Source: an uncultured Acidobacteriota bacterium
GTDB taxonomy: Bacteria > Acidobacteriota > Thermoanaerobaculia > UBA5066 > Gp7-AA6
DNA: 64,000 nt
NCBI GenBank assembly: GCA_963723535.1
Contig: CAVRRE010000016.1
Location: 12,503 to 76,502 of the forward strand
Direction: 5' to 3'
A program made the position numbers and the translations under genes. Shown in pieces: positions 1 to 64,000 of this stretch. Numbering within the stretch: position 1 is the first letter of the stretch; each line of letters begins with the position of its first letter. A model generated the notes under the pieces. It was not told where the DNA came from. It worked only from the letters and a program-made list of their open reading frames with translations, and did not search any database.

Positions 1-310
1 CCCGCTCGAAGGTCTCCGGGGGGCGGTTGGAGTCGGTGATCGCGAGCTCGCACGGCCGGAAGCGTCTCGAGCTGCTTGGCGGCGGCCGGCGAGAAGCTCG
101 GCCTGGGCCAGAAGCGCCAGGATCTCCCGGGCGGCGCGCATGTCGATCGTGAGGACGATCCGGTCGTTTCCGGCAGGCGGGCTGTCGTACGGCGCCTGCG
201 AGCCGGTTCCCGTCTTCGGCGCGAATGGCGGCGGCGACGGAGCCGACGACGGCGTGGCGCAGCCCGCCGAGGAGAACGGCCAGGAGCGCGCCGGCCGAAA
301 GACGCCTCAT
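1..310 (-). CDS. Putative secreted/lipoprotein of unknown function (5' part; runs off the window)
   Basis: ATG at 310 overlaps the HAD stop (ATGA). Reads MRRLSAGALLAVLL, then after a 1-nt shift GCATPSSAPSPPP...DRIVLTIDMRAAREILALL, which is lipobox-like. Confidence 0.5.
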   Translation of the reverse strand, partial: MRRLSAGALLAVLLGGLRHAVVGSVAAAIRAEDGNRLAGAVRQPACRKRPDRPHDRHARRPGDPGASGPGRASRRPPPSSSRRFRPCELAITDSNRPPETFER

Positions 311-1061
311 CCGAGGATCGCCTCCATCGCACGCTCGGTGTCGGCGAAGTCCGCGAGAAGCGCGTCGGGCTTCTCGGCCGCGAGCCGCTCGAGGCTCGTG
401 ATCCCGGTCGCGACCCCGACGGAGCGGACGCCCAGCGCGCGGCCGCACGCCACGTCGTGGATCGAGTCGCCGACGATGACGATCGACTTGCCCGCGAAGC
501 GCGCGGCCGGTGTGCGCGAGCGCCCGGTCGACCGCGACTCGTCGGAAGCTCGTAGCGGTCGGCGGAGTCGCTGCCGAACGCGCCGAAGGGGAAGTAGCGG
601 TTGTAGTCGGGCGGCGCGAGCTTCAGCCGCGCGCCGGCCTCGAGGTTGCCCGTCAGCAGGCCCAGCGTCACGTTCGTCTCCTGCCGCGAGACGCCCCAGC
701 AGCGCCGAGATGCCGGGCTTGGGGACGACCGTCCCGGGAGCGAGCCCGCGCTCGAGCTCCTCGAGGTAGAGCCCCAGCGCCCGGGCGAGGCCGGCGTCGA
801 ACCGCTCCCGTCCGACGTCCTCGAGCACCAGCTCCCGCACGATCTGGGGATCGGTCTTCCCCGAGAAGTCGAACTTGCTCGCGGTTCTGGTGCTCCGGAC
901 GTCGCCCGCCAGCCGAAGGCCGTCTCGAGGGCCCTGGAGGATCGAGTCGCGAGCCACCCGGCCCGCGGACAGAAGCGTGCCGTCGATGTCGAAGAGGACC
1001 AGCCGGTGGCCGTTGGAAGGTCGCGGCGGGAGAACGCCGCGCCAGATGCTCTGTCACCCAT
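307..1061 (-). CDS. HAD-superfamily hydrolase (phosphoglycolate phosphatase-like), frameshifted
   Basis: Motif I LVLFDIDGTLL near 960-1000, FSGKTD, motif IV IVGDSIHDVACG; split across frames. Confidence 0.85.
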
Positions 1062-1975
1062 CACCGGGCATCATATTCAAAGCCCGCCGCGTGCCAGGCG
1101 AGGATGTCGATCATCGCCGGTCTTCCAGTAGCGCCAGTCGTGCGTCTCCCGGCTCGAGCACGACGGTCGTCGGGACGCCGCGCTCGTTCAGCAGCATTCC
1201 GTACTGCGCGGCCACGCGCTCGAGGCCGTAGAAATCCTCGGTGCCGCCGCGCATGTGCACGCGGAAGGGCGGCTCCTCGAAGCACAGCCCCCAGAGCACG
1301 TTCCACGGATCGTTGTCGTCCAGAGAATTGTCCCTTTCGTCCTTTCCGAAAACGCGCTTCAGCGTGTACCGGGTGACCCAGTTGTAGCGGTCCAGGTCCT
1401 GCCATCCGATCGGGATGAGCGCGCCCGCGATCGCGGACACCGTTCCGTAGAGGTCGGGATGACTGCAGCGCCGTCTTCACCGCGCCGTATCCGCCCATCG
1501 AGATGCCCGTGATGCCGCGGGCGCGCCTTCGCCGGGATGCCGCGGTGGCGGGTCTCGACCCAGCGGGGAAGGTCCTCCGACGAGAAACTGCTCGAAGCGG
1601 CGGACGCCGTCGTGCGAGTCCGAGAACCAGCTGCCCACCGCGTCCGGCGCCACGATGAGAAACTCCGGCAGCCGGCCGTCGGCCATGCGCGCGCGCGCCT
1701 CCTGCGCGACGCCCCGCCGCTCGAGCGTCCGCCCGTTGCCCCAGCCGTCGTGGAGGAAATAGAGGACCGGATACCGGCGCCCGGGCGACGAGTCGTAGGA
1801 GGGCGGCAGAACGACCAGGCACCGCACCGCGGACGGCATCGTCGCGGTTTCGACCCGCTCGTAGAGGATGCCGGGCGTCGCTGCCCGTCCGGGCGCCGGC
1901 GCGAGCAGCCGCCGACAGAGGCCGCCGCGCAGAGGACCGCCGCGCTGCCGAAGATCCGACGGGCGCGAGACGCCG
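1061..1975 (-). CDS. Putative esterase (alpha/beta hydrolase, Fes/FrmB-like), frameshifted; start approximate
   Basis: VLPPSY..YPVLYFLHDG and nucleophile elbow GISMGG, in ORFs 1477-1839, 1061-1822 and 1111-1440. Confidence 0.8.
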   Translation of the reverse strand, partial: RRLAPVGSSAARRSSARRPLSAAARAGARTGSDARHPLRAGRNRDDAVRGAVPGRSAALLRLVARAPVSGPLFPPRRLGQRADARAAGRRAGGARAHGRRPAAGVSHRGAGRGGQLVLGLARRRPPLRAVSRRRTFPAGSRPATAASRRRRARGITGISMGGYGAVKTALQSSRPLRNGVRDRGRAHPDRMAGPGPLQLGHPVHAEARFRKGRKGQFSGRQRSVERALGAVLRGAALPRAHARRHRGFLRPRARGRAVRNAAERARRPDDRRARAGRRTTGATGRPAMIDILAWHAAGFEYDAR

Positions 1976-1978
1976 GTC

Positions 1979-2746
1979 TCAGGGAGCGGCCGGCGGAAGG
2001 AAAAGCGAGTCGTCGCGCGCCGGCGCCACCGCGACGTTCTCGAACCGGATCTCGAAGGGCTGGCCGACCATCGGCTTGTCGAGAGACAGCATCAGCCCTC
2101 CCATCTTCCGCCAGTCCTTCCACTCCGCCGTCGTCGGCGGGGACGACGCGCCGCCGAGGACGTACTGCCACTGCAGCATGCGGCGGCCGTCCTGCGTGAC
2201 CCAGAGCCAGTAGACGTCCTTGGGCGTCAGGCCGACGTTTTCGAAGGACAGCTTGAGAACGTCGCAGCCGCCTCCCCCGGGGCAGGGCTTCTCGCCGTCG
2301 TACGCAAGGTGGACGCCCGGGTCGAAGATCTTCCAGGGCGCGAGCAGCCAGTACGTGTCGTTGATGAAGCGGCCGTAGGCGGCCTCGATCTGCTTGTCTT
2401 TCTCCGCGCCCTGGGCTTCCACGCCGTTGACCCAGGCGCGGCCCTGTCTTCGTGTTCACGTTGAAGAGAACCGTGTACGGCGCGCCCGCCTTGTCGACGC
2501 CCTTCACGCGATAGTCGCCGGTGTAGCGGTCCCAGACGTGCGCGAAGCGGGCGACTTCCTTGCCCTCCCGGATGACGACGAAGTCGAACTGGAACTGCCG
2601 GGCCTTCTCCCACGCGGGCATGCCGCCCATGGCCGCGACGAGCTCCTTGCCGACGGCGTCCGCTTTCGCGTCGCGCTCGGCAGCGGCCACGCCGATCCGC
2701 GGCCGATCAGCAGCATCAGAACCGCGGCCGCCCGGCCCGTTTTCAT
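1979..2746 (-). CDS. Secreted hypothetical protein, LolA-like/DUF6503-like, frameshifted
   Basis: Signal peptide MKTGRAAAVLMLL; AMGGMPAWEKARQFQFDF; FINDTYWLLAPWK. Confidence 0.65.
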
Positions 2747-2784
2747 GGCCGGATCATATGCCCGACACCGCTAGACTCAGGATA

Positions 2785-3274
2785 GTGGGCAGTGTGGCGG
2801 AACACGAGCGAATGGCCCCGGACCTTCACGCGGCCCTCGCCGGCGTGGGATTCCGGAAGCGCCGCCGCATGGTCCTGCTCCTGTTGACGACCGACCCCGG
2901 AAGGCTTTCCGCGCGTCGCTCTGCTCACGATGGGCGAGGTCCGGGCCAACTCGGCCTCGGAGCTCGCGGTCGCCGTCCGCGCCGGCAGCCGCACGGCCTT
3001 CAACCTCGTGCGGCGGGGCACCGCCACCCTCCTCTACATGAACCGCCGGGTCACGGCCTCCGTTCAGGCGCGCGCCGGCAGGGGCCGCGTCAGCGGCGCC
3101 GACCCGGCCCGGCGCCTCTTTCCGCTCAAGGTCGAGCGCGTCCGCGTCGACCGCCCGGCGGCCGAGGAGGGCGACGTGGCGCTTCTGACCGGGCCGACCT
3201 TCGGAGGCGCCGACGCGGCCGGGCTCTTCTCCGCCGAGCTCTTCGACGAGCTCGGAAAGGTCAGGCCGGCATGA
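2785..3274 (+). CDS. Pyridoxamine 5'-phosphate oxidase-like (FMN split-barrel) protein, frameshifted near 2898
   Basis: LLLTTDP(x)[13 protein letters not shown]...GSRTAFNL resembles PNPOx-like proteins; stop overlaps the SDR start (ATGA). Confidence 0.55.
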
Positions 3275-4006
3275 AGTTCGAGAAGCGCACCGTCCTCGTC
3301 ACCGGAGCCGGCCGCGGCATCGGCCGCTCGATCGCCCTCCGCTTCGCCGAGGAAGGCGCGCGCGTCGCCCTGGTCGCTCGCACGCTGACGGAGCTCGAGG
3401 ACACGGCGCGGCGGATCGAAGCGCTGCGGCGGCCGCGGTCTCGCCATCTCCGCCGACGTCACGGCGCGAGGCGCCGCCGAGCGAGTGCGTCGCCCGCACC
3501 GAGAGCGAGCTCGGACCGATCGACATCCTCGTCAACAACGCCGGCGTCTTCATCTGGCGGCCGTTTCTCAAGATGAGCCCGGAGGACTGGGACCGCGTCC
3601 TCGCCACGAACCTCACGGGAGCGGCCGACTTCTGCCGGGCCGTCCTTCCGCGGCATGGTCGAGCGCCGCCGCGGCCGCATCGTCAACGTCGCCTCCATCC
3701 ACGGCATGCGGGGCGACGCCAACGTCGCCGCTCAGGCCGCCGCCAAGTTCGGCCTCATCGGCCTGACCCAGAGCCTCGCGCGCGAGTTCCGCGCCCACAA
3801 CATCGCCATCAACGCCGTCTGCCCCGGCACCGTCGAGAACAAGAAGGACGAGGGGGACGCGCTGCACGAGGAGCCCCTCGCCGAGAAGCTCTGGCCCCGC
3901 GACGTCGCCCGGGCCGTCCTCTTCCTCGCCTCCGACGACGCCGCCGCGATCACCGGCACCGCCCTCGAGGTCTTCGGCGGGACGCACGTGACGATCCAGC
4001 GCCTGA
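3271..4006 (+). CDS. Short-chain dehydrogenase/reductase (atypical active site), frameshifted
   Basis: [35 protein letters not shown] motifs; the YxxxK position reads QAAAK. Confidence 0.85.
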
Positions 4007-4088
4007 TCGGGGCAAACGACCCAGCCCCTCAACCCATTCGCCTCGTTCGACGTAATAGTCTTCACACGTTTCCATGCGAGGAGGAACC

Positions 4089-4840
4089 ATGCAGAGATTC
4101 GCGAGGGATCCTGGCCGGTCCTTGCGCTCCTGGGCGCCCCTGGCGCTCGATGCGGCGAGCGCCCCGACCGCCGACGAGATCATCGCCAGCTACGTCAAGA
4201 CGATCGGCGGCATGGAGAAGCTCGAGGCCATCAAGACGCTCAAGAAGACCGGCCGCTACACGAGCGGGGGCGGCCTCGAAGCGAAGGTCGTCGAGGAGAG
4301 CAAGCGGCCGGACCTGGTGCGGCAGGAGTTCGTGCTGCAGGGCATGACCGGCATCACGGCCTGCGACGGGAAAGACCGGCTGGAAGATCGAGCCCTGGCA
4401 GGGCAAGAAGGACGTCGAGCCGCTCGGCGAGGAGGAGCTGAAGCAGATCCTCGAGGACGCCGACTTCGACGGCCCGCTCGTGAACTACAAGCAGAAGGGG
4501 AACACGGTCGAGCTCGTCGGCACGGAGCCGGTCGAGGGGACCGACGCCTACAAGCTGAAGGTGACGCTGAAGGCCGGCGACGTCCAGTACTTCTTCATGG
4601 ACACGGACTACTTCGTCCCGATCAAGATCGAGAAGACGCGCATCGTCCGCGGGGCGCCGCGCGAGTCGGAGACGTCGATCGGCGACTACAAGGAAGTCGC
4701 CGGCGTGTATTTCCCCCACTCCTTCGAGTCCGGCCAGAAGGGCAGCGCGAACCGCGCCAAGGTCGTCTACGACAAGGTCGAGGCGAACGTGCCGCTCGAC
4801 GACAGCCGGTTCCATCCGCCCGCAGGGGCCGGGGAAGTGA
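4089..4840 (+). CDS. Secreted LolA-like / outer-membrane lipoprotein-sorting-type protein, frameshifted
   Basis: RBS GAGGA; TADEIIASYVKTIGG; VELVGTEPVEGTDAYKLKVT; DYKEVAGVYFPH. Confidence 0.7.
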
Positions 4841-4848
4841 GGCGCGCC

Positions 4849-8017
<3,169 letters not shown>

Positions 8018-8224
8018 GCTCTCGGGCTCAGGGTCGCGGGAGCGGGCCGGGCGGCCGATCCGCTGGTGCTGATTCGGGGCGATCTCCGCACCGGACCGTC
8101 GAAGGTTGCGTGCGGACGGTCGACCGACCGGAAGACGATGCCGGAACCGGCGCAGCGTATCGGCATCCGGCGCGAGGCGCAGCGGCGACCACTTCGCAGC
8201 CCGCGTCCGACGCTCTTCAGGACG

Positions 8225-8352
8225 CCGACGTGGTTCAGCTCGACAGTGTCCGCTACCGGAACGACGAGCTCGTGCCGAACCCCAATTTTGGAACCCCGAA
8301 CATCGTCGCCGACCCCCGCCGCATCCAGTTCGGTTTGAGAGCCTCGTTCTAG
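8225..8352 (+). pseudogene. Orphan C-terminal fragment of a TonB-dependent receptor
   Basis: ...VPNPNFGTPNIVADPRRIQFGLRASF* is a typical TonB-receptor last beta-strand; no upstream body is present. Confidence 0.6.
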
Positions 8353-8391
8353 GCTCACTCAACTCAATTCACCGCATGCGTCGCTTCCAGC

Positions 8392-9414
8392 TCAGCGGGT
8401 GGAAGTAAACCGCACGATCGTCCCCTTGGGGCCGACGGCCCAGCCGGTGTTCGCGTCGGAGAACGCCACGGCGTTGAGAGGCGTGGCGTCGAGCTTTCGC
8501 CACGTCTTGCCCCAATCGTCGCTGACGGCGGTGCCGAGCGGGCCGACGGCGAACAGGCGCGCGGGCATGCGGGGCACGGCGACGACGGCCGAGAAGAAAC
8601 CGGTTTCCGAGACCGGCGCGGGCTTCCAGGTGCGGCCGCCGTCTTCGCTGCGTGTGCCGTTCAAGCCCGCGAGAGCGGGCTCCTTGTAGTTGCCGCCGAC
8701 GGCGAATCCGGTCTTCGCATCGAGAAACGCGACCGAGAAGAGTCCCGAGGACGGGTTTCCGGCGGGCTGAGGATTGGGCGCGGAGCTCCAGGAGCGTCCC
8801 CGGTCGAAGGTGCGGAAGACGCGCGACATCCGGGCGCCGCCGGTGACGAACCAGCCTTGCTGGCTCCCCTTCAGCACACTGAGGCACGTTCCGCTCGCGG
8901 CGAAGGCGCCCTCTCCGGGAAACGCCTCGGACATGGCGCCGGGAGGCGGCGGAGCCCAGGTCAGGCCGCCGTCGGAGGTCAGTGGAGTGACGAATCGGCC
9001 GTTGACCGGATCACCGAGCACGACACCGTGCTTCGCGTCCCAGAACGCGATGGCGTCGTAGAAGCCGTCCTTGTCGGGGTTCGTGTGGACGAGGGTCCAG
9101 GTCTTGCCGTCGTCGGTCGTCCGGTAGATGCGGGAGAGCTCGCCCGGGCCCGCCGCGAGCACGAGGACGGCGTTGTCCGGGAGGATCTCGACGTCGCGGA
9201 AGTCGAGCTTCTCGCCGCCGGGAACGGCCATCTTCTCCCACCGGCGGCCGCCGTCGCGCGTCCGGAGCACCGTCCCGTCCGCGCCCGTGGCCCAGGCCCG
9301 CGTCGCGTCGTGCACGGCGATGCCGCGGAGCTCCGCGGTCGAGCCGCTCGTCTGCGGCGTCCAGACGCCGGCCGCCGCGGCGGCGGCGGCCACTCTCAGC
9401 ACGAGGCCGATCAC
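8392..9414 (-). CDS. YCF48-like/BNR beta-propeller secreted protein
   Basis: Signal peptide; RTRDGG, TTDDGKTW, GEGAFAASGTC, GWAVG repeats; GTG overlaps the TauE stop. Confidence 0.85.
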   Translation of the reverse strand: MIGLVLRVAAAAAAAGVWTPQTSGSTAELRGIAVHDATRAWATGADGTVLRTRDGGRRWEKMAVPGGEKLDFRDVEILPDNAVLVLAAGPGELSRIYRTTDDGKTWTLVHTNPDKDGFYDAIAFWDAKHGVVLGDPVNGRFVTPLTSDGGLTWAPPPPGAMSEAFPGEGAFAASGTCLSVLKGSQQGWFVTGGARMSRVFRTFDRGRSWSSAPNPQPAGNPSSGLFSVAFLDAKTGFAVGGNYKEPALAGLNGTRSEDGGRTWKPAPVSETGFFSAVVAVPRMPARLFAVGPLGTAVSDDWGKTWRKLDATPLNAVAFSDANTGWAVGPKGTIVRFTSTR

Positions 9415-9770
9415 TTGCCCCACAGCATCCTCACCGAAACGAGCAGCAGGAAGGCTCCGAACATCCGGCGGAGCGTGAGGTCCGAGACCGGCTCCACGAG
9501 CTTCGCGCCGAGGAAGGCCCCGACGAGAAGGCCCGCGGCGAGCAGGGCCGAGTACTTCAGGTTGACGTTGCCGTTCTTCCAGTAGACCCACGCGGAGAGC
9601 GCCCCCACCGGCAGAAGCAGGGCGCCGAGGGAAGTGCCCACGGCGGCGTGCTGCTTCATGCCGTAGAGCAGCACGAGCGCCGGGACGATGATGAGCCCGC
9701 CGCCGATGCCGAACATGCCGGCGAAGACTCCCGCGAGCGTGCCGACGAGAAGAAGCCCCGCGATCTGCAT
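9411..9770 (-). CDS. Sulfite exporter TauE/SafE (TSUP) family, half-size
   Basis: GVFAGMFGIGGGLIIVPAL, AVGTSL; RBS GGAGG. Confidence 0.85.
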   Translation of the reverse strand: MQIAGLLLVGTLAGVFAGMFGIGGGLIIVPALVLLYGMKQHAAVGTSLGALLLPVGALSAWVYWKNGNVNLKYSALLAAGLLVGAFLGAKLVEPVSDLTLRRMFGAFLLLVSVRMLWGK

Positions 9771-9786
9771 CGGTGACCTCCTGGGG

Positions 9787-10574
9787 TTACGCGGGCGGCC
9801 GCGGATACGCGAGACCCGTTTCGTGAGCCTCGGTGCCTCCGCGGATCTCGAGCGCGAGATCGGGCGCGTTGGTGGTGATGGACGCGACGCCCGCGGCCAG
9901 CAGCCTGCGGATCTCGTCCGGCCTCGTCGGCCGTCCAGGGATGGACGGACAGATTCACCATCGCGGCCTGGGACAAAAGCGTCGGGTTGACGAGGTCCTT
10001 GCGCGGCGCGATCGCGTCGACCGGCGGGAAGAGCGGCGTCGCCTGGCCGGGCGAGGGAAGCGCGACGGGATGGTCGAAGATGTAGCTCGTCGGCAGCGTC
10101 GGCGTCCGCTTCGCGCATGCGCTTGAGAAACTCGGCGTCGAACGAGCCGACGACGACCCGCCGCTCGACTCCGAAGACCGACACGAGCTTCGCGATGCGG
10201 CGGGCCATCGTGCCCATCTGCAGCCCGGGCGAGCTCTTGACCTCGACGATGTAGCGCAGCGCGGTTCCGTAGCGGTGGAAGACCTGCTCGAGCTTCGGGA
10301 TCCGGTACTCGCCCAGCTCGGAGGGAATGACGAGCTTCTCGATCTCGCGCCAGGTGAACGTCCGCACGGGAAGGCGCTGCGTGCCGAGAACGATGTCGTC
10401 GTCGTGGAAAACGACGGCCTCGCCGTCCCGCGTCTGGCGCACGTCGAACTCGATCGCGTCGGCCCCGAAGCTCTCGGCGAAGTCGAAGCTCGCGAGCGTG
10501 TTCTCGCGGGCCCGCCGCGGCGCGCCGCGGTGGCCCACGATCCAGGTGGGGTGCGGCTCCTTCCAGTCGCTCAT
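9787..10574 (-). CDS. Glycerophosphodiester phosphodiesterase, 3' frameshifts
   Basis: IVGHRGA..ENT, IEFDVRQTRDG, VFHD, VEVK, VHPWT. Confidence 0.85.
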
Positions 10575-10584
10575 CGGGGCGGCA

Positions 10585-11307
10585 TTATGCCCCGGCCGAT
10601 CCGGCAGAAGCCGACACGACCTCGGCGAGGATCGCCCCGAGCGCGGCGTCCGGGTCGGGGGCGGCCGTGACGGGCCGGCCGACGACGAGCAGATCCGCTC
10701 CCGCCGCGACCGCCCGGCCGGGCGTCGCGACGCGCTTCTGATCCCCGACGTCGGCTCCCGCGGGGCGGATGCCCGGCACGACGGTGAAGAAGGCCGGCCC
10801 GCACGCGGCGCGAATTCCGGGAAGGTCCGCGCCGGAGCAGACGACGCCATCGAGGCCGCACTCTTTCGCCAGCAAGGCAAGGCGCCGCGCGATGGCCTCG
10901 GGCTGCCCGGCCATCGGCAGATCCGCGAGCGTCTTCGCGTCGATCGACGTGAGCACCGTGACCGCGATGAGCTTCTCGAGGCCCGCGCGCCGAGCGGCCT
11001 CGCGCGCCGCCTCGAGCATCGCGCGGCCACCCGACGCGTGCACGTTGACCATCGCCGCGCCCGACCGCGCGGCCGACGCGACGGCGCCGGCGACCGTCGC
11101 GGGAATGTCGTGGAACTTCAGGTCCAGGAACACCCGCGCGCCCGAGGCTTTCGCGACCTCCTCGACGAGCCCCGGGCCCTCGGCGACGAACGCCTCGAGC
11201 CCGACCTTCAGCCAGCCGACGCGCCCGGCCAGGCGGGTCGCCATGGCGAGCGCCTCATCGCGCGTCGGGAAGTCGAGAGCGATACAGATGCGCTCGGAGG
11301 CCTTCAC
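10585..11307 (-). CDS. pyrF: Orotidine 5'-phosphate decarboxylase
   Basis: IALD, LKVG, FLDLKFHDIPATV, VPGIRP, VVGRPVT. Confidence 0.95.
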   Translation of the reverse strand: MKASERICIALDFPTRDEALAMATRLAGRVGWLKVGLEAFVAEGPGLVEEVAKASGARVFLDLKFHDIPATVAGAVASAARSGAAMVNVHASGGRAMLEAAREAARRAGLEKLIAVTVLTSIDAKTLADLPMAGQPEAIARRLALLAKECGLDGVVCSGADLPGIRAACGPAFFTVVPGIRPAGADVGDQKRVATPGRAVAAGADLLVVGRPVTAAPDPDAALGAILAEVVSASAGSAGA

Positions 11308-12257
11308 CCCTCGGCCCCCGCTTCGCCGCCGACCTTCGTCGACGGACGATGCGCCCGGCCGACGAGCTCGGCGACGCTCGTCTTCCTCCACTCGCAGTAC
11401 CCGGCGAGCTCGCCGACGAGGCGGCCCGAGACCGCGGGATCCTTGAAGTTCGCGGTGCCCACCTGGATGGCCGTCGCTCCGGCGGCCAGGAACTCGAGGA
11501 CGTCCGAGAGATCGGAGATTCCACCGATCCCCATCAGCGGCACATCCGGCAGCGCCTTGTGGACCTGGTAGACCATGCGGACGGCGAGTGGCCGGATCGC
11601 CGGCCCGGAGAGCCCGCCCGTCCCGAAAGAGGTCCGCGGCCTGGCGGTCTCGGGATCGATGACCATGCCGACGAACGTGTTCACGAGGGAGAGGATGTCG
11701 GCGCCGGCGTCCCGGGCGGCGCGGGCCGATTCGACGAGGTCCGGAGCGTTGGGCGAGAGCTTGACGATCAGCGGACGCGTCGTCGCCGAGCGCACCCGCG
11801 CCACGAGCGAGCGTGTCGCCTCGGGCGAGTTGCCGAAGAGCATGCCGCCGCGCTGGACGTTGGGGCAGGAGATGTTGAGCTCGACGGCGGCGATTCCGTC
11901 GGCGCCCTCGAGCGCCCGGACCACCGTCACGTAGTCCTCCTCGAGGTCTCCCCAGACGTTCGCGATGACCGTCGCGCCGAGCTCGCGCAGCTTCGGCAGT
12001 TTCTCCGTCACGAACTCCTCGACGCCGACGTTCTGCAGGCCGATCGCGTTCAGCATCCCGGCGGGCGTCTCGCAGATCCTCGGGGGCGCATTTCCGGCGT
12101 GCGGCTTCAGCGACAGCCCCTTCGTGCAGAGACCCCCGATCTTCGAGAGGTCCACGAAGTCCGTGAATTCCAGGCCGTAGCCGAACGTCCCCGAGGCGGT
12201 CGTGATCGGATTGCGCAGCGTCAGCGGGCCGAGGCGGACCTCGAGGGGCGAGCTCAC
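11304..12257 (-). CDS. pyrD: Dihydroorotate dehydrogenase (class 1B) catalytic subunit
   Basis: ASGTFGYG, NAIGLQN, ELNISCPN, VKLSPN, GGLSG. Confidence 0.95.
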   Translation of the reverse strand: MSSPLEVRLGPLTLRNPITTASGTFGYGLEFTDFVDLSKIGGLCTKGLSLKPHAGNAPPRICETPAGMLNAIGLQNVGVEEFVTEKLPKLRELGATVIANVWGDLEEDYVTVVRALEGADGIAAVELNISCPNVQRGGMLFGNSPEATRSLVARVRSATTRPLIVKLSPNAPDLVESARAARDAGADILSLVNTFVGMVIDPETARPRTSFGTGGLSGPAIRPLAVRMVYQVHKALPDVPLMGIGGISDLSDVLEFLAAGATAIQVGTANFKDPAVSGRLVGELAGYCEWRKTSVAELVGRAHRPSTKVGGEAGAEG

Positions 12258-13051
12258 AGCCGGTCCCACGCGATCTTCTCGGGCGAGAGGATGGGCCCCT
12301 CGCTGCACGAGACCAGAAACGGCTTTTCGGTCCCCGGAATCACGCAGCCGAGACACGCCCCGAAGCCGCATCCCATGTCGGCCTCGGTCGAGAACTCCGC
12401 GGCCACGCCGGCGCCGCCGACCACCTTCGCGAGGGCGGCGAACATCGGCATGGGTCCGCAGGCGAAGACGCGCGCGTAGCGCGTTCCGGCGGCCAGCCTC
12501 CGCGCGAGCGCTTCGGTGACGAAGCCCTTCTCGCCGAGCGACCCGTCGTCGCTCGAAAGGATCGTCTCGCCGGGGACGAGGCCTTCGAACCGCGCCCGAA
12601 GCGAGAGCTCCCGCGCGTTTCGCCCGCCCAGGTAGAGGTCGCAGGCGACCGAGGCCGAGCGCAGCACGCCGAGGAGCAGGGGAAACGGCGCCGCGCCGAT
12701 CCCTCCGGCGACGATCGCGACGCGGGCGCCGGCGGCGAGGTCCCCGACGTGGAAGGAGTTGCCCAGCGGCCCGAGAAGCCGGACGCTCGACCCCTCGGGC
12801 AGAACCTCGAGCGTCGCGGTCCCGGGCCCGATCGTCTTGACGAGGAGCTCGATCTCGCCGCCCCGGGGGTTCGAGTCCGCCACCGAGTACGCGCGCCGCA
12901 GGTACGGCCGCATCCGGTCGGGAACCTCGACCATCGCGAATTGTCCGGGGAGGACCGCCGCCGCGAGATCAGGGCAACGGAAGGTCACGGAAAACAGGCC
13001 GTGCGAGAAGAAATGGCGCCTCAGCAGCGTCGCCCGGTGGTCGGCCTTCAC
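12254..13051 (-). CDS. pyrK: Dihydroorotate dehydrogenase electron transfer subunit
   Basis: PGQF, RRAYS, AGGIG, ACGP, MGCGFGACLGC...C 2Fe-2S motif. Confidence 0.92.
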   Translation of the reverse strand: MKADHRATLLRRHFFSHGLFSVTFRCPDLAAAVLPGQFAMVEVPDRMRPYLRRAYSVADSNPRGGEIELLVKTIGPGTATLEVLPEGSSVRLLGPLGNSFHVGDLAAGARVAIVAGGIGAAPFPLLLGVLRSASVACDLYLGGRNARELSLRARFEGLVPGETILSSDDGSLGEKGFVTEALARRLAAGTRYARVFACGPMPMFAALAKVVGGAGVAAEFSTEADMGCGFGACLGCVIPGTEKPFLVSCSEGPILSPEKIAWDRL

Positions 13052-13079
13052 CGAGCCGCGATTCTATCGAATTGCCGTC

Positions 13080-13274
13080 TCAGACCTCGATCTCGCCGCG
13101 GAATACCACTTCCGTCTCGGGATCCTCGCGGCGTGCTTTCTCGACGCACTTCTCACAAAGGAGCCGTCCGCCCACCTCGCCGTAGGGTCGCGAGTAGCTT
13201 CCGCAGCCGTGGCAGCGCCGGAGCGCCCGATGGTGGGCGTTCAGATCCAGCACCGCTTGTTCTCGTCGCATCAT
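13080..13274 (-). CDS. Small putative zinc-ribbon protein (about 64 aa)
   Basis: RBS AAAGGAG before ATG; CHGC...CEKC pairs. Confidence 0.55.
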   Translation of the reverse strand: MMRREQAVLDLNAHHRALRRCHGCGSYSRPYGEVGGRLLCEKCVEKARREDPETEVVFRGEIEV

Positions 13275-13426
13275 CCTGTCGCTCCTTTCGATACACGAAT
13301 CCGCAGAGCACGAGTCATACCCGAATCGCAAACACTCACAACACGGCACTTAGGCGCAGTGGCCGCGCCGCGAATGTGTCGCCTCCTTAGGCGACGGAGT
13401 CCTCCACCGAGGTCAGAACCGGGACC

Positions 13427-13642
13427 CTAGAGTACCTTCTTCGCGCGGAGATCTTCGAGGATGTTCAGGCCGAGCAGCACGACGGCGGCGAGGAGCAGCA
13501 GCGGCCCGATGAACATGAACGCGGTGAAGAGGTAGGCGGTCTCCTTCAGGAGCAGAGCGAACGCCAGGATCACCGCGACCAGCGTGAAGATCGCGGCGAG
13601 ACGGAGACGCCAGACCGCTCGCTGCTCGGGTGTGGCGCTCAT
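13427..13642 (-). CDS. Small 2-TM membrane protein, last gene of the cytochrome operon
   Basis: MSATPEQRAVWRLRLAAIFTLV... with two hydrophobic segments; ATG overlaps the tetraheme stop (ATGA). Confidence 0.7.
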   Translation of the reverse strand: MSATPEQRAVWRLRLAAIFTLVAVILAFALLLKETAYLFTAFMFIGPLLLLAAVVLLGLNILEDLRAKKVL

Positions 13643-14362
13643 TGCATCGCCTGCTTCTCCGGCGTCCCGCCCTCGGGCTCGGGCTTGTGGGCCGGGCCGT
13701 GGCAGTCGAGGCAGGAGTTCTCGTTGGCCATCAGGCTCGGCATGACGTCCTTGTCGTGCTTGGCGACGAAGTTCTGGGCCCCGCCGTGGCACGAGAGACA
13801 GCGCAGGTTCGAGTAGGGCTTCCGGATCTTGATGGGCTTCGGATAGTTGCCCGTCATGTTGTGGTAGACGTGGCCCAGCCCCTCGAGCTTGGCGCTCATC
13901 GTGCCGAACATGCCGTAATCGCTGTGGCACGTGTAGCACTGGTCCGTCTGGATGTAGCGGTTCTTGTAGTGGACCGCGGCGAGCGAGTCGCTCGCGGGAT
14001 TGCGCAGGTCGGCGACGTGCCCCTTCATGACGTGGCAGTCGCCGCACGCGTCGACCGTCATGGACTCCTGCATCCCGTGTCGCCGTGGCGAGAAAGATCA
14101 CGATCGCCGGAAGGACGACGATCGCGCCGAGGAGCAGGGCCTTCGAGGCCGTGGTGATTCCGCGCCGCCGGACCAACTGCCAGATGAAGACGACGAGCGC
14201 GATGTCGAGGACCGCGAGAACGAGGCCGACCCCTCGGATCCACTCGCTCGTCGTGCCGATCCAGCCGTGAGGCGGCGGGACGCCGAAGTCCGACGGGTCC
14301 GTGCCGAGAGCCGCCGCCGCCGTGAGGACGGCGACGGCCGCGGCAACGGCGAAACGACGCAT
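13639..14362 (-). CDS. NapC/NirT-family membrane-anchored tetraheme cytochrome c (CymA/NrfH-like), frameshift near 14075
   Basis: CGDCHVM, CYTCH, CLSCH, CLDCH; N-terminal signal-like segment plus two TM helices. Confidence 0.85.
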
Positions 14363-14649
14363 TACTTCTTGCCCGGGTAGTCCTTCAGCCACGCGCCGTC
14401 GACGGCCTTGGCGCCGCGCTTGTCTTTCTCGGCGACGAGCCACTTGCCGGCATCGTTCAGCTCGTTCTGCCCCTCGCCCTTCTTCGGCAGCGCGACGGTG
14501 TGGCAGGCCTTGCAGTCCTTCGCGTCGACTCCGGCGGCCTTCGCCTCTTTCTGGTTCTCGAGGGTCGCCGACGAGGGCGCCGTGAGAAGCATCCAGCCGC
14601 ACCACGTGAGCGTCACGACAAGGAATCCGAGGCGCGTTCCGGACTTCAT
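14362..14649 (-). CDS. Small periplasmic monoheme cytochrome c
   Basis: RBS AGGAGG; signal peptide; single CKACH; 95 aa, Lys-rich. Confidence 0.8.
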   Translation of the reverse strand: MKSGTRLGFLVVTLTWCGWMLLTAPSSATLENQKEAKAAGVDAKDCKACHTVALPKKGEGQNELNDAGKWLVAEKDKRGAKAVDGAWLKDYPGKK

Positions 14650-14689
14650 CGAGCGCCTCCTCCTGCCCGGCCCGATCGCCGGGCGCGCT

Positions 14690-16676
14690 TCAAGGTCTCC
14701 AGTGCAGGCCCACATAGTAGCGGTTTCCGTTGTAGTCCGCGAGCGGGCCGGCCTGGTCGAAGGCGACGCGCTCGGTGTACTTGTCGTCGAGCCACTCGAA
14801 GGTGGCGCCCGAGGTTCTTCAGGAAGAAGTACTCGGCGAGGACCCGCGCGCGGTCCACGGTGAACGGAATCGAGCCATTGTTGTTCATCCAGAGGTAGGC
14901 GGCGTCGATCGAGAGGTTCTCCCACTGGAAGTGCAGGCCTCCCTCCCAGGTGTGGCCGAACTCCTTCTGCTTGGTCGGGACGATCTCGAAGTCCTGGGGG
15001 ACCCGGATCAGGATCTCGCGGTTGGTCGCGAACTCTCCGCCCGCGCCCCGCAGCGTCAGCATGTTCTTGAAGAGGGAGACCTCGACGTCGGCTACGAACT
15101 CGCGCACCTTCGCCCTGTAGCCGATCTCGACGATGTCGTCGTCGGCATGGGTCTCGGAGAAGACCGCCCCGATCTTCAGGAAATCCTTGTAGGTCCACAG
15201 TCCCCGGAACTTGTAGCGGTCCCGGTTGATGAAGTCGGTCCGGAAGATCGGCTGGTTGGCGTCGTCGTGCCGGTAATCCCCCGTCAGCGTGACGCCGCAC
15301 CAGGAGAAGGTGGCGCCGCCGCCGAACGTGTTGACGGTGCGCTCGAACTCGCCGCCCTGGCCGCCCGGGACGATGATCTCGGAGGCGTCGGGGGTGGCGA
15401 GGACGTCCTGCTGGAGCTGCGACCAGCCGGCGTTGACCGAGAAGGGTCCGAGCATCTGCGCGGTGACGCCGGCGTCGAAGACGACGTCCTGGCGCTCGAC
15501 GGACGGTCCTGGCGTCGATCTGCTGGAGCAGGTCGCCCGCCGGGCACGCCGGCGAAGGTGACCGTGTTGAGATAGAGGCTGGCGATGAGGGCCTGGCCCG
15601 TGAGGGTGCGGCTGTTCTCCGACCAGCCTCCCGCGAGCTGGACCTTGGGCGTGACGTCGAACTCGGCGCGTGCCGACCCCCGCCAGTAGTCCGTCCGGGC
15701 TCGGGAATTCACGGTTTCGCCGAGGCCGGCGAAGAAGCGCGAGATCTCGAAGGAGACGAAGTTGCCGGCGTCCGCCTCGACGTAACGGGTTTCGTTGCTG
15801 CCGTCGGCCTTCATGTACGAGCCGATGAGCTTCAGGCGGCCGAAGAGGCTCCCGGTGACCCAGGCGTTGGTCACCGGCGTGTTGACCTTGTTCTCCTCGA
15901 CGGACACGATCGCGTCCGCCGTGATGTCCTCGCCGAGGATCGGCGTCGTCACGTTCCCGTCGCCCGCTCCCGGCGCGAGGTGTCCGAACCTCGTTCCAGC
16001 GGAAGTAGCGCCAGCCCTGCGTGACCGCCTCCCTGGACGGGGCCGAACTGGAAGCCGAGACCGACACGGTAGAGGTCGTCGGTCGAGCGCACCTGGTCGT
16101 CGAGCTGGAACTCGTTGCCGCCGAGGTGGTACGTCGTCGTGCCGGGCCCGTTGTACGTGTTGCGCGTGAACTGGAGGATGGGACTGATCGCCTTGCCGGG
16201 AAGAAGCTCGCAGCGTCGCGTCGTAGATGTTGCGCGTCCGGTTGTACGTCTGCTGGCCGGGAATGATTCCTTCGGCGAGGAAGGGATTGGCGAACGCCGG
16301 CAACGCGCTGTAGAAATCGGTCTTCCGCCACGTGAACGTCAGCTTGTAGAGATCGACCGCGCCGGCCTGCAGGCGAAGCTGACCTGCGGGGCCGGCGCCG
16401 ATGTCGGAGCCGTCGACGTGGAAATAGTCGAGAAGGCCGCCGCCGAGCGGCTCCGAAGACGTGTAGTTGAAGGAGCGCAGAAGGAGCCCCTGGCGGTCGT
16501 TGATCTGCGTCCGGTACATCTGCTCGTTGCCCGAGACATCCACCCAGCGATAGCCGACCTCGAGATCGATCGGGATCGCCTGCCCGGACAGCGATGCGGC
16601 GGCCGCCGCCCAGCGCGCAGCGCCGCCAGGCGCGAGTCGCAGGAGCCGTCGCGGGTCGCGCGGCCGAGTGCTTCAC
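14690..16676 (-). CDS. Outer-membrane beta-barrel porin, MtrB/PioB-like, frameshifted
   Basis: About 660 aa of amphipathic strands (GYRWVDVSGNEQMYRTQIN...YNGNRYYVGLHWRP*); GTG overlaps the decaheme stop. Confidence 0.8.
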
Positions 16677-17758
16677 TTCAGCAGCTGCGGCGACAGGTTG
16701 GAGCCGTGGACCGCGACGTGGCAGGTGGTGCAGTTGCGGTAACGCGGAAGGGTCAGGTCATGGAACGACGGCGGCTGGGACCCGAACGTGCTCGGCCCGC
16801 CCGGTCTGCGAGTGACAGGACAGGCAGAGCTGCTCCACGCGCGCCCAGAGGAGCTGATTGGGATTGTTGGACCCGTGCGGCTGGTGGCAGGAGAGGCAGT
16901 TGCCGCCCGAGCCCGTGACGTGATCGAAGACGAAGGGCCCGCGCATCTCCGAGTGGCAGTTCATGCAGGGCAGCTCTCCCTGCGTCGTCATCTTGACGAC
17001 TTCGCCCTGTTTGGCGTGGGGCGAGTGGCAGTCGAGACAGGTCATCCCGCCGCGGTCGAGGCGGTGCGCGTAGGGCTTGTTCTGGAACGAGGCGGTCTGC
17101 GTCGTGTGGCAGGTGGCGCAGAGCTCGCCGGGCGTCTTCGCGAGCAGGCGTGCTCTTCGGGGCGGAGGCGTGCATCGAGTGGCACGTCAGGCAGTTCACG
17201 GCGGCCGAGTTGGCGTGCACGCCGTGGGTGAACGAGTCCTGCGTTCCCTTCGAGAAGGAGTCCTGCCCTCCGGTCGAAAAGGCCTTGATGCTCGTCGTGG
17301 CAGGCGAGGCAGTCCTGCGACCCCGTGGCTCCCTTCATCGTCGAGATGAGGGTGCGTCTCCCCGCTGACTCGATGTGCTTCGTGCCGTCGCCGTGGCAGG
17401 TCGAGCACATGTCCTCGGGGTCGGGCTTCTTGCCCTTTCCCGAGTAGCGGGCGTGCGGGTTTTTGGCCAAGGCCGCGACGAGGTCGGTGTGGCAGTCCCC
17501 GCACTTCGGCAGCTCCGAGGCGGCTTCGGCCGTCGGTGTCTCGGCGGCTTCGGCCTTCGGTGTCTCGGCCGCCTCGGCCTTCGGAGCCGCGGTCGGCGCG
17601 GGCGCGCCGGCCTTCGGAGCCGCGGTCGTCGCGGGAGGGGGCGGCGGTGTCGGCGTCGCCGTCGGGTCCGGCGCGCGGCTCCCCGCAATGGCGAGCGTCG
17701 CGAGTGCCGTCGCGAGCACGGTCAGAGCGAATGCCAGGGACGCGGGGCCCCTTCTCAC
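16673..17758 (-). CDS. DmsE/MtrA-family periplasmic decaheme cytochrome c, frameshifted
   Basis: Ten CxxCH: CGDCH, CSTCH, CLACH, CLTCH, CATCH, CLDCH, CMNCH, CLSCH, CLSCH, CTTCH; also GPFVFDH, PHGS, VHGSN motifs. Confidence 0.9.
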
Positions 17759-17820
17759 ACCCTCACTCCTACCTCCACACAGGGCGGGAGCGTCCCCGCC
17801 CGACGCTCACGACGAAACGG

Positions 17821-19871
17821 CTACTCGGCGTGGACCTTGTCGACCGAGAACTCGGCGTTGGGTCCGTGACACGACGCGCACGCCTCGCCGAAGGGCGCCG
17901 TGTTCACGAAGGCGTGCGCCGCCGCGGACTGCGAGTCGTGGCAGCCCAGGCATGCGGCCGCCGTCGGCAGCTGCGGCGTGTACCAGTCGTTCGGCGTCTG
18001 GGTCGGGAGCCGGCCCGCCGGCATGTTCTCGAGCACCTGCTGCGTGCCGTCCACGTGGCACGTCAGGCAGTCTCGCAGGTCGCCCGGGAAGCGCAGATGG
18101 TTGAAGTCGAGGTAGGGCTGCGTCAGGTCCTCGCCCCGGTGAAGGCGGTGGATCATCCGCTTGAAGTCGAGCGATACCGACGGCTCGTCACCGCTGGTGA
18201 AGTTGGGGTTGTGGCACATCACGCATTCCTGCGGGTTGAGGCGCTGGCCCCCGTGGAAGGCGAGCTGGCCGTGGCACGTGTTGCAGTTCGCGATGTCCAC
18301 CACCATGCGGCGCGGGTCCGCCGGCCGCCCCCGAGGTCCTCGTAGTGCATCGGGTTGAACGCCGCCTCGCGGATCGTGTCGTCGCCCGGCGGGAGATACT
18401 CGACGGCCACGTCGCGGCGCGCCTCGATCGAGAACGCCCAGGTGCCCGTCGCGTCGGCGGGAATGGCAGTGCTGAACGTGTAGACGAAGGCTCGTGCCGT
18501 TGGAGCGTGGCGCCGTTGGCAGGCTCGCGGTACGGGTTGATCGCGTAGTCGGCCGTCGGCCCGCCCATCAGGATGTTGAGGTTGCTGCCGCCGGAGTCGG
18601 TCGTGAAGGCGGCGGGCGGCACCGGCGTCCCGTCGTTCTCGGTGATGCGGAAGGTCGACCGTGGGGTGCTGGCCCGGCGCGGCGTTCGACGACCGACACG
18701 ATCTCGGCGTTCAGGCCCTTCAGCTGCGTCGACTTGTAGGGCACCGTGTGCGCCCCGATGACCGACGCGTCAAATTCGCGGGAGCCCTGACCGGCTGGTG
18801 GCAGGAGGCGCACGCGGAGTCGTCGGCCTGCGGGCCCGCGGGATGGTTCGCGCCCGTGACCCAGTCGATGTCGTCGTGGCAGGAGGCGCAGGCCGCGCGG
18901 GCGGGATACGTGAACCAGACGTTCGACTGCGTCGCCTCGGGCGTGTGGCAGCGGACGCAGTTCCGGATGTCCTGCGGGAAGACGACGTTCGAGAAGTCGT
19001 GGACCGACTGGTTGTTGCCGATGATGATGTACGGCGTTCCCGCCTCGACGCTCGGCAGGGAGGCGCCGCGGTGGATCTTGTGGACCATCACCTTCATGTC
19101 GACCGTGTTCCCCGTGTCCGGGTCGACCGTCTGCGGCTGGTGGCACGTGACGCAGAGCTTGACCTCCTGCCGGGAGCCGCCGTGCGCGGACAGGAGATCG
19201 TGGCACTCGTTGCAGGCGGCGTTCGTCGTCTTGTCCCAGGTCTCGGTGACGTGCTTGACCGTCGGGACGGAAGTCGTGCTCGAGGTTGTCGTAGTAGTTC
19301 TTGCCGATGAAGTCGTCCGTGTTGCGGGTGGCGTAGATCGCGAGCGTGTGCGTCTTCGTGACGTCGTATCCGGCCGGGAGCTCCGTCTTGAACTTGTACG
19401 TCGAGTGGCCGACCTCGAGGTCGGTCCAGGTCCCGCCGGAGTCGGCCGCGGCCTGGATGGCCGAGTTGCCGTTGATGGGGCTCGTCTGCACCCGCGTCGT
19501 GTAGGCGGTGTAGTGACGCGCGTCCGCGTCCCACCACGCGAGGACCTGGTTGATGCTGAGCGATCCCGGGCGTCGAACTCGCCGTTGCGATCGAGGGGCT
19601 GCTGGAAGTCGTCGGTGAAGGAGTAGTCCACGAGCGGCCGCCGATCTTCGGGGATCGTGATGCTGTTGAGCGTGATGTGGAAGCCGGGGCGGATGAAGCC
19701 GAGCTCGTCGGCCTTCATGTAGTACTCGCGGACGTTTTTCTCGTAATAGGCTGATCCGTCGCCGCCGAACCGCGTGCCCACCGTCTGCGTCAGACGCGGG
19801 TTGACCGTCGGCACAACGACGAGCGAACCCGCCGCCATCGCCAGAACGAGTCGCCCGCGCAGGTCTCTCAT
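17821..19871 (-). CDS. OmcA/MtrC-family decaheme cytochrome c, frameshifted
   Basis: Two pentaheme blocks (CNECH, CVTCH, CVRCH, CASCH, CASCH / CNTCH, CVMCH, CLTCH, CLGCH, CASCH), each preceded by a heme-free domain; AHGGSR, MVHKIH, FHGGQR, MIHRLH. Confidence 0.9.
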
Positions 19872-19895
19872 GGCGGATCTCTCCCGCGAGTCGAG

Positions 19896-20552
19896 CTACC
19901 CAAGACCGCTGCGACGGAGCCTACCTCCTTGTTGGCGGGCCCTGCAAGCATCATCGCCGTCGCACGAGCGATTCGGTGCGACTTGCGTCCTTTCGACACG
20001 GCCAGGGCCTGGCCGGATACCTCGAGAGGACAAGACAGACGTACCGGCGGAGGACAGTCGATCGGGAACTCGCGGATCAAACCGAGCCTGTCGGGTCCTT
20101 CGTCTTTTCGCGAGAAGCCGGACGTAGCGTCCGACGAGGAGTGCGGTGGGATAGAGGACCTCTTCTTCGAGCTGCGCATGACGGATCAGCCGCTGGGCGA
20201 ACGCCGCGTAGCCCGGATGCTGCTCCCGGGTCGCCGCCTGCAGCAGCCTCCGCAGGCCGTCGACGATGAGATCGTGCTCTTCGAGCATCCGCGGCAGCAC
20301 GGTTTCCAGAGTGTCGGTCTTGCGAAGGATCGCGCTCATCGACGGCTCGAACTCGCCGCGGGCAAGCGCGGGGATAAGCGCGAGAGGAGGGATCGCGAAC
20401 TCCGCCTCGAGCAGCAGGTGAGGGAACAGAACGTTCATGACCGCGGTCGCCGCCTCGGCCGTCTCTCCTCCCGCCTGCGTCGCCGCTTGCAGCTCGGCAT
20501 GGAGCCGCGCATGTTCTTCCGGAATGGATTCGGCGGGACCTCGCACATTCAT
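19896..20552 (-). CDS. Hemerythrin/HHE cation-binding domain protein (true 3' end may be near 20100)
   Basis: EEHARLH, PHLLLEAEF, EEHDLI, HAQLEEEVLYP helical motifs. Confidence 0.7.
   Translation of the reverse strand: MNVRGPAESIPEEHARLHAELQAATQAGGETAEAATAVMNVLFPHLLLEAEFAIPPLALIPALARGEFEPSMSAILRKTDTLETVLPRMLEEHDLIVDGLRRLLQAATREQHPGYAAFAQRLIRHAQLEEEVLYPTALLVGRYVRLLAKRRRTRQARFDPRVPDRLSSAGTSVLSSRGIRPGPGRVERTQVAPNRSCDGDDACRARQQGGRLRRSGLG
19943..19959 (-). promoter_or_regulatory. Possible sigma-54 (-24/-12) promoter for the cytochrome operon
   Basis: CGGCGATGATGCTTGCA versus consensus TGGCACG-N4-TTGC; GG-GC spacing is 11 nt rather than 10. Confidence 0.3.
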
Positions 20553-20650
20553 GAGCACCCTCCCCCGACGGCAACGTGTACTGCTACAGAAACTGCCCCG
20601 GTCGCCTACCAGGCCCGGGAGATGCCCCAGGATCCGCGTCCCGCGCGGAG

Positions 20651-22771
20651 CTAAAAGGCCGCGACCTTGTCGAGCGCCTTCCGCACGTGGGACGGCTGCG
20701 GAAGGATGAAGTCCTCCACCCGGGGTTGATAGGCGACGAACGTGTCCGTGGCCGCGACGCGCTCGACCGGCGCATCGAGCTCCGAAAACAGCTCGGAAGA
20801 GATTCGGGCGGCGATCTCGGCGCCGAAGCCCCAGGAGAGCGGGTCCTCGTAGACGACGATCGCGCGCGAGGTCTTCGTCACCGACTTCGCGATGCCCTCC
20901 CAGTCGTACGGCGAGAGCGTCCGCAGATCCAGGATCTCGACGGTCTTTCCGGTCTCCTCGGTGAAGGCCTTCGCGGCCTGCCATGAGCGGTACACCGTCG
21001 CCCCGTAGGTCACGATCGTGATGTCGGCGCCTTCCTGGACGACGGACGCCTTGCCGAACGGAACCATGTAGTCGGGTCCGGGATACACGCCCTTGTTGTG
21101 CGTCTGGCGGTAGAGGTGCTTGTGCTCCATGAAGATGACGGGGTCGTCGCAGCGGATCGCGGTGCGGAGCAGCCCGTTCGCGTCCAGGGCGTTCGAGGGC
21201 ATCACGACCCGGAGCCCCGGGTTGTGCGTCATGAGCACGGCGCCGGACTGCGAGTGGTAGACCGCACCGCCCCCGATGTAACCGCCCGCCGCGACGCGGA
21301 CGACCACGGGGCAGGTGAACGCGTTGCCCGAGCGCCAGCGCAGATTCGAGAGCTCGTTTCGGATCTGCATGTAGGCCGGCCAGATGTAGTCGAAGAACTG
21401 GATCTCGACGACCGGCTTCAGCCCGCGCACCGCCATGCCGATCGCCCGGCCGATGATGTTGGCCTCGGCGAGGGGCGAGTTGAAGACCCGGTTCGCGCCG
21501 TAGAGGCGCTGCAGGCCGGCGGTCACCTTGAAGACGCCGCCCTTGCCCTTGCACTCGTCGAGGACGGCGTCGCGCGAGGCGTCCGCGACGTCCTCGCCGA
21601 AGAGGACGATCTTCGGATTCGCCTTCATCTCGTCCTTGAGGCAGGCGTTGATGAGGTCGACCATCGTCGTCGGCTGCGCGCCCTCCGCATACACCGGAGC
21701 CGTCGAGAACTGCGCGGAGGTCGGGTCGACGTCGGGCGAGTAGACGAAATCGTAGGCGGACTCGGGCTCCGGAATCTCGGCGGCGAGCGCGCGATCCGCG
21801 GCCTCGGTGATTTCGGCGTCGACCTCGGCGTGGAGGCGCTCGAGGTCCTTCTCGCCGAGGATGCCTTCCGTCACGAGAAAGCGCGACAGCCGCGTCATCG
21901 GATCCCGCCCGGCCTCGAGCTCGCGCTCCGCCTTCGGACGGTAGAGCGCCTCGTCGTCGGAGAGCGAGTGGCTGTACGGCCGGATGACCTTCGCGTGGAC
22001 GAAGGCCGGGCCCAGGCGCTTGCGACAGTACTCGGCGGCATACCGCATCGCGTCGTAGGTCTCGAGGAAATCCGTTCCGTCGACCTCCGCCACGAAGAGG
22101 TTCGGGAAGCTGCGGACGAGCTTGGAGATCGAGCCTCCGGGAACGTTCACCTCGACCGGCACCGAGATCGCGTAGCCGTTGTCCTGGATCACGAAGAGCA
22201 CCGGCAGCTTCAGATTGCTCGCCGAAGAGAGGGCCTCCCAGAACTCCCCTTCGGAAGTCTGTCCTTCGCCCCCCGAGACGTAAGCGACCTCATCCTTGGA
22301 AAAGGAGGCCCCCTCCCCGGCGAGCTCGGGAATGCGGCTCATCCTCCAGCCGCCCTCGGCGGCGCCGACCGCGTGCAGGAACTGCGTTCCCGTGCACGAG
22401 GACTTGGAGATGACGTTCAGCCGCTTGGATCCCCAGTGGGCCGGCATCTGGCGCCCGGCGGAGGCCGGATCGTCCTTCGCGCCGACGGACTGGAGGAACA
22501 TCTCGTAAGGCGTCAGTCCCAGCTGGAGGATGAGCGCCCGGTCGCGGTAGTAGCAGTCGAACCAGTCGTAGCCGGGTTTGAGGACCATCCCGGCCGCGGT
22601 TCCGACGGCCTCGTGGCCGACGCTGTTGATCTGGAAATAGATCTTGTTCTGCCGCTTGAGCTGGATCTCTTTGTCGTCGAACTTGCGGGAAAGATAGATG
22701 TTGCGGTACGCGGCGACCAGCGACTGGGGGTCGAGGCCACGGTATTTCTCGGTTCGGACCTCGGTCGCCAT
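20651..22771 (-). CDS. 2-oxoacid (branched-chain-type) dehydrogenase E1, fused alpha+beta
   Basis: YYRDR, GRQMPAH, GEG..N TPP motif, SHSLSDD, FGEDVA, EIQFFDY, YHSQS, EHKHLYR; intact frame. Confidence 0.92.
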
Positions 22772-22854
22772 CACGCCTCCGGCGGCGAATATACCAAAGG
22801 GGTTTTGGGGAGCCGACGGACGAGAGGCGGGAGATACCGGCGGGACGGGAAGAC

Positions 22855-22965
22855 CTAGAAAAGGCGCACGAACCCCCAGAGCTCGAGGGCCGCAAGCCCG
22901 AGCGTCACGACGAGGAACAGAACGGCTTTCAGGTCCAGCCTGGGTTGCGGATGCAAGTCTTCCAT
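22855..22965 (-). CDS. Possible 36-aa single-TM small protein
   Basis: [36 protein letters not shown]; weak RBS GAAAGG. Confidence 0.35.
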
Positions 22966-23065
22966 AGAGCGGCCTTTCGGATAGCAGAACCCATGCCACC
23001 GATGGAAGTTACGAGCGGCGGGGGTGAAACGTTTACGTTTCGTCCTTGCTATGCTCGGTAGTCCT

Positions 23066-24068
<1,003 letters not shown>

Positions 24069-24268
24069 GCCGTCACGTACGCAGCCGCCCTCACAGCGGC
24101 GCGCCCCTGGCGGGCGCCCCGCTCATGGCGCGAATCACGACGCGGCACGCGCATCGATGCGGTGCGAGGGGGCGCGGCGCGGCCCGCCACAGCCCGCGCC
24201 CCTAGGGCGCCCCGGGCGTGCCCCGGACGTGAAACGCCTATAACCGAGTGGGGATATCCTCCGCCGCG

Positions 24269-25132
24269 ATGGAGGCGCTTTCCGGCGAGGCCCTCGACGC
24301 GCTCTTGCGCGGCTTCCTCGCGGAGGACATCGGCCGTTCCGACGTCACGACCGAGGCGACGGTGCCGCGGGGCGCCACGGCCGAGGGTGAGCTCGTCGCG
24401 AAATCGGAGTGCGTCGTCTCGGGCCTTCCCGTCGCCCGCCGCGTCTTCGAGCTCCTCGACCCGGGCCTCGCGTGGTCGCACGAAGCGCCGGCCGGCTCCG
24501 CCGTTTCGCCGCCGGCCGTACTCGGGCGGCTCGCGGGCCGCGCGCGGTCGATCCTGACGGCCGAGCGCGTCGCCCTGAACCTGCTCCAGCGCATGTGCGG
24601 GATCGCGACGCAGACGCGCCGTTTCGTGGACGCGGTCGCGGGCACGGGCTGCGCGATCCTCGACACGCGCAAGACGGCGCCCGGGCTGAGGCCGTTCGAC
24701 CGGCAGGCCGTGCGCGACGGCGGCGGCCGCAACCACCGGTACGATCTGACGGAGATGATCCTCATCAAGGACAACCATCGGCGGCTGGCCGGCGGCGTCG
24801 CGCAGGCGGTCGCCGCGGCGCGGGCCTCGGCTCCGGAGGGAACGCCGATCGAAGTGGAGATCGAGTCGGAGAAGGACCTCTCCGACGCGCTCGCCGCCGG
24901 CGCCGAGCGAATTCTGATCGACAACCAGCCTCCCGACATCGTCGCCCGCTGGTGCGCGGCGGCGAAGACGGCGAGCCGCACCGGCCGTCCCATCTTCGTC
25001 GAGGCCTCGGGCAACATGAGCCTGGAGACCGTCCGGGCCTACGCCCTCACCGGCGTCGACGCCGTGTCGGTGGGTTCCCTGACCCATTCCGTCACGGCCG
25101 CGGACGTCTCGCTGGAGCTCTCGCCGAAATGA
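24269..25132 (+). CDS. nadC: Nicotinate-nucleotide pyrophosphorylase (carboxylating)
   Basis: AERVALN, DTRKTAPG, NHR, LIKDNH, EASG, LTHS. Confidence 0.95.
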   Translation: MEALSGEALDALLRGFLAEDIGRSDVTTEATVPRGATAEGELVAKSECVVSGLPVARRVFELLDPGLAWSHEAPAGSAVSPPAVLGRLAGRARSILTAERVALNLLQRMCGIATQTRRFVDAVAGTGCAILDTRKTAPGLRPFDRQAVRDGGGRNHRYDLTEMILIKDNHRRLAGGVAQAVAAARASAPEGTPIEVEIESEKDLSDALAAGAERILIDNQPPDIVARWCAAAKTASRTGRPIFVEASGNMSLETVRAYALTGVDAVSVGSLTHSVTAADVSLELSPK

Positions 25133-26685
25133 ACGCCGAGACGACGGACGTTCTCGTCCTCGGCACGGGTGTGGCCGGATGCACGGCGGCCCTCGCCGCC
25201 GCGCGGGACGGCGCCTCGGTCACGATCGTCACCCGGACCGAGGAGGCGCGCGAGTCGAACACGTTCTACGCGCAGGGCGGCATCGTGGCCCGGCCTTCCC
25301 GCGACACGCCGGAGGCGCTGGCCGCCGACATCGAGCGCACCGGCGACGGCCTTTGCTCGCCCGAGGCCGTGTCACTGATCGCGCGAGAGGGCCCGGAGCT
25401 GGTCGAGAAGCTCCTGATCGACGAGCTCCAGGTTCCCTTCGACCGCGAAAACGGCACTTTCCACTGGACGCTGGAGGGCGGGCACTCGATCGCCCGGGTG
25501 CTCCACGTCAAGGACGAGACCGGGGCGCCGATCGAACGGGCGCTCCTCGACGCATGCCGCCGCGAGAAAAACATCAAGTGGTGCCTCGCAGCCACGGCCG
25601 TGGATCTGCTGACGCTGTCGCACGACTCGGTCGACCCGGCCGACCGCTACTACCCGCCGGTCGTCATAGGCGCGCACATCCTCGAGAGGAAGACGGGCGC
25701 CGTGACGCCGCACATCGCGCGCGAGACGATCCTCGCGACCGGAGGTCTCGGCCAGGTGTACCTCCACACGACGAATCCCCCGGGCGCGCGCGGCGACGGC
25801 TTCGCGATGGCGCGACGCGCCGGAGCCCGTCTCTTGAACCTCGAGTACGTCCAGTTCCACCCGACGGCCCTCCTCCACGCGAGGGGCCGCCTGCTCCTGA
25901 CCGAGGCGCTCCGGGGCGAAGGCGCCAGGATCACCGACGCCTCGGGCAAGCCCTTTCTCCAGGACGTCCACCCCGCCGCGGAGCTCGCGCCACGCGACGT
26001 GGTGGCCCGGGCGATCCACCAGCGCATGCTCGAGAAGGACGAGCCGTACGCTCTGCTCGACATCTCCCACAAGAGCGCCGCCTGGATTCGCGAGCGGTTC
26101 CCCGGTCTCCATCGGCGCTGCCTCGAGCTCGGCTTCGACCTGACCGCGGGACCGGTGCCCGTGGTGCCCGCCGCGCACTACGCTTGCGGCGGAGTCGCCG
26201 TCGACCGCAACGGACGCACGACGCTGGGGCATTTCCGCGCGGTGGGCGAAGTCTCCTGCACGGGCGTGCACGGCGCCAACAGGCTGGCCTCGACGTCCCT
26301 CCTCGAGGGACTGCTCTGGGGCTGGCGCAGCGGCCGCGCCGCGGCCCGCGAGGCGCTCCGCCTGCGGCCCCGGCCGTTGTCGGAAGTCCGCCCCTGGCAA
26401 CCCGAGCACGAGGTCGTCGATCCGGCTCTGATCGCGCAGGACTGGATGGTCATCCGCCACACGATGTGGAACTACGTGGGATTGCTCCGATCCGAGCGCC
26501 GCCTGGATCGGGCCGGCCGGATCCTGGGCGAGCTCCGCGAGGAGATCGAAAACTTCTACCGCCACGGCACGATGTCCGACGCGCTGGTCGGCCTGCGCAA
26601 CGGCGTCCAGACGGCCATGGCGATCCACCGAGCGGCGTCGGACAATCGCGTCTCGCGGGGCAGCCACTACCGCGTCGACGGGTAG
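25129..26685 (+). CDS. nadB: L-aspartate oxidase
   Basis: GTGVAG, AQGGI, EGGHS, QFHPT, TEALRGEG, AHY, GVHGANRLASTSL, SRGSHYR. Confidence 0.95.
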   Translation: MNAETTDVLVLGTGVAGCTAALAAARDGASVTIVTRTEEARESNTFYAQGGIVARPSRDTPEALAADIERTGDGLCSPEAVSLIAREGPELVEKLLIDELQVPFDRENGTFHWTLEGGHSIARVLHVKDETGAPIERALLDACRREKNIKWCLAATAVDLLTLSHDSVDPADRYYPPVVIGAHILERKTGAVTPHIARETILATGGLGQVYLHTTNPPGARGDGFAMARRAGARLLNLEYVQFHPTALLHARGRLLLTEALRGEGARITDASGKPFLQDVHPAAELAPRDVVARAIHQRMLEKDEPYALLDISHKSAAWIRERFPGLHRRCLELGFDLTAGPVPVVPAAHYACGGVAVDRNGRTTLGHFRAVGEVSCTGVHGANRLASTSLLEGLLWGWRSGRAAAREALRLRPRPLSEVRPWQPEHEVVDPALIAQDWMVIRHTMWNYVGLLRSERRLDRAGRILGELREEIENFYRHGTMSDALVGLRNGVQTAMAIHRAASDNRVSRGSHYRVDG

Positions 26686-26699
26686 GCTATCGGGACGAC

Positions 26700-26724
26700 A
26701 GGGGCGGGGTAAGCCCCGCCCTAC
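26700..26724. repeat. REP-like GC hairpin
   Basis: GGGCGGGG-TAAG-CCCCGCCC-TAC just after nadB; the CTAC end resembles GTAG-family REPs. Confidence 0.5.
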
Positions 26725-26762
26725 GACCGTCGCGTCTCCATAGGCTATAGTCCGCCGTTGCT

Positions 26763-27341
26763 ATGAGCGTTCTTTACCTGCATTTCGACAACGACGACCG
26801 GAACAGCCGCCTCGCCCGGCTCCAGAAGAGCGGCGCGCACGTGGTCGTCGCCGAGCCCCGCTGGCCGGGATTCTTCGAGCTGGCCAAACGCGAGAAGCCC
26901 TATGCGATCGCCCTCGACTTTTCGCAAGCGCCCTCCCATTCCCTCGAGACGGCGGACTACCTTTCGAAGGCCAAGGAGACCCGCGACGCGGCGCTCTTCC
27001 TTCTCCGCGTCCCCGCCGACCGGCAGGAGGCCGTCTCGAAGCGGCTGCCGCAGGCCACGATCCTCACGGAGACCGAGCTCTCCGGAAAGCTCGCCCAGAT
27101 GGAACGCGAGGCCGAGGAGCGGGCGCGCCAGAAGAAGGAAGCCGCCGCCGCGGCCAAGAAGGCCGCCCGGGCCGCCGGCGCCGCCGCACGCGCGGCCGCG
27201 GCCGGGAAGGGTAAACCGGTCGTGGCGCCGGCGAAGCCGAAGGCCGCCGTGAAGGCCAAGGCGCCCGCGCCGGCCCCCAAGAAGAAGCCCGCCAAGAAAC
27301 CGGTAGCCGCCAAGAAGCCGCAGCCCAAGAAAAAGAAGTAA
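26763..27341 (+). CDS. Receiver-like domain protein with Lys/Ala/Pro-rich histone H1-like tail
   Basis: beta/alpha N-terminus with KPYAIALDFS; C-terminus KPKAAVKAKAPAPAPKKKPAKK. Confidence 0.7.
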   Translation: MSVLYLHFDNDDRNSRLARLQKSGAHVVVAEPRWPGFFELAKREKPYAIALDFSQAPSHSLETADYLSKAKETRDAALFLLRVPADRQEAVSKRLPQATILTETELSGKLAQMEREAEERARQKKEAAAAAKKAARAAGAAARAAAAGKGKPVVAPAKPKAAVKAKAPAPAPKKKPAKKPVAAKKPQPKKKK

Positions 27342-27356
27342 CCGAGGGGGCCCAGG

Positions 27357-28722
27357 ATGTCCGGATTCACCCGAGAAAAGCTGCAGTCGTACGCGCGCGG
27401 CAAGCGCGGAGAGTTCGAGGGCGTCCTCGAAAAGGTCGTCGAGATCCCGTCGGTTTCGGTCGACCCGGCGCGCAAGGGCGACGTCCACCGCGCCGCCGAA
27501 TACGCCGTGTCGCTTCTCGAGTCGTTCGGGGCGAAGGCGAAACTGTACGAGACGAAGGGCCACCCGATGGTCTACGGCCGCTTCGACCGGGGCCCGAGCT
27601 ACCCCACGGTCACCGTCTACAACCACCTCGACGTCCAGCCGGCGGAAGGTCCCGACTGGAACACGGAGCCCTTCGATTTCATCCGCGAGGGCGACAAGTA
27701 CCGGGGACGCGGCACGACCGACGACAAGGGACCCGCGATGACGGCCCTCTTCGGCGCCCGCTACGCCCTCGAGCAGGGCGTTCCCCTCAACATCCATTTC
27801 CTCTGGGAGCTCGAGGAGGAGATCGGCAGCCCGCACTTCGAGACGACGATCCGCGCGAACGCGAAGGAGTTCGCCACGAACTCGGTCGTCGTCTCCGACA
27901 CCGTGTGGGTCTCCCGCGCGCGCCCGGCGTGCCCGGCCGGCCTGCGGGGACTGCAGGGGTTGCGCCTGGAGCTGCAGACGGGCGAGACCGACCAGCACTC
28001 CGGCACGGCCGGCGGCGCGGCGCGCAATCCCGTCACGGAGCTCTGCCAGCTCATCGCCGAGTGCGTCGACGGGAAGACCGGAAAGGTCAAGATCCCCGGC
28101 TTCTACAAGGACGTCGTGCCCCCGACGAAGAAGGAGCTCGAGGACCTCAAGAAGTGCGGCTTCACGGTGAAGGACTTCAAGCGGGACCACCTCTTCCGGT
28201 CGCTGCGCGTCAACGACGCGCTCGAAGTCATGAAGCGGATCTGGATGATGCCGACCTTCGAGGTCCACGGCATCGCCGGCGGCTACCAGGGCCCGGGCGT
28301 CAAGACGATCATCCCGCCGAAGGCCACGGCCATCGTGTCCTGCCGCCTCGTTCCCAAGATGAGCTCGGCGAAGATCGTCAAGCTCGTCAAGGACTTCGTG
28401 AAGAAGAAGAACCCGGACGTGAAGGTGTTCGGCCGAGCACGCGCTGCCGCCCTACGAGGGCAAGACGACCGGCCCGTACGCCGACGCGATCCGCGGCGCC
28501 ATGAAGTTCGCCTTCGGCAAGGAGCCCGTCTTCGTGCGCGAGGGCGGCTCGATCGGGGCCGTCCTCTCGATGGAGAAGGTCCTCAAGGCTCCCGTCTTCT
28601 TTCTCGGGCTGTCGCTCCCGGAGCACGGCTATCACGCGCCCAACGAGAACTTCGACTGGCCGCAGGCCGAGGGCGGCATGGCCGCCTTCGCAGACTACTT
28701 CCGCCGACTCGCCGAGATGTAG
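27357..28722 (+). CDS. M20 family metallo-dipeptidase, frameshift near 28432
   Basis: [35 protein letters not shown]. Confidence 0.9.
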
Positions 28723-28767
28723 ATACGGGCGGCCGCCCGGGGCCGCCCCGACGACGGGGGACACCCG

Positions 28768-31055
28768 ATGAAGCATCGCCGACTCCTGCTCGGACTCTGT
28801 CTTCTCTCCCCTGTCGTCCTGCTCGCGCAGCCGACTCCGGTTCCGACTCCGGCGCGCGACGCCGTCTCCGCCCAGCTCGACCGGATCTACAACCAGTCCG
28901 CCTACAAGGAGAAGAAGTTCGGGCCGTTCCAGTGGCTCGAAGGCGGCAAGGCCTACACGACCGTCGAGCCCTCGGCCGCCACGGCGGGCGGCAAGGACCT
29001 CATCCGCTACGACTCGGCGACCGGCGCGCGGCGCGTTCTGTTCGGCGGCCGCGGCGCTCGTGCCCGCGCCCGGCCAGCCGCCGCTCGACCCCGAGGAATA
29101 CTCCTGGTCCGCGGACGGCCGGAAGCTTCTGATCTTCACGAACACGCGCAAGGTCTGGCGCAAGAACACCCGCGGCGACTACTGGGTCCTCGACGTCCCC
29201 GCGGGCAAGCTCCAGAAGCTCGGCGCGGGCAAGCCCGAATCCAGCCTCATGTTCGCCAAGTTCTCCCCCGACGGAACGCGCGTCGCGTACGTCCAGGCCA
29301 ACGACCTCTGGGTCGAGGAGCTTGCGAGCGGAAAGATCACGCGGCTGACCTCCGACGGCGGCCCGACGACCGTCAACGGCACCGCCGATTGGGTCTACGA
29401 AGAGGAGTTCGAGGTCCGTGACGGATTCCGCTGGAGCCCGAACGGCCAGGACATCGCGTTCTGGCACTTCGACGCCAGCGGGATCGGCGAGTTCTCGCTG
29501 ATCAACGACACGGACACGCTCTACCCCGTCGTCACGCCGCATCGCGTACCCCAAGGCCGGCACGACGAACTCGGCCGTCAAGATCGGCGTCGTGTCGGCG
29601 GGCGGCGGGGCGGCCCCCCGCTGGATCGCGCTGCCGGGCGACCCGCGCCAGATGTACGTGCCGCGGATGGAGTACGTCGACTTCACGGGCGAGATCGTCC
29701 TCCAGCAGATGAACCGGCTCCAGAACACGAACGAGGTGTGGCTTGCGGAACCGACAAAGGAGGCGGGCAAGGCGCGGAAGATGCTCCACGACGAGGACCG
29801 GGCGTGGCTCGACGTCGTCGATTCCTGGCAGTGGCTTCCGGGCAAGGAGCTCCTCTGGGTCAGCGAAGGGCACGGCTGGCGGCACGCCTACGCCGCGCCG
29901 CGGGACGGCGCGAACTGGCGACTCCTGACGCCCGGCGACTTCGACATCGAGACCGTCGAGGGTGTCGACGAAAAGGGAGAGTTCCTCTACTTCATCGCCT
30001 CCCCCGACGACGCGACGCGCCGCTATCTCTATCGGGCCCGGCTCGACGGGCGCGGCTCGCCGCTGCGGGTCACGCCGGCGAATCAGCCCGGGACGCACAG
30101 CTACAAGATCTCTCCCGACGGGCGCTACGCGGTTCACACGCTCTCGACGATCGACCGGCCGCCGGTCACCGACCTCGTGCAGCTGCCCGAGCACAAGAGC
30201 CTGCGCGTGCTCGAGGACAACCGGGAGCTCGCCGCGGCCGTCGCGCCCGTCCTGGCGCCGGCGACGGAGTTCTTCCGCGTCGACATCGGCGGCGGCGTGC
30301 AGCTCGACGGGTGGATGGTCAAGCCGAAGAACTTCGATCCGTCGAAGAAGTACCCGCTCCTGATGTACGTCTATGGCGAGCCCGCGGGCGTCGAGGCCAC
30401 CGACAAGTGGCGGGGCGACCCGACCTACCGGATGCTCTTCCACCGGGCGCTCGCCGACGCGGGCTACGTCGTCGCGTGCGTCGACAATCGCGGCACGCCG
30501 TCCCTCAAGGGCCGCGAGTGGCGCAAGATCATCTACGGCGAGGTCGGCGTCCTCGCCACGGCCGACCAGACCGCCGCCGTCCGGGCGATGCTCGCGTCGC
30601 GCCCGTACCTCGATCCCGAGCGTGTCGCTTCGTGGGGATGGAGCGGCGGAGGCTCGATGACGCTGAACCTGCTCTTCCGCTCACCCGACCTCTACAAGGT
30701 CGGCATGTCCGTAGCGCCCGTGCCCGACCAGACGCTCTACGACACGATCTACCAGGAGCGCTACATGGGCCTGCCCGCCCAGAATGCCGAGGGCTACCGG
30801 AAGGGCTCACCCATCTTTTTCGCCGAGGGGCTGCGGGGCAAGCTTCTGCTCGTCCACGGCTCCGGCGACGACAACGTGCACTACCAGGGCACCGAGCGGC
30901 TGATCAACCGGCTCATCGTCCTCGGCAAGCCGTTCGAGTTCATGGTCTACCCGAACCGCACGCACTCGATCAACGAGGGCGAAGGCACGTCGTACCACCT
31001 CCACGCGCTCCTCGCGCGGCATCTGCGCGAGAACCTCCGGGCCGGACCGAAATGA
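28768..31055 (+). CDS. S9B dipeptidyl peptidase IV, frameshifted
   Basis: Signal peptide; [39 protein letters not shown]. Confidence 0.92.
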
Positions 31056-31069
31056 AGCGTCGAGAGCTC

Positions 31070-31140
31070 GAGTCGAGGGTCGAAGAGTTGGGAGAGCCGG
31101 CGACTCCGGCGTCGACCCGTGAACCCTAGACCCTCGACTC
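31070..31140. terminator. Inverted repeat between convergent DPP IV and dapA-like genes
   Basis: GAGTCGAGGGTC ... GACCCTCGACTC arms. Confidence 0.45.
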
Positions 31141-32059
31141 TCGACTTTTCGCCCGACTTCGGAAGCAGCCGGTAGCCGGCAAGCGTCTTCTCGATCTTCC
31201 GTCGCGTGTCGTCGCGGACCGGGACGAGCGGAAGCCGGAGCGTCTCCCCGCACTTCTTCATGAGCGACAGCGCGCACTTGACCGGACCGGGGCTGGTTTC
31301 GAGATAGTTCATCTCCATCAGGGGCTCGTACTTCCGCTGGAGCTCGAGGGCGCGCTCCCGGTCGTTCGCCAGGGCGGAGCGGACCAGCTCGCCCATCTCC
31401 TTCGGAATCTCGTTCGCCACGGTCGAGATCAAGCCCCGCGCGCCCAGGGCGATCAGGGCGAGGGCGGTCGTGTCGTTGCCCGAGAAGACCGCGAAATCCC
31501 GAGGCAGGGTCGCCATGAGCTTCGCGATCTTGCCGAAGTTCGAGGACGCCTCCTGGAGCCCCGCGACGTTCGGAATCTCGGAGAGCCTCTGGATCGTGGG
31601 GACGTCGAGGTCCGAGCCCGTCCGCGACGGGTTGTTGTAGACGATCATCGGGAGGTCGGTGGCCTCGGCGATCGCCGAGAAGTGGCGCAGGAGTCCGTCG
31701 GGGCTGGGCTGGTTGTACATCGGCGTGACCGACACGATCCCGTCGGCCCCGGCCGCGGCCGCCTCGCTGGCCCAGAAGACGGCGCGGGCCGTGTGGTTGC
31801 CCCCGGCGCCCCCAATCACCGGAACGCGGCCATTCGCCGCCCGCACGACGGCCGCCGTGACGGCCTTGCGCTCGTCGCGCGAGAGCGTCGGCGACTCGCC
31901 GGTCGTCCCGCAGGGCACGAGAAAGTCGATGCCTTGTGATACCTGCCACTCGACCAGCGCCTGGAGGACGCCGAAGGCGATGCGCCCCTTGTCGTCGAAC
32001 GGCGTCACGAGGGCCGTGCCGCACCCGCTCCAGTCGACGCGCTTCCCGATGTACTTCAC
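31126..32059 (-). CDS. dapA: Dihydrodipicolinate synthase family protein (DapA-like; catalytic Lys reads Gln); 3' end approximate
   Basis: RBS AAGGAGG; TALVTPF, GTTGES, YNNPSRTG, SGND; GLQEAS instead of GxKEAS. Confidence 0.75.
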
Positions 32060-32134
32060 GCGACCTCCTTCCAGCGCCGATTTCCGGGGGCCAACCGTAT
32101 AATCGTTTCGCATCCGAGTTCGAGAAAAAAGACC

Positions 32135-32536
32135 GTGAGCTCCGCGCCTGCCGGCCCCCGCTGCCCGCGCTGCCATCGGCCTCTGGCCGCCTGGCGGCTG
32201 AACCACTGCATCTATTGCGGCGAGTCGTTCCCGGCCGACTTGAAGCAGGGCCACGAGGCGCCGGACGCGCTGAAGTGGGTGGAGCGCCCGGCGTTGCCCG
32301 CCGACGTGTCGAAGAAGCTCGAGATGATGAAAGTCGTCCCGTCGCAGGCCCCGCGAAAGTCGAGGAGCTTCATGGCGATCGCGGGCCTCGTGTCGATCCC
32401 GATCTTCGGCGCGATCTTCTACCTGACCTACACGATGCTCCGGCAGCTCTCGCCGACCTCGAGCCTGCTCGTCCTCGTGGGCGGCATCGGCGTGGTCGCG
32501 TACCTCGGCTGGATCTTCTACAAGGCCCGCAAGTAA
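32135..32536 (+). CDS. Zinc-ribbon membrane protein
   Basis: CPRC...CIYC plus two C-terminal TM helices; TATAAT at about 32098. Confidence 0.7.
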   Translation: MSSAPAGPRCPRCHRPLAAWRLNHCIYCGESFPADLKQGHEAPDALKWVERPALPADVSKKLEMMKVVPSQAPRKSRSFMAIAGLVSIPIFGAIFYLTYTMLRQLSPTSSLLVLVGGIGVVAYLGWIFYKARK

Positions 32537-32636
32537 CCGCGGACGCGGCGAAACGGGGCGGGGGCGTCCGCACCTACGTTCTGCGCGGCACGATGTCGGA
32601 CCGTAGGGACGGCTTGCGGGCGCCCCGTTGAGCCGC

Positions 32637-33551
32637 TCAGTCGAAGAGCGTCTTCGGCTTCTCGGTCTCCCGGAACGGAATCCCGAGCTCCCGCGCGAGC
32701 GCGCGGATCGTCAGCGGCGCGCAGCCCTCCGAGCGGTTGTTGACGAGGAGGAACGCGTCCGCTCCGGCCGCGGTGATGTGCCGGACGAGGCGGACGAGGT
32801 CGCGGCGCATGTCCTCGCGCGGCGCGAGGATCCGGTCGTACGGGCGGAAACGCTCGACCGCCTGCTCGTACGGCACCCCCGGAGGCACGAGGATGCGCGC
32901 GACCGCATAGTCCGCGGCCAGGGGCCGGGCCGCCTCCCATTGCTCGAGAAGCGGGGGCGTCCGGGTCCACCAGTTGAAGACGTGGGCGGCGTTGCGGCGC
33001 CGCAGGACATCGAAGTAGTCCGAGGTGAAGTACTGCGGCGTGCGGATCTCGACCGCCCAGCGGAGACCCGGGGGCGAGGCGCCGAGGAACCTGTCCAGCC
33101 TCTCGAGAAACTCCGTCCGGCGCTCGGGCGAGGGTTGCCAGTCGGTCGGAAACTCCAGGATGAAGGGGCCGGTGTGCCCCGAGAAAGCCTCGACGTACGG
33201 CGGCAGCACCTCTTCCCGGAAGACCTTCGGATCCAGCCAGCGCGGGTTCTCCGCTCCCGCGCGCTCGGCGTGCCGGGGCAGCTCCGGGAAATGCGGCATC
33301 GTCAGCTCCTCCCAGACCTTGGAGAACACCGGGAAGCCGGGCGGCAGCATCGCGGCGTAGCGCGCGAGCTGGCGCGCCGTCGGGGGCCGGTAAAAGGTAA
33401 AGTCGAACTCGACGGTCCGGAAGGGCTCGAAGCGGGCGTACTCGCGCAGGCACTCCACCTTGAAGGTCGCCTCGCGGTAGCGCTCGTGGTAGACGATCCC
33501 CTTCCAGCCCTCGTATGCGAAGCTCGCGGTACCGAAAAAAACCTCCGCCAC
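32637..33551 (-). CDS. DUF72 (YecE/YunF) family protein
   Basis: FGTASFAYEGWKG, TVEFDFTFY, AVEIR, NNRSEG. Confidence 0.88.
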   Translation of the reverse strand: MAEVFFGTASFAYEGWKGIVYHERYREATFKVECLREYARFEPFRTVEFDFTFYRPPTARQLARYAAMLPPGFPVFSKVWEELTMPHFPELPRHAERAGAENPRWLDPKVFREEVLPPYVEAFSGHTGPFILEFPTDWQPSPERRTEFLERLDRFLGASPPGLRWAVEIRTPQYFTSDYFDVLRRRNAAHVFNWWTRTPPLLEQWEAARPLAADYAVARILVPPGVPYEQAVERFRPYDRILAPREDMRRDLVRLVRHITAAGADAFLLVNNRSEGCAPLTIRALARELGIPFRETEKPKTLFD

Positions 33552-33561
33552 GCTGAGGAGT

Positions 33562-34020
33562 ATGTCGCACGAAAAAGCCCCGACGATTCCCCTGCGGGGA
33601 CGCGCCGAGATCGTGGATCGGCTCGAGATCCCCGCGGCGCGGAGGCTCCTCCTCGCCGAGGCGCCGCCGCAGTTCGAGCAGATCCTCGCGGCGAGCCTTG
33701 CTCCCGAACAGTCGCTGACGCCGATCGAGGCCCGCAAGCTCCGCTCGATCAAGGAATCCTTCGACTGGATCCTTCTCTGGCAGGAGAACCGGGTCGGCTC
33801 GCGCGCCGTCTTCGATGCCGCCCTCAAGCGGCTCGAGCCGGAGGGGCGCCTCTGGGTCGTGACGGCCCTGCGCAAGGTCCAGGGCCCGAGGACTCCGGCG
33901 GCCCACCGGCTGGAAGCCGGCGATCTCGCGAAGGCCTTCGAGAAGGAGGGTCTGGCGGGAGGCCGGGAAGCGCGCCTATCGGCCTGGCACGTGGCTCATC
34001 GATTCACGCGGCAGAAATGA
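33562..34020 (+). CDS. Hypothetical protein (DUF3052-like)
   Basis: FDWILLW, LEPEGRLWVV..K; RBS GAGGAG. Confidence 0.6.
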   Translation: MSHEKAPTIPLRGRAEIVDRLEIPAARRLLLAEAPPQFEQILAASLAPEQSLTPIEARKLRSIKESFDWILLWQENRVGSRAVFDAALKRLEPEGRLWVVTALRKVQGPRTPAAHRLEAGDLAKAFEKEGLAGGREARLSAWHVAHRFTRQK

Positions 34021-34054
34021 GGCGGCGCTCCACGCGCCGAAGGGTGGCGCGGGT

Positions 34055-34372
34055 CTACTCGACGTAGGGAAAGAATCGCCCCGTGACCCGGAAGAAGCGG
34101 CCGCTCGGCGGCTCGACGGTGAGCTGGCAGCGCGAGACCTCGAGGGTCGTCGAGAACGACACGCCCGGGGCCGTGAGGCTGATCGGGTACTTGGTGCCGA
34201 CCTTGAGGGGCGCGTCGAAATCGAATCGCACGCCGGTCGGCGACACGTCCAGGACCTGGCGGGCCTTCTCCCACCGGATCTTCAGCTCGTACTGGTCCGG
34301 CTTCAGCTTGCGCGCCGATCGCGAGTCCTCGACAGGACTCTTGGCCGGCGGATCAGTTCGTCTCTCTGGCAT
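34055..34372 (-). CDS. Stand-alone PilZ-like domain protein
   Basis: DVSPTG (DxSxxG) motif, beta-rich body, final VTGRF; the Arg motif is degenerate (SRSARK). Confidence 0.6.
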   Translation of the reverse strand: MPERRTDPPAKSPVEDSRSARKLKPDQYELKIRWEKARQVLDVSPTGVRFDFDAPLKVGTKYPISLTAPGVSFSTTLEVSRCQLTVEPPSGRFFRVTGRFFPYVE

Positions 34373-34506
34373 CGGGCTCCGGGGGAGGTAGCCTACTCCC
34401 CTTTCCTGCTCGTTCAAAAATGCGCCGGCAGGCCAATGACGGCCGCCGGCGTGGTGGCCCCCCGGCCGGGGGGCGGGCAGTGTATCTCAGGGACGGGCGC
34501 TCCGGA

Positions 34507-35484
34507 CTAGGCCAGGACGTCCCGCCGCACGAACACGGCGAAGGCCGCGAGCACGGCCGCCGCAGCCCAGGCCGCGAGGACCGCCGCGCCGAGCTCGACC
34601 GTCAGGCCCGGGATCGGCGGCGGCGAGCCGGAGTAGTAGTCCGGCAGCGGGAGGTTGGTCACGAACAGAAACTTCTGGGCTTCCCACTGCGACGCGAGCC
34701 GCGGCAGGATCGTGCCGGCGATCAGCGCCGCGAGCATGGTGCCCATGGACGCCGCCGTCGAGCGCAGGAGCACCGATGTCAGCAGCGCGATCGCTCCCAC
34801 GCAGAGCGCCGCGAACCAGGCGAGGCCGTAGACGAGGATCGCGTCCTGCCAGAGAGGCACCGCGCGCACCGTCGACGGGTCGAAGATGTCCCCGCCGACG
34901 CGAAAGCCGGTGAGCACGGGTGCGTCCCATCCGGGCCAGCCGTACGCGAACCCGCCGAAGAGATAAGCCACGATGCCGCCGAAGACGACGGTGAGGGTGA
35001 TCGCGAGCGACTGCGCCACGAGCTTGGAGGCCAGCACGCGCGCCCGGCCGACCGGGCGCGTCAGCAGCAGCTTGATCGTCCCCTGCTGGAATTCCGCCGA
35101 TACGACGTCGGCGGCGAAAACGATCGCGAGCAGCGGCAGGAGCAGATAGCTCGACGCGTTCGCGAACGCCCGAGCGAAGAGCGGCCCCGAGATCGCCTCG
35201 GGATCGATGTCGCGTTCGAGGTGGTACTGGAGGCGGCCGAGCTCGAAGGTCGCCCACCGGCGCGAGGAGGCCGGCATGCGTTCGTTCCGCAGCCAGTTCT
35301 GGATCCTCGCCATGCGCTCCTGCGTCTCGACGCGCCAGTTCTTGTCGTGGTAGCGCTCGCGCGCCCGCGACTGGGCGAAGACGATCAGGCCGATGAGCGC
35401 GACGAGGATCAGCACGACCACGCGAAAGCGGCGTTGCTTCGCGAACTTCAAGAGCTCGTTCTCGACGAGGCCGGGGAATCTCAT
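34507..35484 (-). CDS. ABC-2 type transporter permease
   Basis: ENELLK, EFQQGTIKLLLTRP, multiple TM helices. Confidence 0.9.
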   Translation of the reverse strand: MRFPGLVENELLKFAKQRRFRVVVLILVALIGLIVFAQSRARERYHDKNWRVETQERMARIQNWLRNERMPASSRRWATFELGRLQYHLERDIDPEAISGPLFARAFANASSYLLLPLLAIVFAADVVSAEFQQGTIKLLLTRPVGRARVLASKLVAQSLAITLTVVFGGIVAYLFGGFAYGWPGWDAPVLTGFRVGGDIFDPSTVRAVPLWQDAILVYGLAWFAALCVGAIALLTSVLLRSTAASMGTMLAALIAGTILPRLASQWEAQKFLFVTNLPLPDYYSGSPPPIPGLTVELGAAVLAAWAAAAVLAAFAVFVRRDVLA

Positions 35485-36446
35485 ACCGTTTCGCCTCCCG
35501 TGATCTCGAGAAAGACTTCCTCGAGCGTGGAGGCCGGCCGCTCCACGGTGAAGACTTCGATTCCCTCCGACACGAGGGCCCGCAGGGCCTCCGGAACGCG
35601 GTCGGGCGGGATCCGCGCCGTGACGACGCCGTCGCCGCTCCCGTCGCCGCCGACGAGACTCGTCGCACCCGCCGCGGGTGCCGCGGCCTCGACCGCGCCG
35701 AACGCCGACAGCGTCTCCGCGGCCTTCCCCGCGGGACGCGCCCGGACCCGCACGCGATCCGAGGCCGCGCGGGCCGAAAGCTCCCGCACCGATCCCGACG
35801 CCAGCGTGCGGCCGCGGTGGATGATCGCCACGCGGTCGCAGGTCTGCTCGATCTCCGAGAGAAGGTGGCTCGAGACGAAGACACCGATCCCGCGCTCGGC
35901 CGCGAGGCGCCGCACGAGCTTCCGGATCTCGCGGATGCCCGCCGGGTCGAGACCGTTGGCGGGCTCATCGAGGATGAGCACGTCGGGCTCGCCGAGGAGC
36001 GCCTGCGCGATCCCGAGCCTCTGGCGCATCCCCAGCGAATAGGTCGAGACCTTGTCGTCCAGGCGCTCGGAGAGCGCGACCAGCGCCGCCAGCCCTTCGA
36101 TCCGGCCGCTTGCGCCGGCGGGAAGCATGCGGGCGAAGTGCTCGAGGTTCTCCCGTCCCGTCAGGTACCGGTAGAGATCCGGAGACTCGACGATGGCGCC
36201 GACGTGCGCCATGGCCCGCGTGAAGTGCCGCGCGAGGTCGAGCCCGCGAATGCGCACGCGGCCCCGGTCGGGACGGGCCAGGCCGACGAGCATCCGGATC
36301 GTCGTCGTCTTGCCGGCTCCGTTGGGCCCGAGGAAGCCGAAGACCTCCCCCGCCCGGACGTCGAAGGACACGTCCGAAACCGCCTCGCGGTCGCCGAACC
36401 GCTTCGTGAGGTTCTCGGCGGAGAGGACGATGTCGTCCGACGCCAT
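35481..36446 (-). CDS. ABC transporter ATP-binding protein
   Basis: GPNGAGKTT, YSLGMRQR, ILDEP, SSH. Confidence 0.93.
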   Translation of the reverse strand: MASDDIVLSAENLTKRFGDREAVSDVSFDVRAGEVFGFLGPNGAGKTTTIRMLVGLARPDRGRVRIRGLDLARHFTRAMAHVGAIVESPDLYRYLTGRENLEHFARMLPAGASGRIEGLAALVALSERLDDKVSTYSLGMRQRLGIAQALLGEPDVLILDEPANGLDPAGIREIRKLVRRLAAERGIGVFVSSHLLSEIEQTCDRVAIIHRGRTLASGSVRELSARAASDRVRVRARPAGKAAETLSAFGAVEAAAPAAGATSLVGGDGSGDGVVTARIPPDRVPEALRALVSEGIEVFTVERPASTLEEVFLEITGGETV

Positions 36447-36473
36447 CCGCTCCAACGTATCATCGGCGCCCGG

Positions 36474-37271
36474 ATGGCTCGCGCCGCGTCGCGTTTCTGG
36501 CTCTGGACGTTCCCTCTCGTCGCGGGAACGGCGGCCGCTCTCGTTCTCGCCGCGGGCTTCGTGCTCGCTCTGCGGGGCGCGATCGGAGAGCCCATCGGGG
36601 AGCCGCCCCCGCCTCCGGTCCAGCCGAAGCCCCAGCCGGCCCGCGCGGGCGAGCGCCGCATCCTGGTCCTCGGAGACTCGCTCGCCCGCGGCACGGGCGA
36701 CCAAACCGGCAAGGGGTTCGCTCTCGACGTGCTGCAGGCCTACCGCAAGCGCGGGGCGGCGGAGCTGACGAACCTGGGCGTGGGCGGGTCGGAGTCTCCC
36801 GAGGTGCGCACGCTCGCGGAGTCGGCGACGGTGCGCGCCCGCGCGGCCGAGGCCGACCTCATCCTTCTCTCGGTCGGCGGCAACGACCTCTCGCACGCCG
36901 CATCCGCGTTCTCCGATCAATCCGCCACCGGGCTCGCGGACTCCGTGAGCAAAGCGCGGGACCGCTACGTCGAAAATCTTCGGGGCATCCTGCGCACGCT
37001 CCGGGACGCGAACCCGACGGCGCCGATCCTCGTCGTCGGCCTCTACGATCCGTTTTCCGGCGAGCCGGGCCCCGGGCGACTCGGCTCCTCGGTGGTTCTG
37101 CAGTGGAACACGCTCGCGGCCGAGACGGCCCTCGGGTTTCCCGGCGTCACGGTCGTGCCGACCTTCGACATCTTCCAGGGCCGCCCCGACCGCCTCGCCG
37201 CCGACCGATATCACCCGAACCGCGAGGGCTATCGGCTCATCGCCGAACGCATGCTTCAGATCGCGGGCTGA
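36474..37271 (+). CDS. Membrane-anchored GDSL/SGNH hydrolase
   Basis: N-terminal TM; LGDSL, GGND, DRYHPN. Confidence 0.88.
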   Translation: MARAASRFWLWTFPLVAGTAAALVLAAGFVLALRGAIGEPIGEPPPPPVQPKPQPARAGERRILVLGDSLARGTGDQTGKGFALDVLQAYRKRGAAELTNLGVGGSESPEVRTLAESATVRARAAEADLILLSVGGNDLSHAASAFSDQSATGLADSVSKARDRYVENLRGILRTLRDANPTAPILVVGLYDPFSGEPGPGRLGSSVVLQWNTLAAETALGFPGVTVVPTFDIFQGRPDRLAADRYHPNREGYRLIAERMLQIAG

Positions 37272-37280
37272 AGGCTCCGC

Positions 37281-37565
37281 CTACCAGAAGCGCCGGGCCG
37301 TGCGGAAGCCCTTGCCGAGTCCGATCAGAAGCGACGCGGCGGAGGCGATTCTTCCGGCCTTCGCGGCGAAGGAGTTCCTGCCGAAGAGCTTCCACCCGGC
37401 GGTCGCCGCCGCGGCGAGGCCCGAGGCCGCGAGACCCGCGAACCGCCAGCGCTGTCGGAACGCCGAGACCTCGACCCGGGCTTCCCACAGCGCGGACGCG
37501 AGCTCTTCCCGCTCCCGCGCCGCCCGGCGCGACAGGGTCTCGAGCCGATCCTTCGGCTCGTTCAT
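37281..37565 (-). CDS. Small hypothetical protein (YqjK-like)
   Basis: Coiled N-terminus plus hydrophobic segment; coupled to the YqjE-like gene. Confidence 0.55.
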   Translation of the reverse strand: MNEPKDRLETLSRRAAREREELASALWEARVEVSAFRQRWRFAGLAASGLAAAATAGWKLFGRNSFAAKAGRIASAASLLIGLGKGFRTARRFW

Positions 37566-38098
37566 TCCGCCCCCGCCCCACGCAGCCGCGCCTCGAGGTC
37601 GCTCACCTCGCCCTCGGGGTCCCGGTCGTCGTCCTCCGGCATGTCGTCGGGCTCCGGTCCCTCCTCCGGGTCGGGATCCCGCGCGAGCGCCGCACGAATC
37701 GCATCCACGTCGCGCGCGAGCTCGCGGGAGGTCGTCGGAAACTCTTTCGGCTTGACCTCGGCGAACCGCTTCCAGGCGAAGTAGCCCGCACCCGCGGCGA
37801 CCGCTCCGTAGATCACCATGGCTCCGAGAATGCCGAGCGTGACGTTTCCGAAGAGCTGGGCGAGAAGAGAGGCCAGGAGCGCCGCGAGCATCAGCGTCGC
37901 CCCGAGGCCGAACGCCGCCGCGACCGCCAGCCCAGCGAGCCCCTTCCCGAAGAGGAGCGCCTTGAGGTTGAACTCTTCTTCGAAGATCGCGAGACGGGTC
38001 GCGACGAGGGACTGCGCCGCCTCCGCCAGGCCGGCGAACCGGTCGGTCCAGGCCCGGACCGACCCCTTCTCGTCGCCTTCCGCGGCCGATGAGCTCAT
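37562..38098 (-). CDS. YqjE / phage-holin-superfamily membrane protein
   Basis: TRLAIFEEE, two TM helices, FPTTSRELARD. Confidence 0.75.
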   Translation of the reverse strand: MSSSAAEGDEKGSVRAWTDRFAGLAEAAQSLVATRLAIFEEEFNLKALLFGKGLAGLAVAAAFGLGATLMLAALLASLLAQLFGNVTLGILGAMVIYGAVAAGAGYFAWKRFAEVKPKEFPTTSRELARDVDAIRAALARDPDPEEGPEPDDMPEDDDRDPEGEVSDLEARLRGAGAE

Positions 38099-38117
38099 GG
38101 AGTCTGACAGTGTAGCC

Positions 38118-38900
38118 TCAGCCCGGCGGAATGACGACGCCCTCGCGGCGCGTCACGCGCCCCGAGGCGAGCGGCGCGATGCGGATGCCTTCGCGCCCGA
38201 ACCGCTCCTGGATGCGCTTCGCGATCTCGACGACGCCCGGAGTATCGCCGTGGATGCAGAGCGTATCGGCGCGGACCTCGATCTTCGTCCCGTCGGCCGC
38301 CACGACCGTGCCGTCGCGCGCGAGGCCGACCGCCTGCTCGGCGGCCTCGTCGGGATCGGTGATCACGGCGCGGGGCTCGGTCCGCGGCACGGTCGACCCG
38401 TCCGCGAGATAGCGCCGGTCAGCGAACGCCTCTTCGGCCACCGGCAGCTCGGCGTCGCGGCCGGCCTCGACGAGCATCGAGCCCGCCGGCCCGACGAGAA
38501 CGAGGCCCTCGCGGAATCGCCGCACGCCCTCGGCGATCGCGCGCGCGACGTCGGGAAGCTCGGCGCCCGCGTGGTAGAGCGCGCCGTGCGGCTTGACGTG
38601 CGTGAGCGTCCCGCCGCGCGAGCGTACGAAGCCGTCGAGCGCCGCGCACTGATACAGGACGAGCGCCTCGACCGCGCCGGCCGGCAGGTGAACGGGGATG
38701 CGGCCGAAGTGCTCGCGGTCCGCGTAGCCCGGGTGAGCCCCGACGCGCACGCCCCGCGAGAGCGCGAGCGTGACGGTCGCGTCCATGACCGACGGATCGC
38801 CCGCGTGCAGACCGCAGGCGACGTTTGCGGAAGTCACGAAGGGCAGAAGCGCCGCATCGTCCATTCCCTCGCCGACATCCGCGTTCAGGTCGATGCTCAA
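38118..38900 (-). CDS. pxpA: 5-oxoprolinase subunit A (LamB/YcsF)
   Basis: IDLNADVGEG, SANVACGLHAGDP, HVKPHGALY, EAFADRRY, TLCIHGD. Confidence 0.93.
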   Translation of the reverse strand: MSIDLNADVGEGMDDAALLPFVTSANVACGLHAGDPSVMDATVTLALSRGVRVGAHPGYADREHFGRIPVHLPAGAVEALVLYQCAALDGFVRSRGGTLTHVKPHGALYHAGAELPDVARAIAEGVRRFREGLVLVGPAGSMLVEAGRDAELPVAEEAFADRRYLADGSTVPRTEPRAVITDPDEAAEQAVGLARDGTVVAADGTKIEVRADTLCIHGDTPGVVEIAKRIQERFGREGIRIAPLASGRVTRREGVVIPPG

Positions 38901-40415
38901 GGGAGGGTAATGGTACTCCGTGGAGCGCGCCGTGCGGAGGCCGCTTCGCGAAAAGTGACGGCCGTAAAACGCAAGGTTGCACCGGGCCGGGCCTGCCCCA
39001 ACCGCCAGAGGTCGGCCCCGATGACCGTGGCGAGGCGCGGATAGCCGCCGGTGACCGGTCCATCGGGTCCGAGGACGATCGGCAGTCCGCTGCCCGGAAT
39101 CTGGACCATTCCGGGGACCGTTCCCGACGGCGCGATCTCGGGCTCGCCGAGGTGCTCGAGCGGCGCCCCTTCGAGGCGGAGGCCCCGGCGGTCGCTCTCG
39201 GGCGTCACCCGCCACGGGCTCGCGAAGAAGCGCCGAACCTGCTCCGGCGCGAACGCGGCTGCCTCCGGACCGAGCACAACGCGCAGGGGGATCTCGTCGG
39301 AAAGCTCGGGCGCCGCAGCCGGCTCGGGATGCCGGGAGGGGTCCGGGCCGCGAAAGCTCGTCCACAGGATGTCGCCCGCTTCGAGCCGGCGGGTCGGCTC
39401 GCCGGAGCGTCTCGGATCGACGAACCCGCCGGCGGCCGCGACGTACTCTCGCGCACCTCGCTCGACTCGCCCGAGTCGGACGCGCTCGCCGGAGCGGACC
39501 TCGCCGCGGCGCGACAGCGCGACGTCTTCGAGGGCCTCGAGCTCGGGACCCGCGAACGTGATCTCGAGGGCGGGCGCATCCGGAGGATTGCCCACCGCCG
39601 CATTTGCGAGAGCGAGCCCCCGAGGATCGACGGCCCCTCCCGGCGGCACTCCCGAGGAACCCAGGCCAGGCCGCGGCGCGCCCTGGATGGAAGTGAAGAG
39701 GCCCGGCGAGAGGACACGGAAGGCAGGCCGTCCCGCCGGAGTCGCGGCGGCGGCACGCGGGCGCGGAGCCGGAAGCTCCGTCACCGCCTCGAACTCCACG
39801 CGATCTCCCGGGGCGAGAAGGCAGGGCGGATCCGCCGCCGCATCGAAGAGAACCGCCGAGGTCCGGCCGAGGAGCCTCCAACCTCCCGGCGAGGCTGACG
39901 GATACACGCCGGTCCAGCCTCCTCCGATCGCCACGCTCCCCGGCGGCACCCGCGGCCGCGGAGTCGTCAGACGCGGCGCCGCGAGCTCCGCCGGAAGACC
40001 CGACAGGTACGCGAAGCCGGGCGCGAAGCCGACGAACGCCACGCGGTAGCGCACCGCCGCATGGCGCCGCGCGAGCTCGGCGGCCGGAAGGCCCGCGCGA
40101 CCCGCCAGCTCGGCGAGGTCAGCGCCGTCGTAGAGGACCGGCAGCCGCAGGAGCCGACCCGCGGCTTCCGCTTGCGCGGGCAGCGTTTCGGACGCCGCCG
40201 CGTTCGACGGCGGCGGCGATGGCCTCGCGGTCGAATCGGTCGGGGTCGTACGCGACGAGAAGAGTGCGCGCGGCCGGGATCGCGTCCTCGACCTGCGAGC
40301 GCCGCAGCCGGGCGCCGAGAGCGACGGCGGCGCGGTTGGCCTCCTCGTCGGAGAGCTCCGGGAACTCGACCAGCATCGCGCCGTCGCGAAGGTCGACGAG
40401 CACGGGAGGCCTCAT
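38897..40415 (-). CDS. Fused 5-oxoprolinase subunits B+C (carboxyltransferase), frameshifted near 40060-40200
   Basis: GFAPGFAYL, SPGGWRLLG (PxpB) continuous in frame with SDRRGLRL, DGPVTGGYP (PxpC). Confidence 0.85.
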
Positions 40416-41772
40416 CGCGTCCTGTCGCGCCTCCAGAAGAAGAACACGGGCACGCCGGAGGCGAGGATCAGGTAGCCGGGCCAGGTCGTTTTCGGATTCC
40501 CGATGAGCAGAAGGACGATGAGGACGGAGGCGGCCGCGGCGTAGCCGACCTGCAGCCACGGATATCCCGGAGCGAGAAACGGCCGCGGAGCGTCCGGACG
40601 GCTCCGGCGCAGCGCGGGCACCGCGAGAACCAGCAGGACATAGAGCAGCAGATCCGCCGAGACGACGTACTTCAGGAGCTGGCTGTAGGTTCCCGTCAGG
40701 ACGAGGAGCGACGCCCAGACCGCCTGCAGCCACAGCGCGTTGCCGGGCACGGCGGCGCGGTTGAGCGAGCGAGGCTCGAGAAGAAGTGGCCGTCTCTCGC
40801 CATCGCGAAGGACACCCGGGCGCCCGAGAGGATCAGGCCGTTCACGCACCCGAACGTCGAGATCATGATCGCCGCCGCCATCGCCCGCGCGCCCGCCCCT
40901 CCGAAGAGCACTCCCGCCGCCGCCGTCCCGACGCGATCCTGCGGCGCCGTCGCGATTCCCTCGAGACCCAGCGTCTTCAGGTAGGCCGCGTTGGTCAGGA
41001 CGTACGCGACCGTGACGATGAGACAACCGAAGACGAGCGCCCGGGGAAGCGTCCGGCCCGGATCGCGCACCTCCTCGCCGGCGAACGTCACGTTGTTCCA
41101 GGCCGACTGCGAGAAGAACGGGCCGACCATCGCCGCGGCGAACGCCAGCGCGAAAGGCAGCCCCTCGGCGGCGGGAATCCGGCCGCTCCCCGCCACCGCA
41201 GCGGCCGCGGCCTTCCCCAGCACCAGCCCGCCCAGGGCCAGCGCCAGGAGCGCCGCGAGCTTCGCCGCCGTGAACACGTTCTGCGTCAGGGTGCCCGCGC
41301 GGAGGCCGGTGGCGTTCGTGGCGGTCAGAAGGACGACCACGCCGATCGCGACCAGCCGCTGGGGGGTCAAGGCGAGGGGCCCGAGGCTGGCCCAGGGCGC
41401 GTCGGAGATCCCGGGCGCGAAGACCGCGAGGAACCTCGCGAACGCGGCGGCGACCGCTGCGATCGTCCCGGTCTGGATGACGAGAAGCATGGCCCAGCCG
41501 AAGAGAAAGCCCGCGAGCGGCCCGTAGGCCTCTCGAAAGAAGACGTACTGCCCGCCCGCCCGGGGAAGCATGGCCGCGAGCTCGGCGCAGGAGACGGCCG
41601 CCGCCATCGTCAGAAGGCCCGCGACCGACCACACGGCGAGAAGGCGCGGGCCGGAGCCGAGGAGCCGCGCGCTCTCGGCGGAGACGATGAAGATGCCCGA
41701 GCCGATCATCGAGCCGACGACGAGCGCGACGGCGTCGAGCCGGCCGATTCCGCGTCGGAGCGGCTCGCTCAA
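40412..41772 (-). CDS. APC-family amino acid permease, frameshift near 40765
   Basis: GSMIGSGIF, AELAAMLPRAGGQY, GEEVRDP, PGYP. Confidence 0.9.
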
Positions 41773-41812
41773 GGCGGCTCTGGGGCGCGGACCGGGGCGT
41801 GGGAGCGCGCGC

Positions 41813-42451
41813 TCATCGGCGCGCGTGCCAGCCGAGGCGGCGGCGCCGGCGACGCTTCGCGATCGAGCGCCCCAGGACGAACGCCAGGGCGGCGATGCCG
41901 ACGCCGCCGACGAGCAGCAGCGGCGCCGCGGGAACGGCGGGCGGAGGAGGCGGAATCCGGACGCGGTCGGCGGCCGTCGCGGCACGGCGGCGCGCGAGCT
42001 CGAGCTCGAGGCTCCGCTCCCCCATCCGCATGGCCCACCGGTGGTTCGCCGCGAGCGCCGAGGCGAAAAGCGGCGCGAGGGCGCGAAGGAGCGGCTTCTC
42101 GGCGCGCACGCGCCACGCATAGGTGGCGACCGTCCACGCGCCGGCCTGCTCGAACGTCCACTCGCCCCGTCCGACGAGATCGCCCTCCGACTCGATCGTG
42201 AAGCCGTGGGGGTGGCGGCTCTCCGTGACGCGAAGGTCCCAGTGGAGCGTGTAGGGCAGCCACCCCTTCGTGCGGAGACGCAGCCGCTTGCCGACGCCCT
42301 GCTCGTCTCCCGGCTCGAGCTCGTCGACGTCGAGATAGACCGACGGCCACCAGCGCGCGAACTCGCGCACGTCGCCGAGAACGGCGGCGACCTCGCCGGC
42401 CGTCCCGATCACGCGCCACTGGCTGAGGAAGCGGAACTCGGGGGCGTTCAT
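41813..42451 (-). CDS. SRPBCC/polyketide cyclase family protein
   Basis: WWPSVY, LPYTL, GDLVGRGEW, NHRWAM; C-terminal TM. Confidence 0.8.
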   Translation of the reverse strand: MNAPEFRFLSQWRVIGTAGEVAAVLGDVREFARWWPSVYLDVDELEPGDEQGVGKRLRLRTKGWLPYTLHWDLRVTESRHPHGFTIESEGDLVGRGEWTFEQAGAWTVATYAWRVRAEKPLLRALAPLFASALAANHRWAMRMGERSLELELARRRAATAADRVRIPPPPPAVPAAPLLLVGGVGIAALAFVLGRSIAKRRRRRRLGWHARR

Positions 42452-43029
42452 CGGGACCGCGGCGCCCGGCGCTTCGCGCGCGACTTGGGCAACGGCCGGG
42501 GGTTGACCAGCTCTCCGCGCAGAAGGCCCATCCGAATCACGTCGATGTAGCGGCCGGCGCGAAAGGCCTCCTCCCGAAGGACGCCCTCCCGCCGGAAGCC
42601 GACGTGCTCGTACGTCCGCACGGCTCCCGCATTGGTGGCGTACACGTCGAGCCGGATCTTGTGGAGGTTCATCTCCTCGAACGCGAATCGGCAGAGCGTC
42701 CGGGTCGCCTCCTCCCCCAGGCCCTGCCCGCGGCAGTCCTTCTCCCCGATGAGGATGCCGAAGGTCGCCACGCCGTTGTCGCGCTCGATCGCTTCGAGGC
42801 CGCAGTTGCCGATGTGCCGGTCGCCCTCGAAGAGGCAGATCGCGAAGGTCAGCCGGGAGGTGTCCTGGCCGCGGCTCGTCCGCTCGATCCAGTCGGCCTC
42901 CTGGGCGAGAGACATCGGGTAGCGCTGCGCGAGCGTCGCGCGGAGCGACGCGTCGTTCATCCAGTCGTGGCAGCGCTCGAGGTCGTCCCGCTCGATCGCG
43001 CGCAAATACAGCCGCTCGCCTCGGATCAC
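42448..43029 (-). CDS. RimJ/RimL-type GNAT acetyltransferase
   Basis: GERLYLRAIE, HIGNCGL, GQGLGEEA, GFRREG. Confidence 0.9.
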   Translation of the reverse strand: MIRGERLYLRAIERDDLERCHDWMNDASLRATLAQRYPMSLAQEADWIERTSRGQDTSRLTFAICLFEGDRHIGNCGLEAIERDNGVATFGILIGEKDCRGQGLGEEATRTLCRFAFEEMNLHKIRLDVYATNAGAVRTYEHVGFRREGVLREEAFRAGRYIDVIRMGLLRGELVNPRPLPKSRAKRRAPRSR

Positions 43030-43204
43030 GTGCAACCCCTTCAGTTGCAAAGATATCCGATTCGGCGCTACCGTCGGGTTCTCGAGGCGCCCGGGATGTC
43101 GCGTCGGGGAGCGGAACCTCGGGCCGACAGGTGCGTAACTCCCAAAGAAAGCGAGGGGTTTCGTGAGCGGAGCAATCCGACGCTTTCTATCCAGGGAGGA
43201 CGGT

Positions 43205-44323
43205 ATGTCGAAGCTCTTCAAGACGCTGCTCCTGTTGCTCGTGCTGGCCGCGGCGGCCGTCGGCGTGTACGCGCTGGCCCGGGGCGGTCACGGGGACGAC
43301 GGGGAAAAGAAGCTCGTCACCGTCGAGAAGGGCTCGATCACCGAAAAGGCCCTGGCCGTCGGCCAGATCCAGCCCCGCCAGAAGTACTCCGTCAAGTCAA
43401 AGATCTCGGGCATCGTCAAACGCTGCATGGTGAACGTCGGCGACAAGGTCAAGGCCGGCGACCCGCTCTTCGAGATCGCTCCCGATCCGACTCCGCAGGA
43501 GCTCACGGACGTCGATCGGCAGCTCGATTCGACGAACGCCTCGTTCGACCGGGCGAAAGCCGAGTTCGAGCGCGCCCAGGAGCTCTCGAAGAACGGCGTC
43601 GTTCCGAAGTCCGACCTCGACGTAAAGCGGGAGGCCTTCGAGCTCGCCAAAGTCGCCGTCGCGAAGGCCGAACAGCAGCGCGAGCTCACCCGCCGGGGCC
43701 GCGTCCAGACGGAGACGGTCTCGATGGAGTCCATCATCCGCGCGCCCGCCGCCGGCACGATCCTCACCCGCGCCGTCAACCCGGGTGAGCCGGTCGTCCC
43801 CCTCACGTCCTACCAGCCGGGCACCGAGCTCGCGGCGATCGCCGACATGAGCGACCTCATCTTCAAGGGCACCGTCGACGAGATCGACGTCGGCAAGCTG
43901 AAGATGTCGCTGCCGGCGCGCATCAAGGTGGGAGCGCTGCCGACGGACGTCGTGACGGGACATGTGGCCCGCATCGCGCCCCAGGCCCAGCAGAAGGACG
44001 GCGCGACGCTCTTCGATGTCGAGATCGAGCTCGATCCGACTCCCAACGTGACGCTCCGCGCCGGGTACTCGGCCAACGCGGACCTGATCATCCGGGAGCG
44101 CAAGGACGTCCTCACCATCCCCGAGCGCGTCGTCATCTTCGAGGACGGCGGGAAAAAGACTTTCGTCGAGGTCCCGGGCGCAACCGAGAAGGCCCCACCC
44201 GTCAAGACCGCTATCAAGCTCGGCGTTTCCGATGGCTTGAACGCCGAGGTCACCGACGGCGTCGCCCTCGGCGCGAAGGTCCTGGAGCGGCCGCCCAAGA
44301 AGCTCACGTCCGCTGTGGATTAA
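43205..44323 (+). CDS. Efflux periplasmic adaptor (MacA-like)
   Basis: N-terminal TM, VKSKISG, IRAPAAG, VDEIDVG, LRAGYSA. Confidence 0.9.
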   Translation: MSKLFKTLLLLLVLAAAAVGVYALARGGHGDDGEKKLVTVEKGSITEKALAVGQIQPRQKYSVKSKISGIVKRCMVNVGDKVKAGDPLFEIAPDPTPQELTDVDRQLDSTNASFDRAKAEFERAQELSKNGVVPKSDLDVKREAFELAKVAVAKAEQQRELTRRGRVQTETVSMESIIRAPAAGTILTRAVNPGEPVVPLTSYQPGTELAAIADMSDLIFKGTVDEIDVGKLKMSLPARIKVGALPTDVVTGHVARIAPQAQQKDGATLFDVEIELDPTPNVTLRAGYSANADLIIRERKDVLTIPERVVIFEDGGKKTFVEVPGATEKAPPVKTAIKLGVSDGLNAEVTDGVALGAKVLERPPKKLTSAVD

Positions 44324-44341
44324 TCGACTAGGACCCCTACG

Positions 44342-45577
44342 GTGCTCTCCCTTCGCGACGCGCTTCGCCAGATGTGGCGCGACGTGCGGAGCCAGAAGCT
44401 CCGCACGTTTCTGACGGTCTTCGGGATCATCTGGGGGACCGTGTCGGTGAGCCTGCTCCTGGCTTTCGGCAAGGGGCTCCAGCGCCAGATGATCGTCAAC
44501 AGCTCCGGCATCGGCGACGCCATCTGCATCGCCTGGCCGGGCCTGACCTCGGTCCCCTTCGAGGGGCTCGGCAAGGGCCGCAGCATCCGTCTGAACGAGG
44601 AGGACGTCGACGCGATCCGCAACGAGGCTCGCGGCCTGAACGCCATCTCGAGCGAGTACTCGAAGACGATGAAGATGAACTACGGCGCGAAGACCATCGC
44701 GATCGACGTGTCCGGCGTGTCGCCCGACTTCGGCGGAATGCGCAACATCCTTCCGCAGGCCGGGGGTCGCTTCATCAACCCGACCGACATCGCCGAGCAA
44801 CGCCGGGTCCTGTTCATCGGACAGAAGATGGCGGCCGACGTGTTCGGCGAAGGCGTCGATGGCGTCGGCAAGACGGTCATGCTCGACGGTTCGCCCTTTT
44901 TGATCGTCGGGATGCTCGAGCCCAAGGTCCAGAACTCGAGCTACAGCGGCCGCGACAACCAGAAAGGCTTCATTCCCGGATCGACGTACCGCGCGATCAC
45001 CGGCGAGAAGTGGATCGAGAACCTCATCTACCAGTCCAAAGACCCGCGCAACGCCGAGGCAGTGACGGACGACGTCCGCCGCGTCATCGCGCAGCGCCAG
45101 CGCTTCGACCCGGCCGACAAGGAGGCCTTCTCGGTCTGGGACACGACCGAGAACCTCAAGTTCTTCGCGATCTTCTTCCTTTCGTTCCGCCTCTTTCTCG
45201 GGATCATCGGCTCCTTCACTCTGATCGTCGGCGGGATCGGCGTGTCCAACATCATGAACGTCGTCGTCGAGGAGAGAACCAAGGAGATCGGCATCAAGAT
45301 GGCGCTGGGCGCCCGCGACCGCTGGCTCCTGCGACAGCTCCTGATGGAGACGCTGCTCATCACGGGCATGGGCGGCGCCATCGGCTTCGCCATCTCCTTC
45401 GTCGTCTGCGCCGTCTTTCCGAAATTCGGAGTCACCGAGTACGTCGGGAATCCCGACCTGTCGCTCTCGGTCGCGGCGCTGACCGCGGCGATCCTGGGCA
45501 TCACGGGGCTCGTCGCGGGCTACTTCCCGGCGCGGGACGCCTCGCGGCTCGATCCCGTGGTCGCGATGAAGCTATGA
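44342..45577 (+). CDS. MacB/FtsX-family ABC permease 1
   Basis: LRTFLTVFGI, GGIGVSNIM, ERTKEIGIKMALGA. Confidence 0.92.
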   Translation: MLSLRDALRQMWRDVRSQKLRTFLTVFGIIWGTVSVSLLLAFGKGLQRQMIVNSSGIGDAICIAWPGLTSVPFEGLGKGRSIRLNEEDVDAIRNEARGLNAISSEYSKTMKMNYGAKTIAIDVSGVSPDFGGMRNILPQAGGRFINPTDIAEQRRVLFIGQKMAADVFGEGVDGVGKTVMLDGSPFLIVGMLEPKVQNSSYSGRDNQKGFIPGSTYRAITGEKWIENLIYQSKDPRNAEAVTDDVRRVIAQRQRFDPADKEAFSVWDTTENLKFFAIFFLSFRLFLGIIGSFTLIVGGIGVSNIMNVVVEERTKEIGIKMALGARDRWLLRQLLMETLLITGMGGAIGFAISFVVCAVFPKFGVTEYVGNPDLSLSVAALTAAILGITGLVAGYFPARDASRLDPVVAMKL

Positions 45578-45627
45578 CGGTCCTTAACGTGGAACGCAGC
45601 TCAAGAAGAGTCGCGATGAAGCTGTGA
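45560..45627 (+). repeat. 14-bp direct repeat flanking a 36-bp insert; forms a 17-codon mini-ORF (45574-45627)
   Basis: GTCGCGATGAAGCT at 45560-45573 and at 45610-45623. Confidence 0.85.
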
Positions 45628-46880
45628 AGCGCAACCTTTCCGTCGTCCTGCACCTCTTTCTCAGCTCGGCGCGGCTGCAGAAGAAGCGCGCCACGCTGAC
45701 GATCGCCTCGCTCGCCTGGGGCACGGTGACGATCCTGATCCTTCTCGCCTTCGGCGAGGGCCTGAAGCGCCAGATGATGTCCAACGACCAGGCCATGGGG
45801 AACAACCTCGCGATCATGTGGCCCGGCGAGACATCCAAGCCGTACAAGGGCCTTCCGGAAGGCCGGCCGATCCGGCCGAAGATGGAAGACATCGACTATG
45901 CGCGCGAGCGCCTTCCCGAGCTCGACGCGATCTGGGGCGAGTACACGTCCTGGCGCACGGCACTGGCGTACGGACGGAAGACCGTCAACGGCCGTGTCAT
46001 CGGCACGCGCTGGGACTACGGCGATCCCCGCAAGCACTTCCCGACGGGGAAGGGACGGTTCCTGAACCCGCAGGACGAGGAAGAGAAGCGCCGCGTCGTC
46101 TTTCTCGGGGACGAAATGGCGAAGGACATCTTCGGGCCCGAGGAGCCTCTCGGAAAGACGGTCCTCATCAACAACTCCTCCTTCACGGTCATCGGCGTCA
46201 TGCAGAGGAAGAACCAGTCCTCGACGTACGGCGGGCCCGATGCCCAGCACGCCGTGATCCCGCAGGGCACGTTCAAGGCCGTCCTCGGGGCCAACCGGCT
46301 GAACGTCGTCGTCTTCCGCGTGAAGAAGCCGGAGCACATGGACGCCGCGCTCGTGCATTTCAACGAGGTCATGGGGCCACGGCTCGGCTACGACCCCGAG
46401 GATCCTCGCGTCTGGGGACTGTGGAACACCGTCCGCGGCCAGCAGATTCAGGGGAAGATCATGCTCGGCCTGGAGATCTTCTTCGGCGTCATCGGGGGTC
46501 TCACGCTCATCATCGGCGGCGTCGGCGTGGCCAACATCATGTACGCCGTCGTCAAGGAGCGCACCAAGGAGATCGGCGTCAAGATGGCGCTCGGCGCCCG
46601 CCGCGCATGGATCACGGGCCCCTTCATCCTCGAGGGCCTCGTCTACACCCTCGTCGGCGGTCTCGTCGGCGCGCTCATCGCCATCCTGATCGTGACGGGC
46701 CTCTCCTTCGTGCCTATCGAGGGCAACGAAGTGCTCGAGTTCATGGGCCGGCCGACGCTCTCGTGGCCCATCGGCATCGCCACGCTCGCCATCCTGGGGA
46801 CCTGCGGCCTGCTGGCCGGCTACTTTCCCGCCCGTCGGGCCGCCTCGATCGACCCCGCGTCCACGCTGCGCTACGAATGA
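45624..46880 (+). CDS. MacB/FtsX-family ABC permease 2
   Basis: GGVGVANIM, ERTKEIGVKMALGA, LRYE end. Confidence 0.92.
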   Translation: MKRNLSVVLHLFLSSARLQKKRATLTIASLAWGTVTILILLAFGEGLKRQMMSNDQAMGNNLAIMWPGETSKPYKGLPEGRPIRPKMEDIDYARERLPELDAIWGEYTSWRTALAYGRKTVNGRVIGTRWDYGDPRKHFPTGKGRFLNPQDEEEKRRVVFLGDEMAKDIFGPEEPLGKTVLINNSSFTVIGVMQRKNQSSTYGGPDAQHAVIPQGTFKAVLGANRLNVVVFRVKKPEHMDAALVHFNEVMGPRLGYDPEDPRVWGLWNTVRGQQIQGKIMLGLEIFFGVIGGLTLIIGGVGVANIMYAVVKERTKEIGVKMALGARRAWITGPFILEGLVYTLVGGLVGALIAILIVTGLSFVPIEGNEVLEFMGRPTLSWPIGIATLAILGTCGLLAGYFPARRAASIDPASTLRYE

Positions 46881-46891
46881 ACGGAGAGTCC

Positions 46892-47581
46892 ATGAGCCAG
46901 ATCATCGACATGTCCGCCATCCGCAAGGTCTACGACACGGGCAAGGTCAAGGTCGAGGCCCTGAAAGGCATCGACCTCGAGGTCGACAAGGGCGAGTTCG
47001 TCGCGATCGTCGGCCCCTCCGGCTCGGGCAAGTCGACGCTCATGAATCTCGTCGGCTGCCTCGACACTCCGTCGGCAGGCACCTACCGTCTGGGCGGCGA
47101 AGACGTGTCGAAGTTCTCCCGTGACTCCCTCGCCGACGTGCGCAACCGCCGGGTCGGCTTCGTCTTCCAGGGCTTCAATCTGCTGCCCCAGATCTCGGCC
47201 TTCGAGAACGTCGAGATGCCGCTTCTCTTCGGCGGCGTGCCTCCGAAGAAGCGCCGGGAGCGCGTCGAGGAGCTTCTCGGCCGGGTCGGCCTCGCAGACC
47301 GCATGGACCACAAGCCCACGGAGCTGTCGGGCGGCCAGATGCAGCGCGTCGCGATCGCCCGCGCCCTCGCCATGCGGCCGGACGTCGTCCTCGCCGACGA
47401 GCCGACCGGCAACCTCGACACGTCCGCCGGCGGCGACATCATGAGCCTCTTCACCGAGCTCTGGAAGCAGGGCTCGACGCTCGTCGTCATCACGCACGAC
47501 ATGACGCTCGCCCGCCGTGCGAGCCGCATCGTCGAGATCCGCGACGGCCGGATCGTCCGGGATGGCGAAGCCGCCGCGTAG
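46892..47581 (+). CDS. ABC ATP-binding protein (LolD/MacB-type)
   Basis: [24 protein letters not shown]. Confidence 0.93.
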
Positions 47582-47594
47582 CGGGCGGGCTCCC

Positions 47595-49244
47595 GTGCTT
47601 CGCGCCGCCGTTTCCTTCGCGACCCTCCTCACGGCCCTGCCGGCCGCGCTCGCTCTTCCCATCCCTTCGGCGGACGTTCCGAAGTGGCGGGAAGACCTCC
47701 GCACGATGGCCGTCGAGATGCCCCGGCGCCACAAGAACCTCTTTCACACGATGACGCCCGCCCAGTTCGAGGCGGCGGTGGCCGCGCTCGACGCCCGGAT
47801 CCCGAGCCTCGAGCGGCACCAGATCATCGTCGAGATGGCGCGGATCGCCGCGATGGTCGGCGACGGCCACACCAGCGTCGCGCCGACACGCGATCCCAAG
47901 ATTGCCTTTCGCACCTATCCGATCCATCTCTATCTCTTCAAGGACGGTCTGTACGTGCGCTCCGCCGACGCCGCCCACGCCGATCTCGTCGGCGCCCGCG
48001 TGCTCCGCATCGGGACCGCCTCGGCGGAGGAGGCCTACGCCGCGGCGCGCGAGATCGTCGGACGCGACAACGAGATGGACGTGAAGTTCTTCGCGCCCAT
48101 GCTTCTATCGATGCCGGAGGTGGTCCACGCTCTCGGCCTCGTCTCCGACATGGAGAAGGCGTCCTTCACGTTGGAGATCGGAGGACGGCGCCGCGTCGTC
48201 GTTCTCGTCGCCGGCCGGCGCCGCGGACCTGCTTTCTCCCCACGGGGACACGAGCTGGATCAGGAAGGACGGCTGGACCGACGCCCGCGGGACGACCGAT
48301 CCCCTCTGGCTCGCGGGATCCGAAAGACAAGTACTGGCTCGAGTATCTGCCCGCGCGCGCGCGCCGTCTACGTCCAGTTCAACCAGGTCGGCAACAAGGA
48401 AGACGAGACGATCGAGGCGTTCTCGAAGCGCCTTTCGGCATTCGTGGAGGAGAACCCGGTCGACCGGCTCATTCTCGATCTGCGGCTCAATCGAGGCGGA
48501 GACGGTTCGCTCAACCGCCCGCTGGTCGTCGCGCTGATCCGATCGGTGAAGGTCGACCGGCCGGGAGGCCTCTATCGTGCTCATCGGTCGCTGCACCTGG
48601 TCCGCGGCGCAAATGCTCGTCAACGAGCTCGAGAAGTACACGAACGCCGTCTTCGTCGGGCGAGCCGAGCGGCGGCAAGGTCAATCACTACGGAGATTCC
48701 TCGAGGATCACGCTTCCCCACAGCGGCATGACCGTGCGGGTCTCGACGCTCTGGTGGCAGGGAGACGAACGCGACAAGCGTCCCTGGAAGGCGCCGGACG
48801 TGGCCGCCGAGCTGACCTTCGCGGACTACCGGGCGAACCGGGATCCGGCGCTCGAGGCGGCGCTGGCCTACGTACCGGAGAAGACCCTGGCGGACACACT
48901 GCTCGAAGCGGTCTGCGCCTCGGATCGCGGGCCGAGTGCACGCTGCCTTTCGCCGCCTGGAAGGCGGACACCCGGCACGCGTAGGTGGACCCGGAGCCGA
49001 GCTGAACGCGCTCGGCTACCGTCTGATGGGCGAGAAGCGCCTGCCTGAAGCGATCCAGATCTTCCGTCTCGCCGCGGAGGCCTCGCCGCAGTCGGCCAAC
49101 GCCTACGACAGCCTGGGCGAGGCCTATGTGGCAGGCGGCCAGACCGGCGATGCCGTCCGCTGCTACGAGAAGGCCCTCGCCCTGGATCCCGAGCTGGACT
49201 CCGCCCGCGACGCTCTCCGGAGGCTGCGCGCGTCAGCCCCTTAG
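47595..49244 (+). CDS. Secreted S41-like peptidase with C-terminal TPR, frameshifted
   Basis: [31 protein letters not shown]; [14 protein letters not shown]. Confidence 0.75.
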
Positions 49245-49326
49245 AGAGGCTGCGCGCGTCAGCGCCCCTTAGAGCGGCTGCGCGCGTCAGCGCCCCTTAG
49301 AGAAGCTGCGCGCCTCAGCCCCTTAG
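49220..49326. repeat. Four-copy 26-28 bp tandem repeat between convergent genes
   Basis: GAGGCTGCGCGCGTCAG(CG)CCCCTTAGA x4, with no spacers. Confidence 0.9.
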
Positions 49327-50111
49327 CGTGGAAAGTGGAGGCCGAGCGCCTTCGCGAAAAAGACCGCCATCTGTCCCCGCGTGAGCGTGTTGCCGGGGCA
49401 GAAGTCCCCGCCGCCGCAGCCCGCCGTGATCCCGGACGCCGCCAGCGCTTCGACGAACTGGAAGATCGGATGGTCCGTCGGGACGTCGTTGAACGTCGCG
49501 ACGAGGGGCGCGGGGCTCACGGATCGCCGCCAGGAGACGACAGCCCCGTAGAGGACGTGCGTCAGCGACGTCAGGTCCACCTCGATGGCGTGGAGGTTGT
49601 AGCTCTCGGTCCCGCAGGCGACCCCGCCCTGATTCTGGAGCGTCAGCGGCGTGGCGCCCGCGACCGTGACGATTCCTCTCCCTGAAATCCCGGCGGACGT
49701 TCCTGTCCAGGCCGTGTAGTAATACCCGCCATCGCAGCCGGGGGATCCATCCACACTTTGCACCTCAAGCACGAACCTGACGGTGATGTCCTCGGCCACA
49801 TCGTCGTCCTGAACCAGAACACGGATCGCCTCGATGGCCGCTCCGCTCGGCAGTCCGAGCGGTGCCGTCCAGTTCTGGTTCTCGTCGACCAGCGGATGGC
49901 GGTCGAGGCCGTACCCGCCCGTGTACGAAAAGCCGGAGGTCGCGGGCGTGAATGCCGAGGCGGGGACGTAACTGTTCTGGAGCACTCCTCCGAAAGCTCC
50001 CTCGACCGATAGCGGAGCACTCAGGGCCTTGAGCGCGGGTTGTTCGGATCGGGCTGTTTCGGCAAGCAGGATCAGACCCAAAGCGAGACACGAACCGATT
50101 CGCATCCACAT
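49323..50111 (-). CDS. Secreted protein with a single C-terminal SLH-like domain
   Basis: RBS GGAGG; signal peptide; FNDVPTDHP...GITAGCGGGDFCPGNTLTRGQMAVF. Confidence 0.85.
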   Translation of the reverse strand: MWMRIGSCLALGLILLAETARSEQPALKALSAPLSVEGAFGGVLQNSYVPASAFTPATSGFSYTGGYGLDRHPLVDENQNWTAPLGLPSGAAIEAIRVLVQDDDVAEDITVRFVLEVQSVDGSPGCDGGYYYTAWTGTSAGISGRGIVTVAGATPLTLQNQGGVACGTESYNLHAIEVDLTSLTHVLYGAVVSWRRSVSPAPLVATFNDVPTDHPIFQFVEALAASGITAGCGGGDFCPGNTLTRGQMAVFFAKALGLHFPR

Positions 50112-50179
50112 GATCGCCTCCATTTTCTCGGAATCGAGTGCGCCGAGTGTAAGTCCGGGAGGCACGGCGACCGTGTGAT

Positions 50180-51292
50180 CTAGGGAAAGAAGTTGGCTCC
50201 GACGTCCTTCAGGCCGTTCCAGTTCACGATGTAGAAGCAGGCCGGCGACGCCTGCTCGACGCGCACGGAAGCCGTGAAGCCCTGCGGCGTGAACTGCCCT
50301 GTGATCGTGATCACGAACTGGCCCCCGACGTTCTCGGGCTGCATCGCGAAGGAGCCGTCGTCTTCGACCGTCCCTTCGTACGTGATGCTCGCGTGTGTCA
50401 GGGTGAGCGCGTGCGAACCCGGTGTCTGTGCGACAGTCGTCGGGTTGTCCATCACCGTGGGGACGGGGCTGCAGGTGTTCTGGCCCAGCGCCACGTCCGT
50501 GGCGTAGGCGCCTCCGACCGAGAGAACCGGCGCCACGTCGGCCGCTCCGCGGACGAAGATCGGATCCGTCGTGTGGTTGTCGATCACCGCGGCGTAGGAA
50601 AGGATCGCGGGGCCGTCGGTCTGCACCGTCACGACGGCGTCCGTCGTCTCGAGCAGCGGGTGATTGACTCCGTCCGACCCGAAGATGTTGTTGATCTGGG
50701 TGCCGGAGTGCGCGGGGATCGTGCGTTCGACTTCACCCACCCAGTGGCCTTCCCAGTACACCGCGAAGACCACCGTGGCGGCGGTGTCCTGGGGGTTGAA
50801 GGCGCCGACGTTCGTCCGGAATCCCTCGCCGGGTCCGGCATTGGCGATCTGCGGTAGCACGGAGTACCGATGCGCGGCGGCCGCGGTGACTCCCGGGACG
50901 AACATGCCGACGGTCGGCTCGGGAGTTGTCGAGTACAGCCGGCTCGTCACGACGACATCGGCCGCGGTGCCCCCCGAGAGGACGTCGATCTCGACGCCGC
51001 CCGCCGAGTTCGGCGCGTGAAAGGTCTCGTCGATCATGTTGTCGAAGGCCCGCGACTCGCGCGGCGCCACCGTGAAAGTCTCCTGCGGCGCCGTCCCGGG
51101 GCATGCGGCCACGAAGCAACGGTAGGTCGCCCTGACTTCGATCGGCGAGGAAGACCGGTTGAACACCCGCACGTCCGAAAAGAACGGATCGGCTCCCAAG
51201 ACCGATGCCACGGCGGGGATGGTGATCCTCTCCTGGGCGGCCGCGCCGGCGACGCAGCCGAGGAGGAGGGCGAGCGCGGCGACAGACTTCAT
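50180..51292 (-). CDS. Secreted beta-rich hypothetical protein
   Basis: Signal peptide; IPAVAS..FFSDVRVFN and GFRTNVGAFN..SYAAVIDN..DP repeated module. Confidence 0.75.
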   Translation of the reverse strand: MKSVAALALLLGCVAGAAAQERITIPAVASVLGADPFFSDVRVFNRSSSPIEVRATYRCFVAACPGTAPQETFTVAPRESRAFDNMIDETFHAPNSAGGVEIDVLSGGTAADVVVTSRLYSTTPEPTVGMFVPGVTAAAAHRYSVLPQIANAGPGEGFRTNVGAFNPQDTAATVVFAVYWEGHWVGEVERTIPAHSGTQINNIFGSDGVNHPLLETTDAVVTVQTDGPAILSYAAVIDNHTTDPIFVRGAADVAPVLSVGGAYATDVALGQNTCSPVPTVMDNPTTVAQTPGSHALTLTHASITYEGTVEDDGSFAMQPENVGGQFVITITGQFTPQGFTASVRVEQASPACFYIVNWNGLKDVGANFFP

Positions 51293-51316
51293 TCGGGGCG
51301 CGCCGACTCTAGCATT

Positions 51317-51356
51317 CGAAAGCTCGCCGAAGGTCGCCCCAAGAACTTTCCAAGAA
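51317..51356 (-). promoter_or_regulatory. 11-bp-phased direct-repeat operator upstream of a TAGAGT -10 box
   Basis: TTCTTGG-N4-TTCTTGG-N4-ACCTTCG-N4-GCTTTCG; -10 box at 51306-51311. Confidence 0.5.
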
Positions 51357-51366
51357 TCCTGACGGG

Positions 51367-53894
51367 CTACGGCGTCGCCGCCGTCTTCGCGAAGCTCCGG
51401 TACTCGTCGATCCCGTCCGTCGCGAAGACGACGACGCTGGGGTCGGGATCCTTCTGGAGCGCCTCCAGCAGCGGCAGGTCCTCGGCGCGATGGAGCTTGC
51501 CGAGCTTCTGGATCGCGGCCAGGCGTACGGAGCGATTGCGATCCGAGGTCAGCCGGCGCAGGTCGGCGGCGAACGCGGGGTCCTCGGGCGCCGCGCCTTC
51601 CCAGCCGGTCATGGCGGCGATGCGGACCTCCTGGACGTAACCCGGCGCCGTGTACTTCGCGAACGTCGACGCGAGCGACGGATCGCCGAGCTTTCCCAGT
51701 CCCATGAGCGCGCCGAGGCACACCGAATCCCACCAGCGCGACTCCCGTCGGAGCTGGCGCACGAGGAAGTCCTTCGCGCCCGGCGCCCGCAGCCGCCCGA
51801 GCGAGATCTCCGCGGCGGCGACGACGTCCTCGGCCTCGTCGGTCTCGACGGTGCGGCGAAGCGTGTCCGCGGCCGAGGCCTCCCCCGCGTGGCCCAGCGC
51901 GAGGGCCGCGGCTCTCCGGACGCGCGCGTCCGAGCTGCCAAGCGCCTTCGCGAGGGCGGGCTGGACCGCGGAGCCGCCGATCTTCCCGAGATCGATTGCG
52001 GCCTCCTGTTTCAAACCCCAGTGCGTCGCCGGATCCGCCAGCAGCTTCGACAGTGCGTCGACCGAGCGCGCATCCGTCGGAAAGTCGTTCGCGAGCTGGC
52101 GCGCGGCGCGCAGCTTCCCGGCGAGGTCCGCACCGGAAAGCTCCGCGAGGACCTCGGTGATGGGCCGCGTGTAGATCACCTCGCAGACGAGCCAGCCGCC
52201 CTTGTCGAACGTGACCCGCGTCGGCCGGCTCGCCGCCGGCAGCGAGGCCGTCGTCGTCCAGCCGGAGAGATCGACCCGGTGCGTCTTCGCGCCGCTCGCG
52301 TCGGCGATCTCGACTTCGACCGGAAGACGGAAGTCGTTCTCGAAGGGCAGGTCGGACTGGATCTGACGGACGGTGAGATCCACTTCCTTGCGGTCCGGCG
52401 CCCAGCGGTACGACACCTCAAACCGCGGATGGCCTCCGCCTCCCACGACCCAATCCTCGAAGAACCACGAGAGGTTTCGCCCCGACGCCCGCTCGATCGC
52501 TTCTTTCAAATCCGCCGAGTCGACGTTCGAGTACTCGTGCTTCGCGAGGTAGGCCGCGATCATCCGGTCGAAGTCGCCCTCGCCCAGGAAGTGGCGGATC
52601 ATGTGGAGGACGAGCGCGCCCTTCACGTACGTCGTCTCCTGCTGGTACATCGCGCCCGGCTCCTTGTAGCGGAGGTACTCCATCGGCCGCACGCTGCCCG
52701 TCGTCCGCACGTAGTCGACGTAGTCGTTGAGGTACGCCCAGCGCTGGTAGGTGAGGTCGCCCTCGCCGTGGGCCTTGCCGTTCCACATCGTGTGCCAGAA
52801 CGTGGCGAAGGACTCGTTCAGCCAGAGCGAGCCGAGCGAGCGGCAGGTCACGAGGTCCCCGAACCAGTGATGGACCAGCTCGTGCGCCACGACGTCCTCG
52901 TACGTGAAGACCGGCCAGGCGTCCTCGTAGAAGGGGAAGAGGTCGGGCGGATCGCCCGCCAGGCGCAGCTCCGACTCCGAGAAGCCCGTGGCCGTCGTCG
53001 TCTCCATCGCGCCGGCGAATTCGCGCAGCACGACCTGGTCGTACTTGTCCCACGGATAGGGGTAGCCGAACTTCGTCGAGTAGTACTCGACCATGTCGGG
53101 AGTGTTGCCGAAGACGTGGCGCGCCTTCTCCTCGGTCCCCGGTGGAGTCCAGGCCGTTAGCGGAACGGCCTTGTCGCCGACCTTCGCGTCGCGGAGCGGC
53201 ACTTTGGAAAGCTCGGCTACATCGACCGTCACGAGATAGTTGGGGATCGGCCCCTTCTGCACCCAGTGGAAGGTCCGCGTGCCGTCCGCGTTCTCGCGGG
53301 TCTCGACGAGACGCCCGTTCGCCACGGCCGTCAGTCCCTTCGGGACGGTCACGACGAATTCGATCGCGAAACGGTCGTTCGTGTCGTTATAGAGGGGAAG
53401 CCAGCCTCGGTGCAGCCCGCCCTCGCCGTAGTTCCAGGCCTGGGGCAGGAGCTTTCCGCTCGCCGGGTAGAAGTACATCCCGGCCCGCGGCTTGACCGAG
53501 TAGGTGATCGCGACCGTCGCCGACTCGCCGATGCGGACGGGCGGGTCGAGCGCGATGTCGAGCTTGAAGTCCTGGGCGTTCGTCGTGAACTTCTGCGGCC
53601 GACTCGTGCGTTCGCCCGCGGCGGCGCGCTCGACCTTCGTGACGCGAGGTCCGCGGCGTCGAGCGAGAGCGTCGCGAGGGAATCACGGAGCGCCTGGAAG
53701 GTGATCGTCGCGGTTCCCGCGATCGTCTCCTTCGGCATGTCGAACCCGAGCTCCGCCTTGTAGGCCTCGATGTGGAAGGACCGCTCGCGCACCGGCCGCT
53801 CGGGGCCCTCGGGCAGACGGTGGCCAAAGGCGACCTGCGCGGTAGCGGCGAGCGGACAGGCCAAGAGCGCCAGGGCGGCGAAAAGCCGTTTCAT
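51367..53894 (-). CDS. M1 aminopeptidase with C-terminal HEAT repeats, frameshifted
   Basis: Signal peptide; GAMET, HELVHHW (HEXXH), WLNESFA, YVKG; HEAT repeats. Confidence 0.9.
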
Positions 53895-53963
53895 TTCTCC
53901 TCCGTGAAGCGTGAAAGCCCGGGAATTCTATCGCCCGCCGGGCTCCTCTCATAGGATCCGCGC

Positions 53964-54582
53964 ATGCGCCGACTCGCCATGCTCGCCGCCATCCTCGGAA
54001 TCGCTTCGGCCGTTTCCGCCTCCCCCGAGTACGAGGCCGTCGAGGACCAGTCCAACATCCACTTCTCGGTGCCACTCATGGCGGTCTCCAGGGTCTCGGG
54101 CAAGTTCATGAAGTACGACGTCGAGCTGTGGGCCGGCGACAAGCCCGACCTCTCACGCGCCACGCGCAAAAGCCGTCATCGAGATCGCGAGCATCGATAC
54201 GGGCAACGACTCCTGGGACACGAAGCTGCGCGCGCCGGCGTGGTTCGACGCCGCGAAGTACCCGAAGATCGAGTTCGTGAGCTCCCGGGTGCGGAGGGTG
54301 GGCGACCGCTGGGAAGCCGACGGCAAGCTCACCCTGCACGGCGTCACGAAGGAGATCACGCTGCCCTTCAAGTTCGAGGGGCGCTTCGAGGGTCCGAGCC
54401 CCGACGAGCACATCGGGATCCATGCGACCTTCAAGTTCGACCGGCGGGACTACGGCATGGCCTGGGCGGACAACGCGGAAGCGAAAGCCGTCGGCCACAT
54501 GGTGACCGTCGAGATCACGATTCTCGCGAAGCGCGTCGCGAGGCCGGCGAAAAAGAAGAACTACGAGATCGCTAAAAAGTGA
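53964..54582 (+). CDS. YceI family protein, frameshift near 54165
   Basis: SNIHFSV, SIDTGN, FDAAKYPKIEF, GKLTLHGVTKE, DRRDYG. Confidence 0.88.
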
Positions 54583-57227
54583 CCCGGAGACTCCCGCGGA
54601 AGGCCCGGGGGCCGAGCAGCTCGTAGGGATCATTGAAAAGGTCGGCGGGCACAAACGGCGTCTCCCCCGCAGCGTCGTAGAGACCGACGGACAGCTCGCG
54701 AGCCAGGACCGTGCGGCTGTCGAGCAGGTTGAAGCACGCGAACTGCGGCGTCACCGTGACCTCCGGGCCGATCCGAAGGTCTTCGAAAGCTGCAGATCGA
54801 CCTCATAGACGCTCGGCGTTCGGTAACGTGTCGGGTGACCCGATCTGGATCTGGTAAGTCGAGTCGAAAGGGTCGTAAGTCCACAGCTCGACGAAATACA
54901 GCGTCGGGAACCCCTGCCGGCCGAAGACGTTCGCACTGGCCACGATCCCGAAAGGAAGCTCGACCATTCCGCTGACGTTGAACTGCCAGTTCGCGTTGAG
55001 GGAGCCCGCATACCCGCCGCTGGCGTTCGTGCCGGGCGTCTCGTCGTTCGGATCGATGATCGCGCCGGGGCCGATGTGCTGCTCCCATCGTTCTAGGCGA
55101 AGCTCACGCGCGCCATCCAGCCATCCGAGAAGGACTTGATCAGCTGGAACTCGACGCCGTCGTAGGTCTCGCTGGCGTCGGGGCGGTTCTGGAGCAGGTG
55201 CCCTCGCACGGGTCAGGGCAGTCCATGAGTCCGTAGTAGGGCTCGTCGAACTCGAGCACGAACCCGTCACCGCTCGACGGCAGTCCCCGTCGCGTTGCCG
55301 AAATACCGCTAGCTCGCGCGGGTCGTCCCGATCATCGGAGTGATCGAGGCTGCGGGTCTCGGTGGGTGTACGCGAGGGAGCCCGATGAGGCCGAGCGTGA
55401 ACTGTCGCTCGATACCGACGATGATCTCGTCCGTCATCGGCGGCTCGAGGCTCCTCGAGACCTGATTGATCGGCACGAAGGAGGCCGGGTTCGCCGGGTC
55501 CACGAAGCATCCCGTGGGTTGCGAAAGGTCGATGTCGGCCGGTTCGACGCGGCCGTTGCCGTTGGCGTCGTCCCAGACGTAGACCGAGCTCCGCGATGTC
55601 CGGAAACGCATTGATCGCAATATCGTCGCAATGTCCAGCTGGTCTGTGAATCGTGCGTACGAGGCTCTCAACAGAGTGCGGTTCTCGCCGAGAGCGTAGG
55701 TCGCCCCCACCCGCGGCTGGACCATTCGCCACGTGACGGGAAAGCCCGTATCGCCGGAGTACAGCACGGCCGGAAGAAGTCGGAAAAATCGGGTTGGCCG
55801 GAACCGCCGAAGGGAGGTTTTCCCTTGCTGATAGTCGAACCGGGCTCCGAGATTGACCGTCAGGTTGCCGGCCTGGATCGTGTCCCCAGGAAGACATCGT
55901 AGAGGTTCGCTCGGAGTAGCGACGTCCTGCCGGCGCGTGATGCCGGCTCGACCTCGCCGTCCACTGCTCGCCAGCGGACCCAGTAGCCAACCGAGCTCTC
56001 CCGTGGCCAGCTTTGAGGTCGAATCCGTGCCGGAGCCTGCCGGTGACTCTCGAAGCTGTGGCGCCAGACTCGCATCTCGTCGATCGGCCTGCTCGTCGAC
56101 CCCGACGGGAGGTCCGTCGACGAGGCCGGCACGTAGGAGAGTAGAACGACCCGAAGAGCTGGGCGAGAGACGCCGAGTCCTCGCCGGAAGACGCCCGGAC
56201 GAAGTTGTTCAGCTGGATTCCACGGACTGATCGATCGGTGAATCCGAGGAAGTCCGGTCGAAATTGGTGTACGCGAGGTCAGCTTTGCCGTGGATGGGAC
56301 GGGCGTTGAGCTTGGCATTCCAGATGCTCCAACGGTCTTCTCGAGGTTCTCGACCGAGCGGTTCACGAAGGGCTGACCCAGGTAGTCGTATTGTGCGCGA
56401 AGGCCCCCAGAGCCAGACCGTCTTTCCAGGGCGGACCGCCCGCCTCGACCCGTATCCCAACCGGCGCCGCCGGTGTAGAGCCCGGGCCGAGCCCAGAGCT
56501 CGTTGGTGCCGCGCCGGGTCACGAGGTTGACAGTCACGCCGGGAGTCGCGATCGAAAGGTCGGAGCCGCCGGTCGTCACCTCGATGTCGCTGAGCGCATC
56601 GAAGTCGAAGAAGATCGGAGATGATGCCCCCCAGACTGATCGCGACGCCATCGAGGTTGTAGCTGGTCTGTTCCGGGGGGGCGCCCTTCCCGGTGACGCT
56701 GGGCTGACCCTGGCTGACGCTTCCCACGTTCATGCCGCTGACCAGCACTCCGGGAACCTGCCGCAGGACGGCCCACGGGTCCCGTGTCGTGGGGATGTCT
56801 TCGAGCTCCTTTCGGCCATACGTCGCGCCCGTCTCGATCTCGCGATTGTCCAGGCGGGCCGCGTCGCCGGTCACCTCGACCGCTTCCTCGACTCCCGAGA
56901 CCGGCATGATGAACGAGAGAACCACGTTGGCGAGAGCGACGGTCACGTCCGCGCGAACCGTCTCGAATCCCGTCAACTCCAGGACGACGGAGTAGTCGCC
57001 GGGCGAGAGGCTCAGGAAATGAAAGTCACCCGTTCCGTCGGTGGTCGCGCGTTGGGCGGCGCCCGGACCGGTCAGCGTGACCGCCGCGCCGAGCGAGAGA
57101 GCTCCCCTGGGTGTCGCGAGCGGTGCCGTAGATATTGCCGGTCGGTGACGGAACCTGGGCCGAGGCCCCCGCCGTCACGAAGCAACAGCGCCGACAGACC
57201 CATCGCGGAAACCCGCGCGGATTTCAC
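54572..57227 (-). pseudogene. TonB-dependent receptor with N-terminal carboxypeptidase-regulatory-like domain; heavily disrupted
   Basis: TGNIYG, RDPWAVLRQVPGV, EVTTGGSD, VTRRGTN, QPRVGATY, YFVEL, C-terminal GSLRVTF*; many frameshifts and apparent deletions. Confidence 0.75.
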
Positions 57228-57314
57228 TTTTGTCTCCAGCCAGTCTATAGCCGGGCGCGAACGCCGGTGACCGGCCCGGAGGGCCGGCCACCGCTTCGAT
57301 CGAGAAACCGCGTC

Positions 57315-59324
57315 TCACTCACCGCCGGTCGTGGTCTTGAAGACCGACGATTGCGTGGACGCATAGAGGATGTTCGGGTCGACCGGATCGAGCGCCAGAC
57401 CGACGACACCCGGATTGTCGAGGCCCAGGTTGACCGGCAGCCAGGTTTCGGCGCCGTCCGTGCTCTTGAACACGCCCTCACCCTCCGTGCCCGCGTACAG
57501 CACGTCGTGGTTCCGGGAGTGGACCTGCACGCCGGCCGTGCGCGAGATCGCAAAGTAGGCATCGGGATCGGAGGGATCGAACGAAGGCAGCCCGTTGCTC
57601 TTCTGTGCCCAGGTCGAGCCGCCGTCGAAGCTCTTGAGCACTCCCTGGAAAATCGTACCGGCGTACGCGATCTGGGGGTCGACCGGATCGACCGTCACGC
57701 TGAACGCGGGCGTCTCGTAGACATTGACCCAGCTCGCGCCGGCATCCTGCGAACGCCAGAGGCCGCTGTTGCGGTCCGCGAGGTAGACGGTCGTGTGGTT
57801 GTGCGGGTCGACCGTGATCCCGCGGCCGCTCAAGTCCAGGAACTTGCCGGGAGGGGCATGCGGGGCACGATCGATGCGCGTGAACGTTTCGCCGAAGTCG
57901 GTGCTCTTCCAGACGCCGTTGGTGAGCAGAGCAAAGCCGCCGCCCAGGGTCGCGACATACACGGAATGGTCCACGGGGTCGACGGCGATTCCGGTGGTGT
58001 AGGTCGTGCTCGACCCGAACAGGCGGCGTTCCCAGGTCTTGCCGTGGTCCTCAGACTTGAAGAGGCCGCCTCCGACGAAGGAGCTCGCATAGACGCGCCG
58101 GGGTTCTTGCGGATCGAATGCCACGCCGCGGGGGGAGCGCGAGAGGAAGCCTCTGGTTCCGCCGTCCTTCCAGGTGCGGCCGCCGTCCTCGGTCACGATC
58201 AGGCCGCCGTCGTTTGTGGTGAGAAAGACGCGCTCGTGGTCGGAAGGATCGATCACGATGGCATGCCCGTCCTGGCAGGCGCAGCGCTTCAAGGGATCCC
58301 AGCCGATTCGGCGCCACTTGCGATCGTCGGCGTCGACAGTCCGCCGGCCGTTCGCCGGTCCGGCGAGCTGGAAGGCTCCATCCACGTTGGTCCCGAGATA
58401 GACCGCGCCGGCGCTGTCGACGCTGAGGGTGAGTCCCTGGCTTTGCGTCACGCCGGTGTTTCTCCACGTCGCACCCCCGTCCTCGCTCACCGACACGCCG
58501 CCCGACGCGGTGCCGGCGTAGAGCCGGTGGCCGCTCTTGGCGAGCGAGAAGACCACGCCGACCGCGGGCGACCCGACGGGCGCGAATGAGACGCCGGCGT
58601 CGGTGCTCTTGTAGACGCCGTTGCCGTTGGATCCCGCATAGACGACGTTGCCGTCATCCGGATCGACGAGGATTCCCCAGACCGTCGCGTCGATGTCGAG
58701 CGGGGTCCAGCTGGCGCCGCCGTCGGTCGAACGGAACGCTCCGTCTCCGTTTGTTCCGGCGAACAACAGATCCGAATCGAAAGGGCTGATTGCGAAGGAA
58801 AAGATCAGGGCCGAACCCAATCCCTCCGAGGCCCCTTCCCAGGTCTCCCCGCCATCAATGGACTTCTCCACGCCGACGAACGTCGAATAGAGGACGTTCG
58901 GGTTCGCGGGATCCATGGCCATGACCAGACCCCCGCCGCCCGCCTGGAAGTTCCAGGTCTCACCGCCGTCGGTCGTCTTGGCGCCTCCCGCATAGACGAC
59001 GTTCGGATCGTTCGGATCCATGACCATCGACGGCACCCCCCCGTCGTAGACGGCAACGAAGTGGGCGCCGCCGTCCGTGCTCTTCAGAAGACCGCCTGCC
59101 AGGCTGCCGATGTAGATCGTGCCCGACCGCGCGTGTGCCGCGATCGCCGCCGGGATGGCGCCCGGGGCCGGGCCGACCGACTTCCAGCCCTTATGAGGAC
59201 CGGCGTCACTGGCATTGACCGCTGCGATCACGGCCATCGGCCCGATCAGGGCGCCGAGGGCCAGTGCGAGACACATCCGCCGAGCCGTCCTGACCGACCG
59301 GTTTGCGAACCGAGTGGAATCCAT
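57315..59324 (-). CDS. Secreted BNR/Asp-box double beta-propeller protein
   Basis: RBS GGGAG; signal peptide; more than 10 KSTDGGxxW repeats; intact frame. Confidence 0.88.
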   Translation of the reverse strand: MDSTRFANRSVRTARRMCLALALGALIGPMAVIAAVNASDAGPHKGWKSVGPAPGAIPAAIAAHARSGTIYIGSLAGGLLKSTDGGAHFVAVYDGGVPSMVMDPNDPNVVYAGGAKTTDGGETWNFQAGGGGLVMAMDPANPNVLYSTFVGVEKSIDGGETWEGASEGLGSALIFSFAISPFDSDLLFAGTNGDGAFRSTDGGASWTPLDIDATVWGILVDPDDGNVVYAGSNGNGVYKSTDAGVSFAPVGSPAVGVVFSLAKSGHRLYAGTASGGVSVSEDGGATWRNTGVTQSQGLTLSVDSAGAVYLGTNVDGAFQLAGPANGRRTVDADDRKWRRIGWDPLKRCACQDGHAIVIDPSDHERVFLTTNDGGLIVTEDGGRTWKDGGTRGFLSRSPRGVAFDPQEPRRVYASSFVGGGLFKSEDHGKTWERRLFGSSTTYTTGIAVDPVDHSVYVATLGGGFALLTNGVWKSTDFGETFTRIDRAPHAPPGKFLDLSGRGITVDPHNHTTVYLADRNSGLWRSQDAGASWVNVYETPAFSVTVDPVDPQIAYAGTIFQGVLKSFDGGSTWAQKSNGLPSFDPSDPDAYFAISRTAGVQVHSRNHDVLYAGTEGEGVFKSTDGAETWLPVNLGLDNPGVVGLALDPVDPNILYASTQSSVFKTTTGGE

Positions 59325-59378
59325 GGTGATTCTCCCTTTCTTCAATGGCTCGATCCTGGTCGGACGGACGCGGCGAGG

Positions 59379-59407
59379 TCCTCGTCGATTCCTCAGAAAT
59401 CCCTCAA
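59379..59407. promoter_or_regulatory. Three 11-bp-phased heptamer repeats in a divergent promoter
   Basis: TCCTCGT (59379), TCCTCAG (59390), CCCTCAA (59401); -10-like TAGAAT at 59420-59425 (+) and CAGGAT at 59353-59358 (-). Confidence 0.55.
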
Positions 59408-59442
59408 AAGGCCACGCGCTAGAATCCGCACACGGCTCATTG

Positions 59443-62058
59443 ATGACACTCCGACCCGGGTCGCGGCTCGGCCCCTACGAAATCCTCGATCCGCTCGGTG
59501 CGGGAGGAATGGGCGAGGTCTACCGGGCGCGCGACACCCGCCTCCACCGCGAGCTCGCGATCAAGGTCCTGCCGGCGTCGATCGCCAGGGACGCCGACTT
59601 CCTGGGCCGCTTTCAGTCCGAGGCTCGCGCCGCCTCCGCCTTGAACCATCCCAACATCGTCACCATCCACGACATCGGGTCGGCCGATGGCGTCTCCTAC
59701 ATCGCCATGGAGCTCGTCGATGGAAAGAACCTGCGCGAGCTCGTCGGCGGTGGGCCGCCGCCGCTGAAGAAAACCCTTCAAATCGCGGCCCAGGCGGCCG
59801 AGGGCCTGGCCGCCGCCCACGCGCGTGGAATCGTCCACCGCGATCTCAAGCCCGAGAATCTGATGGTCACCCGAGACGGCGTCGTCAAGATCCTCGACTT
59901 CGGCCTCGCCAAGTCGTCACCCCTCTACGCGGGGGCGGGAGAACAAACCGGCTCGTACGAGGCTGTCCCGACACGGCCCGGAAGCGTGCTCGGAACGGTC
60001 GGATACATGTCGCCCGAGCAGGCCACCGGGCGATCGCTGGATTTTCGTTCCGACCAGTTCGCTCTCGGGACGATCCTCTACGAGATGCTGACGGGCAAGC
60101 GCGCCTGGAAGAGAAACTCCGCGGCCGAAACTCTGACGGCGATCATCCGCGAGGACCCGCAGCCTTCGATCGCGACCGCCGCTCCGGGCACGCCCACGGC
60201 GCTGCGCTGGATCGTCGACCGCTGCCTCGCCAAAGAGCCGGACGAGCGTTACGGCTCGACGCGAGACCTCGCCCGTGACCTGACGACGCTCAAGGATCAC
60301 TTGAGCGAGATCAGCGGCGTCGATGTCCATGCCGACGGGCGCCGGCGATCGAGCCGCGTCCGGCGCGGCGTTCTCATCGGAGGTCTCAGCGCCGCGGCGT
60401 TGGGAGCCGGCATTCTGCTCGCGCCTCTGCTCCGAGGCAAAGAGCCGCCGCCGCCACTGCCCAACTGGACCCAGGTGGGTTTCCGTCGCGGCGTCGTCTG
60501 GTCGGGCCGCTTTGCTCCGGATGGCCAGACGATCGTCTACAGCGCCGCCTGGGACGGCGATCCGGTGCGCCTGTTCTCGACGCGTCCGGGATCGACCGAC
60601 ACGCGCACGCTCGATCTCCCCCCGGGGAAACTCCTGTCGATCTCGTCGAAGAGCGAGCTCGCCTTCGTGCGCAACCAGACTTTCATGACCCTCCTCCTGC
60701 AGCCGGGCATCCTCGTCCGGGCCGGGCTGGAGGGAGGCATCGGTCGAGACCTGCTCGAACACGTTCAGGCGGCGGACTGGTCTCCCGACGGAACGCAGCT
60801 CGCCGTTGCCCGGAACTTCGAGGGCAAAGTCAGACTGGAATACCCGCTCGGCAAGGCCCTCTATGAAACCCGCTCGCCGATCAGCGACGTTCGGATTTCC
60901 CGGGACGGAACCTGGATCGCCTTCCTCGAGCGGGTGGAGTCCGGAGTGGTGGTGGCGGCCATCCGGGTTTCCGACGGCTCACGACGCGTTCTGACCGAGG
61001 GCTGGTTTACGGCCGCGGGGCTCGCCTGGTCCGCGGACGGACGCGAGATCTGGTTTACCCCCCAGAAGCAGGTTCGGGATTCCAGTCCTCCTCTCCTGGC
61101 CGTGAGCCTCTCCGGAAAGCAGAGAGAGGTCGTCCGGGCTCCGGGGCAGCTGCGTCTCTATGACATCGCCCCCGACGGGCGTCTGCTGCTCGCGCGGTGG
61201 GACTTACAGGTCGGCGTCCGGGGTTTCTCAACCTCCACGGGTCATGAGCGCGAGTTTTCCGCAACGGACGACAGCATGCTCTCCGACCTCTCGAGCGACG
61301 GCCGCACGGTTCTCCTGTATGACCGACACGCACTCGTCCTCCGGGCGACGGACGGCTCGCCTCCGTTGCGTCTGGGCGAAGGCTACGACGGCGCACGCCT
61401 GTCGCCCGACGGGAAATCGGTGCTCGCCGTCCCGCGGGAGGGGCCCCGCTACCCGGTTCTCATTCCCGTGGGAGCCGGAGAAGTGCGGCCGATCGAGACC
61501 GAAACCGAGTGCGAGGGCGTGGAGTGGTTTCCGGACGGAAAGCGGATCCTTTGCAAGATCCCAAACCCGAATGGTCCGTTTCGCTTGTTCATCATCGAGG
61601 TCGCGTCCGGAAAGGTCACGGCAGTCAAGATCGCCGAGGACGCCGCCAGGAGCTTCGACGAGGGAGCGTTCCAGGCCGAGTCGGCAACGGTTTCGCCGGA
61701 TGGGGCCTACCTGGCGGGCGTCGGCGGCGGCGGGGACATCCTGATCCTGCCGCTGGCGGGCGGGGAGGCACGTCGAATCGCCGGCACGCTGACAGGCCTC
61801 GACGGTCTGGCGCGCCCCGTCGGCTGGACGTCGGACGGCCGACATCTCTTCATCCACCACGTCGGCGACCTGCCGGACAAGGCGCAGAAGCTCGAGATCG
61901 CCACGGGGCGATTGGAGCCCTGGAGAGACCTCACGCTGGAGGATCCGGCCGGTCTCCTCCGGATCAACCCCGTGAGAGTCGCGCCTGACGGGCGCTCCTG
62001 GGCCTACAGCTACATCCGGGTTCTCTCGAACCTCTACGTCGTCGACGGGCTGAAGTAA
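59443..62058 (+). CDS. Hanks-type Ser/Thr kinase with TM and TolB-like beta-propeller
   Basis: [25 protein letters not shown]; TM; repeated WSPDG/SPDG blades. Confidence 0.95.
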
Positions 62059-62122
62059 GAGACGCGAAGGCGCCTCCCCCGGGGCGACGGCGCTCCCTTG
62101 TAGAATTCTCAGAGTTCCGTCC

Positions 62123-62749
62123 ATGCGACTCGACCTGGGACCCGTCACGCTCGATACCGATCGCCACCAGGTATTTCGCGACGGTAAGCCCGCACATCTC
62201 TCGACCAAGGCCTTTCAACTGCTCGAGCTGCTGGTCGAGAGCCGGCCTCGCGCACTCTCGAAAGACGAGCTCCAGAAGGCGCTCTGGCCGGACACGTTCG
62301 TGTCTGACACGAGCCTGACCACGCTCGTCAACGAGCTCCGCACGCTGCTTTCCGAGACCGCACGGAAGCCCCGGTTCATCCGCACCGTACATGGCTTCGG
62401 CTACGCCTTCGAAGGCGAGGCCCGCCCGGCGCCTCCCTCGGGCTGCCGCCTGGTCTGGGGCGCACACGACATCTTTCTCGAGGCGGGAGAGAACATCCTC
62501 GGGCGCGATCCCGGAACTCGCGGGTCCATTCCGGACGCGTCGATCTCCCGACGCCATGCGCGGATCACGGTCCGCGACGGCCTCGCGACCCTCGAGGACC
62601 TCGAGAGCAAGAACGGAACCTTCGTGAATGAGGTGCGCATCGCCGCACCGACGCCTCTCTCCGACGGAGACCCGGTCCGGCTCGGCCTCGTGAACCTCGT
62701 TTTCCGCGGACCTCCCGGCGGCCTCACGACTACCAAGACGGTCCGATAG
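62123..62749 (+). CDS. OmpR-type winged-helix + FHA transcriptional regulator
   Basis: LWPDTFVSD..L, FIRTVHGFGY (Trans_reg_C); GRD, SRRHA, SKNGTFVN (FHA); no receiver domain. Confidence 0.92.
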   Translation: MRLDLGPVTLDTDRHQVFRDGKPAHLSTKAFQLLELLVESRPRALSKDELQKALWPDTFVSDTSLTTLVNELRTLLSETARKPRFIRTVHGFGYAFEGEARPAPPSGCRLVWGAHDIFLEAGENILGRDPGTRGSIPDASISRRHARITVRDGLATLEDLESKNGTFVNEVRIAAPTPLSDGDPVRLGLVNLVFRGPPGGLTTTKTVR

Positions 62750-62776
62750 CGATCGGGCCCGAGTCGGCCGGATGCT

Positions 62777-64000
62777 CTACCGGAACGTCAGCGTCGCCCC
62801 CGCCGAGTAGGCGTGGAACTCCGGGGCGTACATCGACTGCACCGTCGCCGGCGAAACCTTGAACGTGCCGGCCATGTTGGCCCGGATGCGGTGCTTGAAG
62901 GTGTACTCCCCGACCGGCAGCCACTCGAAGAAGAAGTTGGCCCCCGAGTCGCGCGTCTCCTCGTACCAGAAGATCCCCAGGTCCCACTTGTAGCGGGACA
63001 GGACGTTCTGGGGCTCGGCGCCGGCCGGCCGCGGGTCGCGCAGGTGGACGTACTCGGCGGCGTGCTTCGTGCGGAGCGAGATCTGGACTTCGATCTCGTC
63101 GCCGGCGCGCACGACGGTTCCTTCCGCGAGCGGCTTCAGAACGAAGTCTGCGGCCGTCGATTCGCGGAGGAAGTACTTTCGGGAGACCGCGAAGAAATCG
63201 CCCCGGTCCTCCTCCGGGAGCTTCTCGGTCGAGAAGTGCCAGGTTGCCGAGGCGAAGGCGAGTCCCTTTCCGGTCTTGGACACTCCGATCGCGGAATCGC
63301 GCTTCGGATCGATCTTCTCGCCCGCCACGACGACCTGGTTCCGCTTGCCCGTATAGCGGTCCGGCTCGAAGACGAACGTCGTCTTCTGGCTCCCGACTTC
63401 GACCGTCACGTCCTCCCGCACGGCGAGCGCGCCTTCCTTCTTGAGATACCAGACGACGGCGTAGATGACGTCGGCCGTTGCGCGCGTCGATTTCCACTGG
63501 TTCATCTTCTTGTTCAGAAAGAGCCACTGGACGAGGCCGTGGCGGCGGGAATCCGTGGGGTCGAGCTCGGCGAGGACGCGCAGCGCGAAGGCCTGCGTCT
63601 CGATCGTGTCGTTGTACCAGAGCCAGGAGCGGTCCTCCGGAGCGAAGTAGGTTCCCAGATCCGGATCGGTCTTCGCCGCGTCCATCACCGAGTCCCAGAC
63701 GAGCTTCGCATCCTTCGGCCGGCCCATGCGCTTCAGCGTCAGCGTGAGCTGGCCCTTGAGGTACGGAGAGTGGGCCTTCCAGTGAGCGAAGGAGTAGTCG
63801 AGGAGCTTCTTTCGGTACGCCGCGTCGAAGGCGCCGGCGTACCAGGACTCGTCGGGATAGGACGAGAGGACGTAGTTGACGTACGTCACGAATTCGCAGG
63901 TGCCCTTGTGCGCCATGCAGGACTCGAGGTCCCGCTTGAGATCAGCGCCCGCGTAGCGGAAGGCCTTCTCGACCATGTCCTTCGGAACGTCGACGCCGAA
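62777..64000 (-). CDS. Bacterial alpha-2-macroglobulin, C-terminal part (5' end outside window)
   Basis: IETQA, WKSTRAT, LRDPRPAGAEP, EETRD, APATVQSMYAPE-type C-terminus. Confidence 0.85.
   Translation of the reverse strand, partial: FGVDVPKDMVEKAFRYAGADLKRDLESCMAHKGTCEFVTYVNYVLSSYPDESWYAGAFDAAYRKKLLDYSFAHWKAHSPYLKGQLTLTLKRMGRPKDAKLVWDSVMDAAKTDPDLGTYFAPEDRSWLWYNDTIETQAFALRVLAELDPTDSRRHGLVQWLFLNKKMNQWKSTRATADVIYAVVWYLKKEGALAVREDVTVEVGSQKTTFVFEPDRYTGKRNQVVVAGEKIDPKRDSAIGVSKTGKGLAFASATWHFSTEKLPEEDRGDFFAVSRKYFLRESTAADFVLKPLAEGTVVRAGDEIEVQISLRTKHAAEYVHLRDPRPAGAEPQNVLSRYKWDLGIFWYEETRDSGANFFFEWLPVGEYTFKHRIRANMAGTFKVSPATVQSMYAPEFHAYSAGATLTFR

Follow-up and report, generated by a model that had tools for sequence, protein, structure and literature searches.

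The analysed window, a DNA stretch of 64,000 nt, carries at 59443..62058 (+ strand) a gene for a receptor Ser/Thr kinase of 871 aa, assigned from Pfam matches, a 30-sequence alignment, hydropathy and an AlphaFold model. It is followed on the same strand, after a 64-bp gap, by the gene for REG (62123..62749), a 208-aa wHTH-FHA regulator assigned from Pfam, alignment, model and fold match. On the minus strand, facing away from the kinase gene, lie a gene for a secreted BNR/Asp-box protein with Sortilin-Vps10-like repeats (57315..59324, 669 aa when read from its ATG at 59324; Pfam and NCBIfam) and behind it a TonB-dependent-receptor-like outer-membrane gene with a broken reading frame (about 54575-57200; tblastn, ORFs and Pfam matches of orthologues). 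To judge from its domains and neighbors, the locus is an uncharacterised pairing of a receptor Ser/Thr kinase with a wHTH-FHA protein that recurs across soil Acidobacteriota. The host genome (4.03 Mb, 68% GC) is a MAG of 66% completeness with split kinase matches at other places. It contains six REG paralogues and 71 kinase-domain blocks, and the module is one among several paralogous pairs in this kinase-rich Thermoanaerobaculia genome.

Within the kinase gene, the kinase domain spans 59476-60261, the predicted transmembrane helix 60367-60432 and a predicted periplasmic all-beta sensor 60433-62055. The open reading frame formally starts as early as 59215; the alignment with orthologues, however, begins at the ATG at 59443. 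Pfam Pkinase matches residues 12-273 (E 4.7e-44), and C-terminal to it lie weak matches to propeller repeats (WD40/PD40/Gmad1). Residues K41, H132-R133-D134, N139, D152-F153-G154, T185 and P191-E192 are invariant in the 30-sequence alignment (A5) and all are present in the window protein. These catalytic motifs, the single transmembrane segment and the extracytoplasmic sensor mark the protein as a predicted Hanks-type RD receptor kinase. The only hydrophobic segment (residues 309-330, preceded by RRRSSRVRR) was located by hydropathy and flanking charges rather than by a dedicated topology predictor. Since there is one such segment with a positive N-flank, the kinase domain is predicted to be cytoplasmic and the C-terminal ~540 aa to be periplasmic, a prediction in favour of the propeller location assumed in the earlier note. 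AlphaFold models the sensor with about 43 strands (pLDDT 90.2, pTM 0.87), and the Foldseek search ranks double propellers highest, at a TM of only about 0.3. The protein had been described as an intact membrane kinase with a TolB-like propeller; it is intact, membrane-bound by prediction and propeller-bearing, but the strand number and the double-propeller matches do not fit a single TolB-like propeller. One contig from relatives (X3) has a 3-bp insertion at 59792 compared to the window.

REG consists of a winged helix-turn-helix domain (62183-62410), an FHA domain (62495-62686) and a conserved Thr-rich tail (62708-62746). The Pfam matches are Trans_reg_C (PF00486; residues 21-96, E 1.2e-18) and FHA (PF00498; residues 125-188, E 1.7e-18), and the winged helix opens the protein. 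Receiver (Response_reg) and BTAD domains were not found by Pfam at E<=0.01, so the Pfam results agree with the proposed fusion of an OmpR-type DNA-binding domain to FHA lacking both. In the model (pLDDT 85.8) the two domains are joined by a linker of ~10 residues and tail residues 202-208 are disordered. The FHA signature residues G127, R128, S142, R143, H145 and N164 are invariant in the REG alignment (A1). The FHA domain superposes on M. tuberculosis FhaA (3poa) with a TM of 0.85 and an rmsd of 1.6, and its fold matches include the pThr-binding FHA domains of FhaA, GarA, EmbR and DgcB. The tail motif [ST]T.[ST] is present in 70/87 REG copies and the shorter T.[ST] in 85/87, whereas the pattern occurs in 7/3335 control windows within the proteins. 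In 63 of the 70 copies with the full motif the central Thr lies 7-9 residues past R195, and T203 is Thr in 109/115 homologues. This near-invariant [ST]-T-x-[ST] tail is, as far as the alignments indicate, a REG feature newly recognised here. A complex prediction with the kinase domain (A5) and REG (A1) returned a score of 0.00, that is 'no answer', which has no bearing either way on binding.

The BNR protein matches PF15902 (E 5.1e-30), PF02012 (E 1.3e-14) and NCBIfam NF045728 (200.5 bits against a cut-off of 175 bits). A GGGAG-type ribosome binding site is found at 59330-59336, and the N-terminus has a hydrophobic, signal-peptide-like segment after RR. With its BNR and Sortilin-Vps10 repeats, this N-terminus and its place on the opposite strand, the protein fits the expectation of a secreted Asp-box protein divergent from the kinase. 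The proposed hydrolysis function was not supported, its sole basis being an NCBIfam name, F510_1955 glycosylhydrolase.

The outer-membrane gene contains several frame changes and in-frame stops, and stop-to-stop ORFs and single-frame translation showed protein-like and out-of-frame stretches in alternation. Intact orthologues from L015, L016 and L019 match 57108-54575 by tblastn, and Pfam assigns the orthologues PF13620 and PF25183 (CarboxypepD_reg and the OMP_b-brl_4 beta-barrel). In the window the Plug match is sub-threshold (20.1 bits against a cut-off of 23.9; E 9.6e-4), and an ORF with an intact plug and 22-strand barrel was not found in this gene. The divergent TonB receptor of the earlier note is thus present as a receptor-like gene behind the BNR gene, but with a frame that is broken in the assembly. 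The gene is a presumed REG target, and its broken state counts against the explanation that we prefer. Frame shifts are likewise present in the assembled YceI gene and at the 5' end of the gene for the M1 peptidase.

Among the sequencing runs, the best contained <=0.12 of the sampled words. Contigs aligned to the window are 88-99% alike and therefore mostly from relatives. These short-read contigs have indels of 1-2 bp relative to the window at 55059-56495, with 7 gaps in one 418-nt piece, and three pieces across 57004-57439, the junction of the outer-membrane gene 5' end and the BNR gene 3' end, have 1-2 gaps each. No such gaps occur among the listed pieces that lie wholly inside 57531-62730. 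The high depth over 59323-60273 is due to the conserved kinase domain from other organisms. Metatranscriptome contigs (X12) touch parts of the BNR, sensor and REG sequences, which is no proof of transcription at the locus itself.

The intergenic region between the BNR and kinase genes contains a conserved 34-bp element (59377-59410). Its core consists of three tandem 11-bp direct repeats, TCCTCGTCGAT / TCCTCAGAAAT / CCCTCAAAAGG (59379..59411, + strand), which conservation and a PWM scan single out as a candidate REG operator. The repeats are kept in all six orthologous BNR/kinase intergenic regions that were aligned. The hexamer TAGAAT (59420..59425, + strand), which is -10-like, follows 8 bp past the repeats and 17 nt ahead of the kinase ATG, and the GCTAGAATCC block with TAGAAT is invariant in 6/6 orthologues. 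Conservation of the element among close orthologues could partly reflect shared ancestry. A degenerate copy (62093..62122, + strand) with TAGAAT at 62101-62106 fills the end of the kinase-REG gap directly upstream of the REG ATG, and the TAGAAT-17 nt-ATG spacing is repeated there. A scan for generic sigma-70 promoters over 57000-63000 did not find a consensus promoter. In the PWM scan of the 4.03-Mb genome the kinase-proximal element scored 54.0, the REG-proximal copy 18.9 and the next site 18.2; the high-scoring element is unique to this locus within the host genome.

A related element is found directly upstream of REG in orthologues. Where REG does not immediately follow a kinase gene, the orthologous copies score 34-60; where a kinase gene directly precedes REG the scores are 18.9 (window) and 20.4 (L042), and L024 scores 21.9. 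In different settings, too, the element lies next to BNR-type genes (L027, G002), and in 6/6 loci that have an outer-membrane gene this gene is downstream of or divergent from an element-bearing region. Such placements give indirect support to the earlier proposal that the pair controls the divergent secreted genes. The 11-bp periodicity extends across the REG family. Over 43 REG upstream regions left after de-replication, the best 9-mer self-match averaged 6.21 at a shift of 11, compared to 4.05-5.00 at the other shifts from 7 to 16 and 4.58 after shuffling, and no 11-bp self-match peak was observed in 55 kinase-upstream control regions. REG subfamilies with different recognition helices carry different repeat sequences. 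Three contig ends with an identical element and REG start (G003) were taken as an assembly fork and left unused.

The linkage of kinase and REG genes was surveyed in 80 related loci from Thermoanaerobaculia/Acidobacteriota MAGs (genome matches in all ~410, protein matches 4293). REG was followed by a kinase gene on the same strand within 400 bp in 33/80 loci, against a chance expectation of about 0.35% calculated from 71 kinase-domain blocks in 4.03 Mb, although such counts overstate the support because the loci are non-independent, many being orthologues or from the same MAGs. Other arrangements were kinase before REG (3), divergent (4), convergent (4) and kinase elsewhere within 7 kb (22), which brings the loci with a kinase within 7 kb to 66/80. 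No kinase was seen in 14 loci, only 4 of which have full 7-kb flanks on both sides. Within the host genome, a kinase gene is found no more than about 2 kb away from four of the six REG paralogues; the other two have none within 18 kb. Tight adjacency is retained across REG subfamilies of 45-60% identity, and the REG, outer-membrane, BNR and kinase genes occur in shuffled orders in L015, L016, L019, L020, L024 and the window. The synteny proposed earlier is therefore found in most of the 80 loci and in 4/6 paralogues of the genome itself, and the pair appears from these gene orders to be more than chance neighbors. One-to-one pairing is not general, since 71 kinase domains face six REGs, two of which lack a nearby kinase.

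The suggestion that codon usage is less GC-extreme here applies to the immediate surroundings only. GC3 is 0.82 for the kinase, 0.81 for REG and 0.84 for the BNR gene against 0.91 for two flanking genes, but genome-wide these values are near the median, at the 50th-61st percentile of an ORF set whose percentiles are rough because it is contaminated with shadow ORFs of a 68% GC genome. A horizontal-transfer island was considered and rejected, as the 2-kb GC profile is flat (0.65-0.68 at the locus, 0.64-0.74 in the window). The idea of an accessory cassette is partly upheld by the orthologous loci L022 and L017, which have the M1 peptidase, REG and alpha-2-macroglobulin (A2M) genes without intervening kinase, BNR and outer-membrane genes; REG is present there with no kinase within 7 kb.

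The reading that we prefer, with a probability of roughly 0.6, is that the pair forms an EmbR-like, BTAD-less phospho-Thr module with autoregulation and with control over the BNR/outer-membrane cassette; the phosphorylation, the binding and the direction of regulation are deduced from sequence. A periplasmic ligand would activate the kinase and cause autophosphorylation of threonines in its activation loop. Once phosphorylated, the kinase would be a docking site for the REG FHA domain, as PknH is for EmbR and PknB for GarA, and REG would then be phosphorylated, most likely at the tail threonine. FHA-pThr contacts between REG molecules could place their winged helices in tandem on the three 11-bp repeats. 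With just 7-9 residues between the tail and the last FHA strand, contact between REG molecules seems likelier than intramolecular contact. The repeats lie where the -35 box of a kinase-REG promoter would be expected, facing the divergent operon of the BNR protein and outer-membrane receptor, a position from which REG probably autoregulates kinase-REG and co-regulates the envelope cassette.

It is unlikely, but not far-fetched, that REG is instead a shared hub that reads pThr on many of the ~70 kinases or their substrates, its adjacency to kinase genes being due to co-inheritance in a kinase-dense genome. The excess of kinase-domain blocks over REG paralogues (71 to 6), tandem kinase arrays on C6 and C4 without REG, the two REGs without a kinase within 18 kb and the L022 and L017 loci agree with this, as does the phosphorylation of EmbR by several kinases in vitro described in PMC4601284. 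Against it, the class with a same-strand kinase gene at most 400 bp downstream far exceeds expectation, and this adjacency persists between distant REG subfamilies. Still less probable is a reversed logic in which unphosphorylated REG represses at the repeats and phosphorylation or capture by the kinase frees the DNA, the tail pThr folding onto the FHA domain as in GarA and OdhI. In orthologues the repeats upstream of REG lie between the TAGAAT box and the start codon, a repressor-like place which would suggest repression over activation. Furthermore, there are known FHA proteins whose phospho-acceptor tail engages the FHA domain of the same protein (GarA, 'Rv1827 pThr 22', 2kfu; OdhI; PMC4601284). 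At the kinase promoter, in contrast, the repeats precede TAGAAT and occupy the -35 position, like the sites of PhoB-type activators, and the short distance from the last FHA strand probably keeps the tail Thr from its own pThr pocket. A 58-bp insertion between the repeats and the kinase TAGAAT in L015 counts against the preferred reading, as it argues against a fixed activator geometry at this promoter.

We consider it very improbable that the cassette is being lost from this lineage and that the pair is a remnant with no present regulatory role. The frame shifts in the outer-membrane, YceI and M1 peptidase genes would fit such decay, and so would the degenerate REG-proximal element; comparable scores are found in L042, where the kinase gene also precedes REG, and in L024. 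The kinase, REG and BNR genes are full-length, the catalytic and pThr-binding residues of kinase and REG are all kept, and the kinase-proximal element is intact with its score of 54. The frame changes may moreover be assembly errors, in view of the incomplete MAG, its split kinase matches and the single-base indels of relatives in the outer-membrane stretch.

The preferred EmbR-like module resembles PknH-EmbR of M. tuberculosis in that one factor carries an OmpR-type winged helix at its N-terminus and an FHA domain at its C-terminus, and its gene lies beside that of a membrane-bound Hanks-type kinase whose sensor is extracytoplasmic. EmbR is composed of a SARP-type wHTH, BTAD and FHA domains in 388 aa (PDB 2FEZ/2FF4). 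Its FHA domain matches that of REG by sequence (E 3.5e-7) and fold, but REG lacks BTAD, has 208 instead of 388 aa, carries the conserved C-terminal Thr tail and occurs as multi-copy paralogues in diderm Acidobacteriota. Superposition of both domains of EmbR and REG gave an rmsd of 18 A, so the domain arrangement differs. FHA-dependent phosphorylation raises promoter binding by EmbR, as stated in PMC4601284. The sensor is a large propeller ectodomain with a fold other than that of PknH. PknD of M. tuberculosis is described in PMC6213207 as a Hanks kinase with one TM helix and a beta-propeller on the extracytoplasmic side, features also predicted here. PknD has one six-bladed propeller, whereas the ~540-aa sensor with ~43 strands and double-propeller matches (TM about 0.3) has Pfam repeats of the WD40/PD40 type.

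The REG DNA-binding domain is of the kind found in OmpR/PhoB response regulators, with effector domains as the best PDB sequence matches (e.g. 1p2f, E 1.1e-11). Pho boxes are tandem direct repeats with an 11-bp period at the -35 position, and the candidate REG operator ahead of the kinase gene has the same period and position. Unlike those regulators, the REG system has neither a receiver domain nor a histidine kinase. Its phospho-signal would be read by the FHA domain, which is C-terminal to the winged helix whereas the receiver of response regulators is N-terminal. The combination of FHA with a short, Thr-rich disordered tail is shared with GarA/OdhI and Bdellovibrio DgcB, and the REG FHA fold matches include 6i2p, 4qcj, 6hbz and 6hc0/6hc1, of which 6hc0/6hc1 bear the titles 'tail complex' and 'phosphorylated N-terminal peptide'. 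Work cited in PMC6213207 concerns the recruitment of GarA to the PknB activation loop. GarA, OdhI and DgcB have long N-terminal tails and act through enzyme inhibition or a GGDEF domain, whereas the REG tail is C-terminal, 7-9 residues from the domain, with a DNA-binding domain as output. A search of an open-access collection turned up no paper on regulators that combine Trans_reg_C and FHA without BTAD, nor on kinases of Thermoanaerobaculia.

The usual view of Ser/Thr kinases in bacteria is that they are pleiotropic and seldom have a transcription factor as dedicated partner; the textbook exception is EmbR. The locus points to a populous, uncharacterised family of regulators reduced to the bare minimum of a DNA-binding domain and a pThr reader, genetically coupled to receptor kinases and with predictable candidate operators. 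If the mechanism is true, it would offer a tractable model of dedicated kinase-to-gene wiring in diderm soil bacteria, and for some orphan Acidobacteriota kinases the regulons could be assigned from sequence alone. More speculatively, and with the odds against it, the wHTH-FHA proteins might be a distinct class of 'FHA response regulators', in which a receptor Ser/Thr kinase, an FHA-wHTH factor with a C-terminal phospho-tail and subfamily-specific 11-bp tandem operators form modular, paralogue-insulated units in Acidobacteriota. These would function in the manner of histidine kinases with their response regulators, with FHA-tail oligomerisation driven by phosphorylation in place of receiver dimerisation.

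Downstream of REG, the window ends in the C-terminal part of the very large A2M gene (62777..64000, minus strand; bMG10, E 7.4e-30). This gene is also convergent with REG in L011, L012, L013, L017, L019 and L022, and is probably a conserved neighbor outside the system.

The kinase, its BNR neighbour and the regulator (REG), the three genes covered by the finding of the earlier note, are all intact. The receptor Hanks-type kinase (59443-62058, plus strand; 871 residues) carries a Pkinase domain at residues 12-273 (E 4.7e-44), and Pfam places weak WD40/PD40/Gmad1 repeats C-terminal to it. Its reading frame is formally open from 59215, but the ATG at 59443 is where the alignment with 29 related kinases begins, and the DNA upstream of this codon is conserved as non-coding sequence. 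The catalytic signatures K41, D134 of HRD, N139, DFG 152-154, the activation-loop T185 and P191-E192 do not vary across a 30-sequence alignment, and the window protein has all of them. Because the single hydrophobic segment (residues 309-330) is preceded by RRRSSRVRR, the kinase domain is predicted to lie in the cytoplasm and the C-terminal ~540 residues in the periplasm, in agreement with the periplasmic propeller proposed earlier. The description of this ectodomain as TolB-like was only loosely right. An AlphaFold model (33-row alignment; pLDDT 90.2, pTM 0.87) is all-beta with ~43 strands, and its best Foldseek matches are the two-propeller proteins 2ymu, Aip1 (1nr0) and tricorn (1k32), with TM scores of only ~0.3. 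PknD, presented as a propeller-sensor kinase in an excerpt of PMC6213207, has one six-bladed propeller, whereas the window ectodomain gives these double-propeller matches.

The MAG that contains the window (on contig C16) comprises 4.03 Mb in 18 contigs and is an estimated 66% complete. This partial genome holds 71 kinase-domain blocks, 19 of them followed by this propeller sensor type. Two tandem head-to-tail arrays of about ten kinase-propeller paralogues apiece (contig C6, 11786-35300; C4, 345246-376325) leave no space for further genes, and several of these paralogues give split hits. Two PP2C-type phosphatase genes are located elsewhere in the genome.

REG (62123-62749, plus strand; 208 residues) starts 64 bp past the kinase stop codon and consists of a Trans_reg_C domain (residues 21-96) and an FHA domain (125-188); neither a receiver domain nor a BTAD was found by Pfam. 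The FHA signature G127-R128, S142-R143-x-H145 and N164-G165 is invariant in a 17-sequence alignment. The structural model (pLDDT 85.8) contains two compact domains, a ~10-residue linker and a disordered tail (202-208), and its FHA domain superposes on M. tuberculosis FhaA (3poa) with a TM score of 0.85 and an rmsd of 1.6 Å, and also on GarA, OdhI, EmbR and Bdellovibrio DgcB. PknH-EmbR is the closest known system. An excerpt of the published account (PMC4601284) describes EmbR as an OmpR-type winged helix with an FHA domain, of which FHA-dependent phosphorylation stimulates promoter binding. Apart from EmbR, no wHTH-FHA pair was found among solved structures, and EmbR superposes poorly on REG (rmsd 18 Å) owing to its BTAD. 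REG lacks the BTAD of the EmbR/SARP proteins and the receiver domain of response regulators, and falls outside both groups on these features; it would therefore work like EmbR without belonging to the EmbR family. The open-access literature searched contained no account of a wHTH-FHA regulator that lacks a BTAD.

The conserved tail of REG is a new observation. Of 115 close homologues, 109 have Thr at position 203. The 80 loci described below yielded 88 REG copies, of which 87 were usable, one being dropped since it read through for more than 60 residues. A [ST]-T-x-[ST] motif occurs no more than 18 residues past the invariant R195 in 70 of these 87 copies and T-x-[ST] in 85. In 63 of the 70, R195 and the central Thr are 7-9 residues apart; the pattern is found in 7 of 3335 control windows within the proteins. 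GarA/OdhI and DgcB have phospho-acceptor tails, and the conserved Thr-rich disordered tail beside the FHA domain of REG recalls them. PDB titles name pThr-22 of Rv1827 and a DgcB 'tail complex'.

A search of 5.8 billion proteins revealed a populous, unnamed family, with 4293 matches of 114-364 residues at E ≤ 1e-3. Among the best 120 of these, 114 have both domains and ~208-238 residues, six shorter ones (169-190 residues) have Trans_reg_C only, and the names, for those that have one in their source, are 'hypothetical', 'wHTH protein' or 'FHA domain'. The ESM Atlas holds 30 clusters with Trans_reg_C and FHA, commonest in Acidobacteriota. Full-length matches (E ≤ 1e-25) were present in 32 of 401 sampled genomes of the phylum, counting the unpublished genome G029, including all four others in the family of the window; the related MAGs carry the label Acidobacteriota, in most cases Thermoanaerobaculia. 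The family is of interest because it is large and modular and has testable operators.

Scanning one genome per species gave 410 stretches, of which the best 80 were kept and classed by the nearest kinase domain. The pair is syntenic elsewhere, in favour of the earlier reading: REG is followed on the same strand by a kinase within 400 bp in 33 of the 80 loci, which are non-independent as orthologues or copies from the same MAG, against a chance of ~0.35% calculated from 71 blocks in 4.03 Mb. This low expectation already allows for the richness of these genomes in kinases. The kinase precedes REG on the same strand, the order of the window, in a minority of three loci; the genes are divergent in four and convergent in four, and in 22 a kinase lies elsewhere within 7 kb. 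No kinase was found near REG in the other 14, although only four of these (L017, L022, L068 and L081) offer a complete 7 kb of sequence to either side. Adjacency is retained between REG subfamilies with as little as 45% identity. In the window's genome a kinase lies within ~2 kb of four of the six full-length paralogues, but not of the other two. On contig C7 of this genome (136052-140802) two tandem REG paralogues directly precede a kinase-propeller gene; similar double REGs occur in L034, L045, L049, L051, L060, L062, L069 and L074.

Divergent from the kinase is the gene for a BNR/Asp-box, Sortilin-Vps10-like repeat protein (57315-59324, minus strand) with a signal-peptide-like N-terminus. 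NCBIfam labels the product an F510_1955-family glycosylhydrolase (200.5 bits, cut-off 175), a name that indicates a putative activity only. Behind it on the same strand follows a CarboxypepD_reg/beta-barrel outer-membrane protein (OMP) gene of TonB-dependent-receptor type (~54575-57200). The OMP gene, the TonB receptor of the earlier note, is broken in the assembly: even in the best frame, protein-like sequence is repeatedly interrupted by out-of-frame stretches, and in-frame stops occur. Intact orthologues still align over its whole length. Besides the many frame changes in the OMP gene, there are frame-shifts in the YceI gene (53964-54575; near 54150) and, near 53640, at the 5' end of the gene for the M1 peptidase. 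The changes cluster in these three adjoining genes at 53300-57300; the next 5.4 kb (BNR, kinase, REG) are intact. Short-read contigs of relatives have single-base indels relative to the window at 55059-56495, seven in one 418-nt piece; among the pieces listed that lie wholly within 57531-62730 there are none. Each of three short-read pieces across 57004-57439 contains 1-2 gaps, and a 3-bp insertion occurs at 59792 in a single X3 contig. Other kinase paralogues of the genome likewise give split hits. The broken stretch may reflect local assembly error or real decay.

Downstream, a very large alpha-2-macroglobulin (A2M) gene is convergent with REG (62777-64000 in the window, minus strand). In most orthologous loci this gene encodes ~2000-2100 residues and is likewise convergent (L011, 7650-14015; L022, 7646-13693); the cassette is bordered on its opposite side by an M1 peptidase with HEAT repeats. 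The window order BNR(-), kinase(+), REG(+), A2M(-) recurs in L011, L012, L013 and L042. Other loci have REG, OMP, BNR(-), kinase (L015); REG, OMP, kinase (L016); kinase, OMP(-), REG, A2M (L019); kinase, OMP(-), DinB(-), REG, kinase (L020); or kinase, OMP(-), DinB(-), REG, YceI, BNR(-), ECF sigma, kinase (L024). These orders show that the REG, OMP, BNR and kinase genes travel together in shuffled arrangements. In L022 and L017, M1 peptidase(-), REG and A2M(-) follow each other with no genes between. The suggestion of an accessory cassette is partly supported by the presence or absence of the kinase/BNR/OMP set between the same backbone genes and by GC3 values of 0.81-0.84 for kinase, REG and BNR versus 0.91 in the two flanking genes. 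A 2-kb GC profile revealed no island at the locus. In L024 (10687-12655) an ECF sigma factor gene (PF07638), adjacent to the BNR gene, directly precedes a same-family kinase, so some relatives' kinases may pair with an ECF sigma factor instead of a wHTH-FHA protein.

The intergenic DNA between the BNR and kinase genes shows strong conservation in 6/6 aligned orthologues. It contains three tandem 11-bp units, TCCTCGTCGAT, TCCTCAGAAAT and CCCTCAAAAGG (59379-59411), a candidate operator, and 8 bp further a TAGAAT box (59420-59425) that is followed after 17 nt by the kinase ATG. In orthologues the REG start codon is immediately preceded by a closely related 34-bp element, which has TAGAAT within its first unit and the same 17-nt spacing from TAGAAT to the ATG. 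With a PWM built from 13 instances the two sites of the locus scored 54.0 and 18.9, the next best in 4.03 Mb being 18.2. In the two loci with the kinase directly ahead of REG, the copy next to REG is degenerate (window, 18.9; L042, 20.4). It scores 34-60 in most other orthologues, with only 21.9 in L024, where REG is not behind a kinase. This pattern mostly fits transcription of REG, in the window and L042, from the promoter of the kinase. In all six loci with an OMP gene, this gene is downstream of or divergent from an element-bearing region. The element is also found beside BNR-type genes in unrelated contexts. In L027 it separates a Sortilin/BNR gene from M28 peptidases, and genome G002, in which the REG orthologue is solitary, has a weaker copy between a Vgb-lyase-like gene and a 1222-residue BNR/Sortilin gene.

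The 11-bp repeat feature generalises across REG genes. In 43 de-replicated 60-nt upstream regions the mean best 9-mer self-match was 6.21 at a shift of 11, compared to 4.05-5.00 at each of the other shifts between 7 and 16 and to 4.58 after shuffling; no such peak appeared in 55 kinase-upstream controls. REG subfamilies that differ in their recognition helix also differ in repeat unit (for example, SDTSLTTLVNE with TCCTCA, EASLAGLVAE with TTTCNTG, ERSLARLVEV with GTTCGG), a descriptive relation confounded by descent.

To the features read from sequence, namely domain content, topology, intact catalytic and phosphothreonine-binding residues, linkage, the conserved tail and the repeats, we add a proposed mechanism. 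A periplasmic signal would activate the kinase, leading to autophosphorylation of its activation loop; REG would dock on the kinase via its FHA domain and become phosphorylated on its tail. FHA-phosphothreonine contacts between REG molecules could then bring the winged helices into tandem position along the 11-bp repeats, and REG would control expression of kinase and REG as well as the BNR/outer-membrane operon. At the kinase promoter the repeats occupy the -35 position, which looks activator-like; upstream of REG in orthologues they lie between the -10 and the ATG, which looks repressor-like. L015 has a 58-bp insertion between the repeats and the TAGAAT of the kinase.

Many REGs of other subfamilies (L025-L090) have a conserved (A/G)GTC(C/T)T ~45-50 nt before the ATG, with a TAGAAT/TAAGAT/TAGGAT box ~20 nt upstream of it, and therefore the repeats may sit in a transcribed leader in those subfamilies. 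Three contigs of the related MAG G003 (C10:94207, C11:91311 and C58:12674; L091, L096 and L100) end with the identical 34-bp element and the first REG codons; the assembly probably forks here at a REG gene that is repeated or varies between strains.
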